A stretch of 62,901 nucleotides of DNA, filler included, from Rhabdomonas costata (GCA_019059605.1; 19 parts of 19 records of this genome joined end to end with filler, not necessarily neighbours in it); one strand, 5' to 3'. Positions 1-62,901 are shown, numbered from the whole stretch's first letter. Translations and numbers: made by a program. Notes: generated by a model not told the origin, from the sequence alone.

Positions 1-89
1 GAGTCCATAATTTTTTCCATTTAACTTCCTTTTATTTGCTGCTACCATTTCAATTTTTTCCTCGAGTGTGTGCTTTTTCTAGACCAAAA

Positions 90-290
90 TTTTGCAACAC
101 CGTTCAACCAGCTTAACGATGACGTCTTCTTACCGAACGCTACGGACTTTTGAGATCACGCTTTCGTCCACAGAGGAGACGCGGAACCCCTCAAGTCATG
201 CTGTTGTTGCGGATCTCGGAATCCGGATGCCCACCAGTGGAACTCCTGATGCCCACATGCTTGAGAACTCGGAGTATGCCATTTACACAG
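90..290 (-). pseudogene. Possible remnant of a hAT C-terminal dimerisation domain
   Basis: Minus frame ...VISKVRSVR*EDVIVKLV resembles the hAT dimerisation motif (I.skxRnrL.....KLV). It contains stops and lies downstream of, and on the same strand as, the 2502-2950 fragment. Confidence 0.3.
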
Positions 291-2501
291 ACTAATGCCA
301 TTCCATCAAGCTTACGAAGTTTACTTGCCATCACAATTACGCTAGTCACCATTTTCTCCTTTTCAATTCACCCACATTGACTTAACCAATTTTGACATCA
401 TGCACAGCCTTCACGCAAACACTTCATACATAGTCTTTTCTACTCCAACTATGCCTCCTGCCCCTTCGATGCCACACCAATTACCGTGGTTTCGGCTCAC
501 TCTTGCTACTAGTGGGGGTGGGTGATGTGGCCGCTCAGAACACAGAGCTCAGTTTCAAGCTCTTCTAAGTCTTTGTCTCATATGACAATGATTCCTCAGT
601 CCTTTTTGCATTCCCATGAAGCATGATTATTACGAATTGGCTTCTGACCACACAAAAAATCCCTTTGCATCAGACCCGTGCCTTCCACCAGTTCCGCCGG
701 AAATTCTATCAATTTTGATTACATCTTTACCATTCACCATTTTACCCACAAGAATCGTCTCTCCCGTTGTTCCACTGTACAAGTCCCATTCTCATACACT
801 CCAGTAGAATTTTATGGCCGATTCTTTATGGCTCATTATTCCTCATCCATATTGTGGGCCAAATCATGACTGTACAACCCACTACCTTTGTCACAACACA
901 GTTCTTTTGACAGGCGGTTTCTTTTTTCACACTCGTGCTGCGCAATGGCCTCAAATCGCACCTTGGTTTGAGTCAACTTGCGTTACATTGCGCTTTTCAT
1001 CCACTCATCCATTTGTAGCCCATGTTTTGTACACTATTGCGTGTTTCTACTGACTGACTTTGGGTTTAATAAAAATGCACGTCCACCGCTGAAATTTTTC
1101 GTAAAATTTCCTGCCTTGTTTCCAAATTAATCATCAGTCTTTATAATTAATCTCTATTAAAGCTTTTACTTTGATGAGAGTTTTCAAATACATTACTTGT
1201 AAATTCCCTTTTGGCTTTCTTTTACCGCTTTCGGAGCTTCCAAAAATCCCAACAGCCAACAGACGTCTCGCAATCAGCTGGCGTGCATTTCTTTTGATAT
1301 TACTGTGCTGAAATTACCGTGTGAACTGTAATTCCCTACCGGTGAAAATTTCCATGGATGATTCTTCACTTCAGTGTGGAGAAAGTGAGAGAAAGTAAAC
1401 TGGAATCACACCCAGAAGAAGTTCTCGTGGTGGAGTTTGTTGACTGAAATCAGATGGTTAAAAACCCAGAGTAGATCCTGGAGACAGGACTCCAGCATAG
1501 GGGCTTTTCATTTATCCCGGGCACTATGTCCGAGTTTCCAAACCACTCCACTTGGATGCGTTGGTTCCGGGTTCAATCCACGCACGCCGCTGAAAATTTT
1601 CATTTCACCTCCGCCCTCTGGCTATACAATGAAAGCTTCCGCCGGCATTCCGATTCCACCAGGAGCCCATAAGCAGTTATTCGAGTATACCAAAATTTTA
1701 GCCTGATACCGGAAACAAATTACACCCATTATGTGACTGTGCCCAACCGAAGAGAATCACTTTTTTCCGCTAGGACGTTCCATTTACACCAGGAAGGTGC
1801 TTTTCATGACTACAAGAAGCAAGATGGGCGACCACTAATTTTGGCCGCTAAAAGACGTTAAAAGCAGAGTCTGCGTTGAAGTATAGCTTGGACTTGTTGA
1901 CCCACCCACCAGTTCTCGAGGTCGCCGCAGCAAATGGACCTCCGGAGCAACACCATTTTACCATTGAAAAAGGCGAAAATGCGTCCCTAAAAGGGCCATT
2001 TTCAGGATGTTTGGGGACGTTTTGCTTCTGCGCCCCCCGTAAAATAGTCAATTTACGGGTGAAAAACAAGACCACACGGAATTGTTTTATCTCGTTTTTG
2101 AATCGAAAGCGGAGAAGTTTTGCTTAAAACAGCATGCCATGTTTCTCCGACTACGCGGGTGGGTTCAAAACGAAGGATGCACCTCGACCAGTCTAAACTT
2201 TGCCATGCCATTAAAAATGCAGTTTCAGGCCTATTAGTGGCTCAAATCGTGGAATTCGAGAACAGGGGCAAACTTTTTGAAATTCCAGTTTAGCTCTCCG
2301 TCAGTCCGTGATGAAAAAGGAAGTGGTTGTGAACACTTCACACCACAATTTTAAAAACGCCCTCTAAAGTCCGGCATCCTTGAAAATCAAGCACGCACCT
2401 AAGCGGTTAGAGATTCGTGGTTTAGTAATGCCTGAAAACGTGACCAGGAACCCAGGGCGTAGAATGCAAGAAGTCACTTCCTGAGCCTCGGCGTTGGCCT
2501 T

Positions 2502-2950
2502 TCAATGGAGAAAAACTGCAAACCGGGTCTCAAGCGTGTTTTCTTGCGCATATAGTGCTTTGTTTAGGGGTGATTGACGCTTCCACACTGAAAGTGTTCC
2601 AATATCATAAGACATGTCAGGAGCACAGCAAACCGTGTGAAATGTATGAAGCGTCACCAGGATTCGCGGGCCAAGCGCAAAGTCTTGATCAAGTGCAAAT
2701 AGTTGACAGTTTATTTGCAGTACACTCCCATTCAAAACAGCTCTTCCACAAGACATCCCATTTCAGCCCCCACTTCTCGGCCAAGCATTGAGTATGTGAT
2801 CTCGCCATTTTCTCCCTGACCACTCCCCCACAGCAACACATTCAGAAAGCACACCCTCCTCCACCCACTGCAAGCGTCGCAGCTGATTGCCATACCACAC
2901 CCCTGGAGTCTTCGAACCATATCTTGGTACTGTTAAACTGTTACTCTGCA
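2502..2950 (-). mobile_element. Decayed hAT-superfamily transposase fragment (catalytic region)
   Basis: Broken minus-strand frames give, in the expected order, AISCDACSGWRRVCFLNVLL (cf. hAT xxxDGWxx..INF), HTFHTVCCAP...DIG (cf. hAT C-x-x-H...DIG) and ETRFA (cf. TRF/TRW). Stops and frameshifts lie between them. Confidence 0.5.
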
Positions 2951-3216
2951 AAAGGTCATGAACGCATCCGCCCCCTTCATGGTGTGTTAATCTCAGAGCA
3001 TTTCATCATATTTAAGCCTCAACGGTTATCCCTGCCATGCTCAGTCGCTTCTGCGCACCACACCTTTTCTTTCTTCCTTGCAAACAAAAAGACTGCAAAA
3101 TAGCAAAATATCTGTGCTTCCTGTACTCCCCACATCTCCTTGGTTACTCTCTGCGTACCGTTCTGAACCCCACACCCTGCGAACCCGAAACCGACACCGA
3201 CACCGACACCAGAATG

Positions 3217-3316
3217 NNNNNNNNNNNNNNNNNNNNNNNNNNNNNNNNNNNNNNNNNNNNTTAATTAATTAANNNNNNNNNNNNNNNNNNNNNNNNNNNN
3301 NNNNNNNNNNNNNNNN
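3217..3316. other. Artificial contig spacer (N44-TTAATTAATTAA-N44), first of 18. Others: 6531-6630, 9842-9941, 13155-13254, 16467-16566, 19779-19878, 23089-23188, 26398-26497, 29835-29934, 33145-33244, 36448-36547, 39756-39855, 43064-43163, 46373-46472, 49681-49780, 52988-53087, 56295-56394, 59597-59696
   Basis: Identical 100-nt block with an all-frame-stop linker recurs about every 3.3 kb, and genes are truncated at the blocks. Confidence 0.99.
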
Positions 3317-6300
3317 TGTTGGTGGAGGAATTTCCGCCAAATGTCGTGCCTGAGCAAGAAAAGACCGCCGCGTTGCTGACAATGACACTTTGGTTAATTT
3401 GCGGGGAAAACAGGGAGAACGTTCCTGGTGTGGTTCTAACGTCGCTCACAACGCTGTTGGACATGGTGGCAGTGATGGATACGTTCGCGATGTCATGGAA
3501 ACTGATCTTCTGCTGACTTGAGGCTCCCACCAGAATAACGGTGCTTCCGCTGTTTGCAGGCGCGCTGACATTCAGTGTCTGGTAACCCACTCCGGTGAAG
3601 CCAGAGGTAACCAACTCTGTATACGGGCCCGCGGGATAGGTAATGTTTACTCCCACAAATCCAGCAGTTGGCTTGACACTTGCAGTGGTGACCTTGCACC
3701 CAAAAACAGTGAACGATGAGATTGTGATCATGTCAAGCGAGCAGCGGTCTTCGGTGTCGATCACGCTCACACAGCTGGAGTCCGCACTACAGACAGCAAG
3801 CTGCTGTTCGCACAACCACTGCCCTGAAGAGACACTGTAGTACATGTCTTCATCGCAGGCAAACGCAGCACCGCCGATAGAATCCACGACAGGAGGTTTT
3901 CCACAACCCGATTCTTGTACCGCTTGTACTTCTGTTGCATTGCCCACCCACCTTGAAAAATGAGGAGTAATAAACCCTGAGGCTCCGCGCCATTCAGTGC
4001 TTTGCAGTACAAAACTCCAGCTCGTAGAGTTGATGTAATCGGAAGAGTACAGTGCAAGAAAGGGCGCGGGATTCATTTCAAGATAAGGGGAAGGGCCACT
4101 GCGAGATAATAAGTCCGCGCTGGAGAACATGGTGCATTGTATAAAGTCAGGGAATCCAGAACGGTAGAATACAAAGCAACGATTGCAAAGCAGAGAAATG
4201 TCAACTGAAAAAAGAGAATAGGTTTGTGTTGGGGTCAATGACGAAGAAGAGGAGGGAGATAGAGAAGGAGCGAGTGTCGGAACACAGGTTGGAGATGAGG
4301 AAGCTGAGGACGAGGAAGAGAGTGTCTGTGCTGGGGTGTGTTTCGAAATTGAAGTCGACGACAATGATGGCGTGCATGTTGGGGTACAGGTTCCAGAGCG
4401 TGCAGGAGACGGGGTCTGTGTAGGGGAAGGAGATGGAGAAAGAGAAGACGTGGGTTTTGGTTTTCTGGTTGGACTCACAGAGGGCGATAGGGATAGAGTG
4501 TATGTTGTTTTGGAGGTGAGTGAGGAAGTGCAAGTTAGGGTTCGAGTGGGCGTTTGCACAATAATCGGCGCATCGTTCCCAGTCATAGATGGTGTGGGCG
4601 TCGGTGTGCTTGACGGCGTAAAAGTGTGCGTAACTGTCGGTGACAGGCTTGGTGATGAGCTTGGAGATGAAGTTGGGGAGGTGGTTGGCGATGAAGATGG
4701 GGTTGATGTTGGTGAGGGGCTTGGGGAGGCTGTCGGAGTTGGGGAGCACGAAGGAGTAAAGGAAAGGGTTTGCGTTACGCCGGAGGAGAATCTGGTGGTG
4801 GTTGAAAGCGTGCGAGTCAGCGTCCGAGTGGGCGTTTGCACAATAATCGGCGCATCGTTCCCAGTAACAGATTGTGTGGGCGTCGTGCTCAGCGTGCCCG
4901 ATGGTGTTGAGGTAGGGGTAGATGTCGGTGACAGGCTTGGCGACGAGCTCGAGGAGGGAGTGACGGATGCGGTAGATAATTGCGTATTTGTTAATGTTGG
5001 CGTGGAGCTTGGTGAGTATGAAGGCGTTAAAGTCGAAGTTGTCGAAGGGGTGGTAGTGGGAGAGCTGGAAGGCGAAGGAGTAAACGATTGGGTCGGAAAA
5101 TTAGTATTTGATGTCGTCGGAGAGAAGGTTAGGGTTGGCGATGAGGTGACCGTCAGCGAATCAGAACTAGAATGAGATGCCGTGGTTGTGAAGGTCGAAG
5201 TTGGCGTGAGTGTGCTGGACGATGTCGTCGTTGCTGTGGGTGTCAAGAGTGATATAATAAACGATTCTGCGACAACTCCTCCCGGCCAGTGTGCTGTGAC
5301 CTGAACACTGTTCTGTCCGCTGAACGCCGGAACCAACAGCTCAAATGTATAGTCCTGAGACAGAACAGGGGAAACACACTCCACAATGCGCAATGATCAT
5401 ACATGTTGATTGTGAAGCGATGCTGAAAATATATTCTTAACTGAGAAGGAAACGTTTTTGCACCCTCCACACCCGCCAAACCCTTCGACTCAATATGCAT
5501 GTTACACCTCAGGCATGAGACCTTTATGGCCGTAAATTTCCAGCTATATATTTGACGGTGTCTAGTAAATTCCAGCTGCTGAAAATGAGAGAAAGTGACA
5601 AAAGCAAGCGAGTGACCTTGTTGAAAGCCCCGGAAAAATCACCAGGGCTGCAAGTGACAGCCTTTGCAGAAGCATTGCAACTGGTTTCATTCACAAGATA
5701 CACCACAATTCCGACTCCGAGATTTACATCCAGGATCAGATCAGGTACTTCGACACCAGCGACGCTGTTGTTGACATGGAGACTCACGACAAAGGGCTGC
5801 CCTGGCAAGGGTTGGATGGGCGTGCAGGACATCGACACGGAGAGGTTCGGGCGAACCACCGCGGCGACAGAGATGGCAACAGAGTTGTTTCTGGGCTCAG
5901 TAGAGCAGTGTTGGCCAGGAAAGAAAATGGCAGTTGCATTGCAGAGTACAGGGGACTGTGCATTCCAGGGAACCGGAAACAGCAGGTGCATAGTGATTAC
6001 CTGCGAGACATTGATAACCCCAAGGGAGCAGCTCTACGTCCCGCCGGTTGAGGGGCAAAGCGCCCCCGCACCAAAAACATTCACTGCTCCTGGAAACACG
6101 CCACCAAAGTTGATCTGACCACTCACTACCGTTCCCACAGCGAAGCCGGAGCCGTCATTTCCGACCACCAGAATGCAGCTCATGTTTGCGCCAGCAACAG
6201 CTCCAGTGCAGTTCATCGCCAGGGCCAACCTCGCAGCATTGAGGGTAAAGTTCATTTCGGAGAGCTGACAAGGCATAATCGACGCGAAGCTCGGGGAGCT

Positions 6301-6530
6301 GATGTAGCTGAGGGTGTGGAAGGTGTCGCCCACACAGCTGAGCTGAAGGCCAAGAGGAAGCTCAATGTAGGCTGGGCCCACTAAGGTTCCCAGGGAGCAG
6401 TTAACCAGGACATAAGGAAACTCCTGAGTAACCACGCAGTCCGGCAGTGGAAGGGAAAGTGCCGAAACACCGCTGTACACCGCTAGCACCACAGTCACGT
6501 TCTCTGCAACGGACATAGGGTCACCCCCCC
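3317..6530 (-). CDS. Large surface glycoprotein fragment: three DUF11/Ig-like repeats, Ser/Thr/Pro mucin-like stalk and Cys-rich region. Exons about 6530-5617 and 5354-3317; in-frame TAG at 6034-6036
   Basis: Repeats such as PNLSVSMSCTPIQPLPGQPFVVSLHVNN and C..CSLG. GT-AG intron 5355-5616 joins GAFNK|DYTFEL in phase 0. S/T/P-rich tract about 4240-5240. Open at both contig ends. Confidence 0.75.
4543..4865. repeat. Intragenic duplication: identical 41-nt block at 4543-4583 and 4825-4865 (TGNDAPIIVQTPTR twice)
   Basis: cgagtgggcgtttgcacaataatcggcgcatcgttcccagt occurs twice, 282 nt apart; flanking similarity extends about 100 nt further. Confidence 0.95.
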
Positions 6531-6630
6531 NNNNNNNNNNNNNNNNNNNNNNNNNNNNNNNNNNNNNNNNNNNNTTAATTAATTAANNNNNNNNNNNNNN
6601 NNNNNNNNNNNNNNNNNNNNNNNNNNNNNN

Positions 6631-9381
6631 TGTGGTGGGGTATGACCACAGCCAGGGCCGCCTGCAGCTGGTGCAGGCCCAGGCCCAGCGCCGGGCGGAG
6701 CTGCTACGGGATTGGGCCCGTGTGGCCCACGCCTTCGGGCTGTACCAGCTCCGCACCGCGGAGGCGGTATGCATTGGGAGCGTATATGACTACTATACTA
6801 CTATATATGTGTGCACGCTTTTACGTATGTGCTCCTGACTCTGTGAGATGGTTATTTATGTGGGGATCCTTGCTGTGCTTATGGTGGTTGTAGATCGCCA
6901 CTCACCCACCCCACATACCCATATACGAAAGTCAGCTGTTGACACACTTGGGAGGTTGCTGATGTGCGAGATAACGTGAAATCCTCTTTTTCCGAGTCCA
7001 GCAATGTGCAGTTTTGAGCCCCTGCATTCCGGCCCACCCTGGTGAGCATGAATAACCTGGGCTACCCTTAGGTATGTTAAGCACGCAGAGGCCCCAGCCA
7101 GTCAGTCTAACCTCAATTTATAACCTGTGCCAGGTCCTCCGGCTCCGGCTCCGGTTGGGTCTCAGCGACTTGGGAAAGGGTTGAGCCGAAGTTAGTGGCC
7201 CTCCCCAGCACGCGCTTCCGGGTTGACCTCTGACGATTCTAATGGTTGGGTCACAGGTCCGAGGGCCCGCAGAGGAGGATGGGTAGGGTTGGAAGATACC
7301 CCCCTAAGCGAGAAAAGAGGAACCTCACGTCACATAACGCACACATAACGCACACTGCACGTCAACATACAGAGCCAGCGCAGGCGGCTATTCCGGGAGT
7401 GGTCGTTTGGGCTGGAGGCCCTGGCTGCGGCGGCGATGTCCGAGGCCCGGGTGTTCCGCCCGGCCTCTTCGTGCAGCGGTGGAGGCACCTCCCCCAGCCC
7501 TACCTTCGCCGAGGATGGACCCCCGCTGCAGCCCGCAGCGGGTGGCGTTGAGGTGCTCCGGAAAGAGCAGGTGCCTGTGACCCAAACCCCAATCCGTAAG
7601 CTTGCATGCTTCTTTCTTCTGATGTGTTTGACATCATTGACCCTCTTTCGGTGGGCCCACGGACTCTTTCTTTCTGGGGCTCTGCGTTTTGCGGACGAGG
7701 CATCGACTTTGGGTCGGATAGTGTGCTCACTTTTCCCTGTAGTTTTGGGTGCGCAGTTCGGCACTTTCAAGGGAGGACTCCTTTCCCACCTCTAACTGGC
7801 CCTTGAACTCTCAACCGCAACCTTAAACCAACGTAACCCTGGTTCTTGAAACTTTATCGAGTAAAAAAAGATGAGTACCCAGCTGCAGGAGTTTATGACT
7901 CACTTTGTATACCTTCTTAGACGGTTTGCATCAACCTCAATGGTATCCTTGCGACATGCTGTGGTTCCACCTGGTGGAACTCATTTGCTGCGAGGGAGGG
8001 GGGCTGCCTTATTTCCCCTCTTTGTCGTGTGGTGAAATCTGTCACGAGGACTGCTGGGGGTCGTCGAGGATTCTCACTTGCCTTCTCTTCGGTGCCATGT
8101 GGTTTTAGGCTCGTCGGCAGTTCCTGGTTGACCTGCAGGCCTTCCTGTTCCAGTTCTTCGTTCTGCAGTTCCACGAGAAGAGCTTCAGGCTGGACCTCAC
8201 TCTCTCCGAACGGTATTAGCGTAGTGCAGCAAGTGAAGCGACGTTGGTGTTGTGTTTTCGCGCAGGGTGTGTGGCCGTTGCACCACGATTCAATCCGGAG
8301 GAGTTCCTGGAGCAGCCTTTTCTTCTTTCTTCTTTTTGCTGTTTGCGTTGCTGCTTTTTGTGTTATTTTTGTGTTATCTCACTCGGGGACACGGGAAATT
8401 GCTTTTCATCGAAATGTCCCCCGTACCGCTTTGGCCCCTGCCTTGATCACCTCATCTCAGGGAAGCTCGCGAGGAGCTGATGCTTTGGTTTGGAACTGTG
8501 GGAGGCTCTTCGAGGAGTGGGGTGACATCCCCGCCCCCTGCCGAGCCCTCCACTGCGTACCGTGTACTTCGGGGCCAGGGCTTCGTCTCGGTGCAGGTGT
8601 TCTTGAGTGAGATTCGGGGAGCGGGCAGCCGAGAGCCATTTATGTGACCCCGTTGGGTACGTCGAGGGCGATATAGAACCAGAACGATTAGATGGTTACA
8701 AGGGCACGTGATACAGGCAGAAACCTCCCCTCCTTTTTACCAAAGCGCCATCAGACTACGGCGCAGCGTCACCACTTATGCGAAATAGACATCGTCTCTG
8801 ATTTCTGATGATTGTTTCTGTGTTTCTGAGCTATTCAAGGCTATATTGCGGGCACCCGCACTTCAATTCGCAGTTTCATCTCTGAGTTGGCTCTACATGC
8901 TACGTTCGCCACCGAGAAATTTGAGGGCCAGGGAACGGTGGAAAGGAGAGGGATGGCTAATCCACACCGAAGTTCAGGGGGTGTCAGAGTAGAAGGCAGT
9001 GTCACCAGCAAGACACACTGAAGAGAAGGCCAGAAAGGTGTTGAGAGTGAGGTGCGTCGAACCGGAATGGGGTGGTGGTGGTGGTTTAAACATCTCAACA
9101 ACGAAGTCATAAGACAGGGTAGGGAAGGAGTGAGGTGATGTCAAGCTCAGTTAGTTAGCTCAGTTAGTTAACTACTGATGGTGCATGAATTTAGGCCAAT
9201 GTGCTGCTTATGGTGCGATGCAGGTCACGCACGGCCCTGGGGCTACGAAGAGTCGGGTTCCCAGGGCGCCCCTTCGGCAGCAACAGCAGTCACAGACCCA
9301 GGCTCACCCACAAGTCCCGCCGCCACCGCCACTGCCACACCAGCAGCCCCATGGCCGGTCCTCGTCCCAGGAACTGCTACG
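6631..9381 (+). CDS. Hypothetical protein, partial. Exons about 6631-6766, 7373-7552, 8109-8212, 8461-8596, 9224-9381
   Basis: GC3-rich exons bounded by GT/AG with consistent phases. E/R/Q-rich helical segments and a Q/P-rich region. No family recognised. Confidence 0.6.
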
Positions 9382-9941
9382 GTGTGTTCTTTGTTTCTCG
9401 TTCTGGGACAACCGCCCCGGGTTTTCCTTTCACCGCTTTTACCTCTGTCTGTTTTTGGCTCCCCTTCCCCTTCTTCCTTATGGTGTGATTGCTTTCCTCC
9501 AGCATTTGCTATGCGCATGCCCTCTGAGACTTCTCATTGCCTCTTATATGCTGGTGTTCTTCCCGACTTGTCGCGTTCTTCATCGCATCTTTCTTCATCG
9601 CGCTCTTTCGCGTATTTTCAAGTGAGAATGCATTCCGTCGCAAACTGTTCAGGAAGGTTGCGTCCGCATGTTTCTAAGAGATGCAATGTTTGAGTTTACT
9701 TCTATGAGCAAACGGGCTCTGGAAAGAATCGGCAAAATGCGAGCAGTGGAAAAAAAAGACTTTCAGGAAACATGCGTTTTAATGATAATGATGAGCAGAA
9801 TGTCGTTTCTTTCCAGAGCCCGTTTGCTCATAAAACAAAACNNNNNNNNNNNNNNNNNNNNNNNNNNNNNNNNNNNNNNNNNNNNTTAATTAATTAANNN
9901 NNNNNNNNNNNNNNNNNNNNNNNNNNNNNNNNNNNNNNNNN

Positions 9942-12910
9942 AAGCTGCGGTGGCTGATCGATAACATGCCGGAGGTGAAGAAGGTGCCGTATTAAGAGGG
10001 AGGGGGGACGGTCTTGGCCTCTTGCCTTTCTGCAGCATCCCTGAGTCGGGGATTCCAGGGTCTGGCTCCTGTTCCTGTTACGTGGGCTTCCGGAACGATC
10101 CTGCGACCCGTGAAACGGGCCGCAGGGCTGGGGCCGTGGGGGGTGATACGTTTACATATCTGGGAGACAAAGCTGTTTGCACCCGTTGGCATTCCCCATT
10201 TTCGGTGCATTTATTTACGTAATTGCTTCGAAGGTGTATTAGCGTACTTGTTTCGTGTCTCGTGGTCTTTAATCTGGAAATCAGAGTGACCCACACTTGC
10301 TTTGCATAGAAAACGAGAAGGAGGGAATGGGAGTTCCCGTTGTTGTTGTCTCGGGAGGTTCGTGGATGCGGTTTGCGGTGGGCAGGCTCGGTTTCCGGAT
10401 TGCCATCAGGTTCAGCCACCGGCAGAAATATTGAGTCCTCACGAACCTAACCTGAGTGCAGCGCACATTTTTTTCACGCATTTGCGTTTCCCCTCTTCAT
10501 TCTGTTGGTTTTTCCTCCGGATGTCGTAGGCTGTGGACCAGGGCGTCGCGCTGTGCGGCACGATAGACTCCTGGGTGATCTACGGCCTCACCGGAGGGGC
10601 CGTCCACCGCACGGACTGCACTAACGCCAGCCGTACCCTGCTGATGGACCTTCAAACCCGAAGTTACCACCCCACGCTGTGCGCCACCTTCGGCATTCCC
10701 CGCGAGTACGTCGTGTGCGCTGCCCCACACAGTCAGTGCACCTGTCTCTCCCCATCTTTGTGGGTTTCTTTTATCTTGCGTCGGACTCTTTAGCTATCGA
10801 GGCGAGCAGAGGGCTGAGAGCAGGGGTTTTGTAGGAGGGGATAACTGTCTAAACCGAGAAACGTCACCTCCCTTCACGGAACATGATTTGTCCAGAGAGA
10901 TAACAGCGCGGTTGCATCAGCCCAGGTGGGATCTCTGGGGCATACCTTGTGGATGGTAGAACTGGGGGTGTCACCATCAGGGAAAACCAAAACAATAAAC
11001 CAGACCCTGTCCTTCCCGATGAACCTCAGTGTAGAGACCAGCCGTCCAGGGGAGTGTGCGATTGCGGGAGGGAAATGATGCTGGGTTGCGCAACGTTTGC
11101 CCTACACAGCTGATAGCAGCACGGATCCTCAGCGCGCAGTGTGACCCCTTCCCTTCCTTTCTTGCCCCGCTTTTGTGATAAAGGATGCTCCCGGAGATCT
11201 GCAGCTGTACTGCGGACTACGGTGTGGTGCAGAGCGGGGCCCTGCAAGGGGTGCCGATCCTGGCCTGTGTGGGCGACCAGCAGGCCTCCGCAGTGGGTGT
11301 GCCTCTTTGGGGGATGCCCACCTTCTCCGGCGTTTTGCTTGGCGGGTTGTTGCGGGTGGGGGGCCTTTTCTGATCACTCGGTTTGTGGTTATTTCACCGG
11401 GACATTGAACCAGGTCCCCTTCTATGGTTTACATCGACGCCAGCAACGCCAGCAATCATGAAAAGAATTGTCTGAATCCCAGGCCGGCTTAGACCTCTTT
11501 TTTGTTGTAGTAGAGAGAAGAGAATGTACCAGACTGTGCGTTGCAGTGGCCAACTCTGTCGATGCGGGCTTCTACTTCTCGAAGAGGGGAAGCGGGTGAT
11601 TCTGGTCGCTTGCAGGCCAGGGCTGCCTGCAGTGCGGACAGGCTAAGAACACCTATGGCACGGGGTGCTTCCTGATGCTGAACACGGGCGGCACCCCGGT
11701 CCCCTCGGGCCACCGAAACCTCACCACAGTGGCCTATGACTTGGGCCGCTTCGGCGAGCCCGGCGGGGGACCCTCGTTCGCCCTGGAGGGCTCCATTTCC
11801 AGCGCGGGAAGCACCGTGCAGTGGCTCAGGGACAACCTCCAGCTGATCCAAAACCCCTCAGAGGCACTGTTCACTGGCACACTCCCCCATCTTCGTTCTT
11901 CCTTTTGATTTATTCCTGGCAAACGTGGGCTATTGGTGCCTTTGAGTTGTAAGGTAAGTGCTTTTATCTTCGTCCTCCTTCTTTTCTTTTGTCAGGCGCT
12001 ACTGAGCTCTATAATTTGAAATAAAAGTTGGTTGTACCAGCTTTCTATTCGTGCTGTCTCCCACTGCTCTAGGCTTTTCTATTATTCGCCTTCAAATCAA
12101 TTTGGGTCTTTTTCCCAAGGTTGTGGGTTTTCTCAAAGCTATTGCGTTCTTGTTTTTAGATCGAGACCTTAGCGCAAAGCGTGCCGGATTGTGGCGGGGT
12201 CTACTTTATCCCTGCTTTCGGAGGGTTGTTCGCGCCGTACTGGAGGGACGACGCCCGTGGCACCATAACAGGAACCACACTCTTCTCACCGATACCCGCA
12301 CATACACTCTCTTCTGGAATTCGTATTTCTCTCGCATTTTCTGCGGCGCTTGCGTGTTTCCACAGCTGCAAATGCGTTAGTTCCTGGGGGTTCATCTTCT
12401 TATCTATTTCTTGGCTACAACCAACCTCAGTGGAACATCCTCCTCTGCTAACTGGGTTTGTGTTCCATGATTTTTTTTCTATTGTTGACCTTTCTTGTTG
12501 TTAATTTGCCGTTGCATGTTGGGTATGGATGGAGTATTGTTGGTTGGTCACCCTGCTGATAATTTACTGTGAGTCATCTGCACCCGCACGGCTCCAGTAT
12601 TCGATTCCAGCGCTGCCACCGTTGATCAGCTGGTGGTGATGTTTCCTGAAGGGGCAGAAGTTGACCTTTCTTTTTCGTTGACGTTTCGCAGACCCTTGTT
12701 CGAGATTTCAGTGGCACATGTGTTTCGCAATTTTGCATATCTACAGAGACGCACCAATTGCCCCCCCCACACACACACCATTATAACTGTTTTTCTCAGG
12801 GATGACTCAGTACACCACAAAGGCGCACATCTGCAGAGCTGCGCTGAAGGCCACGTGCTTCTTGAGCTGCGAGCTGCTGGAAACTCTTCACCTCGACCTC
12901 AACTCAAGCG
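9942..12910 (+). CDS. GK: Glycerol kinase (FGGY family), internal fragment. Exons 9942-9983, 10530-10705, 11184-11296, 11616-11863, 12160-12271, 12800-about 12910
   Basis: Spliced product contains [69 protein letters not shown] and RGTITGMTQYT, all GlpK hallmarks. Confidence 0.97.
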
Positions 12911-14068
12911 TGGGCTCTTCCTCCTTCCGAAAATGGGAGGGTGGGGGCCACCTCGAGGGTGGTTTCGCCAGGGCTCGCGTCTGGCGCCAGTTAATATTGC
13001 GGCTTAAATGAGGAAAGGACCGCATCCGAAATTGGGTGGATGGGTCCCCTCGTGACCCGAACCCCTCCACTGTCCACTCTAGTTTAAAGCCACCAAACCA
13101 CCATCTGGTATCCTCGGGATCTGTGCACCCTACTCCTGAGTATTACCACCAACANNNNNNNNNNNNNNNNNNNNNNNNNNNNNNNNNNNNNNNNNNNNTT
13201 AATTAATTAANNNNNNNNNNNNNNNNNNNNNNNNNNNNNNNNNNNNNNNNNNNNGGTTTGTGTTGTTTCCATTCCCACTTCGAAAAACAGAAGTTTCCGC
13301 TGGGAAACTATGTTATTTATGGCCAAGCGTTTCCTCTTTGCACAGCACTGTAGTTCGCTTTAATTCCTTTTCTCTTTCTTTCTTCGATCCTGGTCGTTAA
13401 GAATCGGGGTTTGCGCAAGGTGAAATGCAAGAGACAGGTTTGTGTTTCTTTTTTTCATTTTCATGAGGTTCTTCCAATATTCGATTTGAAGTACCTGCTT
13501 GGGAAGGACAGCAGTGGCCAATTTTAGGTCTTTGTAAGGTCTTTTCTCTTTCATGAGGTTTTGTAGAATTTCAAGCGCCCAGCGGAACCTTTTCTTGTTC
13601 ACCTTCGTACGTACGGAGCCTGAACTTTTTTTACCGGGGCTGTGGTGAAGCCCTTTGCATGGGAGAAGCGGTTGCAACGGGAAGAAAACAGGAAGAGAAG
13701 AATAGGTGTTCTTCGTGAATCGCTCAAAAGAATTCTTCATAATGGCAGCTCTACCACCATTGTGGGAGCCCGAGAGGGCTTGTAAGGTTCAAGGGTCTGA
13801 CGCACCTTTCTCAGCGACCACGCGAGACTCCGATCTTCAGGCAGCTTATGCCGCCAACCAGCAACCAGCTGCCTAACAGCGAAAGACCTGGGTGGGGCCT
13901 TCCTCCTTCCACCTAATCGAGACCAGCGTGTGATACACCCGCACAGTGTTCACCCTTCACACTCAGCTCAGTGCGTGCGCGTGTGATCGTGAGCCTCTCT
14001 TGGTCCCTCCAGAACCGGGAAAGGGTTGCTCTGGATCTGCCCGCACCCCTGGACTGACCTCCGTGTTT

Positions 14069-15742
14069 ATGCCCGCCTGTGCTCCGCACACCGGCCCCTC
14101 GGAGCGTACCAAGGCTCTGGCCAAGAAGGTCGCCGAGGTGAAGGCCCAGCACCTCACGGGGTGCGAGCTGATGCTGAAGGGGGTCGGGGTTCTCACCGGA
14201 CTACCATTCCTGGGGTTGTGCAACTTCATCACTGTGCCGGCGAACACCAATGTGGCGATCTTCCGATTTGGGAAGCTGGACCGGATGATCACGACCCCGG
14301 GGCTGCACTGGGTTGCTCCGTATTACGACGCCGTGTCGAAGTTTGGGGGCACTCAGGTCGTGTGCGGGTTGACCGGGGGGGGGTGGCTTTTCTAGGCTGA
14401 GGTACTCTTTTAACTGCAACCAGTGAGGGCAAAGTCGGAGCAGGTTATGATACTTGCCTCCTGCGTGGGCGGTCCTTTCACCCTCAGGCCGTACCCGTAC
14501 CCCCTGACTGCTCTTGGGAACAAATGCAACGCCTCCTACCAGCACCTGGGATCTTGGGCCTCGGTGTGCAGCGGAATTATCGGTTTCCCTGCAGAAGCTT
14601 CTCTTAGAACCCAAAGGGACAACGCAAACCCAGAGAAAACTAAAGCAACGGAGAAAAGCGAAGTGAGCCCTGAAACGTCTGCGTTGCGCGGATGCGCGGG
14701 TGCACCCCTTCAGAATCAAAAGGAGCACCAAAGATGAGATTGAACTCCGAAGACACGTGAGCGATTGACGCTGCCATGGGCGTTCTTTAACGGTGAAGAT
14801 GCAGGTGGGATTTTCACACCTCTGCCTGCAAAAGTGGATGTGTGGACGGAACAGAAACTGCAGCAGAATGAGTTGCGAAGATAATGACCTTGACTTGCTG
14901 CACCGATGAGGAGAGAGCCTCGCCCCCCCTCGGTGGGTTTTTCAGTCCAAGAAAATCGACGACCTGCACGTGATTGACAGCGCGGGCAACCCCATCATTG
15001 TGTCCGCCCTTCTGGAGTACGCCATCGTGGACCCCGCGGCGTTGCACATTGCGACGGACGACTCACTGGTGGAGAGCTTGTGCCCCCTGTTTCATGCATC
15101 GCCCGCTCGCAACACTTACGTTTTCACACAGCAGTGGGTGAAAGGGGTGGCGACGATCACGCAATGCTGGGTGACGATCTGGCTTTCTAGCTACTAACGG
15201 CATTGCTCCAGCCAAACGCTTTGGCTCAGTACGCACGTGAGAGGTGGGATTGATGCGTTTTGGCTTTTGTGGGCTGTTCACAAACGCGCCAAACCGACTT
15301 TCTTCCCTGCTGCCGTTTTCTTCTCTCCCATGAGTCACACCTGAACAAGTCACTGTTTCTTCTCCTTTTGGGTCCGCTCTGACTTTCCAGCGCTGAGGTT
15401 GTTATGGCCTCAGACTTTGTCGTGGGAGTGGCTTAGGGTGCTGGGTGGGGTGAGGGATGATCAGGCGCACTTGATTCCCAGTGGATGCAACGGACCTTAC
15501 CACCGGAGGGGTCGGGAGTGCAGGAGTGGACTTGGATTGCAGTGCGTGGCTTGGGAATTGGCCCTCCTCCCCCCTCCGCGCAGCTAGTGCTGTTCAACAT
15601 GACCGAGCAAGTGGTGCGCCAGGAGTGCACCCGGCTGCCCTTGCTGGGCGAGGCCGGCCATGACATCCGCTCCCAGATCAAGGAGCTCGGCGAGCGGATG
15701 GTGGTGGAGCTGCAGGCGGACGCCTCTGTGTTTGGTGTTCAG
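14069..15742 (+). CDS. SPFH/Band-7 (stomatin-like) protein, partial. Exons about 14069-14356, 14946-15068, 15584-15742
   Basis: Hydrophobic N-terminal segment, then VAIFRFGKLDRMITTPGLHW, VIDSAGNPIIVSALLEYAIVDP and ASVFGVQ. GT-AG introns in phase 0. Confidence 0.85.
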
Positions 15743-16680
15743 GTGGGGGGGCGGGTCGGATGTCTTTTTCTTCTTTCTGTTAAACTGTGAATACTTCTCT
15801 CTCATGAAACACTTCTGTTTCTCTTTTGCCTCTGGCTTTTTGTCCACACCGGAGCAGATCGTTGCAGATTGGGATGGACTGTGAAGCTGATGATGGCTCC
15901 ATGAGCTGGTGATTTGGCATGGGGCTGGGACATCGAAATCGAACCTCCACAGAGTGGCCCGGTGCAAGTTGAGGTAGTGGGCGGTTGTAAATCACAATTA
16001 GGTCCCAGATGCCAAGTTGAGCGCTTGATCACGTTTTTTTCACCACACCCTTACTCCGGGTCGGTCAGGTCTATTGGGGTCACGTACGGTAGAACGATGT
16101 TATGCGGTATAACTCTCGGACAGTTGTTTGCCTGCCCCGTGGACACTAACACCCCGCCTCTGCTGGGGCATGCCTGGAACATAACAGTGTTATACGGTAT
16201 GACGGGGTTCTATTGTGATGGGGCGGTGTATGAAAAAAACGATTTTATGCCTCTCCGTTGTCTTTCACGTCAGTATTGGTGGTACTTTTCCTGGATGGGT
16301 TTTAGCCTGCAAAAAGGATAGGATTAGTGTAGGGTTGGAGCGGGGGGGGGGGCTCAGGACATTGGATTTCGACACTATGTCACCACGTCTAACCTGCCCT
16401 TCTCCCAAGAACAAAACAAGGGGAACGACAACGTGTGGGCCCCCGTGGTTTAGTTTCGTCCTTCATNNNNNNNNNNNNNNNNNNNNNNNNNNNNNNNNNN
16501 NNNNNNNNNNTTAATTAATTAANNNNNNNNNNNNNNNNNNNNNNNNNNNNNNNNNNNNNNNNNNNNTGTGGTGGGGGAGGAGGGAGAGGGGGTAGTGGCA
16601 GCAAAGTTTGTGAAGTCTGAGAAAGTTTCAGCAAACACTGTTTCAGCAAACAAAGAGCGTTGACCCCCACTTGAGCGTAG

Positions 16681-19544
16681 TGTGTCGGCGTTCCGGCAGG
16701 CGTCGCGGAAGGAGTTGGGGCTGCTGAAGTGCCTTCGGGTGACCTTCCGGGACGGAGGCTTACGGGCCTTCTACCGCGGCGTGGGGCCGGGGATCTGCGG
16801 GGCATTCCCCTCCCACGCGGCGTACTTCACCGTGTACGAGAAGGTCAAGCAGATGCTTCACCTTGACGAGAGGCTGCGCGCCACGGTCGCTAGCTTACCC
16901 TTTCTAGCGGGTTTGTCTTCATCTCGCCCCCTGATTCCCAGTCCACACTCGGCGTTAACCAAAAATGAGAGAGAGAGCGGGTTTGCACTTCCTATTCGAC
17001 GAGATGTGGTGGTGGAGCTCAGACATCCCAGCTCTCGAATATGGCTGGCAACTGGGAAACATGTGGTCAGGCCGATTTTCGTGCCCAGAATGCCTTTTTT
17101 TTTCCGCGGCTGGTAAGAAAGCGTTAGGGATGGTACCATGGAAGGAGACATGTTTTCTTTGAGGTTGAAAAATGATGTAAGAATACATCGGTTGTTTGTT
17201 TTTCGTTGTTGGGTCCTCACAGCCTCATTTTCGTCCCCTCCCCCTCCTGATTGCCCATCACATCAAGCGCTTCCGTATCTCACTCCACAAAAACCGTCCG
17301 CATCCCAACGGTACACGTGCCCTCAGACGACTTCATTGATGAGTGGCGAGATTGCGGGGGGGCATCGTTTTGCAGGGTTGGCTGGAGCCTGCGCCACGGT
17401 GGGCCACGACCTCTTCCACACCCCATTTGACGTACTGAAGCAAAGACTGCAGATCTCCGGGGGCACGGTGGGCGTCGTCGCGATGATAAAGAAGGTTCTC
17501 ATGACAGAGGTACCCCTGGGGCGTGGGGGGGGGGGGGGTAGCCGCCGACCCGTGTTCCCCCTACTCATGCTTTCTCCTATTCTTTCCCTGCCTCATGCGT
17601 CCCCGTCCCATGTATCCCACCACCTACGCCCACCTGTCTTTTTCTGTTCTTCCCCTTTTCCCTCTTCGAGCCCATCCTCCCTTTTCCTCCCACTCCCACG
17701 CCCACCAAACCCCCTGTAGTTTTTCGTCCATTTCATCTTGCCTGGCTGGCTGAGCAGACTATGGTCATCATTCTTTTCCGGGGAAGATTACGTTCCTCTC
17801 CCAATAGCTCGCATCCCCACGGACTGCTGTGTCTTCGTATTGGGCAGAACATGGCTTGCGTTTGGCTCTTATGGGCTCCTTTTGGACTCGTTTCACCCGT
17901 ATCTTTTCTCAGACAACGAGATGACTTTGTCTTCCATTGGTTTTCTCTATCGAGTTTCTTCTTGAATTCGCGCTGCCCTTTTTGTCTTTTTTTGGTTTTC
18001 TTCGTGCGCCTTCGCCCGCTGGGAAACAGTGGGGAATGGCGGGGGGAGGGGGCTTGGCGCAGGGCGTACGTGCGTTCTACGTCTCGATGCCAACCACGAT
18101 TCTTATGAACGTGCCCTTCTCGTCTGCTCATTTCGCGACCTACGAGACGGTGAAGACCCTCCTGGGCGCCAGTGATACGGTCCTGTCCAACTGGCACCCA
18201 ATTTCCCTTTCGTTTGCTGTCACGGCAGTGCCTCTTCACCTACCTGCCCACTGGGATGGATTTGGCTTGAAGCTTGCCAAGTTAGGAAATGTTGAATAAA
18301 CGTCGCTTGCCAAGATTTTCAACCGCCCGTTGCTGCACTGAGAAAACAGAAAGAACCCAGTTGAAACCCTCGACTCTCTGCTGCGCTTCAACCCTGTCTT
18401 TTATATTATTCAGTGCTGGGTGGCTACGTATACAAAGTGAGGTCACAGCAGACATTTGGAAAGGTTTTGCTGACCCATGTGTGGATACTTTGAATTGTGG
18501 CAAAACCAGGATTGCAGTGAAATTCTCTATCTTGGAGGTCCGTCCCTTTGCAGCCACGACGGTTGGAAAACTCCTCAAGCGACTGGTTTTGATCCCTAGG
18601 ACCAACCAGATTGGAAAAGGCATCCAGGAGGGCCTCTTTTTTCTCCCAAAAACCGTTCTACAGGATAATAAACAAAGTGTTCGTATTTTTCACAAGACCA
18701 CTGCATCCAAAAGTGGGTCAAATCCCGCTGTACACAGCGATAGCAATGACTTTCCCCGCACCCCCGCGCGGGCTCGTGTGCTCATTCCCCTCTTGCTCGC
18801 TCTTCGTCTCGGTCACTCCGACTTTCCGTTTATTCATGACGCACACTTGTGCATGCCAGGACATGGAGCACTCCTTCTGGAAGTACGCCGTGGCTGGGGG
18901 CCTGGGCGGGGCCTGCGGAGGAATTGTGTCCAACCCCTTAGACGTGATCAAGACCAGGCAGCAGGTCGGGGCCCTGCAGGCCGTCGGCGTGTTCGAGGTC
19001 TGCGCCAGGGGCCTGGGGTTTTGAGGATGCGTGCGAGTGGAAAAGAGTAAGAGGGTCAGAGAGTGCGAGTGGAGTACCTTTTTGCAGATGATCACTTAGT
19101 GGAGTCAGTTTTTTGGAAAGAGCTTTGAACTGTTTTGTTCTTGCATGGGATTATTGCTTGCCCCCGTTTAGCGGTAAGAAAAGCTAAAGTCAGTATAAAG
19201 GGTACGATGGGGGCGGGGGACTGCGCTCTTGTCATGCTTCCCGCTGACAGTATGCTCTACGAAAATTAACTACCACACCACGCCACACTCTACCACACCA
19301 CAAATGGCTGCAGCGGTAGCAGTGGGATGCCTTTCTTTCTGTGCAGGCCTTCCGGACATCCCTGCAGGCTGATGGGGCACGGGTGCTGACCCGGGGGCTT
19401 GGCGCGCGTGTGCTGTACTTTGCGCCCTCCGCGGCGATCTCGATGACCTCGTATGAGGTCGTGAAGTGGGGCCTGCGCCAGACCTCTCTGGCGCGGTGGT
19501 GCCAGCTCCCGGACGGTCATGGCCATCATGAGCATGGCCGGTGA
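16681..19544 (+). CDS. Mitochondrial carrier, mitoferrin/MRS3-4-like (SLC25A28/37), 5' truncated. Exons 16681-16910, 17376-17509, 18063-18179, 18860-18997, 19347-19544
   Basis: PxDxxKxR motifs (PFDVLKQRLQ, PLDVIKTRQQ) plus mitoferrin-type GAFPSHAAYFTVYE, GACATVGHD and MNVPFSSAHFATYE. Ends in TGA. Confidence 0.9.
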
Positions 19545-20143
19545 GGAAGTGGCCAGACAGAACCCTCTGCACACAGGGTGCGAGATGGTCTCACGCCAGC
19601 CACTGCCCGTGCTCTCTGTGTATCGAGCCCTGTGTGCATCTCTTGGCCCCTCCCGATGTATGCATGCGCATGCGAAGGCAAGCGATCTTCAAACTACACC
19701 CCCCAAAACATCATCACGGCACATGACAGAGAGCTCTTCCCGTCTTTGTATTGCCGGTGGTTACGGTTCCAGCCTTTCNNNNNNNNNNNNNNNNNNNNNN
19801 NNNNNNNNNNNNNNNNNNNNNNTTAATTAATTAANNNNNNNNNNNNNNNNNNNNNNNNNNNNNNNNNNNNNNNNNNNNGGTTTTTTGTAAATCCCAGCAC
19901 TGCTTAGTTTGCTTGTTCGTTTTGTAATTTACTGTTTCTCGCTTTAACAATATTCATATGGACGTCAGAGAATGTTTTCAAAGTCAGTGGATCCTCGTGA
20001 GACAACTGGGAAATGATACTTGGGAGAGGTGAAGAAGATGGGGTATTAATTTGTTGTTGTTTTTGACAAATTGAAAAAGTCACTGTGAGAAACGGCCGCA
20101 ACGCACTAGTTCGCCGTTGCGACCAGAATTGAGGAAGGGGAGG

Positions 20144-20418
20144 AATACCCCATATTATAGCTATCATGCACATTGTACATCCGGAGGGGACGCACTTGTC
20201 CCCCTGGGATTCCAATATATTTTGCAATGGGTCAGGAGGCGTCCCCTCGAATTCCAGCAGATATTTTGCGGGGGGTTCGGAGGTGATGTACCCCGCTGTT
20301 TTTCCAGTATGTCTTGGGCCGCGGAGCGCTGCACTCCCAGCCCAAGATCCTAGGTATATACGGGAGAAAAGAGTTGCCTACATTTTTTTGACGTTTACAT
20401 TGCCTATAATGGGGTATT
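20144..20418. mobile_element. Candidate MITE of about 275 nt with imperfect terminal inverted repeats
   Basis: aataccccat-at-tatag at 20144 is the near reverse complement of ctataatggggtatt ending at 20418. Interior is non-coding. Confidence 0.4.
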
Positions 20419-22140
20419 ATATCCATTATACTATACTATAATTATACTAAGGTACGTTACACTGTAAACTCAGAACCAAACTGAAGACTCCAGGTTGCAA
20501 TACGTCACCTACGTTCTTCTGAGTTTTGGGGTGTAACTATCCTTAGTTTCTTACTGACCAAACCTATGTCTTCGGGGGATAAATGTACCAAAAACCACCC
20601 GATCTTAGAGGCTGCAGTTGGGGACCAGCTCAACAATAACTGCTTCCCAACCTGCGTGCATCTTCTTTCTGCCACAAGGTACTCGCTGGGGTTCAGACCG
20701 GGACCGTTCTTGCGGCAAATAGCAAACATCAAACAAAGAGCAAAGAAATAGAGGGGAAATTACCGAATTACTCGCTGCAAAGCAATCAAAACCCTTTTCA
20801 GACTTTTCGAGACCCACCTGTTCTTTCCTCTCCAGAAATCGGGATTAAAGGCGGTTTCCCGCGTCGCTTCGGTTAATGCTGTGCGCCAGGGGCACGTGGC
20901 TCCTGCGGCCGCGTCAATGCCTGTGCCTGCTCGTATATAGGGGAGGGGGGGAAGGAGGCGGTGACGCCAAAGAACCTGCCGCTCGATTTGCTCAAGCTCT
21001 ACCTGAGCAGACTCACTAGCGCTCTGGGAACCGGACAAGGAATCCGAGGTGAAGATATTCGCGAACCCGCGCGCCATTGTGCAGGGAAGCTCATCGGAGA
21101 TGCTTCCAAGCATATACGCCCTCGAGAAGACTTCATCGCGTAGCGAGCCGCGGTCTGGCGTGGGGGCAGGCTTTGACAGCATGGAGGAGGCAGACACAGA
21201 GAGAGCACGTCGTCCGCAGTGCCCCCATCATTTTTATGAAATTCTAGACCAGTGCGAACCTCGCGGCGCCTGCTCGTCGGGAGGCTCATCTTTCAGAATA
21301 ATCAGCAGAGTGCCTTGCCTGCCAGTGATCGGGGGGGGGGTGCCGCACAGAACCTGTTGCTCCTGTTGCTCGAATTGCAAAAAGCTCTTCCTCTTCCTGA
21401 GAAGTATAACTGCCGGTTTGGGCCTCGGCAGGGGTTGGGGCAAGCCCAAAAAAACAGAAACGTCCCCATATAGGGGAAGATGGGGAAGGATAAAAAACCG
21501 CGCAAAAGGAGAGTAGCAGAGAGAAGGAACTATTTGCTCGAGGCATCCATAAGGGAGGGCGAGAGTTCCAAACAAAACCCCAAAACTGTGGCCTAACCGA
21601 CGGTGAGAAGGAGCTGCAGAGTGGAAGAGAAATCACTAGCGATTACAATCGGCTCTGCATGCGGTGTGCATTTTCCATTGTGTTTCATACCTCGCGGGGG
21701 GATTCCACAGTGCTGACCCTCCTTCGATCTCCAAACGTTTCGGTTTCTCGTAGTGAAGTATCAGGGCTGTATAAGGATGCCTTGTATGAGTAAAGTGCTA
21801 CATGCTAGCAAGATCGGTTTCAAGTGGAAAAGAGAGACTTTGTTGAGATGCCGGTTGAACCCAACTCGAAAGAGAAAAACGATTGTCAGGGTGGTGGGTA
21901 ACATCGTGAACCGACGATGGTTATGGCCCTGCCTCTCGTATCCTTCATGCGGCAACCAGTGCATCCGCCATGAAGCCACCAATACCCGGATGTGCGATTT
22001 GGTCATCATTGGGACAAGAAAATCCTGGAAAGAGACCTCTGGATATCTCTGGAAAGAGACTGAGTTGCATCTCACAATCGAATCGACCACACGAACCCCA
22101 AAATGCACTGACATTTGTAACAGCAACCCAAAACACAGCC

Positions 22141-23088
22141 CTAGGACTCAGCGAACCGCACCACCTTCACGCCCTTCCGTGGAGCCTCACATTCATTTGG
22201 GTCCTCCTGGGACCCCCCCGAGAGCGGGGCCGTGGCCACGTCCGCACTCAGCCGTCCCCCGGGGGAGACATCCATGAGGGCACCCTGCACGCAGATCGGA
22301 CAGCCCGTCCCAGCCTCGGCGTGGGATTGCCAGGTTTGCCAGCAGTCCTCACAGACGGTGTGGGTGCAGGGCAAGGGGTGTTCGGGCCGAGTCGACGGGC
22401 CGATAACTGCCGAGCAGACGGAACAGCTCTGCAGGGATTCACGCCGGCACGACGCCTAAATAACCCAGAGGATAGAGAAGAAACGCCCCGCAAGAGCTCC
22501 AAGAAGAGACCTCCGCCGGTTTCCCATTACCCACTTTTCACCAATGTCCTCCCTTCTCCACCACTTCGGCATGCTTCTGAATGACATACTCTCGGGACTC
22601 CGTAGCCCGTGCTTATTTCCGCCACATTGTTGTCACATTGGCTCTCGGCAAGATAAGCGACAACCGAGCGCGAACCCACACCACGCGCTGAAACCTAAAA
22701 AGTATGTAATTCAGTTTTTGGCCGCAATCAAACACTCAGAATACCCCGCAGTTATGAACGCAGACGATTGGAAATCATTGCTGTTCGAACTGCGCTGGCT
22801 GAATATGAATCTGTTCTTGGTGCCAGTTCATAACAGAAAATAACAGATCCTGGGCAGGCAACGCTGAGCCGAATCGAACCGAAGCTATAGGGACGTGCAG
22901 AATCCACAACTGCGGGGGCTTGTGCAGTCAGATCCTTCCTCTTCAAAGGGCATCCACCGGCAAAAGGAACGCACCGCTTGCAACAAAAACCATCCTCGTT
23001 CTGCAACGCACCTTAGCGGTGATCTGTTCAAGCAAGGCGCGCAGAAGCTTGTTGTTCGACATCACCTTGCGCAGCATTCCAAAACAAA
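22141..23088 (-). CDS. C3HC4 RING-finger protein, C-terminal part. Exons about 23088-23012 and 22455-22141
   Basis: CSVC...PCTHTVCEDC...CPIC after an AAG|GTGCGT...TTTAG intron. Terminates KVVRFAES-TAG. Confidence 0.85.
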
Positions 23089-23397
23089 NNNNNNNNNNNN
23101 NNNNNNNNNNNNNNNNNNNNNNNNNNNNNNNNTTAATTAATTAANNNNNNNNNNNNNNNNNNNNNNNNNNNNNNNNNNNNNNNNNNNNTGTTGTTGTGGT
23201 GGCTGTTCTTATTTAAATTAGTATGCGGTACACTGAATTGAGGAAAGGGGAGGGGGGAGGTGCCAAGTAGCATAGACCTTAGGACCCGACATCTTCTGAT
23301 CGAAGCTTCGTTTTTTTGAAAGGAATGTGAGTTGAACGCTGCGCGCGGATGACCCCGGCTAGCATTCCCTGAAACAGAGGCAGAAAATGTAACAGAC

Positions 23398-24177
23398 CGC
23401 TCCGTAGGCTCGCAGTTCAATGCGATATTGCGCCGGAGCAGTGAGAGGAGTGGCGGGAGATCCGTGAGGAAAACCTTTGCCCCGGGAACCAGCCGGGCAA
23501 GCGCGATCCCGACAAATCCGCATCCTGCTCCTGCAGCAGCAAAGGGAAGAGACAGCGGTACAAACCTCCGCCTCCCTGACGTGGAGGGGGGTGGGGAGGA
23601 CAGTACTATCGCAGCTGTCAATTGGAAATGACTATACTTCCGATTTTCAATACAACCTCAATCACAACAATGTGTTTGCACGAAAGGCAGCACCGGAATG
23701 AGGCCTCACTTAAGAATGAGCATCTGCCGCGACCGAAAACAGGCAACACCAGTCTCCGACTCACACCAACAGAACAACAGAACGCGAAAAGCAGGCGTTT
23801 TCCCTCCAAACAATTTAAACAGAAAAACAGGATGAAAAGGGCGCCACGTTTTCGGCTCCTCAGACCTCACCAGGAAGAGATAAAATTGGCACTGATCAGA
23901 AAAGGCTCAGTGGCAAGAGTTCGTGATCTGCCTTTCCCGGTATGCGCGGGAAAGATGGTGTGTGGGGTCAAGGCACACCCAGCTCCACCACCACCTTGCC
24001 TGGAAGGAGGCCCAGCTTTCGGGCGTTGCGCTCAAAGAACTTCGCCAGAACCACCGCACTATCCCACACCCTCTTCGCACCGGTGCTGTCAACGGCCTCG
24101 TCGCAGAAGACCTGCACCGCAGCCGGACCTACCTCGCAACGGAACGCCTTCCCATCGGAAACAGCAAGGACATCCAT
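23398..24177 (-). CDS. METTL21/EEF1AKMT-like protein-lysine methyltransferase (Methyltransf_16), N-terminal part. Exons 24177-23979 and 23530-23398
   Basis: TGAKRVWDSAVVLA, motif I VVELGAGCGFVGIALA rebuilt across a phase-1 GT-AG intron, and VFLTDL...LLRRNIALN. Confidence 0.9.
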
Positions 24178-24851
24178 GAGTCTTACTCTGAACCTCTTTG
24201 CAGCTCAGTTTGCTCTGCAACGCCCTCTTGCAGTATCAGCGGGAAAAAGCACGGTGAAAGTGAACAGCAAATGGTAAAGTGGTCAAATGGAACCAACCAA
24301 GTTGCTCCTAATTGAAAAGAGACGGGAGGGAAACACTGGCTTCGCTGAAAAGAAACCAGAACAAGGGACTCGTGGGGTCGTCACATGTGTCTGTGTTTTA
24401 GTTTCATTTTTAGTGAGTTGGCAATCCTTCTTGCCTTCTCGCTGCAACCCCGGAAAAGTGGGAAGCATGCAGAACATCCAATTTACTAAAGCAGCTGCAG
24501 CTACACACCACAGCACACTGGTGCAAATAGATAACTGAGCTTTTTCTCTGCTCTGACGTTTCAGTGAATACCATCCTGTGGGAAAAACACAAGACCACCT
24601 CTTATTAATAAGTTAGGACTCCTATCGAAAACAAATCACATGCCACGCAGCAGGTGTGAGTGCGTGTGCGTGCAACTTGAAAAGGGTCCATGTGTAAATA
24701 CATAGCTCATCCTGTTAATCACAGACAAGGACGAAGCGGATGATATTCAAAAAAGCACTGAATGCAAAGGCAAGAAAAAGTTACCAAATTTCACGTCAGA
24801 GCAACCCAAGTGCACCAATCACAAAGCGTGCCCATTTCGTTACATAAGCGG

Positions 24852-26396
24852 TCAGAAGAAGGGAAGATGTACCCCATCTTCAAGATGGAGATCGGGGAAG
24901 TTTGGAGAACCTACAAGAGCTTGCGCTTCCTGCTCTTCAAAAAGGTTGCCCGAGATGTCCAAAGAAGTGAGCCTCGGGTAGCGGGCGGATTCCATTAGCG
25001 CCAGTAGCCCCTCTGATCCGATCCGATTTTCCGCAACATCCAATGAGGTGAGCCTCGTAAGGGAAGTTGATACCGCGAGAGCCCGAAGCCCTTCATCCTC
25101 AATTTCATTGCCCCAAGCACTTAGAGAAGTGAGCTTGCAAAATCTTGAACTTTCAGCTAGCATTCTCATCCCGGATGATCCGATCAGGTTTTCGGAGACA
25201 TCCAGAGAAGTGAGCGAGAGAGGTGCCGCTGAGGGAACAAGTAACTGAACCCCAGCCGCTCCTATCTGGTTGCCCGAGATGTCTAAGTGGGTGAGCCTCG
25301 AGAAATTAGTCCATTCCGCAAGTGCTTGCACACCACACGCCCCGAGCTCGTTGCCCCAAATGGTCAATGAAGAAAGCTTGGGGAAATTTGGCGAAGCCGT
25401 AAGTGCCAGTACACCCTCGGCCTTGATGCCGTTATTGGAGATGTCCAAAGTGGTGAGCTGAGAACACTGGGCAGCGGAGACAAACGTTTGGACTCCAGGA
25501 ACCCCGATCTGATTGGATGCAATGTCCAAGACGGAGAGGTTGGAAAAGATTGACGAGGAAGCAAGTACTCGGGAGCTGAGCACTCCCATTCCGTTGCCAT
25601 AAACACTCAGGTTACAAAGCGAGGGAAATCTTGTGGAGGCCAGCAGGTTTTGAACCCCCAAAGGTCCCAAATGACAGCCACTCAAATTCAATGAGGTTAA
25701 CCGGGAAAATTCGGATGAATCCGCAAGGGCTTGCACCCCCTCATCGCCAATATCGTTGCGCTTGAGGTCCAAAAAAGTAAGGTTGTGGGAAAAAGCTGAA
25801 CCTGCCAAGGCTTTCACCCCCGAACTACTAATTAGATTGCCCCAAACATTCAACGAAGTTAGCTTGGGGAAGTTCGGGGAGATGGCAAACGCTTGAAGGC
25901 CTTCATCCTGGATCTCGTTAGAGTTGACAGTCAAAAGGATGAGGTTGGGAAACCGTTTGGACTCAGCAAGCGCCTGCAGCCCGGAGTCTCCCATCTTGTT
26001 ACTCCCCGCGGTCAAGAGGGAAAGACTGGGAAAGCAAGTCGAAGCTGCCAAGGCGCGCCACCCTGCAGCCCCAACGCTGTTGAAGCTCAAGTGTAGTGCG
26101 GTGAGAGTGGGAAAGCACGACGAGGCCGAAAGGCGAGTAAGTCCAGCGTCATCAAGCTTGCTTCTGGAAACATCCAAAGTGTTGAGGTTGGAAAAGAATA
26201 GTGTACCTACCGGGGCGACCTGAGAGCCCGCCAATAGTAGCAACCCTGTCGTTCGCGGGTCCTTTACACAGACTTTGGTGAAGGAGCTGAAGATACGGAC
26301 GGGGACTTGTGCCCGCTCCGGAAGGGAGCTGTTAACTGGAAGACGGAAGGTCAGACACCATTCCGGCGCAAGCAGGGCGTCCACAACGGCACACAC
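24852..26396 (-). CDS. Leucine-rich repeat protein with about 16 tandem 27-aa RI-like LRRs, single long exon, 5' truncated
   Basis: 514-aa ORF of repeats such as FPKLTSLNVWGNLISSSGVKALAGSAF (LxxLxLxxNxIGxxGxxAL). Confidence 0.93.
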   Translation of the reverse strand: MCAVVDALLAPEWCLTFRLPVNSSLPERAQVPVRIFSSFTKVCVKDPRTTGLLLLAGSQVAPVGTLFFSNLNTLDVSRSKLDDAGLTRLSASSCFPTLTALHLSFNSVGAAGWRALAASTCFPSLSLLTAGSNKMGDSGLQALAESKRFPNLILLTVNSNEIQDEGLQAFAISPNFPKLTSLNVWGNLISSSGVKALAGSAFSHNLTFLDLKRNDIGDEGVQALADSSEFSRLTSLNLSGCHLGPLGVQNLLASTRFPSLCNLSVYGNGMGVLSSRVLASSSIFSNLSVLDIASNQIGVPGVQTFVSAAQCSQLTTLDISNNGIKAEGVLALTASPNFPKLSSLTIWGNELGACGVQALAEWTNFSRLTHLDISGNQIGAAGVQLLVPSAAPLSLTSLDVSENLIGSSGMRMLAESSRFCKLTSLSAWGNEIEDEGLRALAVSTSLTRLTSLDVAENRIGSEGLLALMESARYPRLTSLDISGNLFEEQEAQALVGSPNFPDLHLEDGVHLPFF

Positions 26397-27185
26397 ANNN
26401 NNNNNNNNNNNNNNNNNNNNNNNNNNNNNNNNNNNNNNNNNTTAATTAATTAANNNNNNNNNNNNNNNNNNNNNNNNNNNNNNNNNNNNNNNNNNNNCGG
26501 CAGAGGGGAGGGCACGCCACATTAATGAAAAGTTGGGCTCACGTTTGCGTGGAATTAAAGGCAGCCAGGTGATCAAAACACACGTGGTAGGGGGTGCGGG
26601 GGGCGCGGGTTGGCGCGTAGTACATGAAAGTAAAAGATTAAATTGTACTTTTATATACCAAAACAGACGGCGTTGTGGAATTCTAGTCGATTTTTTTAAG
26701 GGTGGGAGTAATGCATAAGAGGGGGGGGGGCTCTTGCGCAGTAGTATGCGTGTGGCGCCTGCCCGCAGCAAAAACATCGGGGGCAATATCGGGTGCCCGT
26801 ATTGAGCATATCAGGGGTGGGGGCGACGTAGGCTCCTCTTGATCCGACTGCTGCACCGAGCAAACACTTACACGTTCGACACTGAACCGTCGCCTTCCTT
26901 TAAAAAGATCAAGGAGATATTGGGGTTACCTAATCTGTGACTGTCTATCTGTGGTAAAAGTCCCCTTCCCGAAAAAAAAAAGACACAACACCGCCCATCC
27001 GCACCAAAAACAGGACAAACAGCAGGGGAAAAAGTAATGCTTAATTACAGCTCCCCTGAACCCTTCATGCCACATCGCTCCAAGGGGGCGCCAGTTTTTT
27101 TATGCACATTACGGATGTTTGGCAAATCTGACAACCAATACAACAACCCTCCACTGGAACGATGGCAGTGTTCGAGGGTAGGTTG

Positions 27186-27187
<2 letters not shown>

Positions 27188-27220
<33 letters not shown>
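27188..27220. repeat. (GT)n microsatellite
   Basis: Uninterrupted TG dinucleotide run. Confidence 0.95.
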
Positions 27221-27222
<2 letters not shown>

Positions 27223-27282
27223 GGTAGTTTAGTTACGTCGGCGAGAGAAAAGGCAGGAGACGGTGAGAAACGAGAGAGAGGC

Positions 27283-29652
27283 CTGCGGCTCGACAGCGTA
27301 CGGCACGGTGGCCAGGGTGGTCGAGAGCAGCCAGGGGTGCCGCAGGGCGTCGTGGGCGGAGGGCCGGAGGTGGCGGTCGGGTTCTAGCAGCAGCCTGCAG
27401 AAGCTCTTGGCCTGCTCCGAAATCCCGGCGAAGCGTGCGGGGGGGAAGAGCACGCCCTGGTCAATGCTCCGGATGTGGGCCCGGGCGTTGTGGCCGCGGA
27501 AGGGGAAGCATCCACCCAGCATGACATATACCACAACCCCTGTATGTGGAAAAAGAATGAAAAGGAAGAAAACCAGAGTCGAAATCCTAGGACAGGGGAA
27601 ATCAGGTTTTGCAAGACTCAAATGCAGTTCGCCGTAACAGGACTGTTGGATGCGCGTTTCCTTTCTCCATAGAGGCCCATGAAACTCGCGCTACATCGCG
27701 CAAAAAAAAATCTCAAAAAAGGGCTTACGCGTCTGAGATCATGAAGGAAGGTGTAAAGCTGTGGCCAGAAAAGAAATCCAAATCGCAAGAGTTTTTCTGG
27801 GGCACAAAACCTGTTTGGTTTGGTGCAGTAAGAAGGCTTCCGCTCAATAAAAGGTTCCAGAATAAGGCGCACTGAAAACGGCAATGAGCGCGACTGCAAG
27901 CATGACGCATTTTTGTCACAAGTATATCAAAATCAGAAGAAAAAATGAGATTATTCTTTTTTTATACAAAAATTTGATCAGCCACGAGAAAAAGGTCTAC
28001 TTGCTGGCACGCAACAGATTGACGGTACTCATCTGGGAGCAATACATTACGATTTTGCTTTTGGGGCCCTAACTGGAGTGTTGTGCGTAAATCAAGGGGT
28101 ATTAACGGAACATTACAATTCAGATCCTAGTGTCTTTCCTTGTTAAGTCGCTTCATCAATCGAGGGTGCGATGAAGTTTTGCAATTCATAAACCATCAAC
28201 TGCAGAAAAACCACCGACGCACCCAGGGCGAAAATGTCGAGCTTCGGCAGCTCCGCTCGGGCAGTGACCCGGGGGGCCTCCCCGTAGGTGTTGATCTGTC
28301 GCAGCATCTCCGGGGCCATGTACGGCACCGTTCCCTGAGGGGTGCTGCTGACCAGCGCGGTGCGGGTCATCGGAGTGGGGCACTCCGCGCACGGGGTCAT
28401 CATCCTAGGGACCCGCCATTGAAGCGATTCATGTGGGGTCAGAGGAGAGGAAGTGGGAGGGATATGAAATATCGCCGTGGACATGTTTCTTTCACCCGCT
28501 GAAAAAAATGATCGATGAATTGGCTTGGCTTGCCATGTTCCCAACAGCCGCAGGGAAGGTCCTTACCATTCATGCGGTCGCAATATGCCCTTGGCATCCC
28601 CAAAGCATCACCAAACGTTTGCTTTCAACTGGGTAAACGGGACTTTTCTCTCCCCGAAAAACCAGTCTAAAGACAAAACGTGTTCAAGTCTAAACACCAG
28701 CTCAGTATCCATTCGATGCTTTCTCGATCTATCTGAGGCTTCTGAGGATTCGAGGATAAGGTCTTGAGCGTTTTACATTGGGTGCCACTGCAATGAGAAC
28801 GAAGAGATCATATGTTTATTCTACAAAAAATAAGGGACTCATGTCAGCAACAAAAATGACAGCCAACGGAAATATTGCGTTGGCGGCAAGAGCACCCTTG
28901 CAGCTGTGCGACGGAAAGGACGTTGGGGGAAAAGTCCCCTCCTGTGGAGGCCACCGCGCCGAAGAATTTCGCGGAGCCAAAGTCAACCAGCTTCACCGTC
29001 ATCGTCGCAGGGTCAAGCAATATGTTCTGTGAGACGGCGACAACACAAGCGCGCCCGGGTCATACTGTAGAAAAAAACGGACAAGAGAAGAACGCGTTTT
29101 GGATGAGAAGAACGCATCACTGCGCCGCCGGCAGACGCCAACAACAGAAGAAGGAAAAGAACAAGCGAAAAACGATGTCGAGATTCGGCCGGGACCCGAA
29201 CAGGCCCCGGCCTCCGAAGGATCCGCAACAATCAGTCTAAGGTAGCTCGTTACTTCCCCCCCCATCCGGACTGTGACTGGTGCAAGGTTCATTTGTGGCG
29301 ACTCGAGTGGAGGGATTTGTATTTTGCACTTCGCAAGCTTAGCCATTGGGAACCCTTCCGACTGCTGAGTACTTTTGGCCCCAGCCATCGCCATTATACA
29401 CGATTGAACGCAGGTAACAAAAACAGGTTGCTTCTGACGGGAACACGAATAGGAAACAGAATGGCCTTTGAACAAGACCCACGCCGTGCGGTGCTGCGGT
29501 GTGACCTCTGGCTTTAGGTCGCGGTGGACAATGTGCACGTCGCGGTGAAGGTAGCTCACCGCAGTGAGGAGCTGCCGGGTGATCCGCACTGCGAGGGCCT
29601 CGGTGAGTGTCTTCTGCCTCGCAATCTCCTCAAAGAGATCCGTTCCGGCGGC
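27283..29652 (-). CDS. Ser/Thr protein kinase, CAMK-like, partial. Exons 29652-29506, 29026-28896, 28404-28223, 27539-about 27283
   Basis: GTDLFEEI, IVHRDLKPE|NILL, VKLVDFG, GTVPYMAPE, DIFALG|VVVYVMLGG..PF and RPSAHDALRHPWL, with consistent intron phases. Confidence 0.95.
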
Positions 29653-30007
29653 CTGATCCCCCCGTCCCCATGCACAGTTTTGTGAACGTCCCCCAATTGT
29701 ACAGCTCTGCGCCTTCTCGCCTTCCTTCAAGCGATAATGCGATGCGATGCGTAATATATTGCATTGGCAGCGGTACCATCTAATCCTCTCTCAGGCACTT
29801 CACTCACTGTCTTCCCCTCCAACACGCCAACACANNNNNNNNNNNNNNNNNNNNNNNNNNNNNNNNNNNNNNNNNNNNTTAATTAATTAANNNNNNNNNN
29901 NNNNNNNNNNNNNNNNNNNNNNNNNNNNNNNNNNGTGTTGGGTTTGACCACTTGGACTCAGCAGATCCGCAGAGTCCAAGTGGTCAAACCCAATCCCTTC
30001 CTTACAG

Positions 30008-30902
30008 GGCATGCCCCCGGAGATGAAGCAGGCCATCTTGAACGAGCAGGCCGCCCAGCGGGATGAGCTGCGGCGGCGCAAGGAGGCCGAGGCTCTGGAG
30101 GAAAAGGTCTGGGCCCAACAGAGTCAGAAGCTCTGGGAGCAGAGCCACAGCGAGGTATTGGGAGGGGGATCCTATGAATGCTCCATTCGTCTGCCGCCTC
30201 GCACGCTCAGAAACTATAATGAAGGGCTGCAGGCAGTTGATTTTTCGTTTGAATCTTAAATGGAAATGTAAGTTTTTTGTGGATGTTAGTTTTTGCCCCT
30301 TTGGTTTCGCACTGGTCGGCTTCGCATCCGAATCCAAGAAACTCTTGCCTCATAGCGTATGATTTTGCGGAAATCCCTCGACTCTTTCCGTTTCAAAAGA
30401 GTGGGACCACCTTCCAATCATCAGGGGCGGCAAGACACATTGGGTGCAGAATCTGTCCTGGGGCTTACTCCCAACCCGCTCCTTAAGCTCCGGCATCCTC
30501 CTCCATTTTTTTGGCTCCGCTTGACCTGCACCCATTAAAAATCGTTTGCGGTTTGCGTCGCTGGAAGGGGGGGGGGGCGAATCGACGCAATGGTGTTGGA
30601 CTTCGGGTGCCACGTTTTCACCCGACATCTCATGATTTTTATAGTGTCTCCCCTCCCCTTCAGTGGCTCAGTACCACACACGCCATTAGCTGGGTAGAAG
30701 AGTGGCGTTAGGTTTGCCTGTGTGGCGGTGTCTACAGCTCGCCTCCCGCGAAGCGATGCGCAAGGCGGCTGTCCAGCGATTGGTGGAGGAGCAGCAGCAG
30801 CAGGCCTCCGCAGCCGCTGCCCGAGCGAAGCGCCTCAACCAAACCTACGAGAACGATGTCACAGACGAGTGGTGGAGCAAGTTCAACACAACTTCGCGAT
30901 AG
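30008..30902 (+). CDS. RIB43A: RIB43A-family flagellar microtubule inner protein (RIBC1/2-like), last two exons 30008-30154 and 30738-30902
   Basis: GM.PE...I..EQ..Q repeat, coiled coil and the characteristic C-terminus Y.N......FNTTSR-stop. Confidence 0.85.
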
Positions 30903-31934
30903 AACCCCTCTACCCCTTCCAGCTCATCATGTTCATTTGTGCTGCAGGCTCTTCCCTTTGGAGTTGTTCCTCGCTTTGTTTCCGAGGATGTCTCCGTGTT
31001 TCCTACTCTCATTTGTAAAGTTTGTCTTACTGTTGTGTCCTATGCCCTTTTTCGTTCCGTTGTCATGTGCATGTGTGTGTGTTGTCTGGGCGTTTTTGTT
31101 GTGACTGCGATGGTGCTGCCAGACGCCTGTTCTGCGGTGGAGCAGGCACTTTGCGAGCACTTCTCAGTTGCTTTGTGTTACAGGTTCAGATGTTTCTGAG
31201 AAAGGATTTCCCGACCCCAATGTCCAGAGCGCGCTGCTACTGCGCGAAACATCACACCCGATGCGGCGCCATTCTTCGTCCCTTTGGTTGGACCCTTTCG
31301 CTGGTATTTGAGGAACAATTAGACGTTGGGTTGCTTCGGTGACTTCAGCAGTGCATACTGCGGCCTCTTGCCAGGTCAGCAAGGTGACAGTGACGATATC
31401 TCATTGTTTAACTTATTCTGCTTTCCCAGCTATCCTATTCCATTTACCCTTGTTGCAGGCTGGGTGACAAGAATGTCGGTCACTCCCTCTGAGCGAAAAT
31501 CTATGGGAAAGTACGCAACGCACAAGGGCATAAGCACGAGAGTGCAATCTGAGGTTTCAAACCACCCAGAGTAGTGGCGATATAGTGCTCATCTGTGTGT
31601 TGTGGCGCCTCATTGTGTGTGCATTTCAATTCTACTTATTGTTGGCAGCACTTTGATTTTTCTTGAATACAAGCATGCCAGGGCCGCAGCCTTTCCCTGC
31701 GGGTCAAAAGTACGTTTGCTTGTTTCTGTTCAGGTTCAGAGTATACGGGTCGTATAGCCTTCCGGCCTTTTGCCTCTGTCCGGTTGCTCAGCTCGTTCGC
31801 TCATTAGAGATTATGCGTACGGTTGCCCTTTAATGCCCTGGCCTGCAAAGATGCGGGTCCATAGGTCAACAAAGTATGGTTTATTCGCCTTTCATTTTGG
31901 TGCATCTGGATGTCTTTTTCTCTCCGGTTCCCAG

Positions 31935-32679
31935 GGCTTGGTCCAAAGCGAGCGTGGCCCGCTGTGCCGGGGTCAGGGTCCCTGAGGAGGACGTGGAGCT
32001 TGGCCCGGAGCAGCTGATTGAGTACCTCGCATACCTGCTGAACAGCCCAATGCGGGACAAGGCTCGGTACTTGAGCTCCCATCTAATTTATCTTGGTTTG
32101 GTTTGGCAATATGTATTTAGGCCGCGGTTAGCAGATATGCGCTATGTCCCTCGTTCGCAGCTTTTATAGCTGAAAGCGATTGGCGATGACCCATTGCGAA
32201 GAAAAGTGTATTTGGTTCTGGGATGTTTTGCGTTGGTGCATTATCACTGAGAGAGTTCCAAATTTCATACGGCGATTCGTGTTGATTGCGAACGAAATTC
32301 CCAATGCAGGTCCGTCCAGAAAGGCCCTGCGGCATGCGTATTCACCATTTGATTCCTGATCAATTCCTTTTTTCCCGGAAAATTGATTCTAATGAGGCGT
32401 CCGTCAATCAACCCTGTCACCTCGTTGTGAGAAGCCCACGAAGGCAGCCATCGCTGAGCTTTGGTGAAGTCCTCACAGCTGTGATTTGTGCTGAAACAAG
32501 TCTGCCTCGTATGCCCCTTCAGTGCGTTTCTGAGGGATCATGTCCACCTCGCCGTGGACTTGGACGGGGCCTCCCTCCTTCTGGACCACCCTCACTCCCC
32601 GGAGCCCGGTCCAGCGCCGGGTAGCCCTACACTGGGATCCCCCGTGGGCGCTTGCGCCTCTGCCCCAGCTCCTCCGCCT
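31935..32679 (+). CDS. Hypothetical protein fragment, two exons (about 31935-32066 and 32523-32679)
   Basis: GC3-rich segments bounded by AG/GT with matching phase 2. No family recognised. Confidence 0.45.
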
Positions 32680-32822
32680 GTGCACAGTCGCAGCCCTTTG
32701 CTGGGGTTTTCCAGCCTTGGAACCGTGCCCACGGCAGAGGAACGCGCGATGAACGTCTATCAACGGGCCTACTTGCATAGGTCCTGCAATCTGTGTCCGC
32801 CCGTACGCTGCTGTGTGATTGG

Positions 32823-33139
32823 GAGCCAAAATCGCGAAGGTGGGGGTAACGCGAACGTTGAACGTTGTCAATGTGCAAGTTTTGTTGGGGGGATAATAGT
32901 AAGCGACAAGGAGCGATCTTCTATTAATGCCCTAAAAGGTTTTCCGACTGCTTTGGGTCTTTCTTTGGTTATCTTTGATGATAATCCAACCCCCTTACAT
33001 CAAATCATTTTTGAGCTGCTGGCATCATTCCTAACCCTTCTAATGTCGATAAAATTTCAAAATTTTATGATCCACTTTACCCTTGCTAGCCGTTACCAGT
33101 GGTAACAGTTAACTACCCCCACCTTCGCGATTTTGGCTC
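32823..33139. mobile_element. MITE-like element with perfect 26-bp terminal inverted repeats
   Basis: gagccaaaatcgcgaaggtgggggta (32823-32848) is the exact reverse complement of 33114-33139. AT-rich interior with subterminal palindrome GTTACCAGTGGTAAC at 33092-33106. Confidence 0.7.
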
Positions 33140-33244
33140 ACAAANNNNNNNNNNNNNNNNNNNNNNNNNNNNNNNNNNNNNNNNNNNNTTAATTAATTAA
33201 NNNNNNNNNNNNNNNNNNNNNNNNNNNNNNNNNNNNNNNNNNNN

Positions 33245-36121
33245 TTTGTTTTTTGCTTGGCGGTGTGCAGGAATTCTCCGTGCCCATTGAGGGACAGCCG
33301 GCCCCTGCGCAGGCCCACATCCAACTCACGGTGCGTGAGAAGAGTGCTCCACCGGCTGAGCCCCGTGGCATCACCACCCCTACCGGTGTGCGTTTATGTT
33401 CGGGTTTAAAGGGACCATTGCCCTGCTGTTATGAGAGGAAGCCCCACTCCCACCTTTACGTCGTCATTTGTACAGCGCCTTAGCGTTGCATGCACATGGA
33501 CTGGCACCGTGCAATTAGTAGATGTAGCAGATTTGGGTGCGGTGTAGATGAGGTTGTTTTGGTGCTTGGGTGTGGGGAGGCGAGTTTCGACAAGGGAGAC
33601 CGAGATGCTAGAGAGGCTAGAGATGCTAGAGAGGATAGAGTTCAACATTTCTTGTTTCGGGGAAGTTCACCAACATAAAGTGAGGATTACGAACTCCAAA
33701 GGTTGCCATTTGGAACTTCTAGCAATGTCGCAACAGAATGAAGGGACTATTAACGGGAGGAGCGGCAAACACAGCAAGCCTTAAAAAACCAATCACTGAA
33801 ACACGTGCGGAAATTCATCATGCATTTCCACTTGAATGCTTCTCCCTTCACTTACCACTCCCCAGCCTCTCCCCCCGTTACGCCCTTCTCTCTACACTGG
33901 ATCAAGTATGGTTTCTGATTTTGCGCGACTCTCGACTTTGATTAGCCCTTTGCCTTTGTGTTTGTGTGCCTTTCGCCCGCCTCCCAGCTCTCTGTCTCGT
34001 TTCCCTTTTTTCCTTCCTTTTCGCTCGCTCCCCCGTGAATGTTAGTGGTCCAGCTGTGTGCCCATTGCTGACATCCGGTATCGCTGAATTTTTTTTCGGA
34101 CTCACAAGAAAGAACGAGGACGAGAACGACGTTTCACCCCAACCTGGCTCTGTAATGTTGATAACTACCGCAGCTTACGGTGGTAGCACGCTGCCCAGGA
34201 CGCTTGCTGCCCATTTTCCTTGCAGCCGGGGGGAAACAGAGTGTCAAAATTAAAGTTTACTTCTCAGAAAGTTTTGGTTGTTTTGTCATGACACATAGCT
34301 GCGATGGAGAGGAGCAGCAGTGGGGTGGCCCACACCCCCAGCCGGATCTCCAACGGCAGCACTGTGGCTGCTGCCGCTGCTGCGGCTGTGGCGGCCGCCA
34401 GCAAATCTCCCCGGAAGGACCTTCCCTCGGCCGGGGGCACCCCCAGTAAGGCAGCCTCGGCCGCCGCTGTGGCCGCATCCGTGGGCCCAGTGGGGTTTCA
34501 GAAGGCGGAGATGTTCCGGGCCCTCCTGCTGGACCACTGCGGCACTCAGCTGCCGCCCCCCAACCCCGCCAAGGCCTTGACCAAGGTTATGCTGTTTCCA
34601 CTCTGTTTTATTCGCTGGGTTGGGGTTAGGATTCATGTTGAAGCTGGTTTCCCGCTGACCCATGAATTTTGATCTTCGGTCTTTTGGTTTTCTTCTCCCC
34701 CTGAACTCCAATCCTTTCCTCAAGAGATGTCCTCCCACGACTAGTATTCCTATGCGCGATCGGCTGGACAGGCACACGCATGCCTGCACCCAGTCTTTCG
34801 TTTCTGCTGTGCGAAATGTACGAATTGTGTTGACCCATTGAGTTCGTGGTGCCACTGAGCATTGCGTAACACGATGCACCTTTGTATTCAGTGTACCTGC
34901 GTTAAATGGTCATGAACCAGTTGGCGGCCGCAGCGGTCAGCTGAAACGGGGAGGTCGTCCGCGGTGAAGGTAGGCTCTTATCTGGTGAGGGACGACATAA
35001 GAGCAAAAAAGACAAGTGAATATTTGGGAGCTTCGCGGAGCGGGTACCTCCCCTCTCTTCCCCCGCTCAGATGTTTCGGAACTGCGCCAGCTGTCGTCTG
35101 TGTCGGTGAATGTGTGGTTTATGGGTGGGTTGGGTTGGTTTGGGCAGACCCTCGCCGTGGGGGACGAGGCAGTGCCCCTGCCGCAGGTCCTTGCGAGCAT
35201 CATCGACGAAGGCGCCTCGGAGGCGTGCGCTGAGCAAGACATCCGGGTGTCTGATCCGCGTGTTGCCTTTTCTCGGCCCTTCTAAAAACCTGTGCGTACT
35301 AGATGCACAGACACCGCAGTGAACGAGGCCAACTCTGTGGTTAGGTTTTGATCAACATCCAGGGACGCCTGCAGAGAATTATGTTCCTCAGTTAACGGGT
35401 GCACGTGAAAGAGTACGTGGGTCCCTTTCTGGAAGCTGAAGATTCAGCACCACAAACATCAGCAATTGCTCAGCGTCCAATGGTCCACGCCGAGAAGCAG
35501 AGAGAGAGGTTCAAAGGTGTTGTGTTCAAAAAGAAAAAGTGCAAGGAAAACTGTTGTGTGTGTGTGTGCAGGACGCTTGAAGACAACTTCTATTCGGATC
35601 CGTGCAATGTGTGGCTGGTGTGTCGTGGGCGGTGGGTGTTTGGAAACAGAAACCACGGGGACCGATGGTGCACAGGGACGTAGCAACCAAAAAACGAATC
35701 ATCCGCACGGACAGCTGGAGAAGAAGCAGAGCTCATCGTGTCCCTTATCTTGCGTGGTGGCGAGGCGTGGTGACGTGCCTCCTCCTTTTTATTTGTACGC
35801 CGTATTCACCATCCTCGGCCTTTGTCTTTTTCACCTCTACAAACACGGAAGGTTGCTGTACCATCATATTCCTTCAACCCACCACAAGCAAACACAAAAC
35901 TCCGTACCTCGGGCCGTGCGCAGGCCCAGCTGCTGTTCCAGCTGTTGAGCTTCTACGTGGGCAAGCTGCACCACGGGCCCCGGGTGGCAATCGATGTGGA
36001 CCGGGAGAACTTCAACAGCATGGCCAAGCTGCTGCGACTGCCCCAGAGCTTGCACGCCAAGGCCTTCCCTGACCTCGTCACTGCCCGCACCTGGATCTTC
36101 CGCTCCGTGGAGGCCTACGGG
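33245..36121 (+). CDS. Hypothetical protein, partial. Exons about 33245-33385, 34299-34585, 35148-35246, 35924-36121
   Basis: Four GC3-rich exons with GT-AG boundaries and consistent phases; Ala/Ser-rich linker. No family recognised. Confidence 0.6.
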
Positions 36122-39100
36122 GTGTGTGCCATGCCTTCCACTGTTTTTGTGACACCGATGCCGCTGATATTGAAACGTTTTGGATGATCGCAAAGGAGCA
36201 AAGCAGCGTCGTCCAACCATTTAGGTTGTTCTGGGCACCCGTCTCTCATCTTTTTTGTCTCTCCCTCTTTCGATACCTCTCCGCTCACCTTACCTCTTCA
36301 TCCCTCTTCCTCCGCATCGATAAAAAGACATCAGCCCATCCGAGATACCGACATTTTCCCCCCTTGCCTTGCCCTCTGCATGTTGTTGTCTGCTCACCGG
36401 CTATTTTCGTCGCTCTACAACTCGGACGTATCGGATGCAAACCCAACNNNNNNNNNNNNNNNNNNNNNNNNNNNNNNNNNNNNNNNNNNNNTTAATTAAT
36501 TAANNNNNNNNNNNNNNNNNNNNNNNNNNNNNNNNNNNNNNNNNNNNGCATCTTTTGCGTAAATATGCGTGTTGCATCTCTTGCGTACTGCGTGGGTGTG
36601 AGGTAAAAAAGTGCTGTACTAATATTAACGCAAATTTACCACCGTTAGGGAATGTTGGGGCACAGTCTCCAGTGAGAACCTGGCGGCGGCGGATTAGGAT
36701 TATCTATGTGAGGCCACCCTTTCTCCTGTGGGGATTGGCCCGATCTTCTTTTTCTGGTCTGCGTCTCTTTCCAGGAATGGCACACATCTCGCGACCATCT
36801 TTTCATCGTGTTTTTGCTTTTGTATGGGTGGGGCTCTCCACGTAAGCATCTGGGGGGTCGACAGGCAGACAGCGCTATCGGTGAGATCGAGAAGTCCGCG
36901 GCCAGATAGTCTGCCGCCTGCTCTTTCCGGGTGATCCCACCTTCAGCACCTTTGCCGCCTCGACGGCATCGAGCAGCGGCTGTCCAAAAACCTGAGCGCA
37001 CACCACAACACCACGACCACAACCACCCTGTGATAAATTATGACCGATGCATGAACAATAAATGACGCATCCGTGCATCTGTGCATGCTTGATTCTAATT
37101 GACTTGCCTCATTACGTGTTTCCTTCCCCCACCATATTGAAGAAAAGAATAAATAAAAAAGTACTTGTGGTGTGCTGCCGGCAGGTTTGCTTCTAAAAGC
37201 TTCATTAGTATTTTGAGTTGAGGAAATGAGTGCGACCAGTATCAACACATTCACACAGAACGAAACGAAAAAATCTATTACCTCGACAATGTCCGCCCTT
37301 CCGCCCAGCTTCACTGCATAGCTTGTGCAGGTGTGCAGGCGCAGGGTGGGATTGGCATTTGCCTCCCCCATCAAGTGACTCCAAGTATTCACCCACACGA
37401 CAGGGCGTGCGGTGCCCACCTCCACGGCAAAGTGGCTGAGCGAAAAAACCCCAGAGCATTGAGGGCAGGAGCCCTGGGCTTCTCAACACAATCCACCCCA
37501 TCCATCAAGTTCACTCACAAGCTGCACCCGTCATGCAAGCCTCACCATAACAACGCTTTCTACATCACTGTAAAACCACAAAGCAGCGATTTTGGTGAAA
37601 TATCCATCCGTCCGTCAGAAGCGTAATCCCACATACTCCTGCGAAACAGAGAAAGCTTGTAGGCAGGACCGAGTTTCCGATTGCTTCAGAAAAAAAATGC
37701 CCACGTCAACACCGATCAGGTACCATGTGAGCAGGGTCCACTACGTTGCTTTCGAAAAAATAAGAAGCCCAAACTTCGTTGAAATTACTTTGCTCTGAGA
37801 TTGAAATCGAGCCACTCCTGGCCTCGCCATTCCGCTTTTGTGTGTAACTGTGGCACCTGTAGGGCACTACCCTATCCATGGGGATGGGGTTGTGCTCGTC
37901 CCAGCCCTGGGACCCACTGTAGGTTCCCTGAAAGCTCACCTGCACAAAAATATCCACCGGAAGAGGACAAATCCAAGGCATCACGAAATCAGGAAAGAGA
38001 GTCCCCTCGAAGAAGGGGATGCAATACTTAAGATGTCTTGACGGTGGACGGCTGAGAAACAGAGCTCTGTTCCCCAAAGTTTTGTTGTTACTCCCTCCCA
38101 TCTCTATTATTTTCTTGATGTTCCACATCATGCTAATTTTTCACTCTGTTTAAGATGGACCTTCAGCAGCTCTCCTCTTGCTTTGCTCACTTGTTAACTA
38201 GTTGAATTGCCACGAGAGGTCACTTTCTCTTTTCGGTTGATGGCCTTTGAATTCTTTCGTGGTTTTGTATATAATGCACCTTTTGGACTCCGCAGCCCAA
38301 TTTCACCGCTACATTGCAGAGAGGGATGATGTTTTCTCCAAAACCCCCTTGGGGTCGGCAATGCATTTCCGAATGTCTGTTGCGAACTCTTTGTATACGT
38401 AACTTCCACTGGCAGGTGTTCAGAGACAATCGATCTTGCAGCAAACAACAACATCAGAGTAAAGAAAGTGAGGGGAGGAAATTGTATATGTAACTGTCTA
38501 CGTAGATTTGTGATGACCTGATTGCTGCCCTTTTTCGACATCCAAGGAAATTACAACCCTCTGACAAAAAACGAACAGACCTCAACGTAATTCCCGTCGA
38601 GATCCTTGAACAGCGAAAACGAACGAAGATCCTGCGCGAAAACACCACCACGCACACATCGGAGGGTGCATTCGCTTGCCGAGTGGAAATATTGCTGGCG
38701 AGGTTCGAAGCAAGTCACACCAAGGTGAAATAAGTCAACATGGGAAGAGCCAGGAAATTCCACCAGGACCCAAAGAATACGACACCTATGTCGCTTTCCC
38801 GAAAATACGCATATCACTTGTCTGCTCTGGAAAGTTGATGTCTGTGCGGTTCGGGTGAGCCTTTTGCCGCACACCTGAATTCCTGAATTTACTGGAGACA
38901 AACGACTGTCAATCCATCCAAAAAAAACGAACTTGCGTCTACACCAGCACGGCTCGCGCGGATAAAGTTCATACCGTGAACGAACAGACAAAATGCTCAC
39001 CCTTCGGAATGGTACATGCCTCGATAACGCCGTACAGAGGGTGCCTGAGGGCCTCGAGCAAGGGGTCCGAGGCAATCCACGATTTCTCGTGGGCGCAGTA

Positions 39101-39490
39101 GATCACCGTGATCTCGGTTCGTTCCAGGCTGTCGTCAAACCATACCTACCGGAGGAGAGAGTCCGGGGGTGGAAGGGGTCACGGAAACGGAAGTGCGATG
39201 AAATGGAGGGCGTAGCAACTTTCGACTTTCGCTACGACTTTCGCCCATTCCAGGCAGAAAAAGCACCACTACGCGCCATGTGCGACGGAGTTCAACCATC
39301 CAACCAAGTGTGGGCCAAACCGGTCAGCCAATTGTAAATGACCGTGCCCGGTCCTCCGACTCCGGGTCCAGAATGTCAGAATGTCACAATGCTCATGTGA
39401 GTGAAGTTATACAGCGAATTAGTGAATTTCCATTCCCCTAAACAAAAACAGAGTGTTGCGGCTTCTTGCATGTGGCCCCTGCCGCTTTTC

Positions 39491-39565
39491 GGGTTTTTTA
39501 GGGTTTGGGTTAGGGTTAGGTTACCCTAACCTAGCCCTAACCTAGCCCAAACCCTATTCCCCTAA
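39491..39565. repeat. Degenerate telomeric repeats in head-to-head (TTAGGG)n-(CCCTAA)n arrangement
   Basis: ttagggtttgggttagggttaggtt is directly followed by accctaacctagccctaacctagcccaaacccta. Confidence 0.8.
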
Positions 39566-40198
39566 TGGCTCTCCTTCACAGACCCTCTTCTCACGCCGAT
39601 CCCCCACCCTCCGTGAGCTGATTTGCGATTGCGTATTTCATTGCGGATCGCTTTGCTTTCCTGCTTTCCCGCAGTGTGTCAAAAACACAACAAAAGCCGT
39701 CGTCAGGGAAGAAGAAAGGCGGCACCAACCCACCAAAATTCACAACCACCCAACCNNNNNNNNNNNNNNNNNNNNNNNNNNNNNNNNNNNNNNNNNNNNT
39801 TAATTAATTAANNNNNNNNNNNNNNNNNNNNNNNNNNNNNNNNNNNNNNNNNNNNTGTGGTGTTTGTGGGGTGCGGTGCCAGGGATCGAAAATGGGGAGT
39901 AAAAATGACCGGCTGCAACCGCGGTGGGTCCCTCTCTGCAAAAGCTGTCTGGTGGGCGAAAATGTAACATGCTTAATGGAGCTAATGGCATTCGACACTC
40001 CTCAATACTATTACTGAAGCGAATAATGCCTGGCTGCTTGTTAGATAATTTTTGTTGGACACCTGGAATCACCTATATATCCAATATTTTGTTCTGACAC
40101 CAGTGATGTTACAGAGTTTTCCTCAGTTAAACTTTTCGCCTTTTTTTGTGTGAAGACTTCACACACTCACTTCCGAGTCGGTGACTTTGCTGCGTGGA

Positions 40199-41798
40199 AT
40201 GGAGGGGCGGGGATCTTCTTCTTCTCCTTCTCGCACCGATCGTCTGGGACGGCTCCGAAAGAATCGCCGCAACAAGTCCTCCACGGCCTGTGGTCAGGGA
40301 GACAGCCACGTCCCCTCAGAAGACCTGCAGGCCACGCTTGCACCAAGGTGAGGGGCGAAGTCAGGGGTTTGGTTTATGCTTTTCTTTTCTTCCCGCTTGG
40401 TGCTGACACACCTCTTGGCAACGCAAGATGGTCATTCTCGCAAAACAGTCGAAGCAGTTTGCGCACATCTTAATCAAAAACGAAGCTGAAAAGACAATAT
40501 GGCGCGCTCTCCCCTGTTGCTTAATGGCCTCTTGTGCTGTTGTGATGCATTGCCTTTTTCGCGGACCCTGAACACTCTGTGGGCAAATCTTCTCTTGAAC
40601 AGAAGAGGATAATTGCCGTTAAAAACCCATTGATGAGGGCAGTGCCGGAGCAGGCCCTAAGTTTTCTCTATGTACAGTGTGTGGCTCCCATTATTTTCTT
40701 TCGCAGTGATGCAAGCTATTCGGGATCCCTTCCCCGAGTCACGACTCCACTCAGTGCTTCACCGGAGCTCTCTCGGGAGGCTCGGGGCCTGCCGTGGAAG
40801 GCATCAGCCCTGCTGGCAAAGTTCGTCGGCTTCTACAATCCGCAATACCGGCCGCAGCTTCGGCAGGAGAAGCTGGACGTGGAGTTCACCTCGCGGGCTT
40901 TGCCTTGGACTTTGGAGAGGTGCGCTTACCATCTCACTCTGGGGGGGGGGGTGCCCGTCTAAGGACCGAGGGACTTCTATCAGTGTTAGACTTCGGGGTT
41001 GGATATCCCAGTTGAAATATTGGAGGGGTTTAGGCGTCGATGCATCGTCCAGAAGGTCATCTGGTAGGGGGAGTATTAAGTCCAGGCTTTGGGAGGTTAA
41101 ACGCCACAATTTCCCCCTCCTTTGCGCGTGTTATCCCAATTTTGGTCTCCATAAATGACACATACTGGCGTGTCATATACATCACACCCCTTGAAAGATT
41201 TCTCGCTGCGGGTGGGTCAGAGGTGGCTCCACCCTCTCCATCTCTCTGTGTGTCCATTCCGCACACCTTTCCGCACATCGCACAATCATACGCAAACACG
41301 AGCAATCAGCTGCCCTTGACTCAATCAAAATTTTTTTTGCAAGATTACTGCAAATGCCTCCCCAACTCACGACTTGAAAAGCCTCATTGGGTGCCGCACA
41401 AAACAGGAAGCGAATTTCTGGGATACACCAGACAAACTAGTGTTTGTCGAGGATAATGCTATGAGCACATCCGAAAGAAAGAAGCTTAGTAACAGCGACT
41501 TTTGCGCTTTTTTTTTTTACGCAGGGAGCAGCCTCCCCAAGTCCTCCCCATGGTCTCCGAGTCCCCACCATCGCGGTGCGGACACGTTCCACGGGGGGTG
41601 CCCCGGGTGCTTCCCCAGTCCTGCGGCGGGGCTGCGGAGGAGGACCCCTTTGAGTTTCACAAGCGGCGCACTGTAGATTTGGTGTTCCTACGTGAGAGCA
41701 CAGTGTACCGCCAGTGCGGGTTTGATGCGGCGGCAAGGTACAACTATCTCCGCCATGCCAGTCGTCCCGCCGGCTCACCTTCCGCCCCGCAGCGCTGA
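40199..41798 (+). CDS. Apparently complete three-exon hypothetical protein (40199-40347, 40707-40919, 41525-41798)
   Basis: ATG to TGA open frame after removing two phase-2 GT-AG introns (AG|GTGAGG and AG|GTGCGC) with polypyrimidine acceptors. Confidence 0.65.
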
Positions 41799-42287
41799 GG
41801 TTCTTCGAGCATGAAGTTCATGCCACTGCCACTTTTCCGAATTGGTCCAAATTGGCCCAAATTTTAAGTCCCCTTTGGCCCATATACTGCCCTTGAGCGA
41901 TTTTTCCCTTGTAGGGTTTTTCGCCTGAAAAGACCTACAATTTGTCTGATCCTATCGCAGCTGCCCACGCACATATCAAATTCTCGTTGGGTAGGGAGAC
42001 GACCCAACGAAGACCAAGGTTCAACACCCCCACACAAGTGGCAGCTCAAAAGTGCGCTTGATCCCCTTCTGAAAACCGGGCAACACATCGCAGCAACTAT
42101 AACGACTGTGGGATTCTCAGAGAGTGGGGCGAAGAACTTCTCGGCCGCTCATTGTGGAATCTGGGACGGAGTGAGGCGGCGGAAGCAGTCAGGTCAAGCC
42201 CACCACTCCCACGGTGTGGGCGCTGATTCTGCAAGATTCTTGGTAAAAAAGTTGGAGTTCTTCGAGGGTGGAGCACCGCTGCAACGT

Positions 42288-42973
42288 TTAGTGGGGAGAT
42301 GCTAGCGCGGACGGAATGCGGGGTTGGGAGGCAAGGGGGGCATACAGGGCAAGGCCCAACTTCAGCCAGCTGGCATCCCAAAGGGCGAACCCCAAGAACA
42401 GAGCCACGCAGGGCACCAGCCGCACTGCAATCCCAGGCACTGCCCCCACGCACGCACATGCATACAAACACGCAAGGAAGCTGCGAGCATGGAAACCACC
42501 TAAACGAAAAAGAAGAAAAGATGCACCAGCAAGTGTCCTGGAAGGTAAGGGTAAGGAAACTACGACACTAGATGTCGATGCTTGTTTCGGCAACTGGACA
42601 TGTGGGGTTTAAGCAAAAAAAAAAACGGTTGCAGAAGGGGCTAGATGGCATAGGTGGCGTTTCGGCAGATACCCTATGACAAAGAGTGAGGTTGTTTTAT
42701 TTACAATCGCGTTGCTGAGGGCTACACTTAGACTTTGACTGGCCGAGGCAGTTGAATCTTCAGTGTCTCACAACACAGCGATGTGCACGGGCTTTCCCCC
42801 ACGCTTCGCCCCTTGGACGTACCTAGGGCCAGGCCCCCCTTGCGGGCCTCGATGTCCTTCTCCATGAAGTCGGCCAGGTCGGACACCGTGCGGATCGATG
42901 GAATATCGACGTGCGTCTTGCGGCAGAACTCGGCAAAAGCGACATCCGCGGACATCACATGGGAGATCAGCCA
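42288..42973 (-). CDS. Hemerythrin-domain protein, C-terminus. Exons 42973-42823 and 42301-42288
   Basis: WLISHVMSADVAFAEF matches the last hemerythrin helix (W-L-x-x-H-x4-D-x-x-Y/F). Only this one helix is visible. Confidence 0.6.
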
Positions 42974-43899
42974 CTGAGATGACACATCAAGGGGCAGGAC
43001 ACCTTTATAAATTGCCCTGTCTGCACCTTGCTCATCAAAAGAAACCAGTATCCCACCCCCACCNNNNNNNNNNNNNNNNNNNNNNNNNNNNNNNNNNNNN
43101 NNNNNNNTTAATTAATTAANNNNNNNNNNNNNNNNNNNNNNNNNNNNNNNNNNNNNNNNNNNNGTGTGGGTGGGGAGAGAAGGGAAATGCAGAGAAAAGG
43201 TGTTGGGAGGGGGGTGCTATGAAAGAATCGGGTCAAATGAGCGAGGTATGTATGACGCATGCCCTGATTTGTTCATAGTGCTCTGCGGCCGGCGGACGAA
43301 GGGGCGTTTTTTTTCGCATTTTCACACCATCTTCCATCAAGATGACCATGAGGTCATCCATCAGGCTGGCCAGGCTGGCCAGCGTTTCTATTGGGATGGC
43401 CATAACCTTTCAGCTCCGACGGGGCTTAACTATCCAAAGGTATTTCTACGCATTTCTATGCTGGCATCGGAGCCCATCGGCTCGTGCTGACATTGGGGCA
43501 AAGTCCACCACCGGGTTGCCTTTATGACTGTCTGCAAGAGAAGGAAAAGCAGGTTACGGGTGCCGAGAACCCTCCATTTCACTTCATGTCCTCTAGCGAA
43601 TGGATTGTCAACCTTTTGCTGGCCTTTTGCTGGTCATTGCTTCAAAAGAAGGAAATAAGGACCTGAGGGTCGATCCCAGGTTTTCGGAACGACGGCCTTT
43701 GGTCCAGAAGCGATTCCGTTGCACTGTGTGACTTGTGTTGTCTGCACGTGCTTCTCACAAAAGGTGGACAAAAATCAGTGGTTGGGTGGTTCAAAGCTCA
43801 AAGTTTACTGATTCCAATGGACAAAACGAAAGGGTATGCTCAAGGGAGATCGGGGGAGATTCAGTGACACAAGGAGAGAAGGGTGGAGAGGTTGGACAC

Positions 43900-46238
43900 C
43901 AGAGGTGATGAGCTTTTCGTACTGCACACTGAGGTCCTGCGAAGAAGAGCGCACATATCCATCACAGCATTGCATCCTAATGCAGATTTCTGTCGCACGT
44001 TCTCTTCCGCTGTCCGCTGTCCGGTGTCGCCGTGGTTTTCAATTCATACATGGGTCATGGTAAGCGGCGAAAATAAAAAGGAACGTTTGTGCGTGTGTGC
44101 AATTGTGTGTGCTGGGGGTGCACCCGGAAGCTTTGGAGGCTCTGCTGTATGCCAGCGTTGTGCTTGTCCCAGTCTTCGAGCTTGAGCCCGGCGGTCCACT
44201 CCCTCTTGTGCACGTTGAGCAGCATCTTCTGCTCCAGCTCGTTCTTGCGGTAGCTGATGGCCATGCTGTAGTAGTGGCGGTTCAGCCCATGGATCAGGGC
44301 CTGGTGCAAAGCAGCGAGTGAGTGATTTGGGGGTATGCAGCAGAGGCAGGTGCCAGGTGCACGGGCATCCCGCCGTTCCACAAACTTACCCATAGCAACA
44401 CATGCCCCAATACCCGTCCCACACACGGACGCCACTCACTCATGCGGAATATCCTAGAAGTTGCAGTAACCAGAAAGGCGACAGGAGGACGATAACCAAA
44501 TGGGATAAGTCAAATTTTGGGTGCCAGCGAACACATTTCATAACTGATTTGAAACACATTTCATAACGACCATCACCGCCCATAATTGATCGAATGCTCG
44601 GGTGGGCAACGTGCCTACAAATTCATATGAACGAGGCTCGGTGTTGAATGACACTGGCTCATCTTGACCAGTGGGCATCATTGTATTGCAACGCATCTGG
44701 AGTGAAATTAGGAGCCAAGAAGGATGCAAGCAGTGACGGCGGCTACAATGCCCACCCTCTTCGAGCACGACCCTTCTGCGTTTCACTTGTATTTGCACCT
44801 GAATGGAGGGCTTGTTCAGGTGGCCCACGTTGGGGGTGGTCTGCCGAGGCTCCTGCCCGATCACCGCAGACTTCGGATCGATGCACCTGATACCACGGGA
44901 ATGCAAGAAAGCAAGGGCAAAACAAAACGGTACTGGCAGCGGACTGAAGTTGCCTTGCCTTTGGTCGAATCCCACGCCACCCTTTACAACATGAATTCCA
45001 TGAATCTTCTTGTTTTCCTGGTACCTCAAGCGGGCTGCTCCCCGGGAATAACAAATTTTCTCTTCCCTGAAAAGGGAGAGCAAAAACGGCCCTGAAGGAA
45101 ACGACCGGATTTCTCTTGGCACTGTAAACCAAAAACCACACACCGGAAGGCGTCGATGACCACTTTGCCTTTCACGCTCTGAATAGGGTCCACCACCACA
45201 GCAACGGCTCGAGCGTTGAGCTGCTCAAACGCCTGCACGCAGCCACACCAAGCTCACTTGAAGCATGACACTGAACCCCACCGCACTCGCATAACTAGCC
45301 AAAATGACCATGCCCGTGAATTAAAAGGCGAAGCCACAAAGGCCCCTGCAATTACATCGAATATCCTTTGTAACCATCTTTACAGAGAAAGCCGTCGAGC
45401 GACCGATAAAGTCAACTGGAAACAAAAACGCCCATGTGTTGTCCTGGTCGCGCCCAGGGACAAATCCACTGCCCAGTCACTAAGCATAAGGAGTTTCTTC
45501 TCAGTCACCCCCTCCTTCCATCACCCACTCGCCTGCTGGGTGTTGACGTCCACCCCAGAAAGCCAGCACCCGAAGCCTGGGTGGGAGTGGTACCACCCCA
45601 CGGCCATCTCCGGTCTGCGCACAGAGAAAGGAAACTAAACGGAAAAAGCAAGCGCAGCAGAAACGCCTGCGAACAATGGACGAACATTGTTCAGACCGGA
45701 ATATACCTCTGGGCGTGTGTGGGTCGAGGACATGGATGATGATTCCAAGGAGCATTGCAAAGTTTGACGTTTGTTTTGTTCCGCAAGGAATCATGTGCAC
45801 ACAAAGAAGAGGTTGCATACTGCAAAGTTCCACACACTGAAATTAACATCCCCTCACACACCTGAAGATGGTGCCTGGGGGTATGGAAAAGAAGTCACAT
45901 GGTGACATGAGGTGACATGCGCAGCGGGGTTGATATCATGCACAGTGCGTCGGGAAGGCCCAGAGCAGGTGAAGAACCGTGTGAAAAACGCCGGCGGTGG
46001 TGTTCCAGAAGGATCCAGGACCAGTGACCAACCTTCAAAAAGAAGCTGCCACAATTTCCGCGGCTTGTCCTTCAACAGACGGCATGAAAACACAAAGCAT
46101 GCTCCCTCTTCACGAATGAACACACCGGCCCACTTGTTTCAGCATGTCCATCATCTTCGTCTGAAACACCGGATCCACAGCCTCCACGCTCACCCCCGTC
46201 CCGCTCTGGGGCATGGCGAACACGTCAATGACTCGGAT
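43900..46238 (-). CDS. RPN11: 26S proteasome JAMM deubiquitinase Rpn11/PSMD14, internal part. Exons 46238-46126, 45614-45533, 45232-45144, 44886-44799, 44300-44124, 43936-43900
   Basis: [66 protein letters not shown] and [12 protein letters not shown] are near-invariant Rpn11 motifs. Confidence 0.99.
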
Positions 46239-46864
46239 CTAGGACCCACCCCCCAACCCATGATCCAGAGGAAGCACAAGAGGGGACAGACGAGAGAATA
46301 AAGACAGGACGGCCAAGCGGCATCCAAAATGATGATCACCACTTGCGGACCACAGGCGAACCCCCAACCACANNNNNNNNNNNNNNNNNNNNNNNNNNNN
46401 NNNNNNNNNNNNNNNNTTAATTAATTAANNNNNNNNNNNNNNNNNNNNNNNNNNNNNNNNNNNNNNNNNNNNTGTGGTTGTTTGTGGTGACAGCGACTCC
46501 ACAGGTGAGCCTGGGGGCCAGGCATTGGAAGGGAAGTGGTGCTGGAGGCAGGCTTGGTGTCAACTGTAGGACATAAGAGCGAGAAAAGGGAAGGGAGGTT
46601 GATTAGGTCAGCTGCATATTTTTTGTTGGTAGCATGGTACTGGTTCTTGCTTAGGGAGAGAGGAAACGGGGTAATGGGGCCGGAGATATCCACTTCGGGT
46701 GGCTCGGGGTATGGCGGGCGACTGATGTGAAGGAAATCCCGTGAGCTTGTTGTCCGGTTCCTCACTTGGTGCAATGAAAGTTGGTGTGGATTTTTTTCAA
46801 TTTTTCTAAAGGAGCACATTTTTATCAGCCCCCCCCCCCGGTCCCTGCCTCAGCCGCCCGCTCA

Positions 46865-47075
46865 TGCCTTCCGCGGCGTGGACTGGCATTCGCCTCTAAA
46901 CTAATGATGGCCCACTCTTCGACCATATCCCAGCCATTGGCGAGCCTTACCTAGCAGTAGTTTGAGCTGCTAAGCAAAAAAAAAACAGTCATCTAGAGAG
47001 CGCTGGCAAAGTTCACTAACCCCCTTACACAAAAACAAAGTCATTTCGAGCGCGCTGGCATATTTTACGTAACCG
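46865..47075 (+). repeat. Diverged internal copy of the 53463-53838 element
   Basis: Shares colinear blocks ccagccattggcgagcc and aaagttcac..acacaaaaa..aagtcatt..gag.g.g.tggca with 53560-53750. Confidence 0.8.
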
Positions 47076-47231
47076 TTTTTAAGCAGTGCTGGATGCGGTG
47101 GAGTAGTGGCTTCAGACCACTCAGCGGTGCAGACGCAGACAGCGGTCCTTCGCAGTCTCTAAGGATGGAACGGCGAGGTACCATCGGGGGCGCCCGTCCC
47201 CAATCCATTATTGGGAGATTACGGCTGTGCA

Positions 47232-47866
47232 GTTGCTCGCGGCCTGCGCGTGGGACCTTGAACACGACTTTGAGGCGCAGGCTGGAGCTGATGTGAAGGT
47301 GCTGCGGCAGCGAAAGAAAGGGTTGCCGATTGTAGTGTACCTCTCCGCTGCATATGTGGAGCTGGTTGCCCTGCGAATGAACACCACTGCGTGTAGCCAC
47401 CCTTCCTTTTCGTTGTGTTGCCTGGGGAGAAAAGTGATGCTGACTGGAGAGGACTGCGGCGGAGCTGAGCAGGCTGCTGCAACGATGCCCGTGGGATTTG
47501 ATCGGGAAGACAGGATTGCGCGGTGCCTGTAGCTGCGGCTCGACTGGACGAGCGAGGCCGCGGTGAAGGCCACCTTGGCGTATCGGACTCATGCCGATCG
47601 CCAGGGAGAGAGCGGCGACGAGAGAACCTGGCTGGAGTGGCAGGATCCACGTGAGCCTGCTCTGCTGCGTGTCTTCCGGCCTCCATTCGTCGTGTGCTTT
47701 TTCTGCGTCAGCGGGATTCCCGATTGGTACCTCGCCTTCGGGTGCGAACTGCTTCCGCAGGGGCCCCGATGGGGTGCCTACGGAAGAGATGCGGGTAGTG
47801 CTCCAGTCCAGCGGGCAGAGCTGTGTGGCAGCTGTGACGAGGCACTGTGCAAAGCTTCCGTTTTGA
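47232..47866 (+). CDS. Hypothetical protein, terminal exons (about 47232-47298, 47532-47650, 47761-47866)
   Basis: GT-AG bounded GC3-rich exons in consistent phase, ending in TGA. Confidence 0.5.
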
Positions 47867-48197
47867 GGTGGTGGACCGTGAGTAGGATTCGGTGAGGAGG
47901 TCGGGCGGTGTAAAGGGGTGACCTTATTTGTATAGTTCTTGTGAATGAACCGGGGACAGAAACCGACTGCGCCTGACGCTCTTCATTGTTGCTGTCATGT
48001 GCAGGTTTGTTTCGCAGGAAGAGTTTCTTGTCTTTTCGTGTTTCCAAGCAGGCAAGCGCGCGCAATCTCAGAAAAAATTTACTTAACAATAGTTTCAAGC
48101 CAGTTTTATAATTGCAATGGTAACGGTTACCCCCCCCCCAATTTTTTTTATTGGGCCCGTTATTTTCTTCCGTGGCGTTCCATAATAGGTCCCCCAG

Positions 48198-49680
48198 ATG
48201 TCCTCAGACAAGCAGCACGCTATGGTGACCGCGGTCGTCACGGTGGACGTTACCTTTGAGGACGTCCTGCCCACTTTGCTGACGTTCGCCAACGCCACCG
48301 TGTCCGAGGGGGGCGCCAGCGTGCCGATCCATGTCAACGTCTCCAACCTCCGAGAGGTAACTTTTGTGTTTTGTGTACCTTTCCTGGGTGCGTTTTTGAT
48401 GGCGGTCAATGTTTTAGACCTTCCCCATAACGCGCAGCCTTGATATCTCCCAGGCACCTATGCTCAAGCTGCGAAAGTGTCCAGCTCTGAGAAAATAGTC
48501 GGTTCTTATCTGACTTTTCACCAAACTGGGGCTTTCTCTACAAGCCGCATTCACGTTTCTCCACCAGTGCCTTGCCTGGAAGAAACCCAACGTAGTTAAA
48601 CCTGTGATTGAGCGAGCTACTGCTTTGCAGCTTTTTCAGAGCTATCCTGTTCAGCCAGAAGGGTTCCTGCGCTTTGTCTGTCTTTCCTCTCAGTACATGG
48701 TCACTCTGTCCCTGGGCAGCCTGCCCACAATGGGCACTCTGCTGCATAACGGCCAGCCCGTCACCACGCTGGCGCCCGGGCTGCGGCAGGCCCAGCTGTG
48801 GGTCTCCGAGATCGTCGACTTCGGGTCGCAGTACGACACCGGCTTTGACGACGAGTACCACGCCAGTCAGCTCATCGGCCCCCCGCACGCCGTCTCGTAT
48901 GGAGACCACCCTCAGAGCTGGTGCAGCTGGAATGGCTACGACTCCATGGATCCGCAGTACACCTACACGGACTTCATTGTGGTGAAGTACGCGGCCAAGG
49001 TGTACCCGCAGCAGCTCATGCTGATTGAGGTACCCAGCCCAGTCGTCTACGCCTATTCGTGGTCATTGTTTTGTGCGATAATCTCATACCTGCGGAATTC
49101 TGGGGCTGCGAGGGATTGCGGACGGCGGATTGCGGATTGCGGATTGCGCAACCCAAGGGTGTGGTAGTGTTTCCGCTCCTCGATTTTTCCTCACTCGCGT
49201 CGAGTGGAAGGAAAGGAGCCCGAAGCCGTTATGGGATGAACGGGTGCCTGTTGAATTCGGAAATTTGACGCTTTGAGCTTTGGCGCTGGACATTCATGGA
49301 CCTTTTGTTGTGTTTTTGGCCTGGAAAGCTGGAAATTGTAGGACTTACGAAGGCTCAGTAGCGTCTATCCGAGGTCCCTTCGCGGTCTCTCAGCGAGTCT
49401 TTTCTCGCCCACCTCCTCAGTAATGGGCCCCTAAACGCAAATGCTGTGTCACGACATAGATAATAGATTACCCGTTCTCACAGCACCCAGAATTAATGAA
49501 CGTGGGTGGCGGGGGCTGCAGAACGATGGTCCTCGGTCCCTGGTCCGAGTGCGGACCCCCGACCCTCGAACTTCTGGGGGCTGGCTGACCCTTTGGATGG
49601 GTACCGTGATCGCCCCAAACCCCAACGGCCCGATCCAGCGGGCCATCGAGCTCTGCGGTACTCCCTTTCCCGTGGACGTG
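48198..49680 (+). CDS. Extracellular-type protein: cadherin/Ig-like module plus pappalysin/FBXL4-type discoidin-like domain. Exons 48198-48356, 48694-49029, 49522-49680
   Basis: TAVVTVDVTFED.LP and SLPTMGTLLHNG (cadherin-like); WVSEIVDFGSQY, ASQLIGPP..YGD...W, DFIVVKY...VYP....IE and W.TLW (PAPP-A/FBXL4-type domain). Confidence 0.7.
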
Positions 49681-51328
49681 NNNNNNNNNNNNNNNNNNNN
49701 NNNNNNNNNNNNNNNNNNNNNNNNTTAATTAATTAANNNNNNNNNNNNNNNNNNNNNNNNNNNNNNNNNNNNNNNNNNNNGGGTGTTGGGCGGTACTACA
49801 AGTTTCACTGCCGACGAGTGTCAGCTGCTCTGCTTCGGCTTGGTCTTCCCGACGCTGCTTGGACAACCTCCCGTTGGTGATGTCCAAGGCCGCCCCTGAG
49901 CACGCTGATGCACCCTCCACCCTCCTTCCGCTTCTGTCGAAGGGTCACCCGGCACGGCTGCACGGAGTTGAGGGATTACGCTTTCCCAGCTGCCGCAGAG
50001 ACCACGCTTGATAAAACCGACAGGAGGCCAGCTAATGGTACCGATCTGCAAGAATCTAGCAATTTATTTTATTTGAAAATACCAGATTCTATTTTGCCAT
50101 TTTAGAACCAGCATGTAAAATCTATGAACCCAATATCCAAAACAACCGATTTTGGTAAAGGATCGCGCGAAAAACGTCCAGAGAAGAACCTTCCACTACA
50201 CTCCCCCGACTCGCAGAAACCCGCAGAAGCGGTCACGACACCTCGCACGGCGCGCATGCTCCCCCACAACTGAAATTCCCGAAGGCCTCTTGCCCCTCAT
50301 ATAAGAGGTGCAAAGAGAAGCCCGGTGGTTTGCTGCCCGGACGCCAGGGTCCCGGTCTGCCGGTGGTCAAAGCAGAGTTGCTGGATTCGCTAATGGGCTG
50401 ACTTAGAACACGACTTTCGGATCAACTTTTTACAAACGTTCTAAATAAAAAGTGAAAATGTCAAAAAGAAAGCGAAAGCATATTTGTTGGGCAACAAGTG
50501 TCCCACATGAAATTTTACAGCACTCGAAGAAAATGCATGTGGCGACATGTGCAGCAACAACGTACTGGTTAAACATTTTTGTTCTGAAAGTTTTCAAAAG
50601 AGAAGGCAACCAACAAGAAGGCTTAGGGTGAGGTGAGAGGTCAAACAAGGACCGGTCACGCAGCGTTTGGGTGGTACTGCTGCCCTGATGTAAAGACCCC
50701 GGGCGTGTTTCGGCTCTGCCCTCAGGTTTTGTGTTGTAATTTCACCGAACCAAAATTATATGACTACAGCAGACCGTTACAATACATGTTCACAAATCTG
50801 AATTGCTGCACAGGTCTCTGCGACTCCACACTTCTTCCTCCGGAGGCTGGGGCCTTGATTCAATTGTCCGATTACCGATTTTCGACTGTCATAGGTAAAT
50901 CGAAAAGGCAAATCGAATGGTGAAAACAAATGCCAACCACCAAACCTACGCATACATGTCAGAAGCTGCATGCGACTGAAACGTTCAACGTGAAACTGCA
51001 GTGTCTCGTTGTACCCGTGTTTTGGACAATGTTGGGTAAGGTGCGGGTTTTGAACGTTGCGAGATCGTTGAAGACGACGACACGACATGCCATTATTCAG
51101 CAACAACAGCCACCTGGGCGTGGAATGTCTACCCTATGTGACGTTTGAAACCCACAACAGGCCAAAATTCCAAATGGGAGTGAGTGATGAGTGATGATGA
51201 ACAAGAAACGGCTCAAAAAACTCATCAACGCAATCATCAAAAAAGCAACAAAGGATCCTTCCTCCTGGGGCTTCCACAATTGTAAAAGAAAGTGAAGCTG
51301 GATTTCCTGGGAAGGAACGATGGCTAGG

Positions 51329-52636
51329 CTACTCTGCTCGGTGAACCACTTTGGCGAGCGTTCCGCGAAGGACTCCATAGCGCGAGGGTTCCGCGAGGAA
51401 CTGGTCGGAAAAGATTCTTTTCTCAGAAAACCATACAAACAGGAACTCAGCGTTTTTAGTCAAAACCGCTCGACATCAGAAAAGAAATACCACAACAAAA
51501 AAAGAGCAGTCTGAAACAGGCATGTTTTGCAATGAGGTTCACAGCGTGTGGAAAACAGGTCAGACACCTCTTCATTTTAGTACGACTGTGCGCAGACCTT
51601 AGCCAGAGGGTGAAGCGGATCACAGCACTGTAATGATTCCAAAAGCAAAGAAAGACAGACCGAAGTCAACAGTAAAACTTACAGATGGTAAGCTGACTGA
51701 AGAGGTTGATTTCCCTTTTGTTTTCCGGAGGGGTTTGCTTAACCCCTCATTGCTTTTTGTATATTTTATGGTGTGGAATAAAGGAGACAGAAAAGCTAAG
51801 TTATATATGGGGGAAAACCGCAGAGTTTAAGAAACCAATTCACAAACGATGAGATGGGCATCAAGGTCGGTCGCTGGCCCCAGAAGCATCACCATGGCCA
51901 TCATGGCATCCCGCCGAGGTGGGAAGGACACGCTGCAGTGCCCCTCGCGCTGGCCAAACCCAGCGTCCGCTGTCAGGAGGTTCCACTGCAGCCCGTCCAC
52001 GGTGAACCAAACGTCCTCCAGGGGGCCGCTGGCGCCACGTCCCCCGAGCACCAGCAGGCGGTCGTCCAGGACAACGGAGGTGTGGTGGTACCGCGGAGGG
52101 AAGGCTGCGCCGGGGGTTGAGGTCCACCTCAGCGCGGCAGAGGAAGTGTACCAGGTCTGGTTGGAGGGGCCTGCGCCTGTTAGACCGCCGGTGGTCCACA
52201 GGAGGTTCAGGAAGACAGTGGTGGAGTGGCTGCGCCGGGCCGCAACTCCGGATGTCAAGCTGACCAGGGTGAAGTTCAGAGGGGCTTTGCAAAGCAACCC
52301 CGAGAACCCGAAACGCACCGCTTCGTCAGGCAGCAGGAATGAGAAAGGAGGTGTGAACGCTAAACTTACACCAGGAAAATGCGGGAGTCGGCAAGTAGGA
52401 TTCACTGGCTTCAAATCGAAAAGCAGTACCCCAAATTGGAAACTACCAACAAGGTCCACGTATTCAATGGGGACTAACACGACACTCAGCGTCGTACAGG
52501 GCACGGGTACGGCGATGTGGGCCAGAAGGGCGCCTTTATCACGTGTTCCGCCCTCGCACACAGTGCCTGTCAGAATGAGCGGAACGACACAAAGGAATTT
52601 TGCATGCGCACCCCATTCACAGCACTCAGCGTGCAT
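51329..52636 (-). CDS. Kelch/Asp-box beta-propeller protein, C-terminal part. Long exon to about 51836; probable last exon 51400-51329
   Basis: R.SH...F...LW..GG, PPRYHHTSVVLDDRLLVLGG and DVWFTVDGLQW repeats. The upstream LPDEAVRFGFSG weakly recalls an L-lectin C-terminus. Confidence 0.8.
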
Positions 52637-53462
52637 GGGTTGGCCGCGCAGATCAAAGACGGGTTCGCAACGCGCTGTCCACTAAGACACTGCACAGTGC
52701 CAGCTGCGCAACGCGGCACTGCAAGAAAGCGGAGCACCGCCAGAGAACCGCGCGAGAATAGCATTCCAGCGAACGAAGGAATACGCAGAAGAAGCTTAAA
52801 GTAAAAACAGTGCAAGAGGTCCTAGAGGTGCTAGAGATCCATCCTGCAGGCCCCAAATCAGCGCGCATGTATGCGAGGGACATCTTTTCCGTTTCCATTG
52901 TTTCACCCAGATCCACCTTGATCCATTCATCCCCTCTCCCTATAAAATAGCAGAAATGCCGGTGACAGGACACGAGAAAGCCCAACTNNNNNNNNNNNNN
53001 NNNNNNNNNNNNNNNNNNNNNNNNNNNNNNNTTAATTAATTAANNNNNNNNNNNNNNNNNNNNNNNNNNNNNNNNNNNNNNNNNNNNGGGTACCGCAGTT
53101 GATGGCTGAGACAGGGGTGGGGGTAGGGGTCGCTCAATGGGAGAACCCGCAGAAAAGGCCTTTCAAAAACCATGTGGCACTCGCGTGGCACGCAAGAAAA
53201 GGACAAGATTACTTGGAGGTGAGGTAGGGGTGTGCAGCTGTTACAACGAGAACCCCGCGTTGGTTTGGGCAGGCAACCTTTCGTCCTTTCCTATTGGAAA
53301 AACCCCCTACTACGAGGCCATTGGAAACTTCAGAAAATGCTGCACACGACGGCTGGCGGACAACCCTGTCCGATTCAAAGGTACGGGGATGCAGAGCTGT
53401 AGAACAGCGCCCAAGCGCGCGAGCACACTCACGCAGAGGCAGCGGTGCAACAGAAGATGGGG

Positions 53463-53838
53463 GGGGGGTGACGGTTACCACCTGTAACGATTACCCATGG
53501 TAACAATTTTTACTCTGGGAGCATCTTTCAAAAAAGTTACTTAATGCCCAACAACAACTGGCCTCCGCGGCACGCCGCTGGTCTTCGCCATAAAACAATG
53601 CTGCCCTCCTCGTCCGTCCATACGCCAGCCATTGGCGAGCCCCTACCAGTAATGTTTTCACCTTTTAGTCAACAATGGAGTACTAACAAAGTTCACCTAA
53701 TCCCTGACACAAAAATTAAGTCATTCCGAGAGTGTTGGCACCGTACTGACGGTTTTGAAAAAGTTTAACCTAGCAAAAAAAATTTAACCACTGATAACTG
53801 GTACCCGCAAAAGTTACCAATGGTAACCGTCACCCCCC
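53463..53838. mobile_element. MITE of about 376 nt with perfect 18-bp terminal inverted repeats
   Basis: ggggggtgacggttacca at the left end and tggtaaccgtcacccccc at the right end, with subterminal GTTACCAATGGTAAC palindrome. Related sequence occurs on other contigs. Confidence 0.8.
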
Positions 53839-53917
53839 TACGCAACTTCCATGGGCCCCAATACGATACCCGAGTGGGCGGCATATGCGATGGGAAGAAG
53901 AAAAAACAGCGGCAGGG

Positions 53918-56200
53918 TCACATGCCAGGAACTGTGGGCGAGCCGAAGCCGGTGGTGAGGGAAGGGCCAGCAGGGACCTGAATGAAAAGAATAAGAGGGA
54001 GGAGGAAGACCAGCCACACTATCACGAAAGGGAATAGGCTCCTACCATACGAGAAAGGTGCACGACCAACCTGACCCAACCATTTTACACTTCTGTCATG
54101 CATCAAAACACCACACACACATCCATGCACTGAGTTGGGTATGAAGGGTAAACACTGGATACGGATATTTGGCTCGGGACTGTCAGGCACCGAAATGGGC
54201 TCGAATCTATTTTCACAGTGAAGGCAACACTGGCCCCCACCCCAACCACGACCCCTCTGAAACATGGGCACCAGTAGGTGTCTGATTGGGAACGAATGCT
54301 GCCTCGGCGCGTACAAATGATCCTTGGCGAAACTTGTTATGACAACTGGAAAAGGTCACCTAGATACACACCCACACCCCATCGCAGCAGAACCCCCATC
54401 CCTCTGACTGCGGACCTGCAAAACCTGCTGCAGAACCTCACACAAGGCTGCCAAGGTGGACACAGGTTCGTGTGGAAGCCCCTGTGCAGGAGCCTGCGGG
54501 GTCTCCGCCAGCACCCGCCGCAGCACTGCCCATAGCTACAACAAAAATGAAGGGGAAACGATCTGGCGATCGGGAACCCGTCGATCCCTGTCATCGGAAA
54601 GTACACACATTCTCACTTCCACTGATCATTCCTCGTTCCTCACATCGGGCCCTCAAAATGTCTTGTCCCGGCGGGCAGTGGGGACATCAGTACGCGAGTG
54701 GAACTGATTGTCAGTGGCAGTCACAAGGAGCCGTTATTCATTCGGTTTGCATGAGCACGTGTACATGACATGCTGAAATGGGGAATGTTATCACATCCCA
54801 AACCAGCTTTTGTGGTTATTCAGCTTTCTTTTGCTTCGCGTCACCCTTTCGTACCGTGGACGGGGGTACGAAGCCCAGGATGTGCCTCAGCGCGGGTGAA
54901 GGGGACCCCACGGCGGGTGGGGGCGAGGCCGCCGTTGCCGCGGCTGCTGCGAACAGCCCGGAGGCCGCCGAGCAGCACGGCATTTGCTTTGGAGATGCCT
55001 GACGTGTAAGCAAGTAAGCAAGTAAGCACACTGCGCTCAAGAGAACAGCTACCTCAATAAACACCGAGACAATTTGGGTCAGAGTATCGGTACAAAGTGC
55101 TGACCTTGCCCGAAGGAAACAGCAAAGAAGCTCACAGCAATCACGCTTCCTTCAGGAGTGATGCCTCTCATGCAGCGATAACCCAGGAAGTCCATCTTCA
55201 CGAAGGACCTGGCACGCATGATGTAAGCCACATGCCTTTACTACCGGCCACATGTGCAACATGTGACTGCAACCATTCGCGGAGACCGAAGCACCGGCAG
55301 GCTGGAAGGAGGGCCTGCCATAGCTAATTTGCCATCTTCCTCTTTGACTAACAGATTTGGAGGCAGGGGGGCGTGACAAAATACTCAGCAACTCAGCAAT
55401 ACAGCGTCATGGACCTGGAGGGGGTGGTGCGGCAATCCCGGGGAGGCCGCTGAGGAGCCCTGCAGCTGCGAAGAGGGCTGTGAGAGCAGTGACGCAGACC
55501 CCCCCGGCGGCAGCATGGGCCGCAGAGCGTGGCGCAGCGCCGGCCACAGCACATCCGGGAGCACGGCGTGCCGCATGGAGTGTTGGTTGGCACTGCCACA
55601 CAAAGAAGAGCGCAGATGCTACAGCTGCCGTACTGAAGGGGGTTGCTCGGCTGCCATTTCTGAGGTATTATTCCAGCAACACAAGCAAGGACGGCAACGA
55701 TCTCAAGAAGGATAGTAGTGACATCACGCACGGCACGGAGGTTCGGTCTCACCATTTTGCAATGCCTCACAATAGATACCAAGGGGAACCCCAGCGATAA
55801 ATTGCTGCCTCCAGTTCAAGAAACCTGGGCACAGAATAAACCCCCCACAGTCAGCGGATCCCCTCAGGGGCAGGTGGCATCCCTCTTTACGGGATAATTG
55901 AGACAACAAAAACACAGCGAGTGCTGCAACAGCAGCCGGCATCGGGAGAATTGCGATCGGTGCCCATCTCTTTGCACACACGCGCGGTATCGCATAAGGA
56001 CACACACAGGTATCCCATAAGGACACACACGCGCGCTCGCGCAGAGAGATAGGAGCAGGCAAACCCGGTCATTAAGCTCTTCAGAGCTGCCAGGGGGTCA
56101 AAGGAGAGTGAGTGCGGGTCCTTCTCCAGGGTCTCTCGCACCGCCTTGGACACGAAATGGGCCCCGTACATTGCAAAGTAGTCCTCGTCCCAGGCATCTC
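53918..56200 (-). CDS. Hypothetical protein, last five exons (about 56200-56066, 55592-55414, 54998-54856, 54535-54414, 53977-53918)
   Basis: Phase-consistent GT-AG exons ending ...PTVPGM-TGA. No family recognised. Confidence 0.55.
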
Positions 56201-56394
56201 CTGAGAAAGACGAGCCCCAAGCATGAAAACGGCAATCAACCCCCCCCCCTTGACATCCGAACAGCCGCCGTTCTATTTTGTTCTACAACAAAACNNNNNN
56301 NNNNNNNNNNNNNNNNNNNNNNNNNNNNNNNNNNNNNNTTAATTAATTAANNNNNNNNNNNNNNNNNNNNNNNNNNNNNNNNNNNNNNNNNNNN

Positions 56395-59300
56395 GTTTTG
56401 TTGTCGCTGCGGAGTCTGTGGAAGCGATAATCAAGATTGCCGAGCCGCAGGCAGTGTTCCCGACAGGGTTGGAGAGACCCTTCCCTATTGGGCAGCCCGA
56501 GGCTTGGACAGCTATGGAGAATCATATCAATGAGCGCTCGCAGTACCAGCTCGATTTCTCTGTCGCTTCGCTGCATATTCACCTTCATTACCGCCAGCAA
56601 AAATTTCTGCATTGGATGGTGTCTTCCTTCAGCACGGATTTGGGAAGACTTCCCTCCTCAAAGCCAGTTCAGAGCGCTTCAGCTGGGCCTGGTTCCGGGT
56701 CGGGCTCATGTTGACGCGTTCGATTTGGACGTCACAGCGCCCTTTTCGACTGTGCTGCACTCGGATGAGGAAGCTGTCTCAGGTTCCCTCGTGGTAGACG
56801 GGCGTCTGAAAACAGATCTGGAATCTCCCGACGTTCTGCTCCAGACTGCATTATCAGATTATGATTTTGCCGGATTTGAGCCCGAACCTGTGCACTCCTC
56901 GGAACAGCCTCAGGGATCGAGATTAGAGCATTGCTACAACCTAACCTTTTCCATTGTTGAGGTTTTCTTCTGCAGCCTTAGCAGAGCTGCTGCCGGTGAA
57001 AGCTCTTATCTCACCTCTACCGCCGCTGGCTTCCTTTTGACTGAGGATCTGGGATCTTCTTCAGTGAGCATTTTGCGCAGCAAAGTCAGCACTGTTTCAC
57101 GTCCTCTGAGACTCAGTGTGACTCCTCCAGCGGCTGGAAATGCGCCGAGTAAGGTTTTTTCGGTTGATGTTCGCTTTGCGGTGTGGTTCTGCATCATTTT
57201 TTATCAGCTCCTAGGGACATTGGGTCTCTCGGCTTGCTGCGGTTTTTCAGGGCGAATCTGCACCTTCGCCTTCAGGTATCGGGGACAGTCTACCGGTGGA
57301 GCTTGCCAGCGAGCACTCCTCGGAAGGCGAGTCCTCCTCAGGGGAATCTGCAGTGCCGGTAGTGCCGGTGCAGCTTAGTTTCGAAGTTCAAGTTTCCGTT
57401 TTGTGTGGATTAAAAGATGCAGACCACCCTGCAGAGGTTGTTGCATCGCTTGGTACGGTCAGCGTCACCTCTGCGAAGCTCTTGGAAGTTGGTCCGTGCG
57501 GTTGTAAACCGCGAGTGGGCTTGACCTGCGACCTGAAACACATTGAGCTTTTGATTAGGGTCGACCCCAAAAGCCTGTTCCGCAGAAGCATTTCTGCTCC
57601 TAAAAACGAATGGGAGAATGCTCTGTTGAAGAAGCAGGGCAGCGGTTGTGGATTTGCAGGGATCCTTCAAGCAGAGCTCGGATTTGTCAGGTTTGCCACC
57701 ACAGAGTGCCTCACAGTTGAGGTGTTGTATTCTCCCGGCTGCATTCCCAGGTGTGACATAGTGCCCCCTTAACTTGGAAACGCAGCGGCATATTTCGAAA
57801 GGAGCACCATTCCGAGCAGCAGCAGCGGCGGCGGCGGCGGCGGTGGCGGCGTTGCCCAAGGTTGCTCTCCACAAATGCCTGAAGTCTACACGCGGCTCTC
57901 CAGTTGCGTCGTTGAGGTGGAAGTTTTCCCCGAATCCTTCCAGCATATTCTGCAGTTGGCACAGCGGTGCTCTTCTCAGGTCGTAGCTGCCTTTCAGGTT
58001 GTGCATCAGCGGCAGGAAGCGGTGTACCAATCTCTGGCCGAAGGAAGACGGGAAGAACAGTTACGGCTGATTACCCAGGCTCTTCCAATCCGCTTGGTCC
58101 ATGCCACAAGTCTCCAACGTGCTGAAAGCGTGGATTCTTTTGATGCTGTCCCGGAAGCCCGCGATTACTTTCCCGATAATGAGCACATGGTGGATTACTC
58201 ACCTGTGATTCTCAGTCACCACACCACGATCCCTTCTGCTTCCGGTGTTTGTATTGCAGGTCGGGACGTTGTCCCTGAGTCGCCAGCTTCCTCTTCCTCT
58301 TCTATGGAATGTGAAACATTTGACCGTGACCTTCACCAATGGTGCTGTACCTGGTCATAAGGAGCGTTTGGCTGATTCCATTGACCCAAGCATTGCGTCA
58401 GGCCCTCACTTGCTTCCTCTGGGGACGCCCATTCTTTCTTCCGTAGCTGACGAAGATCGAGGAGGTTCATCACCTGAAAGCTTTGCCGCTACTCCTGAGG
58501 GTCCAAAAGCAGTTTTGCATCCGGCTTTGATAGCACGTGAATCAAAAGAAATTTTTTTCGTTTTTCAGAGGGCTCCTGAGATTGTTCAGCACAGTGATTT
58601 GTATCGTCCTTACACGACGTTTGCCACATCTCCGGTTTCTTTTGCTCTTCGACTTCATGCTGGTAAAGGACCTGCTGGCTGCTCAGAGCGTCCACAGGAA
58701 GGCCCTTCGCGTTTGGGTGAGCCAGAGATCGACCGCGTTGTTGACGTTCATCTGCATGGTTTGGAGGTTCGCTTTGACTCTTCCTCAGATGACCAATCCC
58801 CGTATGTTTGGTGGGTCCAATGCATTCTTCGTGACCTGCAGCTAAATGGCAGGAGCACCCATGCCGCAATGTTGGACCGACTTCCCGGTTTCCAAAGCAG
58901 CGGGCACCCATCTTTGATTTGCTTTCGATGCGATGAGGTCCGTCAGGATGAGCGCCACTGTACTCGGGTAGAGCATCGCATTGACCTCGACATCCAGCAT
59001 GTGAAGCTTCATGTGGATCAGGAGACCTTGGAGCTTTTGTCAAGCTTTGCAGGAGACGATAAAGGGTCCTCCCAACAGCCGGTCGGTGTTCCTGTGCTGG
59101 AGGTTCATCCGCACGATACCAGGTTTTACATTCAACGGTTCACCATTTCGGCCATTCGCTTGAGCTTCTCAAGCGAAATGAAGCAGCTCGATTTGACTAA
59201 GCTCGCACAGGGGAACTACTTCCAGCTTATGAATCTGGCATCAATAAACGCAACGCTTTCTCTGCGCAGTGCAGAAGTGACAGGTGCCGGAGGTTTCCAG

Positions 59301-59405
59301 CAATTGATGAGTCGCCTTCTGGACATTTGGAGGGACACCCCTCTCTTGTCGATTCTGCGGATGATCCGGTTGGAGGACTCGGTGATGATTTTGGAGGACC
59401 CTAAA
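56395..59405 (+). CDS. ATG2: ATG2-like autophagy lipid-transfer protein (VPS13/ATG2 superfamily), internal fragment with long exons and short introns
   Basis: VKLHVDQETLELLSSF and FYIQRFTISAIRLSF...LDLTKLAQGNYFQLMNL...LSLRSAEVTG..GF..L...LLDIW match the ATG2 C-terminal region. Frame changes fit introns such as 57181-57250 and 58190-58259. Confidence 0.8.
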
Positions 59406-59719
59406 GTATGCATTGGTGCTGTTTTTCACCATACATACACACACACACCGCAGTGCGCCCAACACACACCCGCTCTCTCTCTTTTGCTGCCCGTTCATCC
59501 GAAAAGCACAAAGGTTTGTTTCGGCGAGAGAAGCCCCAGTCCCCCCTCAAAGAAAAACTAACGCAGAGCCTCAGGGACCCGAGCAGCAATGGAGCANNNN
59601 NNNNNNNNNNNNNNNNNNNNNNNNNNNNNNNNNNNNNNNNTTAATTAATTAANNNNNNNNNNNNNNNNNNNNNNNNNNNNNNNNNNNNNNNNNNNNGGTG
59701 GTTGGTTCTGTGCACTCAG

Positions 59720-62071
59720 ATCTGGTCGAGCGTCGACGGGGAAAGGTGGACCCTTGTTTCGTCGGAGTACCCCTTCGAGGGTCGGTCCCACGCCGCGATG
59801 GTGGTGTTCTATGGGCAGCTGTGGCTGTTTGGAGGGCGGGGCAGGAACCAGCTTTTCTCCGACACCTGGTCCTCCGAGGATGGCGAGCACTGGGTCTCGA
59901 GGGCCGCCGCCCCAGCACCCTTCGCGGAGTTTGGGGCAGCGGTGCTGCAGGTTCTCTTGCAAGCAAAAAGATTTGTTGTGGGCCTCCGCATGGCGGCTGT
60001 TCTCATTTGTCTTTGTCTTTTTGCTTTTCTCTTCCCACTTTGCCACATTTTTACTATTACCTATTTATTTTATCAGATGTACGTTCACTGAACTGTTGAC
60101 GCAGTGCCGTGCTTGGGTTTAAAAAAGACATTTTACCTCTTTTTACCGTTGTAGCGCCGTAGCTTCCATCACCTCTACCACTTCGCCATCAAGTGCGTGT
60201 GCTACAGAACTGTTAGGGAAACTACCCAATAAACAAATCAAATCGCCCCTCGAATCTGCATTATCTCCCGGTGATTGCTGATTATGCTCCCGGTGATCAT
60301 TGCAGTTCTTTCGTGCATCGCCCTCTTGCTGTCTTATCCTCCCACTCTTTCGTCCTCCCCCTCTTATTGTCCACCATGACCACGGTTGTAATGAAATCGC
60401 AGGTTGCTCGTCGTGTCTGCTCCTACACCTACCATTCCCTGAATGTTGTAGTATCGGCAGGCTTGGTTCACGTGTTACTTCAGGCACCTGCCACCGAACC
60501 TTTGGCTGTCAGCTTTTCAAAAGCCACCCTCCTGATACTTTGATACTTGCTCTACGCCACATGCTTTTTTGTTCTGGGCGTTGCAGGCCAGCCTATTCAC
60601 CACCGGGGGCTTTGACAAGGGCGGCCAAGGCTCGACCGAGGGTGCCACCAGTGTGGTTTATGTCATGGGTATGCCCAATTTTTTCCGAGTGACTTCGCGC
60701 GCCTTGTGCTCGCAGAGCGGATTTTCTGTACTGACTCGATGTTCCCGATTTACCCCTTGCCAAAGTCCAGCGACCACTGATGCAGGGAGCCTAACTTCTT
60801 TGAATGAGAAAGTCGGCATGAGCAGCATTCGGCAGCACTAGTGTTTCTGTGTTGCAGTTGGAGAGGTGCTCGACTTTCAACTGTGGTTAAACTCACAACG
60901 GTATTCAACCCCGTTGAGCGGCGTAAGCACTACCAATGTGTTACTCACGTACCTTCCTCTCGCAGGAATTCCCTAAACAAAAAATGTAGGGTTTCGTATT
61001 GGAAAATTCTTGTTTTCAGAGGTTGACGGAAGAGAAACCACGACTGAACAACCACGAGAGTCCAAAGGATGTAGTTGCGCGTAGAGATCAGCAGCTTCTG
61101 GCGAAGAGCTCGTGCCACCCAAATAAAAGATCTGGTGTGTATGGCGGGAAAACGGCAGTGAAAGGTCTCAGAGGAAGCCAGAGTGTATCCCCCCGATCCC
61201 TGTTCAACACCAAAACCACTCAAGTCACACTCTGATCTACGTGGGTCCACATTCTCAAGTTCAATCTTAATGGTGCCAAGATTGTCCATCCTCGCCCCAT
61301 TGTTGTGTGGATTCTTCTGCTTGCATTGGCACTTGTCCGGCTGATGTTGTATGGTGTTGTGCGGCCATCCCGGCGGTATATCCCGCTTGCATGTGTCCAG
61401 ACTTGGGCGAGGCTGGGCCCATCCTGACCTGCGCGACATACACCTGCCCCTCGGGGCTCACCGTTCGGAAAGCGGTGGGGTGTTCCTCGCGGGTGTGCAA
61501 GGTGGAGGAGTGCTGCCAATGTATGCCTCTCCTTTTGGTCTTCCGCCCGTCTGTCAGTGATATCAGAATGGGTCCGGGTCAGACCCATTTCTCGTTAGAA
61601 AAATGGCATAAATCATCGCACAAGAACCCTTTCGCTTTTTGCGCTTGTCGTTGAAATGACCCCATCTTCCTTTCCTCCAAATATAGACTGTGCCACGATT
61701 TTTATTTTTGCCGCAAGGAACTTGGGCTCTTCCGAGTTTAGTGATCCATACATCAGGGAACCTTTCTTCAGCTTCTGCTGCACCAGAACGCTTTGGAAAA
61801 GCCGAAATTGGTTGTGTGGTGTTTCAATTTCGATCCCCGCACCTTACCCTTCGTGATCCTACCCTGTGCTGAGCATATTAACGATTGCTATTTATCGCTA
61901 TTTATCGGCAAACTTTCGCCGTCGTTGACCGCTTACTTTCCGTTCCCGCTTGTGCAGCAGCCCCTTGGTCATAAACTGCAACAAGAAGCGATTTTTTCTC
62001 ACGTGTTTCACAGGAGTTGTCAATTGTCCTCAGCTGGGCTTGTGGCGCCGTGGGTCGGATCGTCTGTCTAA
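59720..62071 (+). CDS. Kelch/Asp-box protein with Cys-rich C-terminal module. Exons 59720-59950, 60587-60668, 61401-61520, 62034-62071
   Basis: IWSSVDGERW, GRSHAAMVVFYGQLWLFGG, DTWSSEDGEHW, then TCATYTCPSG...C....C....CC. Phases are consistent to TAA. Confidence 0.8.
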
Positions 62072-62901
62072 GGTGATTTCCACCGGAATAAGCACATCCC
62101 CCGATGGAGCACCGCGCTCATCACGGGTGCTCACCTGGCTGGTGCTGGAGTTCTCTTTTCTGTCTTCTGTGTGAACCTGGACCGCATTCATCGAACACTG
62201 CTGTAGATGGTTTTTGCGTGTGTTTTGCCCTTACTGCAGTGCAAGGCCCCTCTTGAGCCTGGTGAATATGGGTGGATGGCGCTGGGCCATGTGGCGTTGT
62301 GGCCATGTGTCCCGGTTTCAAGGATGCAACACCGAATTTGCATATTGTTGTGGGCCCCTTGGGGCATAAGGTTGCACTGCTGTGGCTCGGGCGATGGGAC
62401 ATCATCCAACATGGCATCGCCTGTCTCTTGGTCGCCGCTTTTCGTTTTTCTGCCAGTTCTCAGTTCTCGAACCCTCGAGCTTCTCATCCTCCCATCGCCG
62501 TGGCCTATGTCTGTGTCGCAATGTAAGCAAATTGCCCCAAAGACAGGAAGGTCAGTCGAAGTTGTTCCTGATCGTCTGTCGTGTTGTTTTGGCACTTGCT
62601 TTCATTATGCTATGACTCCCACTTCGGATCTGATTACCGGTTGTTGGGCACGTGCGAACAGACCTGCCCTACAAAGACGATCGAGGTATGCCTTAGAGTG
62701 CAGTAAACATCTCAATAAAGTTCAGATTGTGATTATCGCTACAATTTGCTTCGATTCAGTCGAAATTGTTGTGGCGGACTTGCCCTTGGATTTCCTCGGC
62801 CGCCCTTTTCGGTGCTGTCTGTAATATAACTGTGGTTCCCTGCGTTTTGGAACTTCTTTTTCCATGTCCCCGGAGTGTGCACGTTTGGCCACACCACCCC
62901 C

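Follow-up and report, generated by a model that had tools for sequence, protein, structure and literature searches.

A glycerol kinase intron with GA...AG borders in the euglenid Rhabdomonas costata

In the genome of the heterotrophic euglenid Rhabdomonas costata, two conserved stretches of a glycerol kinase, ARGTITG and MTQYTTKAH, are encoded on either side of a 528-nt intron whose 5' end presents neither GT nor GC. Which splicing machinery, then, would remove this intron, and at which cut? We addressed this question by defining the borders of the intron, comparing its alternative protein products, and setting its ends against the rules published for euglenid introns.

The glycerol kinase gene and the borders of its fifth intron

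The window, that is, the whole stretch of DNA that was analysed, measures 62,901 bases and consists of 19 pieces of ~3.2 kb, with linkers of 44 N + TTAATTAATTAA + 44 N between them. The glycerol kinase gene occupies the piece at 9942–13154 and is truncated at both contig ends. Its six exons, all on the plus strand, were defined by tblastn with three bacterial GlpK proteins (P0001, P0018, and P0098), together with Pfam and the glycerol kinases of the PDB. The Pfam domains found in them were FGGY_N and FGGY_C. Exon 1 (9942–9983) matches all three GlpK proteins and is truncated at 9942, where the contig starts. It is followed by exon 2 (10530–10705; tblastn; FGGY_N, E 1.9e-11), exon 3 (11184–11296; tblastn and direct reading), which ends in GDQQASAVG, and exon 4 (11616–11863; tblastn and Pfam), where FGGY_C starts. 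The relatives found with exon 4 are exclusively bacterial-type GlpK proteins, with a best identity of 66%. Exon 5 (12160–12271), which encodes IETLAQSV... and terminates with a G of a split codon, matches FGGY_C and the PDB glycerol kinases (best E 1.4e-11). Exon 6 (12800–12909; tblastn and direct reading) encodes (G)MTQYTTKAH..., and its donor, GTGGGC at 12910, is provisional, as the contig ends at 13154, ahead of the next exon.

The first four introns were placed by homology and direct reading. Introns 1 (9984–10529; aag/GTGCCG...GTCGTAG/g), 2 (10706–11183; cga/GTACGT...ATAAAG/g), and 3 (11297–11615; tgg/GTGTGC...CTTGCAG/g) are GT-AG introns. Intron 4 (11864–12159; gag/GCACTG...TTTTTAG/a) is a GC-AG intron, and the absence of a CAG at its −8 to −6 positions places it outside the nonconventional euglenid code. 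The GC content is 0.64 in the glycerol kinase exons and 0.42–0.54 in the introns, with a value of 0.47 for intron 5.

Intron 5 (12272–12799, 528 nt) reads cag/GAACCA...CTGTTTTTCTCAG/gga, both directly and by script, and its first bases are GAACCACA. Exon 5 ends at 12271, exon 6 starts at 12800, and the methionine codon follows at 12802, so that the intervening glycine codon is split as GG/G or G/GG. The original prediction held that the conserved motifs are separated by 528 nt that must be removed, and once exactly this length is removed, the motifs are indeed spaced as in bacterial GlpK and the solved glycerol kinases. Because the two borders share CAGG, the start of the intron can slide over 12269–12273, and five cuts yield an identical mRNA (CA-CT, AG-TC, GG-CA, GA-AG, and AA-GG, by script). 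None of these five equivalent cuts has a GT or GC donor, in line with what had been claimed from the sequence, and GA-AG is the only one with one canonical end. In the donor region, CAG/GAACCA (12269–12277), the A in place of T at 12273 is the sole difference from GTACC-type donors, which the window contains in two further introns (GTACC in carrier intron 2 and GTACG in glycerol kinase intron 2). The bases at +4 to +6 are CCA, which offers no aid to U1 pairing. The exon and intron together form an AG/GAA flank.

The 3' end of the intron is conventional, again as predicted. Its AG follows a pyrimidine tract, and the acceptor, CTGTTTTTCTCAG/G (12787–12799), resembles the other 13 acceptors examined in the window. 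The hexamer TATAAC (12782–12787) may serve as the branch site, in which case the branch-point A would be base 12786, 13 nt before the intron end. The last base of this hexamer, C at 12787, is also the first base of the CTG considered below, and the 14 acceptor regions yielded no branch consensus. U12-type introns start with sequences such as RTATCCTT, from which the start of intron 5 differs, and this assignment was rejected.

A GA donor or a damaged GT donor

The introns around intron 5 are mainly conventional. The window holds 11 complete introns, of which nine are GT-AG, one is GC-AG, and one, intron 5, is GA-AG. We placed 13 donors. The glycerol kinase gene contributes six of them, the last being provisional, a mitochondrial carrier gene four, a RIB43A gene one, and a minus-strand protein kinase gene two. 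Eleven are GT, one is GC, and one is GA, and they share little past G/GT. All 14 acceptors that were examined end in AG, with G as the next base in 12. The carrier exon at 16700–16909 (70 residues) is 100% identical to P0179 (277 aa, eukprot:RCo037450), and RCo numbers are those that the R. costata paper gives to transcripts of this species. The next-best protein matches of this exon bear transcript-assembly labels and are 58–62% identical. The four carrier junctions that we had predicted by hand (FLAG/LAGA, MTE/GVRAF, ASDT/DMEH, and GVFE/AFRT), all GT-AG, coincide with those given by tblastn of P0179. Transcript-level support covers only the four carrier introns, and the remaining introns stand on homology and reading.

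This composition agrees with the published picture of R. costata, for which all 29 complete introns of six genes are reported as GT/AG and merely seven introns among hundreds as likely nonconventional (PMC8219788). The corresponding reports on other euglenids class 57% of 28,337 introns as nonconventional in E. gracilis (PMC11170887) and 71.8% in E. agilis (PMC12501133). Elsewhere in the window, an ATG2-like ORF gave no word-based match (its best representative is 29% identical, and the named relatives are fungi), and the overlapping ORFs at 56431–59558 offered 2566 candidate GT-AG pairs at their first junction, too many to be informative. Across the window, no Rfam family was matched.

When the six exons are joined with the GA-AG cut, they encode 267 residues without a stop, reading ...ARGTITGMTQY... 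across the junction, and this product scores 376.9 bits (E 2e-116) against a GlpK profile built from 93 of 120 homologues fetched with a glycerol kinase exon. The original prediction had pointed out that an excision of the same length, moved 5–7 nt upstream, would also give a valid protein. The sequence bears this out: a shift of 5–6 nt (12267–12794 or 12266–12793) gives GTISGM and a shift of 7 nt (12265–12792) gives GTFSGM, all in frame, with profile scores of 376.1 and 373.5 bits, respectively. The GTITGM product is the best family fit, by 0.8 bits only, and a gap of this size means that homology cannot choose the product. Among the 114 motif-matching homologues (of 120), the disputed residue is T in five and S in none.

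We give about an even chance to the view that intron 5 belongs to the ordinary U2-type spliceosomal introns, except that its donor is GA, and resides in a euglenid glycerol kinase gene. The 3' half, with its possible branch site, its pyrimidine tract, and its CAG/G, would be recognised as usual, and a 5' cut at CAG/GAACCA would then create the predicted RNA junction ...ATAACAG/GGATGACT..., which reads ATAACAG/GGATG. Several observations argue for this assignment. The joined product is intact and scores highly, and the acceptor is like the others of the window. The G/G at the exon end and intron start matches most donors, and a single base separates GAACC from the GTACC and GTACG donors nearby. 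The surrounding introns are conventional, with four junctions confirmed by transcript. The family includes members with T at the disputed residue, and functional GA-AG introns are known elsewhere, with an AG/GAA flank in two animals. We infer, from the gene sequence, that the spliceosome may well remove intron 5 at the GA site in vivo.

Several points weigh against a GA-AG intron. GA is found at one of the 13 donors of the window, GA donors are rare in most eukaryotes, the CCA at +4 to +6 adds nothing to U1 pairing, and the lead in homology over the shifted cut is 0.8 bits only. We also saw no sign that the gene is expressed, since the collection searched contained no glycerol kinase protein of at least 145 residues carrying exon 4 at >66% identity, while the carrier protein P0179 was present there.

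The missing protein also favours the principal competitor, which we consider possible, though distinctly less probable than a functional GA donor: the GA may be a misreading or a defect of a GT donor. The true base at 12273 could be T, with the A arising from an assembly or amplification error, or else this haplotype would have undergone a recent GT-to-GA mutation. A GT-to-GA change at +2 is a classic splice-killing change. In the mutational case, intron 5 would be retained, translation would stop near 12502, and this copy would make no working enzyme. GAACCA is a single substitution away from the GTACC donors nearby, and a transcript-derived glycerol kinase of R. costata was not found in the collection that yielded the carrier protein. 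The draft genome is of low coverage, being described as deriving from amplified DNA at 10–20x, and one contig of the window starts with a 28-nt palindrome, of the sort that amplification can leave behind as an artefact. Against these indications, none of the six exons is damaged and conservation is good throughout, so that any inactivation would have to be recent, and a consensus error at exactly 12273 is unlikely beforehand (of the order of 1e-5 by our own estimate). The missing protein could equally reflect low expression or the filter against bacteria-like transcripts that the R. costata paper describes. As the glycerol kinase looks bacterial, it may have been lost to that decontamination step.

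The fit of intron 5 to the nonconventional euglenid pattern

Nonconventional euglenid introns are described by the code N3-CDG...CH'G-N5-6/R. In the reports on this class, a 3-nt spacer precedes CAG at the 5' end, 5–6 nt follow CTG at the 3' end, a purine opens the next exon, the sequences inside CAG and CTG pair, and a stable structure joins the two ends (PMC12501133, PMC4770533, PMC11170887). Intron 5 could be cast in this form, with CAG (12269–12271) pairing with CTG (12787–12789). A spliceosome-independent cut at 12265/12266...12793/12794, or one base to the right, would yield ...ARGTISGMTQY... through the RNA junction ...GGCACCAT/CTCAGGGATG..., and we regard this as unlikely. The host belongs to a group that has such introns, and the borders are not GT/GC-AG (the upstream-shifted cuts begin with TA, AA, or AT). 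The cut at 12266 puts CAG at +4 to +6, precisely where the 5' rule requires it, with CTG near the 3' end, and the product remains in frame. As had been predicted, AACAG (12267–12271) and CTGTT (12787–12791) can pair over 5 bp, with an energy of −2.4 to −3.8 kcal/mol.

The spacers, in contrast, do not satisfy both rules in any in-frame cut. They combine N3 with N4, or N2 with N5, so that one side is always one base short, and combining N3 with N5 or N6 would remove 529 or 530 nt and shift the frame. In favour of such a cut, a Euglena intron whose 3' spacer was one base short is reported to have still given ~20% of the normal transcript (PMC12501133). The downstream exon would open with T (12794) or C (12795), compared with a purine in all 55 nonconventional cases of one survey (PMC4770533), and a knock-in variant with C at this position is reported to have failed (PMC12501133). 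The expected inner pairing is also missing. Between the 12 nt that follow CAG and the 12 nt that lead up to CTG, the energy was +0.9 kcal/mol, which corresponds to no pairing, and pairing inside CAG/CTG is described as essential in synthetic introns (PMC12501133).

Nor does a stable structure bring the ends together. The AACAG/CUGUU helix is the sole helix between the ends in the test of Gao et al., which joins 10 nt from each end through a linker, and two of nine control introns reached −2.4 kcal/mol or better (one of these controls, intron 2, was placed one base off). The best end duplex, between 36 nt of the 5' end and 41 nt of the 3' end, amounts to −4.8 kcal/mol and was equalled by 127 of 200 shuffles. 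It is the weakest among the ten introns compared (the protein kinase intron was left out), because both ends of intron 5 are G-poor. Folded together with 30-nt flanks, the entire intron reaches −148.9 kcal/mol and is no more stable than its shuffled versions (−155.7 kcal/mol, sd 6.5, for 40 shuffles), and the lowest-energy fold does not contain the AACAG/CTGTT helix.

We also estimated how often a loose CAG/CTG arrangement (N3-CAG and CTG-N4-6, with a same-length shift of −9 to +3) arises by chance. Of position pairs drawn at random from the window, 4.1% showed it, rising to 8.7% if the exon ends in CAG/G, and none of the nine control introns did, so that its occurrence in intron 5 is only mildly unusual. 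The serine that a nonconventional cut would introduce at the disputed residue has no counterpart among the 114 motif-matching homologues. With four defining features absent, intron 5 belongs neither to the nonconventional introns nor to the intermediate class that requires structure. The proposal that it carries features of the nonconventional system is not supported: its CAG and CTG are one base out of register, its next exon would start with a pyrimidine, its inner sequences do not pair, and its ends pair like shuffled ones.

A related and very unlikely idea is that intron 5 bridges the two euglenid splicing systems, as a former nonconventional intron that would have acquired a spliceosomal 3' end and lacks a GT donor so far. 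It might then be removed by both machineries, or by a GA-tolerant spliceosome helped by residual contact between CAG and CTG at the ends. In its strict form, for which we see only a slim chance, the intron would be a true hybrid, either removable by both systems or caught midway in its conversion from nonconventional to conventional, having gained the AG and pyrimidine tract but not yet the GT, and keeping a decayed CAG/CTG. The signals of the two systems overlap within 7 nt, and 0.8% of E. agilis introns are reported to carry both motifs (PMC12501133). However, every point against a nonconventional intron applies here as well, and the published hybrids are described as pairing like nonconventional introns (PMC12501133), which intron 5 does not.

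The original prediction had also invoked dinoflagellates, in which GT, GC, and GA donors would be used genome-wide with AG/G acceptors. The AG/G at 12 of 14 acceptors and the one GC and one GA among 13 donors recall the description of Symbiodinium, but the carrier gene encodes a perfect match to a euglenid transcript-derived protein, with all four junctions confirmed, and a dinoflagellate reading is thus refuted by the host. The part of the prediction that appealed to euglenid biology fits this host, and the dinoflagellate precedent is inapplicable to it. A search of the window for a dinoflagellate spliced-leader relic gave one match with three mismatches, compared with 1.06 expected, and the Euglena spliced-leader motif was at chance level or absent.

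Three further ideas on the origin or folding of intron 5 were rejected. Duplication of neighbouring exons is not indicated, as local alignments were no better than shuffles (210/500, 314/500, and 117/200 shuffles reached the observed score). The window contains no second copy of the intron, as a repeated or mobile element would. Internal complements to the junctions (12269–12277 with 12640–12648, 8/9 bases; 12801–12809 with 12570–12578, 9/9 bases) would cross each other and are missing from the lowest-energy fold, and, by our own estimate, 600 nt should contain about one perfect 9-mer by chance.

Relation to known introns

Non-canonical intron borders in R. costata are already published, for 105 contigs in Supplementary Tables S4–S6 of PMC8219788, and intron 5 may be among them. 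A literature search for newer work on introns of this species gave that 2021 paper and an rDNA paper only. GA-AG introns are already known in other eukaryotes, and none was reported for a euglenid in the literature searched. If the GA donor of intron 5 is real and used, it would document that a euglenid spliceosome accepts GA. It would also call for caution in counting all euglenid introns without GT/GC-AG borders as "nonconventional", as the genome-wide surveys are described as doing (PMC12501133, PMC11170887), because intron 5 is non-canonical by its borders yet fails the structural tests of the nonconventional class. If it is instead a null allele or a base error, the matter would concern the annotation of this glycerol kinase gene only. 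In both cases, we are dealing with one intron of a fragmentary draft, a minor curiosity that opens no new mechanism.

Among the known systems, dinoflagellate introns share with intron 5 a GA donor, within a GT/GC/GA repertoire, and a G after the acceptor. The lineages differ in their donor usage, as Symbiodinium is described as using GC nearly as often as GT, while GT accounts for 11 of the 13 donors in the R. costata window. The nonconventional euglenid introns resemble intron 5 in their host group, in having neither GT nor GC as donor, in the CAG near the 5' end and the CTG near the 3' end, and in their slidable borders. Intron 5 departs from them in its in-frame spacers, which are one base short, in the pyrimidine that would start the next exon, and in having neither an inner stem nor a stable end structure. 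With the intermediate introns of euglenids, it shares one canonical border (AG at 12798–12799) and one non-canonical border. Judged solely by its borders, intron 5 would count as intermediate, like 30 of 271 introns in a table of the E. gracilis draft. By definition, however, this class is described as also requiring a stable secondary structure, which is missing in intron 5, and the authors of the paper describing this express doubt that the class is real.

The GA-AG introns of other eukaryotes are the closest counterparts in their borders. Such introns of the U2 type are reported from the copepod Eurytemora affinis, the tunicate Oikopleura dioica, and human FGFR genes (PMC7072748), and a GA-AG intron is described in the SYMRK gene of Trema. 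In those introns, the rest of the donor is reported to be strong, or a variant U1 has been proposed, whereas intron 5 carries CCA at +4 to +6 in a genome window whose donors are generally weak. Other features coincide. Like intron 5, the GA-AG introns described elsewhere combine a GA donor with an AG acceptor and an otherwise normal 3' half, and the RNA-supported examples from two animals are flanked by the same AG/GAA (PMC7072748).

Glycerol kinase gene and its GC-AG intron

The glycerol kinase encoded at 9942-13154 most resembles GlpK of bacteria, with which it shares 66% identity across a stretch of 82 residues, and the gene nevertheless carries at least five spliceosomal introns. It may represent an old gene transfer. 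We found no transcript-derived R. costata protein spanning its exon 4 (11616-11863), and the gene may be weakly expressed. Just upstream of the putative GA-AG intron 5 (12272-12799), the same gene contains a GC-AG intron, intron 4 (11864-12159; gag|GCACTG...TTTTTAG|a). The 5' end of this intron reads N3-CTG, and no matching CAG is present at its 3' end.

Short complements within the putative GA-AG intron

Both junctions of intron 5 have short complements inside the intron: the donor junction (12269-12277) is complementary to 12640-12648 at 8 of 9 bases, and the acceptor junction (12801-12809) to 12570-12578 at all nine. The two helices, if formed, would cross each other, and neither appeared in the lowest-energy fold of the intron. 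These junction complements are probably due to chance. Additionally, a short CA/GT microsatellite run lies within the intron at 12767-12779, and a second short run was observed at approximately 27200-27240, beyond the 3' end of the protein kinase gene.

Composition of the window and other features

Nineteen contigs, each roughly 3.2 kb long, make up the window, strung together by linkers (3217-3316, 6531-6630 and so on) composed of 44 N, TTAATTAATTAA and a further 44 N; therefore, genes that adjoin in the window do not lie side by side in the genome. One contig opens, shortly before a RIB43A exon, with a loop-less inverted repeat of 28 nt (29938-29993; 93% complementary). This repeat may have arisen as a chimera during amplification or assembly, or may mark the end of a mobile element.

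Two further open frames were identified. A mucin-like frame on the minus strand (3261-5396) encodes 711 residues rich in Ser, Thr and Pro, and matched no Pfam family above the curated cut-off. It contains an internal repeat of 140 nt (4528-4661 versus 4810-4949, 81% identity), and both opposite-strand frames are open too, as expected from its composition. The second, an ATG2-like ORF (58209-59558; Pfam ATG2_CAD, E 2.5e-14), is highly divergent, showing 29% identity to the best match among 1.84 billion representatives; its named relatives are fungal.

Splice-site context

Across the window, a G directly follows 12 of the 14 acceptors examined, examples of which lie at 10529, 11183, 11615, 12799, 17375, 18062, 18859, 19346 and 30007, and on the minus strand at 29653, 28335 and 27540. 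Most donors are preceded by G, and donor positions +3 to +6 show little consensus. A similar AG|G acceptor bias has been described for Symbiodinium, whereas the organism studied here is a euglenid.
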